DNA of 64,000 nt, taken from NCBI GenBank assembly GCA_963779615.1, contig CAVZZA010000001.1, positions 64,001 to 128,000 of the forward strand, read 5' to 3'. This document shows, in pieces, positions 1-64,000 of the stretch. Position 1 is the first letter of the stretch. Every line of letters starts with the position of its first letter. The DNA is from an uncultured Nitrososphaeraceae archaeon. GTDB lineage: Archaea; Thermoproteota; Nitrososphaeria; Nitrososphaerales; Nitrososphaeraceae. The position numbers and the translations under genes are program-made. The notes beneath the pieces are model-generated. The model worked only from the letters and a program-made list of their open reading frames with translations. It was not told where the DNA came from and did not search any database.

Positions 1-204
1 TTTCTTTCTTTTGCAAGGAAAATAGTCATCAAATGACTCAGCCCTATCTTTGATTATTGAATTGTCCTTTCAATCAAACTCTTCTCAAAAGAAGAATGAA
101 GATGTGTTTCAACTTTAGAAATTTGCAAGCTTGCGGGTACCATGTTCCACCATCATGTTATAACTGCCTTTCAGCTATAGCATTTTCTTGAGTTAACAGA
201 GCCC
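1..204 (-). mobile_element. IS6-family remnant, internally deleted and running off the window edge
   Basis: Minus strand starts with a TIR-like GGGCTCTGTTAACT (191-204). Within about 35 nt it gives transposase C-terminal fragments (DGGTWYPQACKFLK..HSSFEKSLIERTIQ..KDRAESFDDYFPC) homologous to the IS6 copy at 21938-22615. Confidence 0.85.
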
Positions 205-222
205 AACTGTTTGTCATTTAAT

Positions 223-504
223 TTATTTAACTTCTTCCAAATTAGACATGTCTTGGCTTGATTTTGCCATAGTTACTTCTGTAATCCATTCACATGCAAT
301 ATTCACTTTATCATGATGTTTGATAACGGCTTCTGTATCTGGGGCATCTAAAAGGCAAAAACATACACCTGCCTCCCTGTTGTAGAACAGATTTACATGA
401 CTAACACCATATTCATCCCTTGGAGCACCGACTAACTCACGAAGATTCTCTTCTTTAAATGGAACTTTATGAACATCTAGGAAAACAGGCATATACTTTA
501 TCAT
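223..504 (-). CDS. DUF4242 / SCO4226-like nickel-binding protein
   Basis: Pattern MPVFLDVH...GVSHVNLFYNREAGVCFCLLDAPDTEAVIKHH..ACEWITEV is typical of DUF4242. Likely start is the ATG at 492. Confidence 0.8.
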   Translation of the reverse strand: MIKYMPVFLDVHKVPFKEENLRELVGAPRDEYGVSHVNLFYNREAGVCFCLLDAPDTEAVIKHHDKVNIACEWITEVTMAKSSQDMSNLEEVK

Positions 505-571
505 ATTTTCATATAGAATATAACAATTTCCATATTTTTTAATATTTGATGTATTATATGTATAAATTGGA

Positions 572-1245
572 GGCTCAGTTCACTTAAAATGATATAGCTT
601 AAGGATGCCCTATTTTCCATATGAGCGGTACAAGAAACAGAAACCCCTTCAGAGCATATGGGTTATGGATTGTACTTTTATTTTTCCCCTGTCATTAAGG
701 AGAACCTCCGAAAGTTGCTTGTTTTGTCAAACGAAACCGTGCACCCATCTGGAACTGGATAAAAAATGCAGCCAGAAAAAAATAACATCAAAGAAAAAGA
801 AGATGGATGAGTTTATTATTGATGAGACTGCTATCAAAAAAGTTGGCTCAGGGGCAATCTGGCTCTGGATTGCTACAATCAAGCCTAATAACAAGGAAAT
901 CGTTGCAATAAGTATAAGCAAAAGAGCAAAACATTTTTGTGGCAGAGCGGTTTGCATCGAGTTTAATCAAAACTCATTGAGAGCATTCTGTACCAACAGA
1001 TGATTGGGGCACCTGGTATCCCCAAGCATGCAGGTTCTTAAAGGCAGGCCGTCATCTGCATTCCCCTTATTGGAAAAGCATCATTGAGAGGACTATGCAA
1101 TACTTGAAGGATAGTAGAACTGATAGTTTGACGTTTACTTTCCCTGCAGAAAAAAGAAGAAATGCAAACTAAGGCATGTCATGAACTGTTGCATCTTTTT
1201 GTAGATCATCATAGTAGAAAATTAGAAATCGTTGAATGAACAGCC
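572..1245 (+). mobile_element. Degenerate IS6-family insertion sequence with frameshifted transposase
   Basis: Left TIR GGCTCAGTTCACTT (572) and degenerate right end GAATGAACAGCC (~1245). Fragments FIIDETAIK, WLWIA, WYPQACRFL and SIIERTMQY lie in different frames. Flanks aaattgga / attttgga resemble a decayed 8-bp target duplication. Confidence 0.85.
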
Positions 1246-2416
1246 ATTTTGGAACAATAATCCTTTATATTTCTGCAAACTATCTTTTCAATGCAATCTA
1301 TTGAATTCTCCAATAAATGGAAATATCGAGAGTATACAGATAGCGTACACATATGCAGACGCTTTAAACATTATCTCAAGGATAATTTCCAATACCGAAA
1401 AATCATTAGAATGTATTTTTGATCACAGATGGTTGCTTGCCCAAGTAGATGATCCAACGTTGTTAACTTTAATTATCAAATTGAGACTGAAAGGCATTTC
1501 ATCAAGATTTATAACAAAGATTACAAAAGACAATATGTCCTACTGTAAAAAAATCATGAAGTATTCAGATTTAAAACATTCAGACAAAGTTTCAGGATAT
1601 TTAGGTATAAGTGATGGTCATCAATTTTTCAATTATTTATCGTCTCAAAAACTAAAAGAAGATGCGGTGGAAAGCCATAAAGATAACTCTCAGGTTGAAA
1701 CACATCTAGTGAATATAAATAATCAATCTTTTGTTCATCAACAACAATATTTATTTGAAAACTTATGGAATCACTCTACTTTTGCAAGAGAGAAGATTAC
1801 AGAGATAGAAAGAAAAGTTGTGGAAAACATTATTTCAAATAAAACCATTGAAGACAAGGAAGAGATAATTCAAACGCTTTTCAAGATAATAGAATCCTCC
1901 ATAGATCAAATTTTGATATTATTTCCAAATATTGATTCCTTTTGGAACATATATAATGAAGGCATAGTTACAACAATTAAAAATGCTATAGATCGAGATG
2001 TAACTGTAAAAATTTTAATTCATATCAGCGATAACGATGAGAAAAATAAAGAAGCGATACGAAACAAACTAAAGAATGAAAAAAAGGAGATTGAAATAAA
2101 CACTAATTTTTTTTCCAAACAACTTCAACAACAATACGTATTATTTGTAGTGGATGAAGCAATGTCTGCAACGATAGAAAAGTTCTTTGAATCAGACGAA
2201 TCATCTACAAGGATGACATGGTCAGCTACTTTTTCAAAGAATGTATCACACATATCTTCATCGGTATCAATGTTTGACATTTTATGGATACAATCAGACT
2301 TTGAAAAACAAGCCAAGTTAAAACAAACATATTTTCAAATGTTTAAAGGATTTAGACTCAAAGATGAAACCTATAAACGTAAATGGGCATTCGAACAGCA
2401 ACAAGAAGATAATTAA
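1232..2416 (+). CDS. Tandem TrmB/PLD-like sensor-domain protein of the Nitrososphaerales histidine-kinase N-terminal type, with no kinase core
   Basis: Two related modules (RFITKITKDN..YCK..KHSD...FENLWN; VKILIH...VVDEA..FDILW) resemble thaumarchaeal HK input domains. No H-box or HATPase motifs. Real start is probably the in-frame TTG at 1301, about 30 nt after TTTATAT. Confidence 0.65.
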   Translation: MNEQPFWNNNPLYFCKLSFQCNLLNSPINGNIESIQIAYTYADALNIISRIISNTEKSLECIFDHRWLLAQVDDPTLLTLIIKLRLKGISSRFITKITKDNMSYCKKIMKYSDLKHSDKVSGYLGISDGHQFFNYLSSQKLKEDAVESHKDNSQVETHLVNINNQSFVHQQQYLFENLWNHSTFAREKITEIERKVVENIISNKTIEDKEEIIQTLFKIIESSIDQILILFPNIDSFWNIYNEGIVTTIKNAIDRDVTVKILIHISDNDEKNKEAIRNKLKNEKKEIEINTNFFSKQLQQQYVLFVVDEAMSATIEKFFESDESSTRMTWSATFSKNVSHISSSVSMFDILWIQSDFEKQAKLKQTYFQMFKGFRLKDETYKRKWAFEQQQEDN

Positions 2417-2673
2417 AAGAGTTGACTGGTTTGTTAGTCATGCTATTCTCATCATTGTATTATAATGTATACGCAATAATCAATTTACAAAACTCATTTT
2501 AAATTATTATAAATAGAAGCATTTTCCAATTGTTTGCCCATTAAGATAAAATACAATGACTTGTTTGAACCCCTAAGAACATTTTTTAATTTTAAAGTAA
2601 TTGTTTTTTTATAAAAAAGGTTATAAGATATATTTAATGTAAATAAATTGTTCTACATAACATAAAGTTTTAT

Positions 2674-4086
2674 TTATAATCGAGAAAACTTTAATGGCCT
2701 ATTTGAGTTCCCAATTTTGCCATTATATAAAGAATACACTTTGATTATTTGATTGTGTTTAATTTTATAATCACCAATATAATGTATGATATCCTTATAC
2801 TTATCGTCGATAATTAACAAGGTATTGGTTAGATCCCCTTCTAATAAAATATGGCCGTCATCACCTAAATCCATTACCCGCCTTGCAAGGATTATTCCCG
2901 GTCCCCATAAATTCTGATTATCATTCAAATCATTAACTAAAAAAACATGTCCCGATCCAATACCAATACGTACTTTTACTGTCGAGTCACTGTCAATACT
3001 AGGATTATACGCTTTTAACATGGTTTGCAATTCCATACTTAATTCTAACGGAAGTTTGGGATCGGATGTAAAACCAATAGCCATCCCATCACCTGTTGGT
3101 AATACTTTTTTATCTCGCTCCTTCTTATATGAACTACAAGAAGAAATCAAGTTATTTAAAATGTGAATTTTTTCAATTTGTCTTTTAACAGATAACGATG
3201 GGTCCGATAACCCCACAATATCAATAAAAAAAAAGGTTGCATGAAGGATTCCTGAAGACCCTATTTCAGACATTTGAGAATCGCCATAAAAGCTAATCAA
3301 TTTCATATATACATTCAAATGTTCTTTATGAAAAGCAAGGTCTGAATAAAATACAGGAGTTTCTTTAATTGGCTCCTTACAAATATTACAAATTAACTGC
3401 ATTTCACGATTAAAGAAGCTAATATTACTTTCCTCGTCTATATCAAATTTAATCCAATGCGAATTTGGATTGCTACCAATCAAAGAATTTATTTTTATAT
3501 GTCTTGATATTGAATCCTGGGTGAGTTGGGTTATTTTGGTTTCTATTATACCATCAAATAAATGCGAGATTTTATTATACAGAACAACTGAATCTGCATC
3601 AGAATTATCAATTGTAAAAATTGCAACTAATTCTTGTTCCTTTAAGAGAAATGATAAGTCTGTTACAAATTTTATTGTATCGCGTAAATCAAAATATGTT
3701 AGTAGATTTGTTAGTGAGTTCACCACAAGACAAATTGACTGATTAATTTGAGAATTGAGTAACTCCTTTATTTTCAAATAGGTAAGATGTAGTTTTTCAC
3801 TGGTCAAATTATCGGATGGAGCATTTTGGTTTACAAGATAGGGATTAATTAACTTGGTATTTTTTTCAACAGATACAGCTTTGGATAAAAATAAATTGTT
3901 AAATTGTTTTTCGGTAAAGCTTGAACTAACATAAATACAAAAACTATTATCATTTATCGCATTTATAAAAAAATTATTACAATAAGAGGATTTTCCGGAA
4001 AATTTTGGTCCGGCCATTAAAAAAATTCCCGAATTAAAGGATTTTAGGTCGTTGAATATGTAATCATTACCTGGAAAATACTTCAA
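2674..4086 (-). CDS. KaiC/RAD55-like ATPase domain + CxxC/HxxH Zn-finger linker + class III adenylate/guanylate cyclase domain
   Basis: Walker A GPKFSGKS; RAD55-like C-terminal SHLFDGII; CNIC...FHKEH; cyclase motifs FFFIDIVGLS, TGDGM, RIGIGSG, WGPGIILARRVMD. Confidence 0.85.
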   Translation of the reverse strand: MKYFPGNDYIFNDLKSFNSGIFLMAGPKFSGKSSYCNNFFINAINDNSFCIYVSSSFTEKQFNNLFLSKAVSVEKNTKLINPYLVNQNAPSDNLTSEKLHLTYLKIKELLNSQINQSICLVVNSLTNLLTYFDLRDTIKFVTDLSFLLKEQELVAIFTIDNSDADSVVLYNKISHLFDGIIETKITQLTQDSISRHIKINSLIGSNPNSHWIKFDIDEESNISFFNREMQLICNICKEPIKETPVFYSDLAFHKEHLNVYMKLISFYGDSQMSEIGSSGILHATFFFIDIVGLSDPSLSVKRQIEKIHILNNLISSCSSYKKERDKKVLPTGDGMAIGFTSDPKLPLELSMELQTMLKAYNPSIDSDSTVKVRIGIGSGHVFLVNDLNDNQNLWGPGIILARRVMDLGDDGHILLEGDLTNTLLIIDDKYKDIIHYIGDYKIKHNQIIKVYSLYNGKIGNSNRPLKFSRL

Positions 4087-4105
4087 TTACAGGTAATTAT
4101 AAATT

Positions 4106-4121
4106 GATATATCGATATATC
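4106..4121. promoter_or_regulatory. Perfect 16-bp palindrome at the TATA-box position of the cyclase gene
   Basis: GATATATCGATATATC lies 20-35 nt upstream of the minus-strand TTG start at 4086. Confidence 0.45.
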
Positions 4122-4267
4122 TTTTATCTCTATTGTACTAACATCCAATTTTTCTAATTCCCTTAAAACAAATACTCTAATAAGTAAAAAAATTAAATCT
4201 AAAAATAATAAATAAATAGTTTTATAACTATAATTTCACTTAACTACCGAAATTCTTGTCAAGATAA

Positions 4268-5134
4268 TCAGGCATTGGATGATATTACATTTATAAGTTC
4301 ATTCATTTTGTCCACAAAGGGATGATTAGGATATTTTAAAACCGTGATAAATTCTTGTCGTTCAAACTGTATATCACAATAACAGGGAATAGTCGAAACC
4401 ACATCCATTTTAAGGTAATTCTCTAAATCTACCATAGTTTCCGATTGTTCCAACAAAGTAAACTCAAATCTACCGGGCTTTGAAATTACATCTTTATTTA
4501 ATTTAGCAGGGGTACAATATCCAGCGATTCTGTTTAACAATAAATAAGATTTTGCACCAAAGTTGATAAACGACTTATAGACATCAGTTGCCATCTGCTT
4601 TGTACCTTCAATATCTATGTGGTCCATTTTCAATGATAATATTATAACATCAGCAATAGCCAGTGAATTAATTGACCAATGCCTTATACCAGGGCTCGTA
4701 TCTAAAATAATATAGTCATATTTAATATCAGAATTGGTTTTTTCCCTAAGGTACAACATCTTTTTCAGCATTTGAGATTTTGATGAATCCCTATTTTGAA
4801 AGTCCAAGCTAGTAATTTCCTCTTTTTTTGGATTAGAAAATACAATACTAAAAATGCCTTTTTTACCATTATCCGAATTAGCCGAATGAAAGTCTTGTAT
4901 AATATGGGTATAATCATAGACCACATCGGAAAATTCCAAATCATCAAGCAGATAATTGTTCATCCATTTTTCAGGTTTGGAATTAAAATAAACATGTAAA
5001 CTTGGTGCATAAACATCCATATCAATAAGTAAAACATTAAATCCTTTAGACACCAAAAGGGTCGAAAGATTGGCAGCTATTGTGGTTTTTCCAGTGCCAC
5101 CTTTATATGAATGAAAAGCTATTGTTTTAACCAA
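4268..5134 (-). CDS. MinD/ParA-family ATPase
   Basis: Deviant Walker A HSYKGGTGKTT, LLIDMD, YDYIILDTSPG. Confidence 0.9.
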   Translation of the reverse strand: MVKTIAFHSYKGGTGKTTIAANLSTLLVSKGFNVLLIDMDVYAPSLHVYFNSKPEKWMNNYLLDDLEFSDVVYDYTHIIQDFHSANSDNGKKGIFSIVFSNPKKEEITSLDFQNRDSSKSQMLKKMLYLREKTNSDIKYDYIILDTSPGIRHWSINSLAIADVIILSLKMDHIDIEGTKQMATDVYKSFINFGAKSYLLLNRIAGYCTPAKLNKDVISKPGRFEFTLLEQSETMVDLENYLKMDVVSTIPCYCDIQFERQEFITVLKYPNHPFVDKMNELINVISSNA

Positions 5135-5290
5135 TGTTAAAAGACGCCTTTTAGTCTATAAAAATATATCTTGCAAAATTCCACACAACATGTAAAATAA
5201 TAAATATATTTTTAAAATTATTGACAGGTATAAAAAATATTTCAGGTCATCATATCTGCAAGAAAAAAACAAAGATGGAAATTCTATTTC

Positions 5291-7309
5291 TTATTTTTCA
5301 ATGTTATATTGGTCGTAGGTGAATCTCCTTTTAGTTCCAAAAGGCTTGAAATACCTGCCATTACCGTGATAGAACTTTGAGAAGAATTCAACGTAAATCA
5401 ACCTTGCACCCTGTATTCCAGGCTCAAACACTCCGAGAACGATATTAAAGATATGGCCAACAAAGAATATCACAACCCCTAATATGACGTATGGTATTGC
5501 AAGGTGTATTGTATTTAGAAAAACAAAGTCAATAACGTGAGCAAGGATAACCGAAGCGAGCAGTATTCCCACAAGTCTCGTAAAGGAAAGTATATGACTT
5601 ATTATTGATGGCAACTCCATGAGAGCTCTGACACCCTCACCATACAACATCAAACCCACTCCTCCAAAAATTAATGCAAAATAAATTAGACCTGTCGTTT
5701 CTTGCATTGGGTTTATATTTTCCTTACCTATCATTGCTAATCCTATCAGGACAACTCCCCATCCAAACAATAGCCAACCCACTTTACTAATCACATGTTT
5801 TTTCTCACCATGTCTAAGACTGTTGATTATACCAAGGACAAGTCCAAAAGTAACCATGCCTATTCCAACATAACCACTAAACAGCAAAAGTTTACGGAGA
5901 CCAAATGTGGAAATGGGATCAAGTAATGCACCTTCATGAGGCAAATTCAATCCAAAATTATTCAGAAAAGAGAACAGGTAACCGTTTAAGTGGAATCCAA
6001 AATAAAGGTCAAAGCAAAATCCCAATATGATAGCAATAACACAACCAGGAGTCATAGCTTTAGCGAGTTTCACCATCTGTACAGGTTGCAATATCGTCAG
6101 GCCAAATTTTCTCAAGCCCTTTGGCATAATAGTTAAATTACGTTTTTTACCCTCTATCCTTCTTATTACCCATCTAGATACTAGAAGTATTACCAATCCA
6201 TATCCAACATCGCCAAGCATTAAACCATAAAATATTGGAAAAATTAAACCAAATATAGTAGTTGGATCAAATTCGTTGCCGGATGGTAAGGAATAAAAGC
6301 GAATAAAAGACTCGAAATTTTTAAGTCTTTTTGGATTCTCCAAAAGGGTGGGAGGTGTTTCCTTAGTTTCTAATTGATACATCCTGGTTGTGCCATCACT
6401 ATGTTCAAGAAAAGCTGCCTTTACAGGTTCTAACTTAGATTTGGGTATCCATCCCTCCATTGCAAAAGTATCCTTCGTAACTCCAAGGTTTTTAATTACT
6501 TCAAGTTTTTTGTTCTCTATATCAAGCTCTTCTTCTGCACATTTTAAAAATGAATAATGTGCCTTTGAAATTTCAGTTAGTTGGTTATTGATTTGGTCTA
6601 ACTGTGAAGAAAGTTCTTGGTATTTTTTTTTCTGATCCTCAAGAGCAACACCGGGTTTTCCTTTGAGATTTGGAACTGCTTCCAGGTGTACATTATATAG
6701 ACTGATGACTGATGCGAATGCATTGGATGGAAAGCGTGACATAACTACGACAACAAAACGTGTAGTTTTACCACTTTCACTAGCATACAGCATAACCTCC
6801 TCATCATTCAATTCCAATTTTTTCTTGAATTCTGGAAACTTTTCAGAGTTCATACGACCAAAAAATGAGCGTGCAGAAGAAAGATGCAAAATATTCAAGT
6901 CTTCAGGGAAGAATGAAAACTCTTCAAGGAGTGTAATGTTGTTTTCAGCCCCCTTCATTGCAGTTAGTGCATTATCCTTTTGTCTTTCCAGTGAAGCGAT
7001 TTTACCATCGATATCCATAGATTTGACTTTTTGAATAAGTTCGCTTATAGATGAAAATTTGGTTTTTTCTGTCACAGGTAAAGAAGGTAGCGAATTGATT
7101 AATCCTCTAATTCGCAGTAGCTGATCAGAGACTTGCCTATGATACTCACTCTCATGTTCAGCCATCAAAAATGAATCTGCTTCTTTGGAAATTGGCTCTA
7201 ACTGCATCACATTCATTTCCTGCAGGATTGAGATAACTTGTTGCCGGTATTTTTTTAGACCCAATACGGCTATTTTAACCATGGAAACAGGCTTTAATAA
7301 TGTAGTCAT
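5291..7309 (-). CDS. atpI: A/V-type ATP synthase subunit I (a)
   Basis: EGWIP, DPT..FGL..GDVGYG, LSFTRL, RLIYVEFFSKFY; 672 aa with a C-terminal membrane domain. Confidence 0.97.
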   Translation of the reverse strand: MTTLLKPVSMVKIAVLGLKKYRQQVISILQEMNVMQLEPISKEADSFLMAEHESEYHRQVSDQLLRIRGLINSLPSLPVTEKTKFSSISELIQKVKSMDIDGKIASLERQKDNALTAMKGAENNITLLEEFSFFPEDLNILHLSSARSFFGRMNSEKFPEFKKKLELNDEEVMLYASESGKTTRFVVVVMSRFPSNAFASVISLYNVHLEAVPNLKGKPGVALEDQKKKYQELSSQLDQINNQLTEISKAHYSFLKCAEEELDIENKKLEVIKNLGVTKDTFAMEGWIPKSKLEPVKAAFLEHSDGTTRMYQLETKETPPTLLENPKRLKNFESFIRFYSLPSGNEFDPTTIFGLIFPIFYGLMLGDVGYGLVILLVSRWVIRRIEGKKRNLTIMPKGLRKFGLTILQPVQMVKLAKAMTPGCVIAIILGFCFDLYFGFHLNGYLFSFLNNFGLNLPHEGALLDPISTFGLRKLLLFSGYVGIGMVTFGLVLGIINSLRHGEKKHVISKVGWLLFGWGVVLIGLAMIGKENINPMQETTGLIYFALIFGGVGLMLYGEGVRALMELPSIISHILSFTRLVGILLASVILAHVIDFVFLNTIHLAIPYVILGVVIFFVGHIFNIVLGVFEPGIQGARLIYVEFFSKFYHGNGRYFKPFGTKRRFTYDQYNIEK

Positions 7310-7335
7310 GTCAAAATCATCTCCTTATTCACACA

Positions 7336-7677
7336 TCACTTTATATCAGAAAACAGGATTTCCATTATGTCTTTTACTACCTGCTTATCGAGTTGAATCG
7401 ATATTGACTTGGATTTATTCTCCGCATCATTCACGATAATCTCAGCTTCTTTGAAAGCATTCCTTCGGGATTCTTCAATACTTTTTTCTACCATTTTTTC
7501 CCCTTCTTGTTTGGTCATATCGACGGTATTTTTAAGGTCGCTTTGTAAATTCTTAATTTCTTGCTCAACTAGTTTTTTATGGGCCTCGATTTCTCCATAT
7601 GTTTTCTCCTCAGTTTCTTTAATTTGCCTCAATGTATGAATATACTCTTCTTGAGAATTAGTACTAGTCATACTCAC
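7336..7677 (-). CDS. atpH: A/V-type ATP synthase subunit H/G (peripheral stalk)
   Basis: Charged coiled-coil of about 110 aa immediately upstream of atpI. Confidence 0.8.
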   Translation of the reverse strand: MSMTSTNSQEEYIHTLRQIKETEEKTYGEIEAHKKLVEQEIKNLQSDLKNTVDMTKQEGEKMVEKSIEESRRNAFKEAEIIVNDAENKSKSISIQLDKQVVKDIMEILFSDIK

Positions 7678-7832
7678 ACACCCGCTAAAGACTTTCCAAT
7701 AAACAATACCAAAACGATTGTACCTACAATGTTTCCAATTTTAAAAGCTCTCCTTATGATATAAAACTTCTTTTGGTAACCATTTGCAAAAACGCCTTTT
7801 TCACTATAATTATTGTTATCACCATTGTTCAT
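7674..7832 (-). CDS. Unannotated 52-aa single-TM protein inside the ATPase operon
   Basis: MNNGDNNNYSEKGVFANGYQKKFYIIRRAFKIGNIVGTIVLVLFIGKSLAGV*. Its ATG overlaps the atpD stop (ATGA) and its TGA overlaps the atpH GTG (GTGA). Confidence 0.75.
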   Translation of the reverse strand: MNNGDNNNYSEKGVFANGYQKKFYIIRRAFKIGNIVGTIVLVLFIGKSLAGV

Positions 7833-8497
7833 ATAACATCTTCCCCCTTATCTCTTGAAATAATTATTTGTTCTTCTCTTTCCCCCATCTTTCTCTTTAC
7901 AGTCTTTAACATAATGAATGTGTCACGCTCTAATTCAGCAAGTCTAAAAGTAATAAACTTAACAGCAGACATTAACTTGGGAATAAAAACGTTTTCTATT
8001 GCATTAGATTTGCGTTTTGTTTTCTCGATTTCAATAAGCAGTTTTCTTAACGCCGTTTCCTTCTCTGCAACATCCAACACAATTTTATGAACCCTTTGAA
8101 AGGATCTTAACGCTTCGTTAATAGATGTAGGAAGCTCCAGCAAATACTCGTCCATTACTTCTCTTTTTCCACCAACAATCTTTGGAATATGAACTCCCAT
8201 AATGCTTTTGGACATTACTTGTAAATTCGCAAGATCGGGAATTTTCATTGACTCATTTTCAAGCCTCATTGAACCAGCTAGCATTTCCGCCATTCTTATG
8301 GATTCATATCCCTTTATTAACTCGGACTGCAAATTGGTTCGTAGTTCCGAGGCAGTTTTGTTAGTATTGAAAAATTCAAGAATTAATGCTTTTTGTTTTA
8401 GTTTTAAAAGCTTCAAACCTTTTAGCGCAATCAATATCCTGCGCTTTGTGCGTATATACTCAAGACGAGTTGGTCGGATATTTGAAGACAAAGACAT
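7829..8497 (-). CDS. atpD: A/V-type ATP synthase subunit D
   Basis: PTRLE..KG..LLK.K; EIEKTKRKSNAIE. Confidence 0.96.
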   Translation of the reverse strand: MSLSSNIRPTRLEYIRTKRRILIALKGLKLLKLKQKALILEFFNTNKTASELRTNLQSELIKGYESIRMAEMLAGSMRLENESMKIPDLANLQVMSKSIMGVHIPKIVGGKREVMDEYLLELPTSINEALRSFQRVHKIVLDVAEKETALRKLLIEIEKTKRKSNAIENVFIPKLMSAVKFITFRLAELERDTFIMLKTVKRKMGEREEQIIISRDKGEDVI

Positions 8498-8505
8498 CCT
8501 TGTAT

Positions 8506-9903
8506 TTACACCCCTTCTCCGTCTTGAGATTTAACATTTCTATATTTTGCAATAAACTCTGGTTTAATACGTTTTAGCTCAGATTCTGGAATTTCGCTTA
8601 ATAGGTCCCATCCAATGTTAAGAGTTTCTTCAATTGACCTATTTTCATCTATGCCTTGATTAACAAACTTTCGTTCAAAATTATTAGCAATTTTTAGGTA
8701 TTTTCTGTCTATATCGCTTAATGCCTCTTCGCCAACTATTGCCGACAATGACCTTGCGTCTTTACCTTGTGCATAAGTAGCGTATAGCTGATCAGCAAGG
8801 CTTCTGTGATCCTCCCTTGTTTGATTTTTTCCTATGCCTTGATTCATAAGACGAGACAGGCTGGTTAAAACGTCAACAGGGGGATGGATATTTAGTCTAT
8901 GTAAATCCCTGCTCATAACTATTTGGCCTTCTGTGATGTATCCTGTAAGATCTGGAATAGGGTGGGTGATATCATCTGCGGGCATTGCAAGAATAGGAAT
9001 TTGCGTCACAGAGCCTTTTCTTCCTTTTATTTTTCCAGCCCTTTCATAAATGGATGCCAAATCGGTATACATATAGCCAGGGTATCCCCGCCTTCCGGGA
9101 ACTTCTTCTCTGGCGGCTGCAATCTCTCTCAACGCTTCACAATAATTTGTCATATCAGTCATTATAACCAGAACATGCATCTCACGTTCATAAGCAAGGA
9201 ATTCTGCGGTGGTTAAAGCAAGTCTTGGGGTAAGTATACGCTCCATAGATGGATCGGATGACAGATTTAGAAAAAGAACACTTCTATCTAATGCCCCACT
9301 TTCCTCAAATTGTTTTACAAAGAAATTTGCTTCTTCGCTTGTAATGCCAATTGCAGCAAACACAACTGAAAAACTTTCAGACGTTCCAAGAACCCGGGCT
9401 TGCCTGGCAATTTGAGATGCAAGCAAATTGTGTGGTAAACCAGAGCCTGAAAATATCGGAAGCTTCTGGCCTCGCACTAGTGTATTCATTCCATCGATAT
9501 TAGACATTCCAGTCTGGATAAATTCAGATGGCTCTTCTCGAGAGTATGGATTGATTCCCGACCCTACCAAATCAAACTTTTGTTTTGATACAATTGTTGG
9601 TCCTTGATCTCTAGGCTTCCCTAATCCATCAAAAGTCCTACCAAGCATTTCATCAGATACTGACAATGTAGCAGTTTCTCCCATGAATTTTGTTAAAGTT
9701 CCAGTCGTGCCAAGTCCAATTGTTGATCCAAATACTTGCACTATTGCTAAACCCTCTCGGGAGTCAAGTACCTGTCCCTGACGTATTTCGTCATTAGCAA
9801 GTTTTATTTCAACCATCTCCCCATAGGCAGCATTCTTTATACCTTCAACAAATATCAACGGGCCTGCTATCTTTGAAAGTGTTTTAAATGATACTTTAGA
9901 CAT
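8506..9903 (-). CDS. atpB: A/V-type ATP synthase subunit B
   Basis: [44 protein letters not shown]. Confidence 0.99.
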
Positions 9904-9905
9904 TG

Positions 9906-11696
9906 TTAACCACTTGCCTCCACTACCAACTTATCAAACTGTTTAGCCATATTTACCTTGATTTCTTTAACCAACTGTTCAACCTGTTCTTCCTTTGTCC
10001 ATTTTATCTTGGATATAAGTTTCCTTGCTTCCAAATCTCCTATCTTGGAAGACATAACTCCTTGTTTTATTGCGTCAGATTCCTTTTTACCAAATTCTAA
10101 AATGGTTGCCAGCATCATATACTGTTTTTTTATGGAAGAGTACGTATCAACTTCATCATATGCACTCTGCTGCAAATAGTCCTCTCTAATTGAGCGAGCA
10201 GTGTCCAGAACACCCTTTTCCGGTTCGGGCAATGCATCGTAACCTATCAATTGGACGATCTCTTGTAATTCAGACTCCCTCTGCAATATCTCTAGGGCTT
10301 CCTGCCTGAGAGAAGTCCAATCAGAGGACACGTTATCCCTGTACCAGTCAGACATGTCGTCTGCATATAGCGAATAACTTGTTAACCAGTTAATAGATGG
10401 AAAATGCCTCCTTGACGCCAAATTGGCGTCAAGTGCCCAGAAAACTCTTGTCACCCTTAACGTATTCTGTGAGACAGGTTCTGAAAAATCCCCTCCCGGT
10501 GGTGAGACCGCACCAACCAAAGTTAGCGATCCTATTCGCTCTTGAGGGGACATCACAACTGCCTTGCCACCCCTTTCATAAAATTCTGCCAGTCGCCTAC
10601 CAAGGTATGCAGGATATCCTTCCTCTCCAGGCATTTCTTCCAATCTACCAGAAATTTCTCTCAGAGCCTCGGCCCATCGAGAAGTGCTGTCAGCCATTAG
10701 AGCCACATCGTATCCCATGTCTCTATAATATTCACCCATAGTAATGCCAGTATAGATACTTGCCTCACGTGCAGCTACTGGCATATTAGAAGTATTGGCA
10801 ACAAGTATTGTGCGTTCCATCAAAGGTCGTTTTGATTTAGGATCTTCTAATTCAGGAAAAGTTGTGAGGATTTCTGTCATTTCATTTCCTCTTTCGCCAC
10901 ATCCAATGTAAACTATGACATTACTGTCTGCCCATTTTGCGAGTTGTTGCTGAGTTACTGTTTTTCCACTTCCAAAAGGACCAGGTATGGCAGCAGTACC
11001 GCCTTTTGCAACAGGGAAGAATGTATCAAGAACACGTTGTCCGGTAAGCAAAGGAGACTCAGGAGGAAGTTTACGGAGAACCGGTCGAGGAACTCTCACA
11101 CTCCACCAGGTTGATAAACCAATATCCACCACAGTGTTATTTGTTTTCACTTTGGCAACATTTTCATTTACCGTGTACTTTCCTTCTTTTATTTCGGAAA
11201 GTTGACCGTTAACCCCATATGGAATCATTATTTTGTGACTTATTAACGGAGTTTCTTGAACCTCACCAATAATTTCACCCTGAGAAACACTATCCCCATT
11301 TTTCTTTGTAGGAATGAACTCCCATTTCTTCTCCTGATCCAATGCAGGAATAAAAATGCCCCTACTAATAAAATCACCACTCTTATCCCTCAATATGGGA
11401 AGTGGACGCTGTATTCCATCATAAATAGACGTAAGTAATCCAGGTCCAAGTTGTATTGAGAGGGGTTTCTTTGTGTTGACAACTTTCTCACCAGGTCGTA
11501 GGCCTGTCGTATCTTCATATACCTGTATAGTAGCTTTATCCCCCTCAAGACGAATAATCTCTCCAAGTAAACCTAATTCCCCAATACGGACTACATCAAA
11601 CATCTGTGCATCTTCAATACCTGTTGCTACAACAACCGACCCCGAAATTCGTGAAATAATTGCGCTTGACATGCTACTTTTCATCCCATTCATCAA
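9906..11696 (-). CDS. atpA: A/V-type ATP synthase subunit A (catalytic), no intein
   Basis: [38 protein letters not shown]. Confidence 0.99.
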
Positions 11697-11699
11697 TCC

Positions 11700-12041
11700 T
11701 TATTTAATACTTATCCCAAGTACTCGTCTTGCTAATGAAGATATTGATTCCTCACGTATATCCCCCTTTAATGAAGGCATGAATAAAACCAATGGGTGTA
11801 ATGATGCTTCAACTTTTGACCTAAATAACTTTGGAAGTGAGTCAAGAACAAATTGACTTGCAATAATCATTGCATACTTGTGAGAAGAAAAAACCTTCTC
11901 CATTGTTTTGAATGACTCATCACCCTCTCTATTAATTTGAAAAGTTTCACTGATCCCTAAAAGTCGATAGCCTATAACAAGCTCGCGGTCACCGACTACG
12001 GCGATCAATCCATTTGATTCTGATTTTTGTTTGGTTGACAT
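11700..12041 (-). CDS. atpF: A/V-type ATP synthase subunit F
   Basis: IAVVGDRELVIGYRLLG...RRVLGISI. Confidence 0.95.
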   Translation of the reverse strand: MSTKQKSESNGLIAVVGDRELVIGYRLLGISETFQINREGDESFKTMEKVFSSHKYAMIIASQFVLDSLPKLFRSKVEASLHPLVLFMPSLKGDIREESISSLARRVLGISIK

Positions 12042-12054
12042 TTCTATTCCTCAT

Positions 12055-13122
12055 TCACTCAAAAAGCAGCATTGAATTTATGCGCTCCATTGAAATACCG
12101 TAACGTTTCCCATAGGCAATTCTCTTAATGTTATCCCACTCAAACTCTGCAACAATGATAAAGTGAAATATGTATCCAATCGAAAGTGATACATTTTTTA
12201 ATCTTTGTACATACTTTGTGCTTATGAATTTATCCATAGCGACTTCAAAATCAATAAGACTATTAGTTTTTCTATAGGTTTCTAACAAATCACCTAAAAT
12301 AAGGTGTTCTTCTATTCTGTTTACAAATTCTTCAATATTCTTTGATCCAAACATTTCAAGCAATTCATTTAAAGCAATATGACCTCCTTCTATTAGGTGT
12401 CTACCAACCAATTCCCTATCCAAGTTAGAATCCTTGCCTTTCAATAGGCTTAAAATATTCTTTTTATCTATCTGCATTCTAATTAAATCTCGAATAACTC
12501 CTTCATCACCTTGAAAAAACTTTAGTGATTCAATCAAATTGGTGTAATAATATGCCATGAGGTCCATCATCATAGGACTAAGGTCTCCTGTTTTTTGAAA
12601 AGCATCAAAGTGTTGCATAATAATCGCTCCATACTTAAATTTTACAAGGTAGTTTACCACACCTTCTAAGCTTGGTTGTGATAAAATAATTTTCATTTCG
12701 TCATGCGAAATATTTCCGGCAGATATTCCCGCGGGGAAATTTCTGCTAGACACCAAAAAAGGCTCTGTTTCGGTAATAGTGCGTCCAATAAACTTTGAAG
12801 ACAATATTAGTTCAATATTATGGATATCCCATTTTAACAGATAGGCTCTGATGGCCTCCTTCCCGCTAAATGGTACAGTCTCCAAAACAATTTTGTTGAT
12901 TTCGACAAGATGCCTGTTCAGAGCAATTTCTAAAAGCTCAGGAAGAGGATAAAGAGCCGAAGCTCTTTCGATCTCAGGACCATACCAAGTGGGTTCCAGT
13001 GTCCTAGTCATTTCAGCAACACTTTCAGATTTAACCAGGTTTTGAATAGTATCTTTGGAAATAAAGTTTGCAGATAGGGATTGTAATCGTCCATATGAAG
13101 ACGCATATGAAGACGTAGGCAT
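12055..13122 (-). CDS. atpC: A/V-type ATP synthase subunit C (d)
   Basis: 355 aa; YGRL, WDIHNI, E.DNIKRIAYGK; operon position. Confidence 0.93.
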   Translation of the reverse strand: MPTSSYASSYGRLQSLSANFISKDTIQNLVKSESVAEMTRTLEPTWYGPEIERASALYPLPELLEIALNRHLVEINKIVLETVPFSGKEAIRAYLLKWDIHNIELILSSKFIGRTITETEPFLVSSRNFPAGISAGNISHDEMKIILSQPSLEGVVNYLVKFKYGAIIMQHFDAFQKTGDLSPMMMDLMAYYYTNLIESLKFFQGDEGVIRDLIRMQIDKKNILSLLKGKDSNLDRELVGRHLIEGGHIALNELLEMFGSKNIEEFVNRIEEHLILGDLLETYRKTNSLIDFEVAMDKFISTKYVQRLKNVSLSIGYIFHFIIVAEFEWDNIKRIAYGKRYGISMERINSMLLFE

Positions 13123-13688
13123 TATTTTCTCGCCATCCTTTCTAGAAGATAACTTTTTACATCCTCTTCTTTTGTTCGCAGTATCTCTTCAAATGTTAGA
13201 TCGAGTTCCCTCTTACCGTCCTTATCTTCAGCTATAATTCCTCCTAATGCACCAATTGAAGAGCCAATTGGGATGTTCATGTCCTTGAAAATAGGTTTGT
13301 CATCATCACGGCAGTGTATTATAATTTGAGGCCCTAAATTATTTTTTGCAAAACTAATCATCTTTTCTGTTAACTTTTTATATTCAGGCTTTTGTACATA
13401 ATTTTTCATTTCATTTTTTATCACACCAAAGGTAGAATCCATGTTTGCATTAATCGCTTCAAAGAGAATCTTTTTTGCCTTTAATTTAGCTGCTTCAACT
13501 ATCTTTGCGGCTTCTTTGCTAGATTTTACTTTTGATTCCTCAAGATATTGCTCTTGCAACCGTTTCACAGTAGTTTCCTTAGTTCTTTTAATTTCTGCTT
13601 TTTTTTCAGCCAATGTCCTTTCTAAAAGGTTTATTTCGTCTTCCTTTCTTTTTTCAATCTCTTGAATAAAGGTATCTAGGCTTGCCAT
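13122..13688 (-). CDS. atpE: A/V-type ATP synthase subunit E
   Basis: N-terminal coiled coil; GGII..D.TFE C-terminal motif. Confidence 0.92.
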   Translation of the reverse strand: MASLDTFIQEIEKRKEDEINLLERTLAEKKAEIKRTKETTVKRLQEQYLEESKVKSSKEAAKIVEAAKLKAKKILFEAINANMDSTFGVIKNEMKNYVQKPEYKKLTEKMISFAKNNLGPQIIIHCRDDDKPIFKDMNIPIGSSIGALGGIIAEDKDGKRELDLTFEEILRTKEEDVKSYLLERMARK

Positions 13689-13703
13689 ATTTCCAGTCGC
13701 CGA

Positions 13704-14048
13704 TTACAATATACCTAACAATAGTATTATTCCCAGTACAAAGCCAATAATCCAAAGAGTTTCAGGGATGACAAAGAAAAACAAAACTTGGCCAAACTTT
13801 TCAGGTTTCTCTGCAATTATTCCCATACCAGCAGCACCAATTCCCTGCTGTGCATTTCCTGTACCAATTAGACCCCCTGCAATTGCAATTGCGGCAGCTA
13901 TTGCCAACAAGGGCTTTGTGAGTCCACTGTCAGATGTAGCAGCGGATTCTTGTGCGAACGCCTCTGTAAAGAACAATGCAAAAACAGCCAACGCCATTCC
14001 AGCACCCATTGTGATAACAAACAATTTTGAACGATTATAGTATATCAT
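13704..14048 (-). CDS. atpK: A/V-type ATP synthase proteolipid subunit K (c) with an N-terminal signal-like presequence
   Basis: Hairpin GNAQQGIGAAG...EKPE...IPETL carries the ion-binding Glu. Hydrophobic leader ends AFA|QE. Confidence 0.96.
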   Translation of the reverse strand: MIYYNRSKLFVITMGAGMALAVFALFFTEAFAQESAATSDSGLTKPLLAIAAAIAIAGGLIGTGNAQQGIGAAGMGIIAEKPEKFGQVLFFFVIPETLWIIGFVLGIILLLGIL

Positions 14049-14815
14049 TTAGATAAAAAGTATAATTATGGCATATAATAAGAGTTTTTCCTCATATTAA
14101 TTATTATAATGAAATTTATTCAAATTCTACGGATGGTCAACAGTTTTGAAGATATATATTTTTAACGATAAAAGGAAACAAAAATGATAAAAAAACACTA
14201 TAATATTTTTTATCATTCTGACACATCATAGGAACGCTAATATTATTTCAGAGTAGAGAAAGGAAAAACTATCTTACATGATAGGTTAATGCGTTGAAAT
14301 ATTATTGGAAAATTCTGAAATAAATTCCGTATGTTTTATTTTTTGGCAACAGAAATTTGTTGAAATAAATAATCTTCAAACAATAAAGGTGAAACATAAA
14401 AACTCACCCCATAACAAATGGCATTATTTCCTATAAACAATCATAGGAACAGATATTTCAATTTAAAATTAAGAGGTTCGAAAAAAATTGAAATATGATT
14501 ACGATAGCATAATCCTGAACGGAAAAATAAATCTATCACTTGTCTTGATGTAACTTTGAGCTAACCATAATGTAAAACAAAAATAAAGTCCAATACTAAC
14601 CATTTATAAATCAAAACAGAACTGCTTTGTTATACAACATATTTTTGTTTTTAAACCTCATTGTTTTGCGTCCTATTTGAATCCAAATTTCGGATTTTAA
14701 TGACACTTTTATTTTGTTTTTCCTAAATATAGAACTTTTACCTTTTCATTTTTAATATTATCACAATAAAAAATACAGCAAATAGCGGAATTAAGAAAGG
14801 TAAGAATTATAAAAA

Positions 14816-15226
14816 TCACAAAAGAGAATTTGTAGAAATTCCAATTGAAAATCCGTCTACAGAGGACAGTTTTCCTCTCCAAACTATTGCTTGAGTTAAA
14901 ATATTTGAATTAACATTTCTAAAGGTTACATGTTCTAAATGTATGTATTTTAAGTTTTGTGGATCTGCCTGTTTTTTTAACTCGTTTATGAAAATAACAT
15001 ATTCAGAATAATATCCGTTCCATTTGTCTAATTCGTCCTGATTTTTTGCAGTTAATTGGCCACTATCAAAATCATACATCTCTATCATTTTGTCATAATA
15101 TATTTTTGATTTAACCAAATTTCCAGTAATAATCGAACCATTAAAACACAATGTAATTCCAGCACCTATTCCTGTTTCTTCAACTTTCCTTAATAAAAAT
15201 TCAAGAAGCTCATCGCTATCGTTCAT
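14816..15226 (-). CDS. GvpU-like protein (gas vesicle accessory family homologue)
   Basis: GITL..NG.IITG.L, YIHL and WRGKLSSVDGFSIG match the GvpU family pattern. Confidence 0.7.
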   Translation of the reverse strand: MNDSDELLEFLLRKVEETGIGAGITLCFNGSIITGNLVKSKIYYDKMIEMYDFDSGQLTAKNQDELDKWNGYYSEYVIFINELKKQADPQNLKYIHLEHVTFRNVNSNILTQAIVWRGKLSSVDGFSIGISTNSLL

Positions 15227-15407
15227 AATTTCTTATAATTTTGTAGAATATTTAAATGGGAATCTACACCATCTTCCTTGTTACGCTCCATTTTTTTATT
15301 TGATCCCAATTCAATGCACAAAAAACAAAATAGATTGTTTTATAATCAACGTTCGAAAAAGGAAAAATAAAATAACATCTACAACCTACCATAAAGTGAC
15401 AAATAAA

Positions 15408-15512
15408 ATGAGTGATCCGAATCCGCCACCTCAACCAAACCCAGGAGACCCTGTACCTCAACCAGATCCAAATAATCCCGAGCCTATGCCAGTGGAAAGT
15501 CGAAAAACATAA
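15408..15512 (+). CDS. Putative 34-aa proline-rich peptide
   Basis: MSDPNPPPQPNPGDPVPQPDPNNPEPMPVESRKT*. GC-rich island in AT-rich DNA, followed by T-tracts. Confidence 0.55.
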   Translation: MSDPNPPPQPNPGDPVPQPDPNNPEPMPVESRKT

Positions 15513-15912
15513 AAAAACTTTCACATTATAAAATTACATTTTTTTTGTTAAAAATTGCTAAAACTACTTTTTATCACAGATAATAGAGATTGGTGCAAGG
15601 AGTGGTTTTAATGTGTTTTATTGTGTTATGCTTTATCACAGAATTAGCATTTCAAGAAGAGCGCCATCATAACAATTATTACCATAGTTCAAACTAAAGA
15701 TTCAAATCCGCTTACAATTACCAAAAATTTTATTTATCAGATAACTAAAAACATACAGATACACTTTCAAGCATTGTTTTTAAAACATTAACTTAAACTC
15801 CTAGCCAATCAAAGTTTTAAGTTGTTATTGATAGAATCACATAGTTTATCATTATCATATTTTTTTAGTCACATGCTGAGAGTAGTTATCTAAATCCCTT
15901 TATTTTTGTAAA

Positions 15913-16224
15913 TTAACTGATTCTATTTCGTTGATATTTTTTTAGATAATCGATTTTGCTTTCCAAATGTTCTATTATATGCGCCCGTGATTGGCAACAT
16001 TCAATAATTTTTATCCATTGATCATGTCTAAGTTTTATTTTGATTGATTTTTTATTAAGTAACGACGAAGATAAACATATTGCATCTTTGGAATTTTCCA
16101 AATTTTTATATATATTTTTTATTTTATTGTTATTTGTTTTTTCTATAGCATCATACAAATTCTCCATTATTTGATTTATATCTATATTTGTTAATTCGAT
16201 TTCAAAAAATGCTATTTGTCCCAT
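15913..16224 (-). CDS. Hypothetical protein
   Basis: 103-aa ORF with ATG, preceded by a GGTGA Shine-Dalgarno-like element. Confidence 0.6.
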   Translation of the reverse strand: MGQIAFFEIELTNIDINQIMENLYDAIEKTNNNKIKNIYKNLENSKDAICLSSSLLNKKSIKIKLRHDQWIKIIECCQSRAHIIEHLESKIDYLKKYQRNRIS

Positions 16225-16377
16225 TAAAAGTCACCCAACCCAATATTTTTTTACGGTAATAATGAATTTTTTTTCCAATGCAAATATTTTTCTTTGGTGC
16301 CTTTTTATTATTGCCACACCATGTATTACAGATCTTAATTATATGAGATAGTAAAAAGTTGAAGTGTATTTTATAAC

Positions 16378-16400
16378 ACATTATTGTTATACAATAATGT
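16378..16400. promoter_or_regulatory. Perfect inverted repeat, candidate operator
   Basis: ACATTATTGT-TAT-ACAATAATGT (10-bp arms, 3-bp spacer) in a divergent intergenic region. Confidence 0.45.
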
Positions 16401-16939
16401 CATAATATTTTCATTCTAATTCCTTTGAATATCTCCTTTCCATATAACAATGCAAACATAAATAAATAAATCAAAAGGTTTTTTGTCCATATTTGTTTTA
16501 CTCCTATTTAAAAGTAAATAAATTCTATTTATTCCTCTTTTTATTACAATGTACATTTATCCTGCAGTCGGTTATACAATCATGCACACCAAATACATTT
16601 AGAATTCCCACTATCTTTTGATATATCCAACTTTACCCGCATCGAAAACCATGATATACACCATCAACACAACCACGCATTTCTTTAGGGTTAGTGGTCC
16701 ATCCTCATCCACACAAATCAATATAGAAAGAGGAAGAGGAAGAGTCAGACTAGCAAGCAAAGGTTTGTTCTCCTAACCACAGTAAAAAAATAAGCTAAAG
16801 GTATTGTGATAACAAGATATACACAATTGACTTTCAGGAAAATGCAACACAACAATCAGAGAACGGTTAACCAAAACAACAATAACGAATTATAAAAAAA
16901 TACAAATTCTATTAAGGTTGATATTTTATTAACAACTCA

Positions 16940-17548
16940 ATGTCTGACGAAAAGGTAATTACTAATCCAGCAAATACGGTTTTTCCGATAAATGAATTAA
17001 TTAAAAAGAGATGGAGTGCCAGAGCATTCTCCACAAAATCCGTTGAAAAAGTAAAATTACTTTCTGTACTGGAGGCAGCAAGGTGGGCACCCTCATCAAA
17101 TAATGAACAACCATGGCGATACATTGTGTTTACAAATGAATATCCGGAGAAATTAGAGAAAGCTCAAGAGGTTTTGCTCGAGTTTAACTCTTATGCAAAA
17201 AGAGCACCAATATTAATATGCGCCATAACAAAAAAAACCTATTCGGACAAAAGAACACATAACAGGCTGTATTTTCATGATTTAGGAGCTGCGAATGAAA
17301 ACATGTTTTTAGAAGCCTTTAATCAGGGGTTAATTATGCATGAAATGGGGGGTTTTGATGTTAGTAAAGCCAGACATATATTTAATATTCCAGAGGATTA
17401 CGAGGTCGGAATAATGATAGCAATCGGGTATCAAGATAATCATAAAGTACTTCCAGAAAAATTAAAAGAAAAAGCATCTTTGCCAAGACAACGAAAGCCC
17501 TTATCAGAAATTGCATTCCTTGAAGAACTCGATAATCCTATAAAATAG
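16940..17548 (+). CDS. Nitroreductase family protein
   Basis: RWSARAF, AARWAPSSNNEQPWRY, HEMGGFD, IAIGY, R.RKPL. Confidence 0.95.
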   Translation: MSDEKVITNPANTVFPINELIKKRWSARAFSTKSVEKVKLLSVLEAARWAPSSNNEQPWRYIVFTNEYPEKLEKAQEVLLEFNSYAKRAPILICAITKKTYSDKRTHNRLYFHDLGAANENMFLEAFNQGLIMHEMGGFDVSKARHIFNIPEDYEVGIMIAIGYQDNHKVLPEKLKEKASLPRQRKPLSEIAFLEELDNPIK

Positions 17549-18349
17549 CCTATACCTTAAATGATCATTCAAAAGCATTGTCATTTTTATCCAATACAAA
17601 TTCATTAAAAATAATAGCGTTTACCAATAGTCAAATCTTATAATAACAATGTTCCTCGTGTTTTTTGAATTTTTTCCCCTTTTTTTGTCTACTCCTAGGT
17701 GCGATAATATTAAAAAATAACAGATGCACTAATCAAATGTAAAGATAAGTTACGAATTTATGCAATTAATCATTTCGAATTCCTGAAAAGGAAGTATGAA
17801 GATGATTTAGATGTATATATACTCGTGTCATCTCGATAAAATATTTTATAAGAGTATCCATCGGGTTTAGAATAGTATTATGATCAATACATTTAATTAT
17901 AAATTTTTATCTCAAAAATCCTAATTCTTTTCAACTTTTGTATTCTATCCCATATCATATCTACATATCGCACAAACTAATACCGGAGAATTTTTGCAGT
18001 AATTGATTTTGCTATCAAACTAGAAACTAACAATTTGTATCAAGGATTCATTAGATTGACCACTCAACACAAAAAAGGTGAAGGGACTTGATTAACTATG
18101 CAAGTAGATGCCATAAATAACCACAATCCGTTAAAACCATACTCATAAAGTTGGAGTATAAGGATTATCAAGAGGTCGCAGCAGTTATCTAATTCAGAAC
18201 AAGTACACCAAAAATAAAAGAACAATGAAACCCATTCTTATAATATACTCTTCTTATTGTATATCACCATAAATAATTTTTGTGTTTTTTTTGTATTAAC
18301 CATTAAATTCTTAATCGAAAGTAAACACATAAAATAAATAAATATTCTC

Positions 18350-18625
18350 TTAATAATTTATTTTAGTTTTCTTTTCAAAATCTTTTGTTAAATCCGATAC
18401 ATCAGATATATCTCGACCATGCATTCGATGAACCATTTTTTCAAATGATCCTTGATTGTTTTGGCCATCCATTATATTTTCAGTTCGTTTTTTAATCGAT
18501 TGAAATATGTCATTATTCAATTGCTCCATTTCAGTCGGAGTGACACTTGGAACCTGATTAATGAATCCAAACTTTTCATGTGGAAGCAAATTTAACCTTT
18601 TGACATTGTGATTAATAAAATCCAT
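18350..18625 (-). CDS. Hypothetical protein
   Basis: 91-aa ORF with ATG, a protein-like composition and a plausible upstream TATA element. Confidence 0.6.
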   Translation of the reverse strand: MDFINHNVKRLNLLPHEKFGFINQVPSVTPTEMEQLNNDIFQSIKKRTENIMDGQNNQGSFEKMVHRMHGRDISDVSDLTKDFEKKTKINY

Positions 18626-18806
18626 TACAATTGTTTTGTCGTCAGGTAATAAAAATTTTCTTTTTAAATTGGTTAATTAAAAATGTTAAAAGAATTTGAA
18701 TTAAATGACACATAAAATGAGGTAATTAAAGTAATAATAATGATCAAAAAAACATACAATAGATAAAAGAATCAAAGGATAAATTGTTTTGAGTTCTAAT
18801 TAGCTT

Positions 18807-19760
18807 GTGGATCCAAAGGGCTACTATTCTATCCTCAGAGTTACTGAAAATGCTACAGACGATCAAATAAAATCAGCCTATAGAGCTACGGCCATGAAAT
18901 ACCATCCTGATAAAAATAAATCCCCTCTAGCGGATGATACGATGAAAAAAATCAATGAGGCCTATGGAATTCTTTCCGATAAACAAAAGAGACAAGAGTA
19001 TGATAAGGGTAAAAATATAGGCAATAATTTTAGATCCACACCTTATAATGCACATAATAAACGATCATCAAATAATACCAACAGATCAACAAAAAAAACA
19101 TACGATCATAATTACGAGTATAATTCTGACAATGCGTACAATAGAAACAGATATGATTATTCTAAGAACAAGGTAAGTGTATGGTGGCAAATGTTTTATG
19201 CCATCATACCATTTGTAAATTTACTGGCTTTTTATAGAATACAGCGACTAGCAATGGCCATAACATCAACTTTTCCTTTATTTATTGGAATAATAGTACT
19301 ATTAACATTATCACCAAGTTTTTCATACTTTCCTTTTAGGTTAGAGGATAGGTTTAATCTGTTTCTAATATTGTTTGATAGTGTACTTGTATTTTTCATA
19401 AGAAGGTGGAGCAAACAATGGAATGACCAAATCAATAGAGACGAATCTCCCGAAGGAGACAAAATAGATAAAAAAGTTAATGTAATCTGGCAATTAGTTT
19501 TCTCAACAATACCATTCATTAATTTTACTGCATTCGCAAGAATTCATCATTTTGGGAAATCGGTGGTTATAGGCATCATCACTTACATTGGAATGGCGGT
19601 TATTTCATCCCTCATAATGAATAATAATTCTACTTTATCTTTTTATTCAGTGTATTTTGGACTAACATCTACTGTTTTTATATTTTTCATGTTCCGCTGG
19701 ACAAATAGATACAATTCAGGTAAATGGAACAGGGGTAACGATAACTGGATGAATTTATAA
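18807..19760 (+). CDS. J-domain (DnaJ type III) membrane protein with a duplicated TM module
   Basis: YY.IL...HPDKN...INEAY.ILSD..KR..YD J-domain; two homologous hydrophobic modules starting VSVWWQ / VNVIWQ. Confidence 0.88.
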   Translation: MDPKGYYSILRVTENATDDQIKSAYRATAMKYHPDKNKSPLADDTMKKINEAYGILSDKQKRQEYDKGKNIGNNFRSTPYNAHNKRSSNNTNRSTKKTYDHNYEYNSDNAYNRNRYDYSKNKVSVWWQMFYAIIPFVNLLAFYRIQRLAMAITSTFPLFIGIIVLLTLSPSFSYFPFRLEDRFNLFLILFDSVLVFFIRRWSKQWNDQINRDESPEGDKIDKKVNVIWQLVFSTIPFINFTAFARIHHFGKSVVIGIITYIGMAVISSLIMNNNSTLSFYSVYFGLTSTVFIFFMFRWTNRYNSGKWNRGNDNWMNL

Positions 19761-20416
19761 ATGCTTTTATCCTTATTTATTTTGAAAATAAGTTTTATCA
19801 CATATTTTGAGTATGACAATAACCTTCACAGTACAAGACTGGTGAAAAAGCCAAAATATTTTTTATGATTTAATTGTATTAATAAATGACCTTTTCATTT
19901 TGTTTTCTTTCTTATAAGAATATCTTTAAGTTTTGTTTTGCCCTTATACACTCCAAACAAGACTTGCTGCCTTCAACAAGACTTGATTTTAATTTTTCAA
20001 TGTGCGTATTTGATCACCCATATCCTATTGACATGATAAAAAAATCTTTCTTTAATTTATTATGAAAGTTTTGCATATTACTTTAATGCCAACAGCAGAT
20101 GCTAATTCATTTAAAATAAAGGAGTTAAACAGACATATCTACAAGTATTAAGGTTGCCGAACTTTTTTGGGCAGCGCCTTTCCATCCCTATTAAGGATTT
20201 CACTACTATCAAATATTGTAGAATATCAGTCTTAATGGCGAATAACTACCCTAAATTACTTACAGCCCCATTAGTGAATTTTTTTATCATGAAGACAGAG
20301 CACAGTGATTATTCTTTTTATGATCAAAAAGGATTTCATTAATACGCAATTTTTAGTGATTTAACTATAGATACCAAATCAATTATCTATATCCATGTAA
20401 TATGATATTAGAGGGC

Positions 20417-20479
20417 ACGGCCATTTGACGGCCATTTGACGGCCATTTGACGGCCATTTGACGGCCATTTGACGGCCAT
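20417..20479. repeat. Tandem repeat (ACGGCCATTTG) x5.7
   Basis: Five perfect 11-bp units plus ACGGCCAT, with no spacers. Confidence 0.95.
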
Positions 20480-20550
20480 GCAAATTATTGAATTCCAGAA
20501 TGTAATTGTCAATATAGAGGTTTTACTAACGAGTATTTGGAGATCTACAC

Positions 20551-20796
20551 TTAATCTACTCTGTACAAAGTTAGATCTTCACTTGACAAAGTAAACCACA
20601 ATGTATTTCCATCAAATCTTTGAACATATTTTTTTGGTATGTAAAATCGCTCCTTAGTCAAAGTTCCCTTTTGTGTGGTAATGCTTTCTTTGTCTACATG
20701 TTGTATTTCTCCAAGATCTATATCATTATAGCCTCTTGCTTCTTTTTTTATAACATCACTCCAATTAATATTTGACCCATGATCATTATTTTCCAT
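20551..20796 (-). CDS. Small PRC-barrel/DUF2171-like protein
   Basis: W.DVIKKEARG..D.DLGE...FYIPK..V..FDG..LWF pattern, common in Nitrososphaerales. Confidence 0.7.
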   Translation of the reverse strand: MENNDHGSNINWSDVIKKEARGYNDIDLGEIQHVDKESITTQKGTLTKERFYIPKKYVQRFDGNTLWFTLSSEDLTLYRVD

Positions 20797-21586
20797 GATA
20801 TAATATATTCAGCATATATTATATCTATAATGAAAATAATTTGCATAAGAATGATACATTTATTATAAAATATGTATTTTCTCTCATAAAGAATTAAAAA
20901 CGCAGATTTCTACCAGAATAAAATAACTAATCCAACATAATATACGGTGTTTTATTTAACGTTATAACGATAAGATGATAAAAAAATCCATATTTAGATA
21001 TTGATTTTAAATACGAATGATATAAGAAAGAATTCATTTATTTTCCAACTCAACAGTTTACTCAATATATGTTCTTTTTTTGATTATATCACTTTTAAAA
21101 ATCCCCATAACACACAACATAATGTCATACATTCATGGTGTTATCCTCAATACATTTTTTGAAACTTTTTTCACACTATTAATTTTATTGCATTTTCATA
21201 GCCCCATAAAAGACCCGGCATCATTTTCACATTTCCGTTCTACCAATGGTTTTCTTGAAAATATCGGTTAAATAAATTGGTGTATTAATACTGGTCACAT
21301 TTATTTGGTTATTTTGTATTTTAGGGTTGACATCAAGCATTTGATTTAATTGTTCATATTATTGTTGAAAAAGTCATATCAATATTTAAGTTATTGTCAC
21401 TCTATACCAATAATTTCAGTTCGTGGCAAATAATAATATCTCCAAATCTCAATATTAAAGCAATCCATATCCATCACAATAAAACCCTCCCTCGGATAAT
21501 GAGATCGTCAAAAAAATTATAATAAAGATAAAGATTAAATAAATTTTGATAAAATTTTTTCAATATGTAAATAAATATAAGAATAA

Positions 21587-21847
21587 TTAAATTACTTCTA
21601 TAGAGTCTTTTTGAAAGCCCTTTGATAAAAGAAATTCGGTTACTTTAGATCTATGATCACCCTGTAATACAATTATTCCATTTTTGGATGTACCACCTGT
21701 ACCTATAGATTTTTTCAATTCATGGGCGGTGGAATCGATCTGCTCCATATTAGTAAAGCCTTTAATAGTTGTTACACGTTTACCCCGTTTAATTACATCT
21801 AGTTGAACAATTATTTTAATTTCATCTTCATCTAATTTCTTTAGCAT
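21587..21847 (-). CDS. sui1: Translation initiation factor SUI1/aIF1 homologue
   Basis: GKRVTTIKG, LKK..GTGGT.K.G.I.LQGDHR. Confidence 0.93.
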   Translation of the reverse strand: MLKKLDEDEIKIIVQLDVIKRGKRVTTIKGFTNMEQIDSTAHELKKSIGTGGTSKNGIIVLQGDHRSKVTEFLLSKGFQKDSIEVI

Positions 21848-21937
21848 GTCGCCAAAGGAGTTCTCATCCTCATAATTTTTTTCTAATATACTTATAGTAA
21901 AATACTAAAGCTATATAAATTATTATTTATAAAAATC

Positions 21938-22615
21938 GGTGCTGTTAACTTAAGCGTATATTACCTTCTTGTTGTGCATTCTTACAAACAGGTTGAGCCT
22001 TTTCGACATGGTGAAGGCTGCATCCTGCTTTCCTGCATGGAAAACAGTCGTCAAACCCTTCTGTCCTGTCCTTGATGCACTGCATGGTTCTTTCAATCAG
22101 GCTTTTCTCAAAAGGGGAATGGATATGGTGATTTAGATGCAGGAACCGGCATGCCTGAGGATACCATGCGCCTCCGTCCGTTGAAACCGGATGCTTTCCG
22201 TGAGCCTTGACCAGGCCAAAGATAAACCTTTCCGCAACAAGCATGTTTCTCTCTTTGGATATGGCCAGTGCGAGAATCCGCCGGTCTTTTGGCTCGATGG
22301 CAACCCAAAGCCAAACAAGCTCCGAACCTGTCTTGATAAGGGCCTCATCCACAACATACTCTGAAATCCTTTTCCTTGATCCCGTCTTTCTTCCCGGTCT
22401 GTATTTCTGAATCCACTTCCATACCGCAACGTGGCTTCTCTTGACAATGTGTAGGCAAGACAACGCCCTGGCGACGACGTTTCTCAATGACAGGCCAAGA
22501 AAGCACGGATGACAAACCGTGGCCAATGTGTTCTGATGGAGTCCTGCTTCTCTTAATGGGCATACAGGAAATGGACATCCTCAAGCTACAGGATTTTCGT
22601 TAAGTTAACAGGGCC
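21938..22615 (-). mobile_element. IS6-family insertion sequence (678 bp) with TIRs and an 8-bp TSD; frameshifted DDE transposase
   Basis: TIRs GGTGCTGTTAACTTA / GGCCCTGTTAACTTA (13/15). Direct repeat TAAAAATC at 21930-21937 and 22616-22623. DDE motifs VDEA, TDG, IER. N-terminus (RSRTPSEHIG) is in another frame. Confidence 0.95.
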
Positions 22616-22751
22616 TAAAAATCATTTTAACATTATTATAATAATATCGCATAAAACCAATAAGCGTATTATTTAATACAATTAGAAGTTGTCAAGTAAA
22701 CAGAGCCAGCATAAAACAAAACATTATGCCGTTAAAGAATTGGAATAGTTA

Positions 22752-23717
22752 TTAGGATGTACGGATGTTCTCAATATCTTTTTTAGCCGAATCGCCTAAT
22801 CCAGTCTTTAGATTTTGCAAATAAGCAACAGTTGCACCCAGATTCCCAAAACCCATAGAATTCAACGTTTCGGATGGAATCATTATTATAGTATTTTCGT
22901 GGATTTTCATTGTTTCATATAGCATATTGGACATCCTTAATGCATATGCAACCGGATTATCAGAATATATCCTAGACGCATCAAGAAATTTTTGAGCTAC
23001 CAGTATTTCGGATTCCCCATAGGTTACTCGTGCTTGTTTTTCGCGTTCAGCTTGGGCTTGCATTGACATAGCTGATTCCAATTCTTGCGGTATTATCACC
23101 TGTCTAATTTCAACACCTGTTACCATTATTCCCCAATTATTAGACTCTTTTGCAATTAGGGATTTGATATGTTGGTTAATTTCTTCCCTCTTAGAAAGTA
23201 TTTCCTGAAACAATGAAGCGCCAATATTGTTACGTAATGTTGTTTGCGAAACCTGCTTTATCATCTCATTAAAATTTTCAACATTTAACAAAGCGTCATT
23301 AGCTCGCTCTTCAATTATTTTATATCTAAGAATTGCGTCAATCGTTACGGGTACATTGTCTTTTGTAAGCATTCTTTCTGCATTGAATTCTCTCACCCGT
23401 TCACGTATATCAATCACTAAAACATTATCTATAAGGGGAATTCTAACATGAATCCCAGGTATTACCCGCTTTTTAAAATTTCCTAATCTTAGTATTATCG
23501 CTCGTTCATATTGATTGATAATTATTAAAAAAGAAGAAATGATTAAAATGATACCAGCTATCAGTAATATATATAGTATCACTTCCATATGGGTAAATAA
23601 TTTTATCCATATTGAAATAATTAAAAGTAATACTCCAAATACTATTTGGATACCAGAACCTTTCTTAGTAATTACATCATTAGTAAATAAATTACTGATA
23701 TTTTTTGAAGCAGACAT
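22752..23717 (-). CDS. SPFH/Band 7 (stomatin-like) membrane protein
   Basis: QYERAIILRLG, LTKDNVPVTIDA, QTTLR..G, QAQAERE. Confidence 0.95.
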   Translation of the reverse strand: MSASKNISNLFTNDVITKKGSGIQIVFGVLLLIISIWIKLFTHMEVILYILLIAGIILIISSFLIIINQYERAIILRLGNFKKRVIPGIHVRIPLIDNVLVIDIRERVREFNAERMLTKDNVPVTIDAILRYKIIEERANDALLNVENFNEMIKQVSQTTLRNNIGASLFQEILSKREEINQHIKSLIAKESNNWGIMVTGVEIRQVIIPQELESAMSMQAQAEREKQARVTYGESEILVAQKFLDASRIYSDNPVAYALRMSNMLYETMKIHENTIIMIPSETLNSMGFGNLGATVAYLQNLKTGLGDSAKKDIENIRTS

Positions 23718-23990
23718 TTATATAATATCCCAAAACAAATAGAAAAACTTATCCAAATTGGATATTCATAGGGGGCTGAATTAAAAAAGAGTAGTTAATT
23801 AAAAAAATCTTTATGGGCATTACGTAATCATTATCTCATTATTATAATAGTCAACAAATATAGATTGAGCTAATTTATCACATATGCTTTAATCTACACC
23901 TTTTTTATTCTGCAATGAGGGCAATAGTCATCAAATCAGCAGCATTGAAGACCGTCTTTGATGCATTGTATTTATTTAATTACACACAAA

Positions 23991-24362
23991 TTAAGTTATT
24001 TGTATAGAAATAACGATAAATTTACCTTTTCTCAGAGTAAATAGAGATGCAAGTTTAGCTGTAATTCCATATTTTTTATTTCTCAAATTAACAATTCGTG
24101 CAAATTCCCTAAATTCTGCAAATTTAGCAGTCCCACGGACCCATTCCCCCTTTGATCCACCTCTAAAACCACAAGGCATAATCCTTACATTCGGATTATT
24201 CTTCAACCGTTTAACCTTTCCTGTAGAAGATCGTGTTACAACAAAAATTAAATTATTTTCAATTACAAACCAAACGGGTGTTGAAATAGATTTCCCATTT
24301 TTTTTATAGGTTTCAAGATTTATGTATTTATAATCATCAAATTGATGAACATCTACTGACAC
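23991..24362 (-). CDS. PPOX-class probable F420-dependent oxidoreductase (Rv2061-like)
   Basis: YINLETYKKNG..STPVW, TGKVKRLKNNPNV..PC..RG, KKYG. Confidence 0.9.
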   Translation of the reverse strand: MSVDVHQFDDYKYINLETYKKNGKSISTPVWFVIENNLIFVVTRSSTGKVKRLKNNPNVRIMPCGFRGGSKGEWVRGTAKFAEFREFARIVNLRNKKYGITAKLASLFTLRKGKFIVISIQIT

Positions 24363-24637
24363 ACTAAATTTTAAATTTTAAAAGTTATAAAGAATTTGTA
24401 ACAACAGAGAGAAGACATCCAAAATTCAATACATTATCATCAATATACTTTAAAGATAATAAGGGCTTTCTTCTTGCCTTTTAAGACAGCATATCAATTC
24501 ATTTTATAATTTACACAAAATTCCTCTTAAAACCACCAAACGCCTATTACAGATTCCATAATTTACGCATTTTTATTATAAAAATAACATCGTTAATTTG
24601 ACTACAAATTATTATAATATGTTATTGAATATTAAAT

Positions 24638-24832
24638 ATGAGCGAAAATAATTTTAACGGTAAAAAAAACAAGGAATTAGATCCGAATAGCAAAGAACGC
24701 AATCTACAGGAATATAACAGTAATGATAAAGATCATAATCCTGAAAATCAAAATGGACAGGATCAGTCTCAAAAACAAAAGCTACATGGGCACAAGGAGC
24801 ATGATCACAATGACACTTGCAATTGTGGTTAA
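24638..24832 (+). CDS. Small hydrophilic protein with a His/Cys-rich C-terminus
   Basis: 64 aa ending HGHKEHDHNDTCNCG; TATA-like element upstream. Confidence 0.55.
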   Translation: MSENNFNGKKNKELDPNSKERNLQEYNSNDKDHNPENQNGQDQSQKQKLHGHKEHDHNDTCNCG

Positions 24833-25077
24833 AAAACCAACCAATTTTCTGTAAAACCATTTATATCAAATACAGAAAATAAACAAAAAATTCATTGATT
24901 GTTATTGCATTACAAAAGGTATTTGAAGGAAGAAACAATCATAAAAGAAAATAAATGATTCGTTTACTTGCTGTGAAATTATCTTTAGCAAAAAGTAATT
25001 GTTACAATAGTGCCAAATCAATATAAATTACAGATAACGCAAATAATGGATACAATAAAACAGAAAAAGAAAAAAAA

Positions 25078-25266
25078 CTATTTTATAGCATTTTTTACTT
25101 TTTCATATAATTCCGGGGGTATCTCCTCAAAATTATGAACATTTTTAGCATGCTCCTTTATTTTATTCAAAAGATCCTCATTATTTTCGGCAGAGGCAGA
25201 CCAATTACAATTTACGCCTGCATCAGAACATGTAAAACTTTTTTCCATAAGTCCTAATCCTAACAA
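25078..25266 (-). CDS. DUF1059 small metal-binding protein
   Basis: F.C.D.G..C.W...A....L...I.EHAK.VH. Likely start is the ATG at 25248. Confidence 0.88.
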   Translation of the reverse strand: MLGLGLMEKSFTCSDAGVNCNWSASAENNEDLLNKIKEHAKNVHNFEEIPPELYEKVKNAIK

Positions 25267-25363
25267 TAGTATTTAAGTAATTATTCACATTGAAAAAACA
25301 TAGAGGATCTTTTACCATAATCTATACTAATATATACACATATTTTGATAAAAATACATATAC

Positions 25364-26677
25364 ATGTCTCCTTTTAGTTTTTTTAAAAAAAAAGATAAAG
25401 ATATTTCTAAAATCAATACCAAGGTATTTAACAGATCTAACTCATCATCCCAATCTGACGATATAATTACCATTGATTTTGCATTGGAAGAAATAAACAA
25501 AAAGGAAGTGAATATTATAAAAAATCAATTAGAAAAATTAAGAAAGACATGTGAGGAAACAATACAATCTTACGAGATTATCAACAATATAGCAGAAAAC
25601 CTTGAAATAGAAGAAATTAATGCGGAAAACGATAAATTAACTCCCTTAGTCAATAATACAAAAAAAGTCATTGTAAAATCATTAAAACGCGAATCCTCAA
25701 ACGAGCTACAAATACCAGAATCATTTGAGGATTTAGTAAAGTTCAAGGAAACGATATTTTCATCCATTAACAGGTTTGGGGAAGTTACTAGTTCACATAG
25801 TACAGTAATAAACACATTCATGAAAAAGCACGCTAATAACCTACGCAGCGAGCTAAAAAGGATCACAGGGAAATCTGAAAAAATTAATGAGTATTATAAA
25901 TATATTTTAGAAGATAAAGAAATAATAGACGATTGCAAAAATAACTTGCTAGAGCTTTCAAACAAAATAAAAGAGATTAGCAACAATAACAATATACAAG
26001 ACTCATTAAATCAAAAAATAAAAGAAATAGAGAATGAAAACAATTTAAAAGAAAAAGAAATAAAACAATTAAGAGCTTTACCGTCATACAACAAAAGTTT
26101 AGATCTCTTAAAAGAGATAGAAAATTTGGAAAATGAAAAAGAAATACAGATACAAGGCATTTATGAAATTACACATCAGTTATCAAAAGCAGCCCACAAA
26201 TACTCATACGGTACTTCAAAAGGGACAAAAGAGATAATAAATATCATAATAAAAGACCCTGTCAAAATAGTGAACGAAACAGATATTTCTCCTTATGTGG
26301 CATTTTTAAATAATCTAAAAGAATCAATAATCTCCAATAAAATACTATTAAAAGATTCAAACAAGGTTATACAGAATTGCGAAAAAATGATCGAAGCATT
26401 ACCAAGATTTAAAGTTGAAACAAAAGAAATCATTTCCAAAATAAAATACCTAAAAGAACACAACAAAAATTCACCCTTAGAAAAAACCAAAAAAATTGAA
26501 GATACAGTAAATGAAAATAAAAAAATAATACATGATGAAAATTTAAGGAGGGAAGAAATTAGGAGGGAAGAAATACAGGAAGAGGATAGACTAAAACAAT
26601 TAACCAATAAAATAGAAGAGCAGTTGTTTCTCATTTGCAAAAAAAAGTATAAAATAGACTCTACACAAATACAATAA
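25364..26677 (+). CDS. Conserved thaumarchaeal coiled-coil protein of unknown function
   Basis: 437 aa rich in K/E/N with heptads; no P-loop seen. Confidence 0.8.
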   Translation: MSPFSFFKKKDKDISKINTKVFNRSNSSSQSDDIITIDFALEEINKKEVNIIKNQLEKLRKTCEETIQSYEIINNIAENLEIEEINAENDKLTPLVNNTKKVIVKSLKRESSNELQIPESFEDLVKFKETIFSSINRFGEVTSSHSTVINTFMKKHANNLRSELKRITGKSEKINEYYKYILEDKEIIDDCKNNLLELSNKIKEISNNNNIQDSLNQKIKEIENENNLKEKEIKQLRALPSYNKSLDLLKEIENLENEKEIQIQGIYEITHQLSKAAHKYSYGTSKGTKEIINIIIKDPVKIVNETDISPYVAFLNNLKESIISNKILLKDSNKVIQNCEKMIEALPRFKVETKEIISKIKYLKEHNKNSPLEKTKKIEDTVNENKKIIHDENLRREEIRREEIQEEDRLKQLTNKIEEQLFLICKKKYKIDSTQIQ

Positions 26678-26772
26678 AAATTCTGAAACGCCCCCCAATA
26701 AAATAGAAGAACCCAGAAGAATAACAACATAAAAGGAATTGGCTTCCCAATTCAATTACAAAATTCTCAATG

Positions 26773-27324
26773 TTAGGTCCTTGTTAACCTATTTATTATT
26801 TCTTCATGGCAGGGAAATAATTTTTTTAATTTATTTCTCACACCCAATTCAAAATCTCTAAAGTCAAACCCTGGAGAAACAGAACAACCAACAAGAGAAT
26901 AGGAAGACTTGTCATTGATCTCTGCACCAAACCATGTGTTACCCTTTATAACACATTGAATGTTTTCATTTTTGTCCAGATCATTTCCTAATTGTATATT
27001 CAAAAGTTTACCACTGTCAGTCAATACATACAAACTAACTGAACTCCCCTTGTAAAAATGCCAAATTTCATCATATTTAACTCTATGAAATGCAGAAAAC
27101 TGATCGCCATCTAAAAGATAATAAATCAAAGTAAAGATAGAACGAAGATCAGGTGATTCGTTGTCAAGTTTTGGACTATAAACAATATCTTGTGGACTTT
27201 TATCATTATGAATATTAATTGAAATATGTTGAGAGGACCTATATGTTTCTCGATAATAACCCCCTTCTTCAATAAGTTTTACCAAATTCAATTTATTAAT
27301 TATATATTCTGATTCTCGATGCAT
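26773..27324 (-). CDS. Cupin_5 (DUF985) protein
   Basis: EGGYYRETYRS, IYYLL, SAFHRV..DEIWHFY.G, C.VSPGFDF.DF. Confidence 0.93.
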   Translation of the reverse strand: MHRESEYIINKLNLVKLIEEGGYYRETYRSSQHISINIHNDKSPQDIVYSPKLDNESPDLRSIFTLIYYLLDGDQFSAFHRVKYDEIWHFYKGSSVSLYVLTDSGKLLNIQLGNDLDKNENIQCVIKGNTWFGAEINDKSSYSLVGCSVSPGFDFRDFELGVRNKLKKLFPCHEEIINRLTRT

Positions 27325-27383
27325 ATAAATAAAAAATATTTAAGAATTAAAAAGATATGTTTTAAAATCATTGAAAATAGTAA

Positions 27384-28528
27384 TTATTCCGTATATACGG
27401 TTTTCCCTTCTGCAATTGACATAATGGGATAACTAGCTAATGAAAAAGGATCTCCGTTCCAAACAACAAATGAAGATTTAAAGCCAAGCCTTATTTGGCC
27501 CAGATCATGGACTCCTATTATATCAGCATACTCCTTAGTGATTTTCGATATAGCTTCAGCCTTTGATAAACCAAACCGTAACAGGTGTCTTAATGAATAA
27601 AACATATTTCTTTGTAGAATAACAGGATGGTCACTCATTAACGCAAATTTTGCCTTAGCATCGATAAGAGATTTTACGTTTCGCCAACTTTCATGTTTTA
27701 AGATCCACCTTATAGGGAAAACAATCCAAAGGGCCATAGATTATTGATATATTATTCAAATTTAAAGACGAGAGAAAACATCTTTTCTGTAAACATCCAT
27801 GCAATGGTTTGCAATCGCATCTAATCCAAACTCCCTTACCATCTGTATTAACAACATTGCATCATCTTCTTTGTGCAAGTGTGCCATCACTTTGTATCTC
27901 TTTGAAAGAATATCTAAAAATATTTCAGATAAAGGATCAATCTCATTGATATCTTTTTTGTTTTTATTAATTAAATTTTGAAGTTTTTTGGCTTTAAATT
28001 ATCCCGAAGAACAGCCATAGCACACATCCTTGTTGAGGGCCTTTCGACTTTCCATTCAGTTGTACTTCTAGGGTTGAATCATAATGCCAATTTTATGCCG
28101 ATGTCCCTTACAAACGCTTTTTCGATATTTTTTTCAAAATTACGTAGGAATACCGCTTTACCCCCACAATATTTCCACTTCCAGGTAAAACTATAGAATA
28201 AAGAACACCATTTTCAACAGACTCGGTAAAAGACACATCGTCCATGTATATACTATGCAAGGCATTTATTAATGGGGAGATTGGATGCATGCGATCATTA
28301 GACTCATCCTCATCTGCAGATTCCCCTGCCCTCACCATTCCAATATGGCGGTGTAAGTCGATTAAAGCAAGAGTCGCTACCACATCCTCTGCAATGATTT
28401 CAACATCACTTTGTATCGGTTTTTCTGAATCAGTATAAGTGATTTTGTCATCCTCAAAGCCTACATAATAAGTATTTTTTCACTGATGCCATCAAACAAT
28501 TTCTTTGATTTAATTACCTTCACATCAT
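27384..28528 (-). pseudogene. Frameshifted amidohydrolase (imidazolonepropionase-like)
   Basis: Fragments in several frames: KKLFDG, LIDLHRHIG, VLPGSGN, SDHPV, VVWNGDPF. Confidence 0.85.
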
Positions 28529-28666
28529 TTCTAGTAATTGATTCAATAAATATTATGTAACATTTTATCCAAAATGCATTAACATTAAAAATATTTTAGT
28601 GACAACAATTCAAATTTAAAATCAACTATAAAGAAATAATGCAAAAAAAAGAAACAAAAAAATATA

Positions 28667-29716
28667 TTGCAAATAAAAGGTTGTACACAGTTGCCAAACA
28701 AGCAAAATCAAGTCTCTATTTCTTTAAGAATACCAACAGTAATTGTTTTTGTAAGCTTTCTGATTATTTTCACCATGATGTCAACAAACGCTCATGCACA
28801 AGTTTTACAAGGCAATAGTAGTCATGGCTTTTATATTCAAAATTATTCCACATATCAGGATTCAGATAAAAACAAAATAATAGTTGGATCTGTTGCTGGT
28901 CCTCACAATTTAACTTTGACGTCGCCTTTAGAAATAACAATAGGATTAAATGTTTATAACGATTCTTCTAAAAGATACGACATCATTAAGGAACAGCCAT
29001 TTAAAAGACTAACATATGATATTAATGAACCGGTACCCTTCAAGTTCACAATAAATCAAAGCAAATATCACATAAAATCAGACTCTGTTCCTTTTATATA
29101 TTACATTAAAAAGGCAGAAGTACAATCACCAAAAATCAACACATTTACATTAAAATACAACGAAGCCCTTTTAGGCCCATCTAAAGAATTGTATGGCACC
29201 GTTAAGAATACTGCCCCCAATACAATTAAAAACTTAACTTTATACGCAATAGTTCATGACAAAAACGGTGCTCAAGTGGATTCTGTCAAAACAAAAATCC
29301 CAATCATCAAATCACAAGATACTGTAAATTTCAGCTTTATACCTGACAAGGCCATAAAGGATCTCGTTCTCATCTACAGTTGTGTTGGAGGGGAGCTAGA
29401 AGATATAAATGCCTATCAATTAATTCACATATCGCATAATAAAACTCTACGCTACAAATTTTCTGGTTTTATGGAAATTAATTCATTAAACTATGACAAT
29501 AAAACAGATCAACTCAGCATAAAAGTAAATAATATCTACCCCATTTCCAGCTCCTTATCATTACAATTAATACCTGAGCAACAAAATCCCCTATCTATTA
29601 AAATAGATGGACATATTCTTGATTCAAAGATCTCAAATGGCAACAAAACAACCATTGTGGATTTGCTCATACCCCAAGGAGAACATGAAATTAATATTAA
29701 CAATATTAATAAATAA
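28667..29716 (+). CDS. Secreted/surface protein with an FxLYD-like domain
   Basis: Signal peptide ending AHA|Q; G.VKN......L.LYAIVHDKNG.QVD beta-sandwich motif. Confidence 0.7.
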   Translation: MQIKGCTQLPNKQNQVSISLRIPTVIVFVSFLIIFTMMSTNAHAQVLQGNSSHGFYIQNYSTYQDSDKNKIIVGSVAGPHNLTLTSPLEITIGLNVYNDSSKRYDIIKEQPFKRLTYDINEPVPFKFTINQSKYHIKSDSVPFIYYIKKAEVQSPKINTFTLKYNEALLGPSKELYGTVKNTAPNTIKNLTLYAIVHDKNGAQVDSVKTKIPIIKSQDTVNFSFIPDKAIKDLVLIYSCVGGELEDINAYQLIHISHNKTLRYKFSGFMEINSLNYDNKTDQLSIKVNNIYPISSSLSLQLIPEQQNPLSIKIDGHILDSKISNGNKTTIVDLLIPQGEHEININNINK

Positions 29717-30064
29717 CAATTATTTTTTTTCAATTACTTAATAACAAATATGGAATACAAAACAACCTTGATTTATTCTATTGTTTTTGTTTATTCCCAA
29801 TAGAAACAATAATGAAAACAACAAAGACAAATCAAACACGAACCAATATTAAAAAAAATTTTTGCATATCAGTAGGAAGTAGTTTTCAAAGGAACAACAA
29901 CAAAAAACCATAACGGTATTTTTCCTTGTCTTCAATGGAAAAATCCATTAATTAAATGAAAATAATCTACCCTACATTCATTTAATTGAATTTTAATCCA
30001 CAGGAATAAATAAAATAAAATAAAATAAAAAGTTTATCTTTGATTCTTCATTACATACTTAAAA

Positions 30065-30526
30065 TTGAACAAGTTCAAAAAAATACTAGTTACCATTGAT
30101 GGGTCACCTCAATCGATGAAAGCTGTCGATTATGCAATAAATATTGCTAAAAAATATGAATCTGAACTTATTGCTTTACACGTTTTATATTCACAAATAG
30201 GGTTTGCTTTTTACACCGAAACTGCAACAGGTTTGATCACTCCAAATTCAATAAATGAACTAATAGAGCAGGCAAAAAAGGAAGCAGAGAAATGGTTTGA
30301 TGAAATTCAAGAAAAATGCAAGAATGCAAAATTGCAGGTCAAAACAGAAGCAGTCATTACCGCCATTTCAGTAGCTGAAGCAATAATCAGTTATTCTGAA
30401 AAAGAAAATATCGACCTCATAGTTATAGGTTCCAGAGGTAGATCGGCATTTAGAAAACTCATTTTAGGTAGTGCAGCATCAGGGATTATGACTTTTGCGC
30501 ATTGTCCTGTAATGGTAATAAAGTAA
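30065..30526 (+). CDS. Universal stress protein (UspA family)
   Basis: KILV.IDGS, DLIVIGSRGRS...LGS.A....AHCPVMVIK. Confidence 0.95.
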   Translation: MNKFKKILVTIDGSPQSMKAVDYAINIAKKYESELIALHVLYSQIGFAFYTETATGLITPNSINELIEQAKKEAEKWFDEIQEKCKNAKLQVKTEAVITAISVAEAIISYSEKENIDLIVIGSRGRSAFRKLILGSAASGIMTFAHCPVMVIK

Positions 30527-30709
30527 ATATAATTGATTTTTGTTAATCATATGTTTATCCATTAATTCCAATTTATTGTGTCTTTATACAAAATAATTAG
30601 TTTGAGATTAAGGATAAATCGTTGTTTGCCATATTTTTTAATATATTTCATTTTGATAAAAATATAAAATCCTTGTCACAACCTTCATAATTCTTCAATA
30701 GAATTTATC

Positions 30710-31150
30710 TCACAAGAATACCCTTGAAATCAAGATCATCAATATTAAAGACATTGTAAGCATAGAAAACAGCATTATTGGAATTCGATCATTGAAACCT
30801 TTAATTTTTTTTGATATAACAGTTATTGATCTATTCTTACCTCCAGACAATACGTTATAATAAACAAACAAGGACAGTATTCCAGATATAAAAACCATAT
30901 TACCCCCAAAGGTATAAAATAATTCATAATACCGATAATTGCTATTAATGCCAAAAAGAATCAGGCCTGAAACAATAGAAACTGTTGAAACACATAAAAC
31001 TATTTTACGGAACCTTGGCAAAATCACTGATAAATTTCCCTTTTTATTTAATGGCCTGATGATTGCCAGTACTACAAATGTCATACTCCACCATAGAAAA
31101 GAAGACGCCAAATGAATACTATTAACAAGGATCTGTATTTCTAAAGTCAA
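30710..31150 (-). CDS. Small 4-TM membrane protein (CopD/DUF4149-like)
   Basis: N-terminal IHL...WW motif and four hydrophobic segments. Confidence 0.6.
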   Translation of the reverse strand: MTLEIQILVNSIHLASSFLWWSMTFVVLAIIRPLNKKGNLSVILPRFRKIVLCVSTVSIVSGLILFGINSNYRYYELFYTFGGNMVFISGILSLFVYYNVLSGGKNRSITVISKKIKGFNDRIPIMLFSMLTMSLILMILISRVFL

Positions 31151-31574
31151 TGCGATCAGGAACTTATATCCTGTTTAAGCGTCTAAATTCTTTTTGCTCA
31201 CTCTCATTATTTTGATAAGCAATTCTTATAACTTAACGCAACTCAAAACTGGAAAACTGTTCTGTACAACCAATAAATCAAAAAACAGTTCGTTGTTACT
31301 CCACATCGTTATTACAAGCATTGATTTGATTATGGATATATATGCAGCATCAATGAAAATAGTCTGTCTTTAAAATCTTGTTTTAATTTAAAGGTAAAGG
31401 TTAAACACTGATGATAGCAAGAATTATCAATTGCTAGTGAAAGGCAATATTTCAACCTTTATCAATAAATTATTGTGATAATCAAACAATATTTAATTAT
31501 ATTTATAATATTTATATAAAACTCCAAACGACAATAAATAAATACCACTTGCAACATATTTATATTGGGTACAT

Positions 31575-32024
31575 ATGACTGCAGATTCGAATGTGACAGA
31601 TGGACGGTCAACAAGCCTCATCAAAAAACATCAAAATAAGATAACATTGGGTATAATATTCGGTGCCATAGGCGCTGTTCTGATAGGCGGTTTATTATTA
31701 AGTGGAGGAACAACTCCAAATAGCAACATTGGTTCTGTGTTTAACCCTTTACCAGTTTATAAATCAGGACTAGGCGCCATTAATGGATATGTAGCTGGAC
31801 CATTAGGTTTACCCGCTGTCGGAGCAACAGTGGTCGCAACAGAACAGGGAGGGTCAGCCAAGTCAGCTAATGCGTTTATTTCAATCGATGGAAAGTATGT
31901 TTTTAGCAATCTACCGCCAGGTGAATACATATTGATGGTAGCGTATCCCGATGGAGTAAACAAGGTGTTAAACCAAGTATCAGTTGATCCAGGTTCGGTA
32001 CAAACAATTAATTTCAAATATTAA
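31575..32024 (+). CDS. Membrane-anchored carboxypeptidase-regulatory-like domain protein
   Basis: N-terminal TM; G.I.G.V....G.P..GATV...DG.Y.F.NLPPG.Y.L.V. Confidence 0.8.
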   Translation: MTADSNVTDGRSTSLIKKHQNKITLGIIFGAIGAVLIGGLLLSGGTTPNSNIGSVFNPLPVYKSGLGAINGYVAGPLGLPAVGATVVATEQGGSAKSANAFISIDGKYVFSNLPPGEYILMVAYPDGVNKVLNQVSVDPGSVQTINFKY

Positions 32025-32073
32025 TTTTTTTTACACTATCAATAATAAACACATATTTTTCAATTATTGGTGG

Positions 32074-32856
32074 TTAATCCTTATTCAAAAATAAGGATAA
32101 CTGATAGATTTGGTCCACAGACAGTTGCCCCAGCTTTTTATCAATAATTTTACCGATATCAAAAACTCCATTGTTTTGTTTGGATTTGTTGAAATATTTT
32201 ATTAAAAAAGAAATGTTTTTTTTTCTAAAAGACAATAAAAATTGTATATCATCTATGATTTTTTTTGGCAAAGGGTGACGTCTTGGAGAAAGTTCAATCA
32301 ATACGGAATCAACTCGAGGTTGAGGAGTAAACGAGGAACGGGGAACATCCAACAGCACCTTCATGCAAAAACGATATTGAGAAATTATTGAAATAGCTCT
32401 ATAATTTTTGTATCCAGGTGGCGATAAAAGTTTTTCTACAAATTCGCGTTGTAGTAAAAGTATACCCTTTTTGAAATCCCTTTGACAAAGCCATGAAAAA
32501 GCATGACGGCTTTCATTGTAAGGCAGGCTAGAAAAAAAAATATCAAAGCGTACGTTAGCAATATTTTTAAAACCATCTAGATTAAGTAGATTCAGATTAC
32601 CATACGGCAATTTACTTTTGCAATTAAAATAAAGATAAGGATCGATTTCAAAAGAATGAACAAATTTTGAGATTTTGCATAGCTCATTAGTTAAAATCCC
32701 GTTTCCACTTCCAACTTCATAAACAACATCATTGCTATCGATTTTAGATAATGCAATAATTTTTTTAATTATATTACTGTCGACAAGGAAATGTTGACCA
32801 AGCGATTTATTATGGTTTTTTCTATATTTTTTTTCCATAAAATAAATCACAGGCAA
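32074..32856 (-). CDS. rsmA: 16S rRNA adenine dimethyltransferase (KsgA/Dim1)
   Basis: LGQHFL, EVGSGNG.LT, SLPY, QREF, F.P.PRVDS. Confidence 0.95.
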   Translation of the reverse strand: MPVIYFMEKKYRKNHNKSLGQHFLVDSNIIKKIIALSKIDSNDVVYEVGSGNGILTNELCKISKFVHSFEIDPYLYFNCKSKLPYGNLNLLNLDGFKNIANVRFDIFFSSLPYNESRHAFSWLCQRDFKKGILLLQREFVEKLLSPPGYKNYRAISIISQYRFCMKVLLDVPRSSFTPQPRVDSVLIELSPRRHPLPKKIIDDIQFLLSFRKKNISFLIKYFNKSKQNNGVFDIGKIIDKKLGQLSVDQIYQLSLFLNKD

Positions 32857-32920
32857 ATGCCTAGAAATTCAACAAAAATAGCATATGAAAGAAACAGAAA
32901 AAGTAATCAAAATAGCAGCA

Positions 32921-33523
32921 TCACTTTCTAACAAAAATATTCATTCGAGTTTCACCAGAAATTTCGTCATGTATTCTTTTAGCTATATGTTTTGATGCAT
33001 CCCTCAAGCCAGTCCTATCTTGAAGGTCCATAAAAGAATTAAACTTTTTCTTATCCCTTTCATTCAATATGGATTTCATATATGTTTTCCCTATGCCCGG
33101 AATAAGTTCCAGGGAATGAACCCGTGGAGTCATTGGTTGAGCTGTATTAAAATAATCTATGAAACGTGTTTCATTTACGCTTACAATTTTTTCAATAACA
33201 GTGGGTAATTCATTTTTAGCAGTTTGTGTAAGATGACCATGATCTATCCGCCCCAAAACACTCAGTATTTTTGCTCGGCCTTCTTTTCCTATGTAGACTC
33301 GTTCGCCTATATCGAACTTTTCATTTTTTATTCCCAGCAATTCAAGAATAGTCAAATGCTCTTCACCGATTGCATGAATTATTATTCCCTCCCTCATTCG
33401 AACAATCGAGGACTTGCCATTTTGGACATAATCCAATATATATGCATACTCCTCAAACTTTCTGTGAGGGAAAGTATCCGTATTTTTATTATAATTATTC
33501 CTATTTGATAAAAATTTCGACAA
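32921..33523 (-). CDS. DUF655 RNA-binding protein
   Basis: EEYAYILDY, H.LELIPGIGK; conserved position after rpoF. Confidence 0.93.
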   Translation of the reverse strand: MSKFLSNRNNYNKNTDTFPHRKFEEYAYILDYVQNGKSSIVRMREGIIIHAIGEEHLTILELLGIKNEKFDIGERVYIGKEGRAKILSVLGRIDHGHLTQTAKNELPTVIEKIVSVNETRFIDYFNTAQPMTPRVHSLELIPGIGKTYMKSILNERDKKKFNSFMDLQDRTGLRDASKHIAKRIHDEISGETRMNIFVRK

Positions 33524-33575
33524 GTTTATTCTTTGTTTATTTGATGCTTATGGGATATAATAAAATGTTCGTTAT

Positions 33576-33953
33576 CTAACTTTCAATGCCAGACTCATCT
33601 TTAGGATTTTCATCATCCTGATCTGATAACAAAATCGATTTTATTTTTTCTAGTTTTTCTGTCACAATCAATTTTTTCCATCCAAAAGTAAAAGCCCGTA
33701 ACTCCTCCAATGATTTAGGCATAACATTTACCAATTCTACAGATTCTTCCATTGTCAAATTGCCTTCATTGACAAGATTGTCAACCATCACCTTTGTTTT
33801 GTCATAATCGGCTTTTGCAAATTTTTTAGAATAATCATATGTCCATCGCTGGATTTGGTCCATCTCATCAAGTGAAATAGACTCTAAAATTTTTTTAACT
33901 TCAGATAATGTAATAATCTCGCGTTGTAAAACTTCGGTCATTTTAATGCACAC
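33576..33953 (-). CDS. rpoF: DNA-directed RNA polymerase subunit F (Rpo4)
   Basis: ITL.EVK..L, Q..T.DY..KF, V.LVN.MP.S.EELR; synteny rpl21e-rpoF-DUF655-ksgA. Confidence 0.93.
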   Translation of the reverse strand: MCIKMTEVLQREIITLSEVKKILESISLDEMDQIQRWTYDYSKKFAKADYDKTKVMVDNLVNEGNLTMEESVELVNVMPKSLEELRAFTFGWKKLIVTEKLEKIKSILLSDQDDENPKDESGIES

Positions 33954-33965
33954 CCTTTGAGATTT

Positions 33966-34268
33966 TCAAGACTTTGTTAATTGACGAATATGGTTAAATT
34001 TGGTTTGCAAGTACTTTGGTTTGTTTCCAAACATCACCATAACTTTCATAGTGCGTCTCCCAATAGATTCAATTGTACCTACACGACCCTGAAAACGCCT
34101 ATGAGGCATGGTATTGTGTTCACTCGGATCAATATTTACAACAACTTTATCCCCGGGTTTATAGTCAATAAGCAAATATGACACACCTGTGACTTTATTT
34201 GACTTTGTTAAAACCGATCTTGATTTTCTTCTAGTTCCGTGAGATGAAGGCATAAACCTTTTTAACAA
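33966..34268 (-). CDS. rpl21e: 50S ribosomal protein L21e
   Basis: SHG.RRKSR, GDKV...IDPS.H..MPHRRFQGR.G. Confidence 0.97.
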   Translation of the reverse strand: MLKRFMPSSHGTRRKSRSVLTKSNKVTGVSYLLIDYKPGDKVVVNIDPSEHNTMPHRRFQGRVGTIESIGRRTMKVMVMFGNKPKYLQTKFNHIRQLTKS

Positions 34269-34666
34269 TCACCCTAATAAAAATTATTTACAAAAATAAC
34301 ATATCGCCAGTCTTAAAGCATCCAATCAAGTATCTCTAATACATTAAACAGCAATCAGGTCATAAAGGTTTTTCACATACATAATAAAATATAACTGCCT
34401 TGTTGCATGATTATTGTATATCGTTTTTTGTTAGTGTTTTGGTTATTATCCAAAGGGTAACCAGTCATAATTTAATATGGATTACCAGGAAAGTGGCATG
34501 TTTTAACTGTATTTCGAATCATGCAACAAAATAAAATACAATCTCTAAATGGCATGCCCGAGCATGCAAAGAAAAGAAAAAAGGCAAGGAATTAAAAAAA
34601 ATGTCGTAATAAACATTTAAAGTATACACAAAAACAAAAATAACAGGCAATAGGTTCCATGCATAT

Positions 34667-35671
34667 TTAATTATTTTTTTTTGGATCAGTAATGCCATTA
34701 TTATCGATAGTAAAAACAATTTCACTCTCAGGATGGTATGGAGAATCAACCATTCTAGCTATCCTATTTCTCCCCGACCGTCTCAAAAAAATTCTGTATG
34801 TACTAGAATGAGCCATAACATTGCCTCCTGCGGCTTTAAATGAATTTCCACTAAACATAGAATCGGGGGATGCCGTTACTTGGTTTGTTAGCAAAACCGC
34901 AATCTCGAATGTTTCTGCTATTCGCATAACAGTATGGACCAACTTATTCAATCTCTGCTGTCTTTCAGAAAGGGCAGACAATCCTATAAATTCTGATCGG
35001 TAAAGAGAAATAATTGAATCAATAATCAGTAGTTTAATATTATGAGAATCTATAACCTTACCAGCTTCAGACAGGATCAATTCATGATGAGAACTGCTAT
35101 AGGCCTTTGCAACAACAACATTATCCAATATTTTGAAAGAGTCTAATTTCCTTAGTTTTGAAATTGTTTCAATTCGTTCCGGTCGAAATGTATTTTCTGT
35201 ATCCACATACAATGCATTTCCCTTTAATCCCCCATTAGAATAATCTTGTTGTACAGTAACACAAGCAGTATGACATAATTGTGTTTTACCAGTTCCATAT
35301 TCTCCACATACCTCCGTAATGGATTTTGTTTCTATACCCCCTCCCAAAAGAAAATCAAAATTTTTTGAGCCAGTAGAAATCTTGCCTATATTTTTGCGTT
35401 TATGGTAAAGAATAGTTGCAGGGATAAATCGTTTTTCAATTATTCCATTCTGTTCTAAAGCTGCCAATGCCTGATTATATATTAAAAAAGAGTCATCAAT
35501 ATCAATTCCGGTCTGAGACGATAATTCAAATGGTCCACAAACTACCAGATCTTTTAGAGATAAAAAACCAGATTTCTTCAAAAGAGCAATAACAGTAAAA
35601 GAAATGTCTTTTAAAACATCTATAGAAAAAGAGTTATCAGAATTATAGTTAGCATCAGAACTAAAAGTCAA
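34667..35671 (-). CDS. radA: RadA / RadA-paralog recombinase
   Basis: FIPA polymerisation motif, GGGIET..ITE..GEYGTGKTQ, DTENTFRPER, RQQRL, RIARMVDSP. Confidence 0.9.
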   Translation of the reverse strand: MTFSSDANYNSDNSFSIDVLKDISFTVIALLKKSGFLSLKDLVVCGPFELSSQTGIDIDDSFLIYNQALAALEQNGIIEKRFIPATILYHKRKNIGKISTGSKNFDFLLGGGIETKSITEVCGEYGTGKTQLCHTACVTVQQDYSNGGLKGNALYVDTENTFRPERIETISKLRKLDSFKILDNVVVAKAYSSSHHELILSEAGKVIDSHNIKLLIIDSIISLYRSEFIGLSALSERQQRLNKLVHTVMRIAETFEIAVLLTNQVTASPDSMFSGNSFKAAGGNVMAHSSTYRIFLRRSGRNRIARMVDSPYHPESEIVFTIDNNGITDPKKNN

Positions 35672-36202
35672 TTATAAAGAAGTTTAATAAAGTCCAATAT
35701 TTCAATAATACTAAAATTAGTCATGCTCTGCAATTTTTAAACATCATTTTATCGATATTTCAATAAAAAACCAGTGTAAAACGCATGAAAAAAGTCTCAT
35801 ATTCACCAGGTTATTCGCTCAATTCCACTCACATTAGTTACTTAAAAAGGATACGTCAATTCTGTAAACTAATATCGGCTTTTTAGAAACCTGGGGGAAT
35901 AAGCTATATACAAATATACAAAGACAACTCTTACGATCACACTAAATGCCAAAGTATCTTTTTATCCGAATCAAACCAAATTGGTGGGCGGGCAAACCCT
36001 AAGCATGTCAACAACACATGCGTTTTAACTGAATTGCCGATTGAAATAAAATATATGGAATAAGAGACAGAACCTATTTGATATGCAGTCAAAGAGCACC
36101 ATCAGACTCTCAAAATGGTTGAACCGACAATCAATAAACACGTTATTGAAATACCGATAAACACCCCATCAAGTTTTGATAAAAAGCCACATGGTGAAGT
36201 GA

Positions 36203-36874
36203 TTGATTGTCGATTTAAACATGGTTAATAGAAATGTCTTGGTGGTAGGTGCAGGAGCAGAAGGAACTAAAAAGGTAAAATCACTTGTTAATTATAACTG
36301 CAGTATTACGGTGATAGGTGAAAAGGTTAACCAAGACATTCTCAACTATGAAAAAATGCATAAATTGCATTTAATTCAGAAAAAAATCGAAAGTATGGAC
36401 TTTTTAAATAGTTTTAATAACCTATTTTTGATTATTGCAACCACAAATGATAAATTTTTAAACAAAGAAATAATAAACTGGGCCATAAATGCAGGAATCC
36501 TGGCCTATTCTACCGATGACCCTGAAAAGAGTGACATTGCATTTACGTCAATAATTACAATAGACGGGTCGATTCAAATAGCAATATCGACTTCAGGGAA
36601 AAGCCCCATAATGACTAAAATAATAAAAGGCAAGATAGAAGATGCTATAAAAAATATAATAGGGAAAAGCGATATTGACAATATAAAAATTCAAGAATTT
36701 GCCAGAACACATGCCAAAAAATACATAGAAAAGCCTCAAGAAAGAAAAGAATTTTTATATAAATTAATAAATAATCCCGAGATACAGGACCTATTAAGTA
36801 AAGGCAACATTGATAAAGTTAAGGAAAGAATTATTAACACATTAGACAAATTGGAGGATAACAAGGGCAGATGA
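36203..36874 (+). CDS. sirC: Precorrin-2 dehydrogenase (SirC / CysG N-terminal)
   Basis: VLVVGAG..G..K, D.PE.SD, IAISTSGKSP. Confidence 0.92.
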   Translation: MIVDLNMVNRNVLVVGAGAEGTKKVKSLVNYNCSITVIGEKVNQDILNYEKMHKLHLIQKKIESMDFLNSFNNLFLIIATTNDKFLNKEIINWAINAGILAYSTDDPEKSDIAFTSIITIDGSIQIAISTSGKSPIMTKIIKGKIEDAIKNIIGKSDIDNIKIQEFARTHAKKYIEKPQERKEFLYKLINNPEIQDLLSKGNIDKVKERIINTLDKLEDNKGR

Positions 36875-38160
36875 CAGCATATTTAAGTTTACAATCATCG
36901 CAATTTGTCAATTTAAGGGTTACATTTAAAAATTCGCCAATACACATTTTAGAAAAATTCACATTTAAGGACATTTTTTCAGCATACAAAACACTGACAG
37001 ATTCAACGGAATTAGAAGAATGTTTGATATTACAAACCTGCAATAGAGTAGAAATTTATGGAGTGGGCAATAATCCACAACACGATAGAATAATTGGATT
37101 ATGGTCTTCATTAATTGGCGTCCCTGTTGATGAGGTAAGGTCAAATGTTAGGATTGACGATGGAGAGGAAGCAATCAAACATCTTGCCAAATTAACATCA
37201 GGTCTTGACTCGTTGGTAGTAGGTGAAGACCAAATATTAGGACAAGTCAAAAGATCACTAGAGTTTTCTCGAAAAAACGGATTTTCGGGTCCAAATTTGA
37301 ATATTCTTTTTGACAGAACAATCAAAATCGGAAGCAAGGTAAGAACAGCTACAGGCATAAACAAAGGAAGCGTGTCGGTTGGATCCATGGCCGTCAATTT
37401 AACATATGAGTATTTTGATGAAATCAATGAGAAAGAAATTTTATTGATAGGTTCTGGCGAAGGGGCCAGTTTAATAGCCAAATCATTAAAACAACGTAAT
37501 ATCAATTTTTTTATCAGTAGCAGGACATTTGAGAGAGCAAGATCTTTTTCCGATACAGTTGCGGGCGTACCGATACCATTTGAAGAAGCATTACAAAAAC
37601 TTAACGAAAGCATAGACATCATATTCATTTCCACGGTTGCGCCATATTATTTGCTAACATATGAGAGAATGGCAAACATAATGCAGAACAGAGAAAAAGG
37701 ATTAATGATCTTTGATTTATCAAATCCCAGGACTGTAGAAGATAAAATTGCCATTCTGAACAAAGTCAAATTGGTAAACATAGATCAGATATCAGAGATA
37801 GTAGAAAAAAACGTAAGAAAAAGAAAAAAGGAGATACAAACTGCCGAAAGAATAATAGAAGAAGAAATCTTTTTAATTAAAGAAACACTAAGAAGAAAAA
37901 GTTCAGAGCCAGTAATAATAACGATTTTTAAGGACGCAGACTCCATTAGGGAAAAAGAATTCAAAAAAGCCTTATCATTGATAGGAGACAAAATAGAAGA
38001 AAAAGATATAAAAGTTTTTGAGCAATTTTCCTATGCGTTAATAGAAGGAATACTTTCTACGCCAATGAATAATTTAAGGAAAGAACTTTCCCAAGGCAAT
38101 AAAAATAAAAGTGATTTAATAAACTTGGCATTAAAACTGTTTAATTATGAAAAAGCATAG
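36871..38160 (+). CDS. hemA: Glutamyl-tRNA reductase
   Basis: LQTCNRVEIY, GLDSLVVGEDQILGQVK, DLSNPR. Confidence 0.98.
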   Translation: MTAYLSLQSSQFVNLRVTFKNSPIHILEKFTFKDIFSAYKTLTDSTELEECLILQTCNRVEIYGVGNNPQHDRIIGLWSSLIGVPVDEVRSNVRIDDGEEAIKHLAKLTSGLDSLVVGEDQILGQVKRSLEFSRKNGFSGPNLNILFDRTIKIGSKVRTATGINKGSVSVGSMAVNLTYEYFDEINEKEILLIGSGEGASLIAKSLKQRNINFFISSRTFERARSFSDTVAGVPIPFEEALQKLNESIDIIFISTVAPYYLLTYERMANIMQNREKGLMIFDLSNPRTVEDKIAILNKVKLVNIDQISEIVEKNVRKRKKEIQTAERIIEEEIFLIKETLRRKSSEPVIITIFKDADSIREKEFKKALSLIGDKIEEKDIKVFEQFSYALIEGILSTPMNNLRKELSQGNKNKSDLINLALKLFNYEKA

Positions 38161-39229
38161 CACATCAAAGAAAAACATCCAAGAAAATTTAGAAAGCAAA
38201 GTCAACTTTAAACATTATTTAAACAGATCTAATGAAAGTTACAGCGTTTTTCCAAAAATGAGGTTAAGAAGACTTAGGAAAAATGAGGCAATAAGGGATC
38301 TTTTACAGGAGACACACCTATCAATCAAAGATTTGGTGGTCCCGCTATTTGTACAAGAAGGAATCAGCAAGAATGTGGAAATAGAATCAATGCCAGGAAT
38401 ATTCAGATTCTCCCTAAAAACACTACTAAAAGAGGTAGAAGACATCGTTGCATTAGGGATCAAGGCAATAATTCTTTTTGGCATCCCATCCAAAAAAGAC
38501 GGTTTTGGCAACAGCGCGTTTGACAAGGATGGAATAACACAGCAGGCAATAAAAACAATCAAAGACACGTTTGGAGAAAAGTTAGTAGTTATTACCGATG
38601 TTTGTCTTTGCCAATACACTTCCCATGGCCATTGCGGCATAATCAAAAACAACAGAGTTGATAACGATCGGACTTTGGACACACTTGCAAAAATTGCTTT
38701 AAGTCATGCGACATTGGGCGCAGACATGGTAGCGCCATCAGCTATGATGGATGGCCAGGTGAAAATATTGAGAGACATTCTAGATGATAACGATTATCAC
38801 GATACAATGATTATGGGATATTCAGCAAAGCAAGCATCATCATTTTTTTCCCCGTTTAGGGATGCTGCTCATTCATTACCAAGTTTTGGTAATAGATATT
38901 CGTATCAGATGCCTTTTACAAACTCAAGAGAGGCGCATCGTGAAATAATAGCAGATATGGAAGAAGGCGCAGATATTTTGATGATAAAACCAGCAATCCC
39001 AAATCTTGACTTGATATATTCAGCAAAACAAAACTCTTTTCACCCTATTGCAGCATACAGCGTATCTGGAGAATACTCCATGATAAAGGCAGCGTCAATC
39101 AACAACTGGATAGATGAAACCTCAGCAATAACAGAATTGCTGACATCCATCAAAAGAGCTGGAGCAGATATCATAATTTCATACCATGCAAAAAAAATGG
39201 CAGAAACACTTACAAATAACAAAAATTAG
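38147..39229 (+). CDS. hemB: Porphobilinogen synthase (Zn-type)
   Basis: DVCLCQYTSHGHCG, APSAMMDGQV, FRDAA, MIKP, AYSVSGEY. Confidence 0.98.
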   Translation: MKKHSTSKKNIQENLESKVNFKHYLNRSNESYSVFPKMRLRRLRKNEAIRDLLQETHLSIKDLVVPLFVQEGISKNVEIESMPGIFRFSLKTLLKEVEDIVALGIKAIILFGIPSKKDGFGNSAFDKDGITQQAIKTIKDTFGEKLVVITDVCLCQYTSHGHCGIIKNNRVDNDRTLDTLAKIALSHATLGADMVAPSAMMDGQVKILRDILDDNDYHDTMIMGYSAKQASSFFSPFRDAAHSLPSFGNRYSYQMPFTNSREAHREIIADMEEGADILMIKPAIPNLDLIYSAKQNSFHPIAAYSVSGEYSMIKAASINNWIDETSAITELLTSIKRAGADIIISYHAKKMAETLTNNKN

Positions 39230-39264
39230 ATAGCCGATACAGTTATAACTTTTTTAAACGTTAT

Positions 39265-40566
39265 GTGTTTCATTTGATGTTTGACAAATCCAAGGCATTA
39301 TTCGAGAGAGCCTGCAGAATAATTCCTGGTGGAGTTAATAGCCCCGTTAGGTTTTTTCAGCCATATCCATTTTTTGTTGAGTCAGGGAACGGCAGTAAGA
39401 TATTTACTAAAGAAGGTAATGCATTGATTGACTACTGCATGGGTTATGGTTCGGTTTTTTTAGGCCACGGTAATCAAGATGTTGCACTGGCAGTAAAAAG
39501 CCAAATAGATAAAGGAAACTTATTTTGCACCCCTACGGAAAAAGAAATCGAACTAGCAGAATCATGTAATAAAATAATCCCGTCTGCAGAAATGGTAAGG
39601 ATCACAAATACGGGAGCAGAAGCAACCATGCATGCCATTAGGCTGGCAAGGGCATTCACAAAAAAGACAAAGATTATAAAATTTGATGGGGGATACCATG
39701 GTGCTTTTGATGATGTACTTGATAAGGCAGGTTCAGGCGCTTCAGAATTGGAACAAACAGATGGAATGCCAAAAGAAAACGCAACCAGGACCATAACGAT
39801 CCCTTATAATGACATGGAGTCATTGGAGTTGGCCATAAACAGAGAAAAGGATGGCAAAGGCGGCATTGCATGCATAATTATTGAACCTGTTTTAGCCAAT
39901 TCCGGACTAATACTTCCAGCAAAAGACTATTTAAACAAAATCAGAAGCATTACCAAAGAAAATAACATAGTTTTGATTTTTGATGAGGTGGTAACAGGTT
40001 TTCGGCTTGCGCTTGGGGGCGCGAGTGAGTTTTTCGGAATAAAAGCAGATATAACAACATTTGCAAAAGCTATGGGAAACGGGTACCCTATTTCCCTAAT
40101 AACGGGAAAAAAGGAGATAATGTCCCAACTAGCACCAAGCGGAAAAGTGTATCAAGCTAGTACGTTTGCAGGCAACCCGTTATCTGTCACAGCATCCTTG
40201 AAAACACTAGAGATTTTAAGTAAAAATAAAAATGTCATTTACCCGCAAGTGAGCAAAACATGCGATAGAATAGTAAACGGAATAAAAGACATTGCACACG
40301 ATAAAGAAATAGAATTGACAGTGAACTCAATAGGTTCGATGTTTCAAACATTCTTCACAAAAAAGGCAGTGAGCAAATACCAAGACGTCAAAATGTCAAA
40401 CATTACAAAATTTAGTGAATTATTCAAGGTATTGCTTGATAACGGAATATTTATCCCACCCTCGCAATTTGAAACATGTTTTATCTCAACAAACCATAAT
40501 GAAGAAGACATTGAAAAAACTATCGAGTCATACGATAAAGCATTAACAAAGGTGAAAACCTTTTAA
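39265..40566 (+). CDS. hemL: Glutamate-1-semialdehyde 2,1-aminomutase
   Basis: PGGVNSPVR, FDEVVTGFR, TFAGNP, PPSQFE. Confidence 0.98.
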   Translation: MFHLMFDKSKALFERACRIIPGGVNSPVRFFQPYPFFVESGNGSKIFTKEGNALIDYCMGYGSVFLGHGNQDVALAVKSQIDKGNLFCTPTEKEIELAESCNKIIPSAEMVRITNTGAEATMHAIRLARAFTKKTKIIKFDGGYHGAFDDVLDKAGSGASELEQTDGMPKENATRTITIPYNDMESLELAINREKDGKGGIACIIIEPVLANSGLILPAKDYLNKIRSITKENNIVLIFDEVVTGFRLALGGASEFFGIKADITTFAKAMGNGYPISLITGKKEIMSQLAPSGKVYQASTFAGNPLSVTASLKTLEILSKNKNVIYPQVSKTCDRIVNGIKDIAHDKEIELTVNSIGSMFQTFFTKKAVSKYQDVKMSNITKFSELFKVLLDNGIFIPPSQFETCFISTNHNEEDIEKTIESYDKALTKVKTF

Positions 40567-41536
40567 AGAATTTGTAGTTGCAACCAGGGCAAGCAAATTG
40601 GCCATTCACCAAACTAATTCAATCATAAAATCACTGAAAAAGGAAGAACCGGAAATGGAGTTTCGGATAGAACACATTACAACCAAAGGTGATAAGGACA
40701 AACGCCCATTTTTTGAAATAAACCAGAATGGAGTTTTCGAAAAGGAGGTAAACGAGTCACTGCTGCAATACAAGGCGGATTTGGCAGTACATAGCCTTAA
40801 AGATTTGCATGGAGGCTTTTCAAGCAAATTAGCTATTGCAAGCATACCTAAAAGAGAAAAACCGTATGATGTTTTCATCAACAATATCAACAACAACAAG
40901 ATAAGCAAATTGGGACCGGAATCCACAATAGGAACAAGCAGTATCCGAAGGGCCATTCAAATTAAAACCCAATATCCATCAATAGTCATTAAATCCCTAA
41001 GGGGCAACATTGAAACGAGAATAGCCAAATCAAAAGAAAACAAATACACAGGCATTGTATTAGCAGAAGCAGGAATAAAAAGACTTGGGCTAAACGCCAA
41101 CATAGTTCAAAGGCTGGATATTCAAAATTTTACACCCGCGCCCGGGCAGGGGGCTCTAGCTATTGTTTGTAGAAAAGATGACGTCCACACCAGAATGATC
41201 TTGAAAAAAATCGAGCATAACGTTTCAAGAAAAGAGATACAAGCTGAAAGATCACTAATTGAAAACATAGGCGCCGGGTGCACCGTGCCTTTAGGGGCGC
41301 TGGCGACAATGAACAGAAAAAGTAACAAAATATCGCTATTTACAGCAATTTACTCTTTAGATGGCAAAAAATCTTTAAAGCACAAGGAAGAGGGAGATGC
41401 AGAACATCCCCAAAAATTGGGAAAAAAAGTGGGAGAGTTTCTTATTTCAAAAGGGGCAAAAGAGTTGACAAATGAATGGAGTAAAATTGGTAACAATAAA
41501 GCTAATGATATTATAAAGGAAATGAGTACAGAATGA
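40562..41536 (+). CDS. hemC: Hydroxymethylbilane synthase (porphobilinogen deaminase); start codon uncertain
   Basis: In-frame VVATRASKLA lies upstream of the called TTG at 40598; T.GD, AVHSLKD, GTSS.RR, RGNIETR, PAPGQGAL, GC.VP. Confidence 0.95.
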   Translation, partial: FKEFVVATRASKLAIHQTNSIIKSLKKEEPEMEFRIEHITTKGDKDKRPFFEINQNGVFEKEVNESLLQYKADLAVHSLKDLHGGFSSKLAIASIPKREKPYDVFINNINNNKISKLGPESTIGTSSIRRAIQIKTQYPSIVIKSLRGNIETRIAKSKENKYTGIVLAEAGIKRLGLNANIVQRLDIQNFTPAPGQGALAIVCRKDDVHTRMILKKIEHNVSRKEIQAERSLIENIGAGCTVPLGALATMNRKSNKISLFTAIYSLDGKKSLKHKEEGDAEHPQKLGKKVGEFLISKGAKELTNEWSKIGNNKANDIIKEMSTE

Positions 41537-42324
41537 ACATACCAAACAGCAAAAGCAAAAACAAGGTTTCAGGAAAAGTATTCATTTGCGGGGCAGGACC
41601 GGGAGACCCCAAACTGCTGACAATCAGAGCAACTGAATTGATAAACGAATGCGACATAATTTTATACGATAGATTAATAGACGAAGGGATCACCAAACTA
41701 TTTCCAGAAAAGGCTGAAAAGATGTATGTAGGAAGGAACATTGGTGATCCCACCACACACCAAAACAAGACAAATGAACTAATGCTGGAGCACTCAAAAA
41801 AAGGAAAGAAAGTGTTAAGGCTAAAGGGGGGCGATCCATTTATTTTTGGCAGAGGAGGCGAAGAAGCTGAATTTTTGAAACTAAACAACATCCACTTTGA
41901 AATAGTTCCAGGAATTACATCAGGAATAGGTGCTGCAATATATTCAGGCATTCCATTAACTCATAGAAAATATAGCTCTTCGGTGGCATTTGTGACAGGC
42001 CATGAAGATCCCGAAAAAAAAACGCCGGTGGTAAAATGGGAAAAATTATTTGATGCGATAGACACCGCGGTGATTTACATGGGCACTGAAAAACTAGAAA
42101 TAATCATAGAGAAAATTAAAGGTGGAAACATCAATGAAAAAACAAAAGTCGCCGTAATTGAAAATGGAACTTTAAAGAACCAGAGAGTCATAATAGGAGA
42201 GATAGACAGCATAGTAAGCAAAGTAAAATTGGAAAACATTAAACCTCCTGCAATCGTAATAATAGGCGATACGGTAAATTTGAATGGAAACATTGATTGG
42301 TACTCCCAAAGAGATCCATTTTAA
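41533..42324 (+). CDS. cobA: Uroporphyrinogen-III C-methyltransferase
   Basis: GAGPGDP.LLT, RLKGGDPFIFGRGGEE, VPGITS, VTGH. Confidence 0.97.
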   Translation: MNIPNSKSKNKVSGKVFICGAGPGDPKLLTIRATELINECDIILYDRLIDEGITKLFPEKAEKMYVGRNIGDPTTHQNKTNELMLEHSKKGKKVLRLKGGDPFIFGRGGEEAEFLKLNNIHFEIVPGITSGIGAAIYSGIPLTHRKYSSSVAFVTGHEDPEKKTPVVKWEKLFDAIDTAVIYMGTEKLEIIIEKIKGGNINEKTKVAVIENGTLKNQRVIIGEIDSIVSKVKLENIKPPAIVIIGDTVNLNGNIDWYSQRDPF

Positions 42325-42336
42325 CAAATATCGGCA

Positions 42337-43284
42337 GTGGCGTCAATATTGGCAGATGTAACAAACATTGCAGTCACCAAAGAAGAAATAGATGAAGACG
42401 ACATCCCTCAACAAGACACAATCCATTGTAATGAAAAAATAAACATAATTGCACTTCCAACCATCGTTACCATTCCGCTATGCTCAAAAAACGTATCAGC
42501 CACGGTGAAAAAGATAGGGAGTGGTTTTTATAACTACTATGTATTTTTAAGCGCACATTCAGTAAACATTTTTTTTAATGCAATAGAAAAGGAAAAAAAC
42601 TCCAGCAGCATTTTGCAAGAAATAACAAAAGAGAACAAAGAGAATAACAACAGATTCATTGCAATAGGCCCCAAGACCAAAAAAGCAATAGAAAAAAGAA
42701 GGTTAGAATCCAGTTTAGCTGCTGCTACCATTGCTAATCACAATGCCAATAGCATCAAGTTGGGTTATTCTTTAAGCAGCATCATGAAGTTTTTAGATGA
42801 CTTAGATAAAAGCAATGAAGGAAAAAAAGAGAAGACTAAAATACTAATGCCAAGAAGTGCAGAGTCACAAAAGTCAAACAACATAGTAACAAAAACATAC
42901 AGTAATTTAATCTTGGATCAGGTCTTCTTTTATGAAACTGTAGAGTATGATAAAACAGAAGAGTCCCATGAATGGGACAGGTTTTACGTTCTGGTCCGCC
43001 AAAAAAAACTAAAGTCCATAGTATTTACCAGCCCATCCACAGTAAGAGCATTCTTTAAAATAATAACAAACAGCATCACCCATCACGAAAAACAACTATC
43101 ACTATCGCTGCCGCCAACCTTCCAAAACGAGCAGCATTTGATGAATTGCTTGGGAATTAAGACAATAGTTTCAATTGGCCCCAAAACATCAGAAGAGCTC
43201 AAAAAAAGGGAAATTGATTATTCTGAGTCAGAAGAACACACAGTCAAAGGGGCCATAAATCATCTACTGGAAAAGATTCAGTGA
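42337..43284 (+). CDS. hemD: Uroporphyrinogen-III synthase
   Basis: F.S..SV, AIGPKT, YET, FTSPSTV, SIGPKT; last gene of the hem operon. Confidence 0.9.
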   Translation: MASILADVTNIAVTKEEIDEDDIPQQDTIHCNEKINIIALPTIVTIPLCSKNVSATVKKIGSGFYNYYVFLSAHSVNIFFNAIEKEKNSSSILQEITKENKENNNRFIAIGPKTKKAIEKRRLESSLAAATIANHNANSIKLGYSLSSIMKFLDDLDKSNEGKKEKTKILMPRSAESQKSNNIVTKTYSNLILDQVFFYETVEYDKTEESHEWDRFYVLVRQKKLKSIVFTSPSTVRAFFKIITNSITHHEKQLSLSLPPTFQNEQHLMNCLGIKTIVSIGPKTSEELKKREIDYSESEEHTVKGAINHLLEKIQ

Positions 43285-43553
43285 TTTTTTATCAATAGCA
43301 TCATTTGAAAATCATAAGGCATCCACAATAAAAAGGGATTTTTGTCCAAAAGTAAATAAAGTAATTCCATTTTTACCAAACTCAAATATCGGATAATTTA
43401 ACACAGATGCCGGTCAACACAAATTAGAAAATGCAGAAAAGAATAAAAGCAAGATTCCATCGGAAAATTTTTTCTTATTCTCGTTTACTTTCTTTTCATT
43501 TTTTTTGTTGTTGTTGTTGCTACTGCAGTGCCCAAAATCCATAACTAAAAAGT

Positions 43554-43874
43554 CTACAACAGAATAAACAGATTGTTTTTTTCCTTTTTGATTCTATAAA
43601 CTTTAAGGGGTTCCTCAGCAGGAAGGTTAAGCGCATTGCCATTTTTCATGTCAAAAGAGGAGAGATGCAGTGGACAGGTGACAGTTTTTTCGGATTCGTT
43701 TAAAATTCCCCCAGTCAAATCAACATACGCATGGGTGCAGACCCGGTCAGAAGCATAAAACGTACCATCGATGTTCGCGATCATCAGTTTTTTATCACCG
43801 TAATCATAATCAGTCATTTCACCTTTTTTCAAGCCAAGGAAGTCAGAAATATCAACCCAATTTTCAGACGACAT
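43554..43874 (-). CDS. Rieske-type [2Fe-2S] ferredoxin
   Basis: CTH...CPLH.S.FD...G motif. Confidence 0.93.
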   Translation of the reverse strand: MSSENWVDISDFLGLKKGEMTDYDYGDKKLMIANIDGTFYASDRVCTHAYVDLTGGILNESEKTVTCPLHLSSFDMKNGNALNLPAEEPLKVYRIKKEKNNLFILL

Positions 43875-43890
43875 GTGTGTGTATCACCGC

Positions 43891-45369
43891 TTACCTGTAT
43901 TTATAGTGCTTTTCGAATATATCCGCAGTTTCCTTGTAACGGGATTTTTCGACTTCCAGGATCTGTGCCATGACATCATCAGTTTTCAACAATAGTGGCT
44001 TTCCGGTCCACTTGTTTTCAAACAAATAACTAATCCATGCACGGATAAAGGGCCCCATTTTTCTGGACAAGGGTTCGACGAAACCATGAACGATCTCCCT
44101 TTTGGCACTTTCCCTGTCAAGCCCCCTGCTCATCAAATAAAATATCTGTTCCTCATCGATTTGAGAAACAGATGCAGAGTGGGTGGCCCTAACTTCATTG
44201 GTTTCTATCTCCAATCCAGGAATAGCGTCAGAATGCGATCCCTTGTTTAATAATATTGCGTGCCCAGCCAAATAGGCTTCGGAAGCTTTGGCATCTTTTC
44301 TTATTTTAATCATACCCTTAAAGAGCGATTTAGACTCGTCTTTCATTATGGACTTGACCATCACCCTGCCACGTGTGCTGAATCCGATGTGGTCCAAATT
44401 TGAGGACACATCAAACAATTGTTTTTCGGTTCCAAAAACTATTTCCACGTCCTCAGAAGACGCACCAGGCCCCTTCATAATGCTATCTGTTTTGCATCGG
44501 CTGAGGCTTGTACCAAACATGCCAGTGTACCAGGACATTTTTCCATCCTGTTCAACAAATCCTTTCCTAGTGGAAACGTTGATTGTGGATAAATTCATTG
44601 CCTGCAAAGTTATAAACTCCAACTCAGATGTGGGTTTAACCCCACACTCTAAAACTTCAAAATAGCATTGTTGTTTTTTATTCTCATTAGTTTTATTCTC
44701 CCCCCACTCCCTCTCACCGCTGTCAACATTGGGCATGTTTGACGGTGCAGATTGGGATGACGAATATAGCTCTTGCACAATTGTTGCTTTGGATCCCACA
44801 TCAGAAATTACAACGTTTCTGCAAATTGACGATGTACCGTCACTTTTCAAAGAATAAACTATCCTGATGGGTTCTGTAACAATCAGATTTTTTGGAACGT
44901 ATATAAAGAAACCTGATTGGAATGAAGATAACCCCAATGCAAGAAAACGATCCTCGCCGTAATGATTCGCATTAACTTCAAAATGCCTTTTCAACAGTTC
45001 TGGATGCCTGTCAAAAGCTTCCCGCATGCTTGAAATTATTAAACCCTGTCTGGACAAATCATCCGGAACATAAATGTGTACAATGGATGACCCCACCATG
45101 ATTAAGCTTGGAGATGATTTTATCTCCTCAAGTCGTATTTTCAAATCATCAGACAAGATAGACGATTTGGCGTTTGAGAAAAAAATTTTTTCAGGTTCCA
45201 ACAAGGTTAAGCCAGTGTATTTTGAGTACAAAGGGGAAACCTCAAATGGCAATTCGGAAAATTTAGACATTGCTTTTTTTCTTGTGTCCAATATCCATTC
45301 AGGTTCACCATGTTCGTCAGGCAATATCTCACTGTAGTTGTCTTTTGAAATCAAAGATAAAGGAATCAT
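43891..45369 (-). CDS. sufD: Fe-S cluster assembly protein SufD
   Basis: IPGLEI...V.ATH.A.V.QID.EQIFYL.SRG; follows sufB. Confidence 0.92.
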   Translation of the reverse strand: MIPLSLISKDNYSEILPDEHGEPEWILDTRKKAMSKFSELPFEVSPLYSKYTGLTLLEPEKIFFSNAKSSILSDDLKIRLEEIKSSPSLIMVGSSIVHIYVPDDLSRQGLIISSMREAFDRHPELLKRHFEVNANHYGEDRFLALGLSSFQSGFFIYVPKNLIVTEPIRIVYSLKSDGTSSICRNVVISDVGSKATIVQELYSSSQSAPSNMPNVDSGEREWGENKTNENKKQQCYFEVLECGVKPTSELEFITLQAMNLSTINVSTRKGFVEQDGKMSWYTGMFGTSLSRCKTDSIMKGPGASSEDVEIVFGTEKQLFDVSSNLDHIGFSTRGRVMVKSIMKDESKSLFKGMIKIRKDAKASEAYLAGHAILLNKGSHSDAIPGLEIETNEVRATHSASVSQIDEEQIFYLMSRGLDRESAKREIVHGFVEPLSRKMGPFIRAWISYLFENKWTGKPLLLKTDDVMAQILEVEKSRYKETADIFEKHYKYR

Positions 45370-45431
45370 AAATTAACCCTTGTGACTAATCTATAAAAAA
45401 AATATAACAGAAGGAGAAGTAGGCGAGGACA

Positions 45432-46841
45432 TTAACCTACTGAACCCTCCATCTCCATCTTTACCATTCGGTTCAGTTCTACGGCATATTCCATGGGAAG
45501 TTCTTTTGTAAATGGCTCCATAAACCCACCTACAATAAGACTCAGTGCATCAGACTCTGAATATCCTCTGCTCATCAGGTAAAATATTTGCTCATCGCCA
45601 ATCTTTCCCACGGTTGCCTCATGAGTAATGGTAGCATCATCCTCATTAACTTCCACATATGGATAAGTATCAGTTCTAGAAAACTCATCAAGCAATAGCG
45701 CATCGCAGCGGACATTTGACTTTACGCCATTTGCTCCCTTTGCAACATGCAATAGTCCCCTGTATGTGGTTCTACCAGAATCTTTACTAACAGATTTGCT
45801 GACAACCCTAGATGTGGTGTTGGGGGCAAGATGAACGACTTTGGCACCGGCATCCTGGTGTTGGTTTTTTCCAGCAAAAGCAATAGAAATAATTTCGGCA
45901 TGGGCGTTTTTACCAAGCATATACACTCCCGGATATTTCATTGTCAATTTACTTCCCAGGTTACCGTCAACCCACTCAACAGTGGCGTTTTCATACGCAT
46001 ATGCCCTTTTGGTTACCAAATTGTAAACGTCTTTGCTCCAGTTTTGAATAGTGGTATACCTTATCTTTGCACCTTTTTTTGCGACCAGCTCAACTACGGC
46101 AGAATGCAATGATTCGGAGGAATACACTGGAGCCGTGCAGCCCTCTATGTAATGGACTTCTGCGCCCTCATCAGCAATAATCAATGTTCTTTCAAACTGA
46201 CCAATATTTTCGGCGTTTATCCTAAAATAAGCCTGTAAAGGTAGCTCAACTTTTACGTTTGGAGGTATATAAATAAAAGAACCGCCAGACCATACCGCAC
46301 TGTTTAACGCGGCAAATTTGTTATCTTCTGGTGGTATGATTTTTCCAAAATGCTTTCTAAGCAAATCTGGGAATTTTTTAACCGCGGTATCGGTGTCAAT
46401 AAAAATCACACCTTGTTTTTCCAACTCCTCATTTAAATGGTGATAAACAGTTTCGGATTCGTATTGCGCACCAACCCCAGCCAGGAATTTGCGTTCGGCC
46501 TCAGGAATACCCAATTTTTCAAAGGTATTCCTTACAGATTCTGGAACATCATCCCAGCTCTGACTCTGCTTGCCGGCAGCTTTAGCATAATAATAAATGT
46601 TTTGAAAATCAATATGCCCAAGATCGCCGCCCCAATTTGGCATAGGTTTACTCATAAAAACTTCATAAGATCTCAATCTAAAATCAAGCATCCAATCAGG
46701 CTCGCCTTTCATTTTGCTTATTTCCTCAACGGTACCCCTTGAGAGCCCTTTTTTACTCAAATAGGCATAAACTTCTGTGGAATCTTTGAAATCATATTTG
46801 CTATAATCCATATCCAATTCTTTCGTAGCCATAGCATTCAT
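45432..46841 (-). CDS. sufB: Fe-S cluster assembly protein SufB, no intein
   Basis: [30 protein letters not shown]. Confidence 0.98.
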
Positions 46842-46957
46842 AACACTGTTATATGATATAAATATTTTTATCTATCAATCTAAAACTTACAAGAAAAGCA
46901 ATTTTTTAAAATCGTTTAGAAAGCAATCAATATATTCCTAGAGAAAAAAGCGCAAAT

Positions 46958-47914
46958 ATGAATATCAAGGGAAAAGTTATAGTTTGTGACTCAATAGACG
47001 AAAAAGGAATAAACAGCCTAAAAAATGCGGGTTTGGCTGTGGACTATACACCAGATATTTCCGCCCAAGAACTAATATCAAAAGTAAGGGATTATGATGT
47101 TATTGTCGTCAGAAGCAGAACCAAAATAACCAAGGAGGTTATCCAAAATGCAAATAAAACAAAAATAATAGCCAGGGTAGGAGTGGGGCTAGACAACATT
47201 GACACAGAAGAAGCAAGCAAACAGAACATAGAGGTAATAAATGCAGCTGAAGCATCAATCACCGCTGTTTCTGAATTAGTTGTGGGGTTTATGCTGTCTT
47301 TGAGCAGAAGCATACCTTTTGCCAACAACGAAACTAAAAAAGGAAACTGGGTTAAGAAGAACCTAACAGGTACCGAGTTAAAGGGAAAGTATTTAGGAAT
47401 AATCGGGTTAGGGAAAATCGGAAGAAATGTAGCGAGATTAGCAAGGGGACTAAGAATGAATCTAATAGGATACGATGTGGTACCTATTGACAAAGGCTTT
47501 ATCCAAGAAGTGTCACTAATTACAACCGATTTAAAGACCCTGATGGAAAGTTCAGATTTTGTGACATGCCATGTTCCACTCACAGAACAAACAAAATATC
47601 TGGTGAATAAGGAGATGTTTTCAAGCATGAGAAGCAGCTCGTACATAATCAACACATCAAGGGGGGGGGTTTTGGAAGAGGCGGCACTGATAGAGGCATT
47701 GAAGAATAACAAAATAGCTGGTGCGGCATTGGATGTTTTTGAAGTTGAACCTCCAACTAACAAAGAACTACTAGAACTCCCGAACTTGATATGCTCACCC
47801 CACATAGGAGCACAAACCATGGAAGGTCAAGAATTAGCTTCAACAGTGATAGCAGAAAAAATAATACAGAAATTAATCACCATGGAAGGCAACAACAGCA
47901 CCGGCAATAACTAG
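46958..47914 (+). CDS. serA: D-3-phosphoglycerate dehydrogenase-like 2-hydroxyacid dehydrogenase (no ACT domain)
   Basis: VRSRTK, ARVGVGLDNID, G.IGLGKIG, INTSRG, DVFE.EP, PHIGAQT.E. Confidence 0.88.
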   Translation: MNIKGKVIVCDSIDEKGINSLKNAGLAVDYTPDISAQELISKVRDYDVIVVRSRTKITKEVIQNANKTKIIARVGVGLDNIDTEEASKQNIEVINAAEASITAVSELVVGFMLSLSRSIPFANNETKKGNWVKKNLTGTELKGKYLGIIGLGKIGRNVARLARGLRMNLIGYDVVPIDKGFIQEVSLITTDLKTLMESSDFVTCHVPLTEQTKYLVNKEMFSSMRSSSYIINTSRGGVLEEAALIEALKNNKIAGAALDVFEVEPPTNKELLELPNLICSPHIGAQTMEGQELASTVIAEKIIQKLITMEGNNSTGNN

Positions 47915-48315
47915 TCAACATTAATTGTTGCCCTATTTTTGTTTACATTTAAAATCCTTTAAAAATGGTAACCAATGACACAAATATAAACACGAAATGG
48001 CAAAATTGCACGTCTATTTAACGGTTATGTCGATTACTTTTGTTTTTGAGTGCAATCCACGCATTATTCGCACACTACCTTTTTTACATTGAATTTTTTG
48101 ATATTTTTTGTATTATCTCCTTGTTGTCTTTTTCCTTAACAGAAGGCGAACTTACAGGAATCTCAATTTCATTGTTCATATCACCCATAACAAATTTGTC
48201 AAAAGAGTCAAATTTTACCCTAACAGTAAAAATCAATCAATACAGTAAAATTTATTTTGCTATTTAAATAGATGCACCATTCAATAAATCCTGAAACACA
48301 CCGATAAAGAAATCC

Positions 48316-48742
48316 TATTGAGTTGGAGTGATATTTACAAACGTAGTAGAGGCAATTTGCCAAAAAATCAAATCAAAGATAGGCAGCCATTTGGAATGAT
48401 ATGAAACAATATCCATAGCAAATGGAGGCATTATTCCAGCAACAATATTTTCATATAATCTAGGCATTAGGATATTCATCTGTTTCCAATAATTGGCAGG
48501 AAACAATCCACAGCAAGGCACCCACACTGAAAACCACCAAAAAATATTTGCCAATAGATGAAATTTATGACACAGTAAAAACCCTGGAGAAAACAGCAAA
48601 ATGCTTAAGATCAATCAATCATTTAGACATTTTCATGGTGGAGGGATGCAACACAATCATTTCGGCCAACCATGTTTACGGAAGTGTGCTTGATGATTCC
48701 AGATGGTGGTATTTCCATTGGAAGGACGGCATCAATAAATGA
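48316..48742 (+). pseudogene. Decayed purine phosphoribosyltransferase (Gpt/Hpt-like)
   Basis: Fragments SWSDI, IANGGIIPATIFSYNLGI, PRPP-loop-like IDEIYDTVKTL and C-terminal WWYFHWK (cf. WIVFPWE), interrupted by stops and frameshifts. Confidence 0.65.
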
Positions 48743-48759
48743 TAAAAAGTATGACATGA

Positions 48760-48969
48760 TTATTTAAGATTATCCAACAAGTCTTTCTTGAATGTTCCCC
48801 GAGCCTTGTTTAAGTAAACATAAAATAAAGACAGGGCAAAGCTGGCTATTCCCCCAAATATAAAGAACCCGTTTAACGTTGCAAGTGACAAAACCGACAT
48901 TACAAAGGTTATTGAAATAAAAATTAAAGACAATTTCTTTAATTTGTTCATGATCAACAATGCAAACAA
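48760..48969 (-). CDS. Small 2-TM membrane protein
   Basis: Two hydrophobic helices with basic flanks. Confidence 0.6.
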   Translation of the reverse strand: MFALLIMNKLKKLSLIFISITFVMSVLSLATLNGFFIFGGIASFALSLFYVYLNKARGTFKKDLLDNLK

Positions 48970-49544
48970 TAATATAAATACAGATCTATTGAAAAAAACA
49001 GTAAAATAAAAATAATCAAGAAACCAGGTTTTTATGATTTATGTTTATTTCCATTGAAAGGGCATGGCAGGTAAAAAAAACAACAACTTTCAAGTTTTAA
49101 ACCCATAACAACCAGAAACAAAACATAATGTGTTTATGCCATATCCTTGCCCTCATCCATATGACAACAACCAAAAGATTGAAATGCAAATCAATAGATA
49201 AAAAAGCACATATAGACAGCCCTGAAAAAAACACACGAAAAAAGACGATTAACCTTCTTATCCCATCAAGGTCGTATCAAAAAATACAGCAAAACAATCA
49301 AGCACCCCCCATCAATCAGGTAAAATTTTTCGCTTTTAGTCCATCCGTAAGTCGCTTTAAAGCGATAACGGGTAGAGTTTAGTGTCAAGCCAGAGTCAAT
49401 CATTAAAGATACAGTTGAGTTGTACAACAAACACAATACAGGTTACTAATCTGCTAAGGGCTAAACGGACAAAGCCGTAAAACCATCAAATGATTTAGGC
49501 CGCATTAAAATTTTGAAGAAATATTCAAACCGACCAACAATGCA

Positions 49545-50684
49545 TTAAATATTTTTATAACTAGAGGCTTTAAAGCTATACAGGTACCGTTTTCTCTCAT
49601 AAATCATCAAAACAATGATTCCTACAACCAACATCACCTCTAATGACTTATCCAATATTCCGTATATGTCAACATCCTCAGGATGAGTGTTTGGGGAAAG
49701 GGGAGGCGGAAGGGTTACCGCATACAGATACAAAAGAATCAAAAAAAGAGATCCCCCCAGTCCAATCCAATTAAGCCTTAAAGACTTTTTATAATATTGC
49801 TTGGATATTAGCAATTTATTTGACTTTTTGATGCGAGGATCACTATCGTCTGAGAAAATCAGCAAGAAATACATGATTCCATACCCGATTTGAATAGCCG
49901 AGGCTGAGAGCAAAAAAACACTGTACTCCAACCTCAAACCACCATGTTCAGGGTAGACAGCCAGGTGAACCACTGCCGCACCCAAAGCCAAAAGCAAAAC
50001 AGAGTACTTTATAAAATCATAATTAGAGATCGGATCAACAGACTTGTTTTTTCTTCTGTTCCAAAATCCCCAAAACAAACCAACGCCCACGACAGCAATA
50101 ACACCAAACACAGAGGCAAATATAACTAATGAAAAAATTGAGCCAAAATTTTCCGATATTGACACGTTAAAGACACCTCTTTCGCAATGACAACCGGTAC
50201 TGTCGTTCAAGATTGTCCTGGGGGGAGGAACTGTGTTGATTATTTGGCTGCTGCTGACATCATCATTTAACACACTAAGCACAATTTCATAATTGCCAAT
50301 CTTGGGGAATACAAACGGAACCTCAAAATCCCCGATGTCTGCCCTTGTCCATGGAAAAACAGAAACTCTTTCGTTAGTTTTTGCGGAGTAAATTTCAACC
50401 ATGACTATCACGTTATGTACATCGCGCCCATCCCTATCCTGGATGCTGAACATGATTTTTGACAATTCGTTTGGTTTTGCATAGGCGGGTTCAAGTTGCT
50501 CATTGACATAGTATTTGTCGCTGATGCCAAATCCTGCGGTATTATAATGGCCCAAATGGTCAAAATGGCCATGTGCAAATTGAGAAGAAGATAAAAAAGT
50601 GAGATAGAGAAACGCAACAAGGAAAGCCAGAACCAATGCTTTGGTGCGGTCTTTAACACTGTTTTTTAGAACCATAAAAACCAC
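49545..50684 (-). CDS. Membrane protein with a His-rich N-terminus, an extracellular Ig/YtkA-like domain and a C-terminal TM bundle (putative copper-handling)
   Basis: Signal peptide then HFDHLGH; F.FP..G.YEI; CHC; TM motif HLAVYPEH; last gene of the cox cluster. Confidence 0.65.
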   Translation of the reverse strand: MVFMVLKNSVKDRTKALVLAFLVAFLYLTFLSSSQFAHGHFDHLGHYNTAGFGISDKYYVNEQLEPAYAKPNELSKIMFSIQDRDGRDVHNVIVMVEIYSAKTNERVSVFPWTRADIGDFEVPFVFPKIGNYEIVLSVLNDDVSSSQIINTVPPPRTILNDSTGCHCERGVFNVSISENFGSIFSLVIFASVFGVIAVVGVGLFWGFWNRRKNKSVDPISNYDFIKYSVLLLALGAAVVHLAVYPEHGGLRLEYSVFLLSASAIQIGYGIMYFLLIFSDDSDPRIKKSNKLLISKQYYKKSLRLNWIGLGGSLFLILLYLYAVTLPPPLSPNTHPEDVDIYGILDKSLEVMLVVGIIVLMIYERKRYLYSFKASSYKNI

Positions 50685-50688
50685 CCGG

Positions 50689-51276
50689 TTATAAATCAGA
50701 CTTGCTTGTGAAAAAGTTAGCTGAGGACTTGGAATTAGATGGCGATGAGTTGAATGAAAGGGATGTGGCAGATGATGGGGATTGGGAGGAGGGTGAGGAA
50801 GAGGAAAGGTGAGATGAAGAAGACAGTGAAGACTTTAGCTTTTGGTTGGTGTAAAATGTGCTTATGACAACAAAAACAAGACTGCTGAATAATACCAATC
50901 CCAACCCAAGATGTGCAGTAACCAAAAGAGCGTGCAGTTTTTCAGTGATTACGGTTGCACCCAAAGCTATTTGGCCCAATACTGCACCTGCAGCTATGAC
51001 GGAAAAGATCTTTGTAGAGCGCTCCGGATTTTTTCCTTTGACCACAAAGACCGCAGTGAGAAAAACCAAAAGGCCAGTGGTTGCAGCTATGGACCTGTGA
51101 GTATACTCAACTAAAAACTCAGCCGAGGGAACTAAACCATGCGGGCAAAGTGGCCAGTCAGGGCATGATAAACCAACCCCACTGGAGCTAACGTATCCAC
51201 CCATAAACATCAAACCAAACAAAACACACAAGGTAAACAGGGAGAACATTAGAAGAAATTTATCGTAATTCATCAT
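50689..51276 (-). CDS. ctaA: Heme A synthase (short archaeal CtaA/Cox15)
   Basis: GLSCPDWPLC, EYTHR, conserved TM His (VTAH); Ser-rich tail. Confidence 0.92.
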   Translation of the reverse strand: MMNYDKFLLMFSLFTLCVLFGLMFMGGYVSSSGVGLSCPDWPLCPHGLVPSAEFLVEYTHRSIAATTGLLVFLTAVFVVKGKNPERSTKIFSVIAAGAVLGQIALGATVITEKLHALLVTAHLGLGLVLFSSLVFVVISTFYTNQKLKSSLSSSSHLSSSSPSSQSPSSATSLSFNSSPSNSKSSANFFTSKSDL

Positions 51277-51328
51277 ATTATCATCTTAATAATGTTTCAT
51301 TTCAAATATAATTTTATTGTGCGTGAAT

Positions 51329-51661
51329 AAAAAGAAGAAATGGGGATAAGGAGGAGAAGACAGGCCTATAGACCGACTACGCCGTGACAGTTAGCGTTCC
51401 TTTCATGAAGGGATGCACTGTGCAGTGGTAAGGATAGTCACCAGCAGCCAAAGTCGATGTGTCTATTTTTGCGGACTTTCCTGCCATTATGAGGCTCGTG
51501 TCAAACGATTTGCCGGTTGTGGGGTCATCTGGCCCCTCTCCGTTGGTTGCCGTATGCGGGGCATTGTCATCGTTTACCACGTTGACTGAATCACCCTTCT
51601 TCACGGACAATTTTGCTGGCTCATATGATGGATTGCCTTGGGTTGAAGCGCCAGAGGGAAT
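51329..51661. repeat. Direct repeat copy 1 (cupredoxin domain plus 3' non-coding region)
   Basis: Near-identical to 54088-54419; about 5 substitutions and 1 indel by eye. Confidence 0.92.
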
Positions 51662-51910
51662 GGATAGAGTACCGGCTGGAGGGGCGGCTGTTTGGGCACC
51701 CGAACCAGCACCACCCCCACCTGGTGCGGCTTGTGTTTCCTCAGGTGAAGGTTTAGGCACCGACACAGGTGGTGGAACGCTTAACATAAAGTGCCAGTTG
51801 GCTATTATGACAAAGCCAACAACAGCCATGAAAGCAAAGACAACAATCAAGCCTTTGCCCAAGCGGCCGGGTGTTGTCCTAATGATGCGGTTCTCGTCGT
51901 GCGAAGTCAT
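51377..51910 (-). CDS. Membrane-anchored type-1 blue copper protein (cupredoxin)
   Basis: TM helix, Pro/Gly linker, PHTAT...YHCTVHPFM.G ligands. The ATG at 51910 overlaps the coxA end. Confidence 0.92.
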   Translation of the reverse strand: MTSHDENRIIRTTPGRLGKGLIVVFAFMAVVGFVIIANWHFMLSVPPPVSVPKPSPEETQAAPGGGGAGSGAQTAAPPAGTLSIPSGASTQGNPSYEPAKLSVKKGDSVNVVNDDNAPHTATNGEGPDDPTTGKSFDTSLIMAGKSAKIDTSTLAAGDYPYHCTVHPFMKGTLTVTA

Positions 51911-53411
51911 AATAATATTCCACTCCTGTTCCCAATCCAAATGGATCGATGGTGTTTGCCGGTTTTCCGAACATTGATGATTTTACCAGATTGTATATGA
52001 ACAGCAAATATGAAGAGCCCACTATCCAAGCACCCACAGTCGCCACTTGATTCATCACTATTAATTCCCATATTGGCAAATAATCTATAACTCTCCTAGG
52101 CATGCCATAGAGTCCCAAAAGATGTTGAACACCGAAAACCACCAATATTCCCGTGAACGCCATCACGAAATGGATCTTTGCCAGTTTTGCGTCATACATC
52201 CTGCCTGTTATCATCGGGAACAGATAGTATAGGAATCCAGTAAAAGCCAAAGATATGGTCCCCATCAATATCAGGTGGAAATGACCTATAACCCAGTAGC
52301 TATCGTGGGTCAAAAAGTCCAACGGAATTGCGGTATTAACAACTCCTCCCGCACCCGAAGCAAAGAACATCACTATACCCCCAACTCCAAACAGCATAGG
52401 CGCTGCAAACTTAATTCTTCCACCCCACATGGTAGCTATAAAGTTAAAGATGTGCATTGCCGATGGCGGAACTGCTGCCAATGTCCCAACCATAAACACG
52501 GTCTTTTCTGTAAAACTCATACCCGAGGCAAACATATGGTGAGCCCAAGACCCAAATCCAATGACTATGATTATCACCAGCGCTGCAACACCAGAATAGT
52601 AGCTAAAAATAGGCTTCCTTGAAAATGTTGGGATTATTTCATACAGCATACCTACCGCAGGTAAGAAGAATATGTAGACTTCAGGATGGAATGTAAACCA
52701 GAACAAATGCTGATATGCAACAGGGTCTCCACCCATTTCCGCATTAAAGAATCCGGATACACCCAGCCTATCCGTAGAAAGCATTACCAAAGCAGCTGAA
52801 AAAGTCGGCATGGACACAATAATCATAAGTGATGTAGCCATAATAGCCCAGGAGAAAAGGGACATTTTCATTATTGGCAAGTCCGGATGCTTCATTTTTA
52901 GAATAGTCACTACAAAGTTTATCGAACCCAGCAACGAGGAAAACGTTAGAAACGTAAGTGCATATATCCACATATCCGCAGCAGGACCTGGAGCTTTTAA
53001 TATGGAATATGGAGGATAGGCATTCCAGGTGGTATCTGCAAAACCACACCACAGAAGGACTATACATGGAGGTATCATCCAATATGCAATGGCATTTAAT
53101 TTAGGCCATGCCATGTCCTTGTACCTTACCATAATAGGAATCAAATAGTTACCAATTCCAGCTGCAAAAGGTATTGCCCACAAAAATAGCATTGTAGTAC
53201 CATGCATGGTAAAAAATCTTGCAAAATCGGATTGACCGGTAAATATTTGGAGACCAGGTAAAAACAATTCTGATCTTATTGCTATAGCCAAAGCTCCACC
53301 AGCAATCAGAGATACTACTGAAGTTATAACATACAATAACCCTATATCAGTGTGGTGAGTGGAAAATATTATTTCCCATAATGGCCGAGGTTTTTTTAAT
53401 TCTAAAACCAA
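51879..53411 (-). CDS. coxA: Heme-copper oxidase subunit I
   Basis: TMHG, FWFTFHPEVY, WAHHMF, HDSYWVIGHFH, GMPRR. Confidence 0.98.
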   Translation of the reverse strand: MVLELKKPRPLWEIIFSTHHTDIGLLYVITSVVSLIAGGALAIAIRSELFLPGLQIFTGQSDFARFFTMHGTTMLFLWAIPFAAGIGNYLIPIMVRYKDMAWPKLNAIAYWMIPPCIVLLWCGFADTTWNAYPPYSILKAPGPAADMWIYALTFLTFSSLLGSINFVVTILKMKHPDLPIMKMSLFSWAIMATSLMIIVSMPTFSAALVMLSTDRLGVSGFFNAEMGGDPVAYQHLFWFTFHPEVYIFFLPAVGMLYEIIPTFSRKPIFSYYSGVAALVIIIVIGFGSWAHHMFASGMSFTEKTVFMVGTLAAVPPSAMHIFNFIATMWGGRIKFAAPMLFGVGGIVMFFASGAGGVVNTAIPLDFLTHDSYWVIGHFHLILMGTISLAFTGFLYYLFPMITGRMYDAKLAKIHFVMAFTGILVVFGVQHLLGLYGMPRRVIDYLPIWELIVMNQVATVGAWIVGSSYLLFIYNLVKSSMFGKPANTIDPFGLGTGVEYYYDFARREPHH

Positions 53412-54087
53412 TTTTTTAGTATAACACCCCTATATCCTTTATTTCCAGGTAAAGTCTATAAAAGTATTTGGTTTGATTTAAATAAAAAAGACAATTGAGT
53501 ATTTTTTTAATAAGGAAACAATAAAATACGCCTATGGATCGGGCCCTGCCAACCTTTCGTTCACCTCCCTATTGTGATATCAATGAATGGGTTAGGCCAC
53601 TTTTTCGTGTGATTTTATTTGCGTTTGTCATTTTTGCAAGAAAGTAATCGCCAAACAATCATGTATTCAAATAGTGCATTGTAACCCCACCCAATAATGA
53701 CCTTCTACCATAAAGGAGTGTTTGAGGATTCATTTCCGAGAATCACAGGCCTATGCACAACGTTCTGCCCTCCTCACCAACCCTATGTCGAAACTGGATG
53801 GAAAGTATTATCCACAACAAGAACCGAAAAAAACACCCATGGATTTGACACCTGACAGAGATCAGGACGAAATGGATTATTTTTTTTTAGACGCCAGTTT
53901 CCTGTAGATCAAGAGATCAAAGCACCAATCATAATCAACATAACGATACGATTGGCGTTTCCAATCATAAAAAAACATTGCAAAACATTGTTTTAGTTTG
54001 GATGTACAGGACCATTAGGCCAGATTTTTCCAGAACAAGTAAAAGCTTTATTTTTAAACAGTTAAATAATTTTTTAAAGAACACGAC

Positions 54088-54419
54088 AAAAAGAAGAATG
54101 GGGATAAGGAGGAGAAGACAGGCCTATAGACCGACTACGCCGTGACAGTTAGCGTTCCTTTCATGAAGGGATGCACTGTGCAGTGGTAAGGATAGTCACC
54201 AGCAGCCAAAGTCGATGTGTCTATTTTTGCGGACTTGCCCACCATTATGAGGCTCGTGTCAAACGATTTGCCGGTTGTGGGGTCATCTGGCCCCTCTCCG
54301 TTGGTTGCCGTATGCGGGGCATTGTCATCGTTTACCACGTTGACTGAATCACCCTTCTTCACGGACAATTTTGCTGGCTCATACGATGGATTGCCTTGGG
54401 TTGAAGCGCCTGAGGGAAT
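54088..54419. repeat. Direct repeat copy 2 (cupredoxin domain plus 3' non-coding region)
   Basis: Near-identical to 51329-51661. Confidence 0.92.
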
Positions 54420-55082
54420 AGACAATGTAACTGAAGGTCCACCTGCATTTGTCGCATTGGATGCGCCAGCTGCATTTGATGCATTTGTTGCAGAAGATGA
54501 CGTGGCGTTTTGTGCAGGTGAGCCCGGTTTAACCAATGTTTCATATCCGGTGCCTTGTGATACCTCACCACCACCACTTGTTAGCGGATTGATAACTGTC
54601 GCAAATCCTGTGCCGCCTGATATCAATGGTTTTTCCGGGTTGCTTGGGACGGATTGGGTTCCATTGTTTTGCTCAACAAACAACTTTGCCCTCATGTCTT
54701 GATGTCCCTGGCCACGGTCCTCCCTGCATTCAATGAGGTATTCCCCGGGTTTGTCAAACACATTCCACATTGTGTTAACCCTACCCGGCACTGCATCCAT
54801 AAGAAGCGCAAAATCCGGCACTGCAAAATCGTGAAGAACATCAGTTGCAATCAGTTCAAATCTATAGGGTATATCCGTCTTCAAATGAAGCTCGTTTATC
54901 TCTTGTGTTCCATCCGCATGCTCGAAAGACCAAAACCACTGTTGGCCTATAACTCTAACAGTTTCAGAGTTGGGAGGAGCGTACTCCAACGTGTGTTCCA
55001 CCCTCCAGGACTCTGCGCCCACCCAAACCAACAGGGCAATTACAACAAGAACATATGCCCACTCAGGAGTGGCGTGTCCCAT
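54135..55082 (-). CDS. coxB: Heme-copper oxidase subunit II with an altered CuA motif and a fused C-terminal type-1 cupredoxin
   Basis: GQQWFW.F, DVLH.F, DAVPGR, CREDRGQGHQDM, then a linker and PHTAT...YHCTVHPFM. Confidence 0.93.
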   Translation of the reverse strand: MGHATPEWAYVLVVIALLVWVGAESWRVEHTLEYAPPNSETVRVIGQQWFWSFEHADGTQEINELHLKTDIPYRFELIATDVLHDFAVPDFALLMDAVPGRVNTMWNVFDKPGEYLIECREDRGQGHQDMRAKLFVEQNNGTQSVPSNPEKPLISGGTGFATVINPLTSGGGEVSQGTGYETLVKPGSPAQNATSSSATNASNAAGASNATNAGGPSVTLSIPSGASTQGNPSYEPAKLSVKKGDSVNVVNDDNAPHTATNGEGPDDPTTGKSFDTSLIMVGKSAKIDTSTLAAGDYPYHCTVHPFMKGTLTVTA

Positions 55083-55354
55083 TAATCATTACCCCCACTT
55101 ACACTATAATCATTATACCTCTTGTGAGACTCCCTAAATCTCCAGCAAATGTATATCAATACACCCTGAACAACTGCCCCCACCATAAAGGCAGCAATCA
55201 TCAATCTATAAAACAAGGCCCAAATCTCAACCCGTCTGATAACAGTTTCACCACCTTCCTGAGCATAGACTATTTGGAGAACACTTTGGAAACCGATGGC
55301 GGCCATAGAACCCAAAATAAAAAACATCATTATTTTACTATAGGAATAAGCCAT
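55082..55354 (-). CDS. Small membrane protein resembling the CoxB N-terminal transmembrane part (split subunit II)
   Basis: Leader ending VYA|QE, then IW.LFY..M..AF.VGAVV.G...YI.WRFRESH; stop overlaps the coxB start. Confidence 0.8.
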   Translation of the reverse strand: MAYSYSKIMMFFILGSMAAIGFQSVLQIVYAQEGGETVIRRVEIWALFYRLMIAAFMVGAVVQGVLIYICWRFRESHKRYNDYSVSGGND

Positions 55355-55468
55355 ATGACTTTATTTCACTCTCTATTTTGTTCTGTAAATTAACATCTAA
55401 TTTAAGGTTTTTGATAAATGAGGTCCCTTTTTTATTGTTGGCAGGGGATACATAATAAATAAAAATAA

Positions 55469-56104
55469 TCACGCATCGGAGACAAACCTACGTATGTCCA
55501 TCACATTCAATCCACATAATGAAATCACGTCATTACTGCTTTTAAAGATATTGAGGGAAGCGTTGGGAATATAGATATCATAAACCGAAGAGGGTTTTAT
55601 GTTCATTATAAGGGAGATAGCAGCTTTGATTGGGTCAAGGTGAGAAACAAGGAGAACATTTTCATCCCTGTGTTTTTTCACCATTTCCTGCAATAACGCA
55701 GAAACTCTTTTTTTTACCTCCCCGAAGGATTCGACCTCGAACTCCAATAGGGAATTTTCATCGTCATTGTCACAGTAAAACTTTACAAACAGATTTCCGT
55801 GTTTACTTATTAGGTCTTCATAGTACATTCCCACCAGCTTGCCCAATTCTATTTCAAACAAGCGCTCATCCTTTTCGATTGGCACACCTAGAATGCTGGA
55901 AACGATTTCAGCAGTCTCCATCGTTCTGATAACAGGGCTGGAATAAATTTTGTGCACATCAATGGTCGAGAGGATTTGCGTGGTGGTGTTTTTGACCTGC
56001 TCTCTTCCTAAATCGGTCAAATGAGACTCAAGGTTTCTGCCTACCAAAAGCTTTTTTACATTATTGTTGGCCTGGCCATGCCTCATGAATATGATAAGGG
56101 ACAT
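55469..56104 (-). CDS. Histidine phosphatase (phosphoglycerate mutase superfamily)
   Basis: MRHGQ, SSP..R..ETA, ES, LLVSH. Confidence 0.93.
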   Translation of the reverse strand: MSLIIFMRHGQANNNVKKLLVGRNLESHLTDLGREQVKNTTTQILSTIDVHKIYSSPVIRTMETAEIVSSILGVPIEKDERLFEIELGKLVGMYYEDLISKHGNLFVKFYCDNDDENSLLEFEVESFGEVKKRVSALLQEMVKKHRDENVLLVSHLDPIKAAISLIMNIKPSSVYDIYIPNASLNIFKSSNDVISLCGLNVMDIRRFVSDA

Positions 56105-56221
56105 TACTTAACAAGAGTATATTTTAAAATAATATTAATATTAAACGATTGGGATATTCGGATAAATATGGATTGTCGATTAAATATATTTAAAGCCTGA
56201 CAAGTTAACTGTCACAATTAT

Positions 56222-56896
56222 ATGAAAATTGGAATTATTGGTGGAACCGGTGGCATGGGGGAAGGATTTGCCCTGAGATGGGGTTTTAACCATGACGTTT
56301 TGATAGGCTCAAGGGACAAGCAAAAGGCAGAAAAGGCTGCCGAAGACACTCTAAGCAGCATTAAAGGCGCCCATGCCGATAAAATTAAGGGCACCATTTC
56401 TGGCAACGATAACACGTCAATAGCAAGGGACAGTGATGTTTTGATTCTCTCGATTCCCTATGACAACATTTCTGGCACCTGTAAAGACATCGCAAATGTC
56501 ATTAGTGAAAGCTGCATAGTAATTTCACCCATTGTGCCCATGGGAAGAAACGGTAATGGATTTTACTACATACCAATGGAGGAGGGGAAAAAGTCGGCCG
56601 GGGTTTTGGTCGCAGAAAACCTTTCGGGATGCAACAAAGTCGTATCGGCTTTCCACACCATCTCGGAGGTAAAACTAAGGGATTTAAAAACTCCAATGAA
56701 TATAGACACTTTTGTTTGTACCGACAACAAGGAATCCCTATCCACAGTCAATGGCTTAATAAGCGAAATTGAGGGACTTAGGTCTGTTTACCTTGGCCCC
56801 TTATCATTATCCTACCAGGCAGAGGTAATGACTCCAATGATACTCAACGCATCAAAACAAAACAAACTTAAGCATCCAGGCATAAAGCTGGTATAA
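56222..56896 (+). CDS. npdG: F420-dependent NADP oxidoreductase
   Basis: MKIGIIGGTG.MG.GFALRW, IGSR...A, VVSAFH, E..TP...N. Confidence 0.92.
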   Translation: MKIGIIGGTGGMGEGFALRWGFNHDVLIGSRDKQKAEKAAEDTLSSIKGAHADKIKGTISGNDNTSIARDSDVLILSIPYDNISGTCKDIANVISESCIVISPIVPMGRNGNGFYYIPMEEGKKSAGVLVAENLSGCNKVVSAFHTISEVKLRDLKTPMNIDTFVCTDNKESLSTVNGLISEIEGLRSVYLGPLSLSYQAEVMTPMILNASKQNKLKHPGIKLV

Positions 56897-56925
56897 AAAA
56901 ACCAAACATTCAGATTAACTTTAAA

Positions 56926-57195
56926 ATGGATTTTGACAAGATAGACAGAAAAATAAGAAGCAGCCAAAATGAATGGATGTTCCCATTAGGGGTTCTATTC
57001 ATTGTGATGGCGTTTATCATCCTTATCAGGAATCTCATTCTAATCACGACGGAGATGGGAATAGAGTTTTTTGTTGACAACTTTTTTAACTCGTCAGTAA
57101 CAAATGAAAAATTTGTAGTAGCAATGACAATCATGGGCGGCATCCTCATTTACTTTGGAAAGGCTAAAAGAAAAAGATATCTTAACGATGTCTAA
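56926..57195 (+). CDS. Small 2-TM conserved hypothetical protein
   Basis: Two hydrophobic helices; directly after npdG. Confidence 0.7.
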   Translation: MDFDKIDRKIRSSQNEWMFPLGVLFIVMAFIILIRNLILITTEMGIEFFVDNFFNSSVTNEKFVVAMTIMGGILIYFGKAKRKRYLNDV

Positions 57196-57214
57196 TGGGA
57201 TAGCAAAAACTAAT

Positions 57215-58402
57215 TTACAATTTTTTTTTTAAAAAGATATCAATTTTGTCCATTGCCTCCTCCAGTATGGTTTCATGAGGCAGGTACACAACCCTAAAGT
57301 GGTTTGACCCGTTAACCCCAAACCCGGAACCATGGACAGTTAAAACACCTGTCGAATTCAGCATCTCGACTACGAACTCCAGGTCGCTTTTCCACCTGTT
57401 TTGCAGGTCGATTTGGGGGAACACATAAAAGGCACCCTTTGGTTTTTTGCAATGCACGCCATCAATTTCACCAAGCCTTTTGACCACAAGGTCCCGCCTA
57501 CTTTGCAACTTTTGCCTCATTTTCAAAATATGGTCTTGGGGGCCATTTAATGCCGCATTTGCGGCTATTTGAACCGGAAAGTTTGAAGCAATTCTGACTC
57601 TGGCCAGCTTGAAAATGTTATGCCTCAAAGAATCAAGTTGTCTGGAACTATTATTCATGCATATGTACCCGCACCTTAAACCAGTCATTGAATAGGTTTT
57701 AGAAAACCCGTTAAGAAGAACTACCGGAGCGTCCTTAGCCACGTTTCCGACGCAGGAAAATGCGTCATCAAACACTATTTCGTCATAGATTTCATCGCAT
57801 ATGATGTATAGATTGTTCTCTGAGGCAACATCCACTATGGATTTCAAGCCTTTTAAATCAAAAACTTCTCCAGTGGGATTGCTTGGGTTTATTAGACAGA
57901 TCGCTTTTGATCTGCCGGTTATTTTCTTCCTTATGTCATCTATATCGGGTGTCCCATCGTTCAGTATTTTAAACTCCACTATATTCCCCCCATAAAACTT
58001 TGCATAGGAAGAATAGGGCGGATAATATGGTCCGGGTAGCAATATTTCATCTTTTTCCTCGACTATAGAACCCATCACCATGTCCAATCCCTCGGAAACA
58101 CCATTTGTAACTAAAACATCCTCAAAAGTAAGGTCCAATCCTTTTTTTCCGCTTTCTTTTTCAACAATAGACTGCCGCAGGTCCGGCCAGCCCTCAGAAT
58201 CGGTGTAATAGTCATTATCATGATTTAACGCATCAATTAACGCATTCTTAATGTGAGCAGGGGTTTTAAAATCAAATGCTACAGGATCACCTATATTCAA
58301 GTATATTATTTTCCTACCGGTTTTCTGGTATTCTCTAGCATGCAAAATGATATCCCTTATTGCATATTCTACCCTACCGAGCCTCTCAGATATTTTAATC
58401 AA
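57215..58402 (-). CDS. Class I/II PLP-dependent aminotransferase (AlaAT/AspAT-like)
   Basis: VEYAIRD, LNIGDP, INPSNPTG, DEIYD, NGFSKTYSMTGLRCG, VHGSGFG. Confidence 0.95.
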   Translation of the reverse strand: MIKISERLGRVEYAIRDIILHAREYQKTGRKIIYLNIGDPVAFDFKTPAHIKNALIDALNHDNDYYTDSEGWPDLRQSIVEKESGKKGLDLTFEDVLVTNGVSEGLDMVMGSIVEEKDEILLPGPYYPPYSSYAKFYGGNIVEFKILNDGTPDIDDIRKKITGRSKAICLINPSNPTGEVFDLKGLKSIVDVASENNLYIICDEIYDEIVFDDAFSCVGNVAKDAPVVLLNGFSKTYSMTGLRCGYICMNNSSRQLDSLRHNIFKLARVRIASNFPVQIAANAALNGPQDHILKMRQKLQSRRDLVVKRLGEIDGVHCKKPKGAFYVFPQIDLQNRWKSDLEFVVEMLNSTGVLTVHGSGFGVNGSNHFRVVYLPHETILEEAMDKIDIFLKKKL

Positions 58403-58710
58403 TTATAAAGTTCCAATTATATATAATGGGGAGTTGATATTTGTATTTTGTCAAACAGGTACACAACAACATAAACTAAAACCAATAAGGCATTTGCACA
58501 CAATGTGAACAAACGAGTCATCAGACTGCTCTGTTCAGTTTTTAAGCCCACGGATAAAAAACGGTTAACCGGTGTTTTATAATGCGCGTTGAAATGAAAA
58601 AAGCAGGACCACATCAAGAACAAGCCAGACCATAGTCACCATCCAAATACAAATAAACTATCATACCACCACCACTGCTGCTGGTGAAAACCTGTTTCAT
58701 GGCGTATGAA

Positions 58711-59022
58711 TTAATCCATGATACTAGATTCTCTTAGATCGGCGTAGGATTTCACCTCTAATTGAATAAACGCCTCAAGCATATTTCGGTAGATCACCTC
58801 AACGGTAAATGGATCAAAATCTATCTCTTTAGCGTATAAGGTCACCTTTTCAATAATTTGCTCCAGCCTTTTTGCATCCCTAATATGGTCAGGAGTTGTT
58901 TTAAACCTTGCAGCCTGTTTTACACAGTTTCCGCGTTTAGATAACAGAACAACAATTTCTTTATCTATTTTATCAATACTTGCGCGAATCTCATCCAGGG
59001 ATAAGAATTTTGGCTCACCCAT
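58711..59022 (-). CDS. Chorismate mutase type II / isochorismate-pyruvate lyase (PchB-like)
   Basis: SLDEIR..ID.ID..IV.LL..R...V..AARFK......D..R. Confidence 0.88.
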   Translation of the reverse strand: MGEPKFLSLDEIRASIDKIDKEIVVLLSKRGNCVKQAARFKTTPDHIRDAKRLEQIIEKVTLYAKEIDFDPFTVEVIYRNMLEAFIQLEVKSYADLRESSIMD

Positions 59023-59423
59023 TCAGAAATACTGGCCGCTTAAAATTTATATACTTTAAAAGTTCCTCCATGCGTTAAAGCAAACAAGTTCAAAGCATTG
59101 TAACCAAAACAGTTAAAATTTGGGCCTTTATCGCTTTTTATCCATGCAATGTCTTCTTTATGCATGCTCCATCCCCAAAGGCCGTAACAATAAACTTCAG
59201 ATCATCATGCAAAAATGCGCATGTTTGTGCGCATAGACATATCACCGCACATTACAGTTGCTTTGTTATGGCCCCTGTTCCGACCAATTTTCAATGCAAT
59301 GTCATCACATCGGTAATGCATGCACACCATTGTTGCAGGGTAACAGACATGGCCTTGGAGTTTTGTGGCAGTAGCAGTAGCCGCCATAGCACAGTACTTC
59401 ATTAAGAGGAATGTTATAGAACT

Positions 59424-59696
59424 ATGTCAATATTAAAATATGATTATAAACTTTGTTATATAATACAGATCATGATTTACAATACTCGAAGTTTAAAAAA
59501 CCTGATTAAAAAATGCATTTACGAAGAAAACACAAACAAGAAAATAAAATTGTTTTTTAAAATAAACTCACTGCTCCCTGAAGAATCAAAAATACACATG
59601 CCCTCATTCATAACAAATGACTACATTAACAAAATGTTGTATAAACTAGAGGAAATTAACTCAAAAAAGCAAATGTCTGGACAAATGGTAAATTAA
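59424..59696 (+). CDS. Hypothetical protein
   Basis: KIKLFFKINSLLP...I.MPSFITNDYIN pattern looks like a Nitrososphaerales small-protein family. Start is probably the later ATG. Confidence 0.55.
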   Translation: MSILKYDYKLCYIIQIMIYNTRSLKNLIKKCIYEENTNKKIKLFFKINSLLPEESKIHMPSFITNDYINKMLYKLEEINSKKQMSGQMVN

Positions 59697-60082
59697 CAGC
59701 AACCCTCAAAAAAAAATTACCCAAATCGTCATTGCTTTTACCAACTCATCATTTACTTACACAACACTAAATACTGCACAAGAGTTTATTTACCCGAAAC
59801 TTCCCCGCCTGCTATCGACGGACTGACGATACAATAAGTTTTGTGGTCAACAGTTTGATGTTGATTGATAATCAGGGTTGCTAAACTATAGAAATGAACC
59901 CACATTGTAAAACATCTATATCGTGTATACAATAGTCAGGCACCATCATGAAACAAATGCAAGAAATGTATAAAATATAGGATTTATGCCCGATTTGACA
60001 CAAAAAGCAATTAAAAAATAATTTCACTGGCAGCAATTGTAAATAGTCCACTATCGAATACCTTCAGAATGTATCCCATTGT

Positions 60083-60978
60083 AATGATAACAATAGCAAC
60101 AATAGCAATAACAACAGAGTAGTTGTCATAAAGGGGTTCAGCATAGGTATTGGCAAACCCGTTGCAGAAGAACTTGCCAAAGTTGGATACTGCGTGTCAA
60201 TAAATTCTTTGGATGAGCATGAGCCAAAAAAACGCCGTTGATGAAATTTCAAATACCAGAGATGACAGAAACAGGTAGATTTTGTTATTGGGTGGGAGGG
60301 GCGTACGTTTCCCAGCGGCATTTTGGTGAATCGTCAATGGAGGAGGCCGCCAAAAGATTTGGCGGTATTGACATACTAATAAACAACGGAAAAACAACAA
60401 CCGGTCCAATAAATGTTAGTGACAGTTGCGTCAAAACGAAAAGCAATTTGCGGCAAACACCTAATTCCGTAATGGAGGAATACGAATTTGTTAATCCCAA
60501 AATAAAAGGCACATATTTCTGCACCAAAGCCGCGGTAAAACTCATGTCAAATGAGAACAATAAAAAAACTGTTATTCAGTTATTGACATATCCTCGTGCC
60601 AGGGTGCTTGACTCATCTGAGATAAACTCATGCACCAAACTTGCTTTTGGTGTGGATCCATATGTTGACTCTATCTACAACATCGAAACATTAACAAAAA
60701 CAATTGAACTGAATTACCAGACAAAGGAATGAGGGTGAACGGAATCATACCCCGGCTTTGCACATATCGACACAAATAAAGAGATTGAGGAAGATGAGCA
60801 AAAAAGAAACGACAAGAAAGAAGGAACACCAATCAAGAGAACTGCCAAACCGCAGGAGGTTTCAAAAGTGGCCATATTCCTGGCATAGGAAGATGACAGT
60901 TATATAAAAGGAGCAATGACTCGTGTTGACGGTGGTCTAACGCTTGCTGGTCCCAACTATTTTGTAGAAGTCATTTGA
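60083..60978 (+). pseudogene. Frameshifted short-chain dehydrogenase/reductase
   Basis: RVVVIKGFSIGIG (cf. TGxxxGIG), FGGIDILINN, G.RVNGI.PG, P.EV.KV..FL and VDGG, spread over several frames with stops. Confidence 0.85.
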
Positions 60979-61400
60979 CGTTCACATTTTGAGTTTGAGT
61001 TTGAGTTTGTATGATCACAGTTATAGATTTTCGGCAAATGGAGAATAAAAAAGCTGCGTTATGAATGATTACTTTTGTCCATCAACGATGACTAACCAAT
61101 GAATGAATTATTATACGGTGAGACGGCAATTGGGCAATAGGAAAATCAAATAGAATTTCTGTCAAACAGGTACATCGACAATACCAAAGCGCGACAAGTG
61201 CAATATACAAAATAAGCAATCATTTACCAATTCCAAAAAAAAGACCGATAGGCCGATATACACCGCATTAAAACATGACCTTACCTAACGACCTCATCAA
61301 TGAATTTTATTTGCAATACCCATGATCAACACACAAATAAAAAACAAAACAAAAACAAAACATAATAACAATAAACCACAACATTACTTGGAGACTGAAT

Positions 61401-61694
61401 TTGGAAAATGGAAATGACGATACCAAATTAGAATATGTTTTATTAGATGACAAGGATAACAGCGAAAAAGAGTTATGGGAAATAGACTACAACGACAATA
61501 TTGCATTAAATGTTAGCGAAGTAATAAATCCGGACTCTATTGATGACTTAATCACATATCCAGGAAAAATTGAGACCTTTTTATCAAAAGAGAGAGGGTG
61601 CAACAACATCCATTTTCACAATTCCCTCAGCATCCCCACAAGAATTCACTTAAACGCAAAAGAAACAAAACTAGGAGGATGCACGTTTAAGTGA
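61401..61694 (+). CDS. Hypothetical acidic protein
   Basis: 97-aa ORF with a TTG start after GGAG; no recognised motif. Confidence 0.4.
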   Translation: MENGNDDTKLEYVLLDDKDNSEKELWEIDYNDNIALNVSEVINPDSIDDLITYPGKIETFLSKERGCNNIHFHNSLSIPTRIHLNAKETKLGGCTFK

Positions 61695-62339
61695 ATACCT
61701 AGTTTGTGCATTCGTGACCCCAACTGCACCACACGGCAATGTTTTCAGCCCATTATGACTTTTCAAATGCCCTAGGAGGGCAACCACAGTTAACACCATA
61801 AGACTTTTTGAATTCACCTACAAATTATGTTTTAGCATGTACCCATAACTCAATTAACTCTTGCAGCATTGTTCACAAAATTTAAAATCAAACACCATTA
61901 ACAAAACCCTCCATTAAAAAAAATATCAGCATCTTCGTATTGTTTACGTTTACAGTTTTGGTGAGGGGGGGGCATTTGGTCACCAGTTCTTTCGTTTTAC
62001 ATTTGCCGAACTTGCGCCCTTATTTTTTGCTTTTTACCATCACAAAATTCAAAATGTTAAATTAAAACCACAGTACAGGAAACAAATTCATAGAACACCA
62101 GCAAGGCAACATGCCTTTTTTGTACGGCATACTGGAAGAAAAAAGGCGAACAGTCCATGGATTGTAAAAGATCTTAAGTTATGATCGCCTTAGAGAACAT
62201 TCCAACATTGATCACCTGAAGCATAGAAAAGAAACAAGTTTTTTGTGACCGATGAGGCTACAAAAGAGGAACGTGAGTCTTACATAACAAATAAATTTAT
62301 ATGTATGCATTTTTTCCATTTTTGATTGTTTGAAGGTAT

Positions 62340-63239
62340 TTGGATAACTCAAATCCAACTTTAACTTTTGATCCAACCCAATACAAGATCAATAACAAAA
62401 CAAATTGGAATGCTATTGCCCCACTCTACCACAAGGATTGGGCAAGCACCTACACCGGGCCTTTTAAATCAACAATTGAATTAGTAAAATTTGCCGACAT
62501 AAATTCAAACGACACGGTACTGGATCTGGCTTGTGGAACGGGAGCAGTCTCTAAAGAGATAATCAAGAATATGGGCAACAATGACGGCCCAAATGAGAGT
62601 GGCAGAAAAGGCATGCTGGTTGGAATTGACATTTCGCGGTCTGCTCTTTCAATAGCCAAAGCATCAACTTCCCCATATTTTGCAAAACCTTTGTTTATTG
62701 AGATGGATGCCGAAAACTTGGCGTTTCGCAAACCTTTTTTTACCAAAATATTCTGCCAGTTTGGCTTGACATTTTTTCCCAACACACCACATGTTCTGAA
62801 AGAGCTAAAAGAGATCCTGGTGAAGGATGGAAAGTTATTTGTTGCAGTTCATGGCATTGCGGAAAATGTTCCTTATTTTAGTTGCATAATGGATTCAATA
62901 CTAAAATATATTCCAGATGCAAGGCCAAAAGGATCACCAACAGTCCACACATTTGGAAATCCTGTTGATTTGTACAAAATACTAGAGGATTCAGGGTATT
63001 CCAACATATCAGTAAAAAAACACACTTTTTACTATCATGCAGGCACGTTTGAGCAATACTGGTTTGACTACATGTCATCAACCGCAAATTCAATCCGTCC
63101 GTTAATCGAATCAAAGGGAACCGACATAATTTTTTCCATAAAAAAAGACTCCAAAGAGACTGCAGCCAAACATTCAGACGGTAAAGGAATAATCAATTTT
63201 CCTTGGGATGTGTTGATTGCAACAGCTAACAAAGATTGA
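62340..63239 (+). CDS. Class I SAM-dependent methyltransferase (UbiE-like)
   Basis: VLDLACGTG, VGIDIS...L..A, MDAE.L, CQFGL.FFP, L..DG. Confidence 0.93.
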   Translation: MDNSNPTLTFDPTQYKINNKTNWNAIAPLYHKDWASTYTGPFKSTIELVKFADINSNDTVLDLACGTGAVSKEIIKNMGNNDGPNESGRKGMLVGIDISRSALSIAKASTSPYFAKPLFIEMDAENLAFRKPFFTKIFCQFGLTFFPNTPHVLKELKEILVKDGKLFVAVHGIAENVPYFSCIMDSILKYIPDARPKGSPTVHTFGNPVDLYKILEDSGYSNISVKKHTFYYHAGTFEQYWFDYMSSTANSIRPLIESKGTDIIFSIKKDSKETAAKHSDGKGIINFPWDVLIATANKD

Positions 63240-63381
63240 AAATGATGGAGGTTTTGACGGCCGCCTTTTATGCAGAAACAAAACGCAGGCGAAAGTACGG
63301 GCAACCGCGGTTAATTCCATTTCACGCCACTCAGCAAAGTGCGAATACCGACTTTAATGCATGCAAATACTTTTTCTTTTG

Positions 63382-63645
63382 TTAAGGGAACGGTAAATCG
63401 TCGACGTCCATGTCATCGTCATCACCATTAGAGTCATCTCCATCTCCACTATCCGATTGCTCTGCAAAAACTTGACCAAACGGTAAAGAAAATGATGAAT
63501 CACCGGAGTCATGGTCATGGTCATTGTCTTTGTGATTATCGTCGCTAGAGGCATATACACTCTGAGAAGACCCCAAGGTAAGCGTTAGAACTGCTGCAGC
63601 AACTAACATGATAAAAGAATAACAAAAATTAAATCTTCTCTTCAT
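63382..63645 (-). CDS. Small secreted Asp/His-rich protein
   Basis: Signal peptide ending VYA|S and an acidic low-complexity mature region ending LPFP. Confidence 0.75.
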   Translation of the reverse strand: MKRRFNFCYSFIMLVAAAVLTLTLGSSQSVYASSDDNHKDNDHDHDSGDSSFSLPFGQVFAEQSDSGDGDDSNGDDDDMDVDDLPFP

Positions 63646-63756
63646 TATATGTAATTGATATGCAATTTTTTAATATAAATTGATTGTGTCAGATATTTCT
63701 ACATCATAGTTAGGATAATATGTTCTATATGGCTTAAATACTCATAGCGGGGGCAT

Positions 63757-63966
63757 TTAAGGGTTATAGGGATGATAAGCCATACTATTTGTCTGTGGGC
63801 TGACGGTATCGTTTACCGTATCTTCAACTACATTATATGGAGGGATGAGAAGCGGAATAAGACTATCATCTGCATTGAGATATGTTTGCGCATAGGATTC
63901 ATATAGATTAATGTTTAAAATGATGGCCATACTTAAAAATAATATTGTTATTGTATATTTAAACAT
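63757..63966 (-). CDS. Small secreted hypothetical protein
   Basis: Signal peptide ending SYA|Q; tandem with the previous gene. Confidence 0.6.
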   Translation of the reverse strand: MFKYTITILFLSMAIILNINLYESYAQTYLNADDSLIPLLIPPYNVVEDTVNDTVSPQTNSMAYHPYNP

Positions 63967-64000
63967 AATATTGTTATATGTAATTAACTGCTATAGTATT

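Follow-up and report, generated by a model that had tools for sequence, protein, structure and literature searches.

A predicted two-piece terminal oxidase subunit II with a tethered cupredoxin in Nitrosocosmicus, and the unconfirmed loss of a CuA cysteine in one assembly

Has an ammonia-oxidising archaeon dispensed with one of the bridging cysteines of the CuA site in its terminal oxidase, or was this cysteine lost only in the assembly of its genome? The question is raised by coxB in a 64,000-nucleotide stretch of DNA, referred to here as the window, from an uncultured Nitrososphaeraceae archaeon (assembly GCA_963779615.1, contig CAVZZA010000001.1, positions 64,001 to 128,000). The encoded protein reads Arg at the second bridging Cys of the CuA loop and carries a type-1 cupredoxin at its C-terminus. 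In a preliminary description of this DNA, both features were joined in one account, and an assembly error, apart from a proposed check of the codons in reads, went unweighed as an explanation. As presented below, this coxB is an ordinary member of a lineage-wide and little-described form of CoxB, while the loss of the Cys is unconfirmed and probably not biological.

The subunit II gene and its surroundings

As deposited, the coxB ORF (Table 1) is intact and its translation contains YLIECREDRGQGHQDMRAKL. In Pfam searches, COX2 (PF00116) matches residues 67-130 with 58.2 bits (cut-off 22), and two type-1 profiles match the C-terminal part, namely Copper-bind (PF00127; residues 230-313) and Cupredoxin_1 (PF13473; residues 225-313), with 49.4 bits (cut-off 27) and 35 bits (cut-off 21.2). 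With these matches and a complete His...Cys-x2-His-x2-Met ligand set (H257, C301, H304, M307), the earlier statement that an entire cupredoxin is fused behind a linker holds. The linker itself comprises two copies of a GTG(F/Y)xT(V/L)(I/V)xP motif followed by an Asn/Ser/Thr-rich stretch with N-x-S/T sequons; it is the most variable region of CoxB between strains and, in an alignment of 29 fused CoxB, the motif pair is kept in the Nitrosocosmicus rows only.

Table 1. Coordinates of the features discussed, numbered from the first letter of the window
Feature	Position	Strand	Remarks
90-aa ORF	55082..55354	-	Two hydrophobic helices; stop overlaps coxB start (ATGA)
coxB	54135..55082	-	315 aa; one transmembrane helix, CuA cupredoxin domain, long linker, C-terminal type-1 cupredoxin
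His84 codon, upstream CuA ligand	54831..54833	-	Retained; invariant in relatives
CuA loop	54693..54728	-	Residues 119-130, C-R-E-D-R-G-Q-G-H-Q-D-M; C119, E121, H127, M130
Asp122-Arg123 codons GAC CGT	54714..54719	-	D122 = GAC at 54717..54719, R123 = CGT at 54714..54716; relatives mostly TAY TGY (Tyr Cys)
Linker	54411..54671	-	Residues about 138-224, roughly 85 residues
Type-1 (amicyanin-like) cupredoxin domain	54144..54410	-	Residues 225-313; ligands H257, C301, H304, M307
Direct repeat 336 bp, copy 1	54088..54422		coxB 3' end and about 47 nt past the stop
coxA, heme-copper oxidase subunit I	51879..53411	-	510 aa; Pfam COX1, 447.5 bits
Membrane-anchored plastocyanin-like gene, free-standing	51377..51910	-	177 aa from internal ATG
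Direct repeat 336 bp, copy 2	51329..51664		Plastocyanin-like gene 3' end and downstream flank
Short CtaA/COX15-like heme a synthase gene	50689..51276	-	Pfam COX15-CtaA, 67.6 bits; downstream, same orientation

By sequence, the nearest solved chains belong to cytochrome c oxidase subunit 2 over the N-terminal part and to amicyanin over residues 231-313. The CuA cupredoxin fold is the same as in the aa3 subunit II of Paracoccus denitrificans (1qle_B, 1ar1_B; E about 1e-13), with His84, Cys119, Glu121, His127 and Met130 aligned to the CuA ligands of QCSELCGINHAYM. As the loop aligns residue for residue with this Paracoccus segment, Arg123 replaces the second bridging Cys of C-x-E-x-C-G, which is absent from the deposited protein (CGT codon), and the preceding residue is likewise exchanged, for Asp122. 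The upstream His and the first bridging Cys are present in columns invariant among 84 distinct relatives, and the Glu providing a backbone carbonyl ligand, the loop His and the axial Met likewise stand in invariant columns. The ORF and its codons thus read as first described, with Asp-Arg for Tyr-Cys in the loop, and the His-Cys-His-Met set (H84, C119, H127, M130) is indeed complete.

The protein resembles canonical CoxB in being encoded beside subunit I and departs from it in three respects, that is Arg at the second bridging Cys (as deposited), a single transmembrane helix with the other membrane piece apparently supplied by a separate 90-aa gene, and the added C-terminal type-1 cupredoxin. 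The succession of a CuA domain and a tethered one-electron carrier along one polypeptide is shared with the caa3 oxidases, and 2yev_B, which we take to be the Thermus caa3 enzyme, is among the matches; this likeness is in architecture only, as the carrier here is a copper cupredoxin and not a heme c (C119 and C301 are the only cysteines of the 315 residues, and there is no CxxCH motif). Regarding the tethered domain, residues 231-313 match amicyanin chains with E about 3e-7 and display the short C-x2-H-x2-M loop and the upstream His; unlike amicyanin or plastocyanin, the domain forms part of CoxB, and the gene for a near-identical copy, free and anchored in the membrane, lies downstream of coxA. 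Assignment to the quinol-oxidase subunits II of the CyoA type, in which CuA is lost, was considered and rejected, with five of the six ligand positions kept and only weak matches to CyoA (E about 1e-7 to 1e-8).

On the same strand, coxA lies 723 nt downstream of coxB, in the order also found in relatives, and the intervening 723 nt contain no convincing ORF. CoxA departs at none of the 91 columns that are invariant in 51 relatives. Further downstream, the free-standing cupredoxin gene encodes a protein whose cluster members are named plastocyanin by the sources and which has nearly the same cupredoxin domain as the C-terminal part of CoxB. The two genes share a direct repeat with copies 98% identical (329/336), the second lying 2.8 kb downstream of the first, and the repeat covers the last 289 nt of coxB together with 46-47 nt beyond the stop. 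The cupredoxin part of the CoxB query (residues about 185-315) shares no more than 51-65% identity with the neighbouring free plastocyanin-like gene in other congeners. The repeat is a recent gene-conversion tract. Besides, in one related metagenome contig (L034), coxB runs straight into the sequence that follows the plastocyanin gene, a junction more likely due to collapse of the repeat in that assembly than to recombinational deletion of coxA.

At the scale of the genome (5 contigs, 3.17 Mb, 92.5% completeness), coxB is the only gene above the COX2 cut-off, the next Pfam match reaching 15.2 bits in a 63-aa frame, and a protein search with CoxB retrieves elsewhere only matches to the cupredoxin domain. 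A second coxB, which had been proposed as something to look for, was not found in this 92.5%-complete genome. The gene coxA is the single COX1 match, no match to cytochrome bd is found in the genome, and an archaeal AmoA is encoded.

A subunit II form shared across Nitrososphaeraceae

The fusion was followed in 109 fetched loci, made up of two sets of 29 and 80 that overlap in genomes. A type-1 motif is found behind an intact CuA loop in the same ORF in 69 of them; in 25 others the end of the locus cuts the ORF before the region of the type-1 domain, 13 reach a stop codon with no type-1 motif (9 of these being short forms of other families or Nitrososphaera-labelled records) and 2 hold no ORF with a CuA loop. 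In the 29 aligned fused CoxB, which come from Nitrosocosmicus and other Nitrososphaeraceae lineages, the type-1 ligands as well as H84, C119, E121, H127 and M130 are invariant (29/29), and Y122 and C123 fail to be so because of the window genome alone. This distribution makes the fusion an ancestral trait of Nitrosocosmicus and other Nitrososphaeraceae. Since relatives carry it beside an intact CuA, the fusion is no response to the loss of the Cys and the two features are unrelated. The idea that, in this CoxB, loss of the Cys and gain of a blue-copper domain go together is consequently not sustained, as the domain is lineage-wide alongside a canonical CuA loop and the loss is private.

Subunit II also appears to be split. 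The 90-aa ORF has no Pfam match, and a homologue stands directly upstream of coxB in 105/108 loci, in a frame other than that of coxB in 94 of these 105; being kept upstream, and mostly out of frame, it indicates that subunit II is genuinely encoded in two pieces. In B-type (ba3) oxidases, a small separate membrane polypeptide, subunit IIa, replaces the missing helix of a one-helix subunit II, according to an excerpt of PMC3128077. By analogy, the 90-aa ORF can be considered as the N-terminal membrane piece of a split subunit II, akin to subunit IIa, both being small membrane polypeptides beside a one-helix subunit II; it differs from subunit IIa by its 90 aa, its two hydrophobic segments and its position immediately upstream with overlapping stop and start. 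No description of the CoxB-cupredoxin fusion turned up in full-text searches of open-access papers and preprints.

Judging from sequence, the window coxB is an ordinary subunit II, and the only one found, of the heme-copper terminal oxidase in a Candidatus Nitrosocosmicus ammonia oxidiser. While domain composition, ligand sets and their conservation are observed, the direction and partners of electron transfer are inferred. Subunit II would consist of the small membrane piece and of a main piece bearing CuA and the amicyanin-like cupredoxin on a glycosylation-type linker, the main piece presenting CuA to the outer side of the membrane. Electrons may reach the binuclear CuA from the tethered cupredoxin, or from the free and nearly identical plastocyanin whose gene lies next to coxA, and would proceed to heme a and then to the heme a3-CuB site. 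The most economical reading of the tethered domain is that of an in-built carrier, a putative copper counterpart of the cytochrome c fused in caa3 enzymes, which would draw electrons from the copper-protein pool proposed for ammonia-oxidising archaea (AOA). Such a pool, in place of c-type cytochromes, is put forward in excerpts of papers on AOA (PMC7785015, PMC10030591).

The Asp-Arg pair: private change or assembly error

The C-x-E-x-C-G motif of the loop is found in 28/28 aligned relatives (23 congeners and 5 from other families), and H...CREYCGxxHxxM is read in 79 of 80 Nitrososphaeraceae loci, the 80th not covering the loop. Within the 90%-identity cluster to which the window CoxB belongs (23 members, 15 of them listed including the window protein), all 14 other listed members read CREYCG; the protein collection has an exact match to the window CoxB from a single contig. 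Among 84 distinct N-terminal sequences, 22 columns are invariant and the window genome departs at a single one (C123R), which exceeds chance variation. Asp122 and Arg123 are besides its only private differences over CoxB residues 1-170 in comparison with 13 cluster members. The alignment of CoxB from relatives, a check advocated from the outset for Nitrosocosmicus and Nitrososphaera, thereby returns Cys123 in every relative that covers the loop, and the Asp-Arg pair is private to this one assembly.

The same picture is obtained at the DNA level. Relatives yield 89 distinct DNA versions of the loop. Codon 123 is TGY in every one (89/89), codon 122 reads TAY in 87 of them and CTN in the other 2, and none shows a one-step intermediate (GAY or CGY). 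Compared with close strains, the window carries on the + strand G for A at 54716 and C for A at 54719, both at first codon positions; the frame is kept and an acid-base residue pair is created. Two separate base changes, from TAC TGT to GAC CGT, had been postulated, and this holds. TAC TGT is what the related metagenome contigs mentioned below display, as do three DNA contigs of one sequencing run (X2) and one RNA contig of another (X3) from closely related strains. Two further runs (X1, X4) do not cover the site, with depths of 0.27 and 0 in the bin 54709-54749. The best run shares 0.36 of the sampled words of the window and none reached half, so the contigs tell what close strains carry and not what the source sample contained. 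A metagenome scan with a pattern allowing both Tyr/Asp and Cys/Arg gave two matches, both TAC TGT and at ~87% DNA identity. In 185,579 species genomes, from which the genome of the window may be left out, C-R-E-D-R-G-xx-H-xx-M was matched 15 times and no match is a CoxB; all 15 are out-of-frame stretches of bacterial genes, for a rough chance estimate of ~17.

The quality of the assembly was assessed with 184 ORFs of at least 200 aa from 400 kb of a complete congener, of which 161 were matched and 132 were orthologue-like. In the latter, 111 genes form one intact stretch, 15 are partial and 6 are split between frames at abutting coordinates, namely those for elongation factor 1-alpha, PCNA, anthranilate phosphoribosyltransferase, aspartate kinase (with three shifts), a GPN-type GTPase and an MFS transporter. 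In elongation factor 1-alpha, 1 nt is inserted in the conserved G-V-G-T-V-P-V-G-R stretch, and the gene is single-copy, the only other match in the genome being 27% identical. A single-copy elongation factor 1-alpha cannot really be disrupted in this way, and the assembly must contain consensus errors. The documented errors are indels, with no substitutions among them, and no excess of substitution-type anomalies was found in CoxA and two conserved proteins; the latter, of 574 and 567 aa, display two mild private changes (V256I, I400T) and none, respectively, for 0-6 in other genomes. Private radical changes at invariant residues do occur in other metagenome-derived members of the cluster, e.g. 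W51C in the CoxB of P0011, and one-off anomalies of this sort are a known kind of noise in such data.

Specific routes to a miscall were tried and rejected, the methylation-linked one as a systematic effect. For methylation-linked miscalling at AGTACT, the + strand sequence of relatives, which contains GTAC, the hexamer occurs 293 times against 333 expected; for miscalling linked to GTAC, the observed/expected ratio is 0.81 here and 0.85 in 400 kb of the congener. No clear motif is shared by the frameshift sites. An ectopic template, by gene conversion or mis-polishing from a paralogue, was likewise discarded, as neither the 19-mer around the site, with up to 3 mismatches allowed, nor the 13-mer, with up to 1, recurs elsewhere in the genome. 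Finally, the source label 'Logan' of the protein collection, which is carried by four flanking genes and missing on the exact CoxB, CoxA and plastocyanin, had been considered as a hint of disagreement in an independent assembly; it was dropped as uninformative, since these three genes overlap the 336-bp repeats or are enclosed by them and an assembly from k-mers would collapse there.

Weighing this evidence, it seems reasonably probable that Asp122-Arg123 is a local consensus error of one assembly and that the true codons are TAC TGT. The pair is absent from every other sequence examined and lacks any intermediate, nothing else has drifted in CoxB residues 1-170 or in the invariant columns of CoxA, consensus errors are present (6/132 genes frame-split, elongation factor 1-alpha included), the genome is no more than 92.5% complete although it comprises just 5 contigs, and comparable private singletons such as W51C turn up in other assemblies. 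Besides, ammonia oxidisers need oxygen respiration, and the site is essential in its context of one COX2, one COX1, no cytochrome bd match and an AmoA gene; selection would remove a real change at such a place but spares a consensus error, which adds weight to an artefact. The known errors are nonetheless indels, substitution anomalies are not in excess, neither motif-linked miscalling nor a paralogous template finds support, and an in-frame acid-base pair arising at first codon positions could equally come from a real double mutation. Several points speak for a real and very recent multi-nucleotide lesion, private to the strain, that would destroy the binuclear CuA and cripple the only terminal oxidase, as a transient state of the sampled population and no adaptation: the deposited sequence does carry Asp-Arg in an intact ORF, CoxA and the two conserved proteins show no raised rate of substitution errors, no motif or paralogue accounts for an artefact, and the frame-split genes, were they real pseudogenes, would point to relaxed selection. 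The frameshift in elongation factor 1-alpha is no real pseudogene, however, so that some anomalies are errors; it is improbable that cells whose oxidase is disabled make up most of a population abundant enough to yield an assembly of 5 contigs; the genome bears AmoA, and its only coxB and only coxA come with no cytochrome bd found; and the Cys is kept in all other sequences examined with no intermediates. Such a lesion is therefore unlikely, though it deserves to be taken seriously.

A far less probable reading is that of a real and working enzyme, the rewired electron entry of the preliminary description, in which a single copper held by His84, Cys119, His127 and Met130 would act as a type-1-like relay, or the site would be bypassed, with the tethered cupredoxin feeding electrons. 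The four ligands of a His-Cys-His-Met site are retained and a complete type-1 domain stands on the same polypeptide; engineered Cys-to-Ser variants of CuA sites do give mononuclear copper centres, and the best-scoring solved chain, 4txv_B, presumably an engineered trapping mutant, has CSELSG in its loop, where Ser takes the place of the second Cys and the rest is kept. Unlike these laboratory constructs, the window CoxB is a natural-sequence deposit of unverified accuracy and puts a bulky cationic Arg and an adjacent new Asp into the metal site, which is no conservative ligand swap. In bacterial oxidases, mutation of CuA ligands costs the enzyme most of its activity, the tether is no adaptation as relatives carry it with an intact CuA, and no lineage, intermediate or second-shell change accompanies the pair. 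To go further and hold that Asp-Arg is real and fixed in the strain, the only terminal oxidase working through a single-copper or bypassed pocket and the tethered cupredoxin, i.e. a natural purple-to-blue conversion, is marginally less credible again. Last, a decaying and redundant coxB, with a canonical copy elsewhere doing the work, is very improbable. A second coxB could sit in the unassembled part of a 92.5%-complete genome, but the whole-genome COX2 search finds coxB alone above the cut-off and COX1 is single; the gene keeps its conserved operon position next to an intact coxA, with neither frameshift nor stop and nothing else private in the first 170 residues. A sole coxB beside a sole coxA, in an AmoA-bearing genome with no cytochrome bd found, makes a redundant decaying copy unlikely, and with an intact ORF and 0/91 departures in CoxA the decaying copy of the preliminary description finds no support.

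Implications for electron supply in ammonia-oxidising archaea

If the Asp-Arg pair were both real and functional, this protein would be the first natural enzyme of the cytochrome-oxidase type without a binuclear CuA, and its rewired site would bear on how AOA, which are free of cytochrome c, feed electrons to oxygen. On present evidence the case is more likely cautionary, that of a catalytic residue whose loss is seen only in a single assembly with known errors. What endures is a description, namely the occurrence in Nitrosocosmicus and several other Nitrososphaeraceae lineages of a two-gene subunit II with a tethered amicyanin-like domain and an intact CuA. Being lineage-wide and placed by an intact CuA, this tethered cupredoxin offers a concrete candidate for the long-assumed copper donor of the archaeal complex IV.

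Repeated cupredoxin-coding ends and a junction that skips coxA

coxB and the plastocyanin-like gene downstream share a direct repeat of 336 bp with 98% identity, which spans their cupredoxin-coding 3' ends and runs about 47 nt beyond the stop codon in both copies (see the table). Elsewhere among congeners, the cupredoxin part of the CoxB query shares only 51-65% identity with the neighbouring free plastocyanin-like gene; the repeat appears to be a recent tract of gene conversion. In the related metagenome contig L034 (1842 nt), coxB is fused straight to the downstream region of the plastocyanin-like gene, as ordered in the window, and coxA is skipped; either the sequence between the two repeats was deleted, or the repeat collapsed in the assembly of that contig.

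Features of the coxB region, contig L034 and frame-split genes of assembly GCA_963779615.1
Feature	Position	Strand	Remark
Direct repeat, copy 1	window 54088-54422		3' end of coxB
Direct repeat, copy 2	window 51329-51664		3' end of plastocyanin-like gene
CoxB linker	window 54411-54671	minus	residues ~138-224
90-aa two-helix ORF	window 55082-55354	minus	overlaps coxB start by ATGA
379-aa ORF	window 49545-50684	minus	immediately downstream of CtaA-like gene
L034, segments	bases 1-618 and 334-1842
Frame-split sites	C3:309146-309156; C3:883942-883967; C3:1026944-1028306; C3:1028787-1028812; C1:249435-249439; C3:677620-677639

One-off anomalies and genome-wide signals

Six conserved genes of the genome assembly, all outside the window, are broken between reading frames, namely those for elongation factor 1-alpha, TrpD, aspartate kinase (with three shifts), PCNA, a GPN GTPase and an MFS transporter. 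The elongation factor 1-alpha gene is split by a single inserted nucleotide, which has to be an error of the consensus. Other assemblies of close strains, those of the metagenome-derived cluster members P0011, P0023, P0073 and P0082, likewise bear radical changes, private to one sequence, at conserved residues, e.g. W51C in the CoxB motif QQWFW and W45C in the 90-aa protein; they show how much isolated anomaly of this kind is to be expected as background. At the scale of the whole genome, the observed/expected ratio of GATC is 0.67 vs. 0.91 in 400 kb of the congener G012, an under-representation that may reflect a restriction-modification system.

Subunit II and the neighbouring ORFs

Subunit II is encoded by two genes, coxB and the 90-aa two-helix ORF, which is comparable to subunit IIa of the B-type oxidases. 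This ORF is kept upstream of coxB in 105 of the 108 loci, and its frame differs from that of coxB in 94 of these 105. Regarding CoxB itself, the linker carries two copies of a motif, GTG(F/Y)xT(V/L)(I/V)xP, conserved in Nitrosocosmicus only, and after these a stretch rich in Asn, Ser and Thr that holds several N-x-S/T sequons; the linkers of other genera are shorter and devoid of the motif. Beyond the CtaA-like gene, the 379-aa ORF, for which a Pfam search returned no match, encodes a soluble domain and a His-rich stretch, HGHFDHLGH, with a signal or anchor at the N-terminus and several transmembrane helices at the C-terminal end, and its product may be an oxidase-assembly or copper-handling protein.
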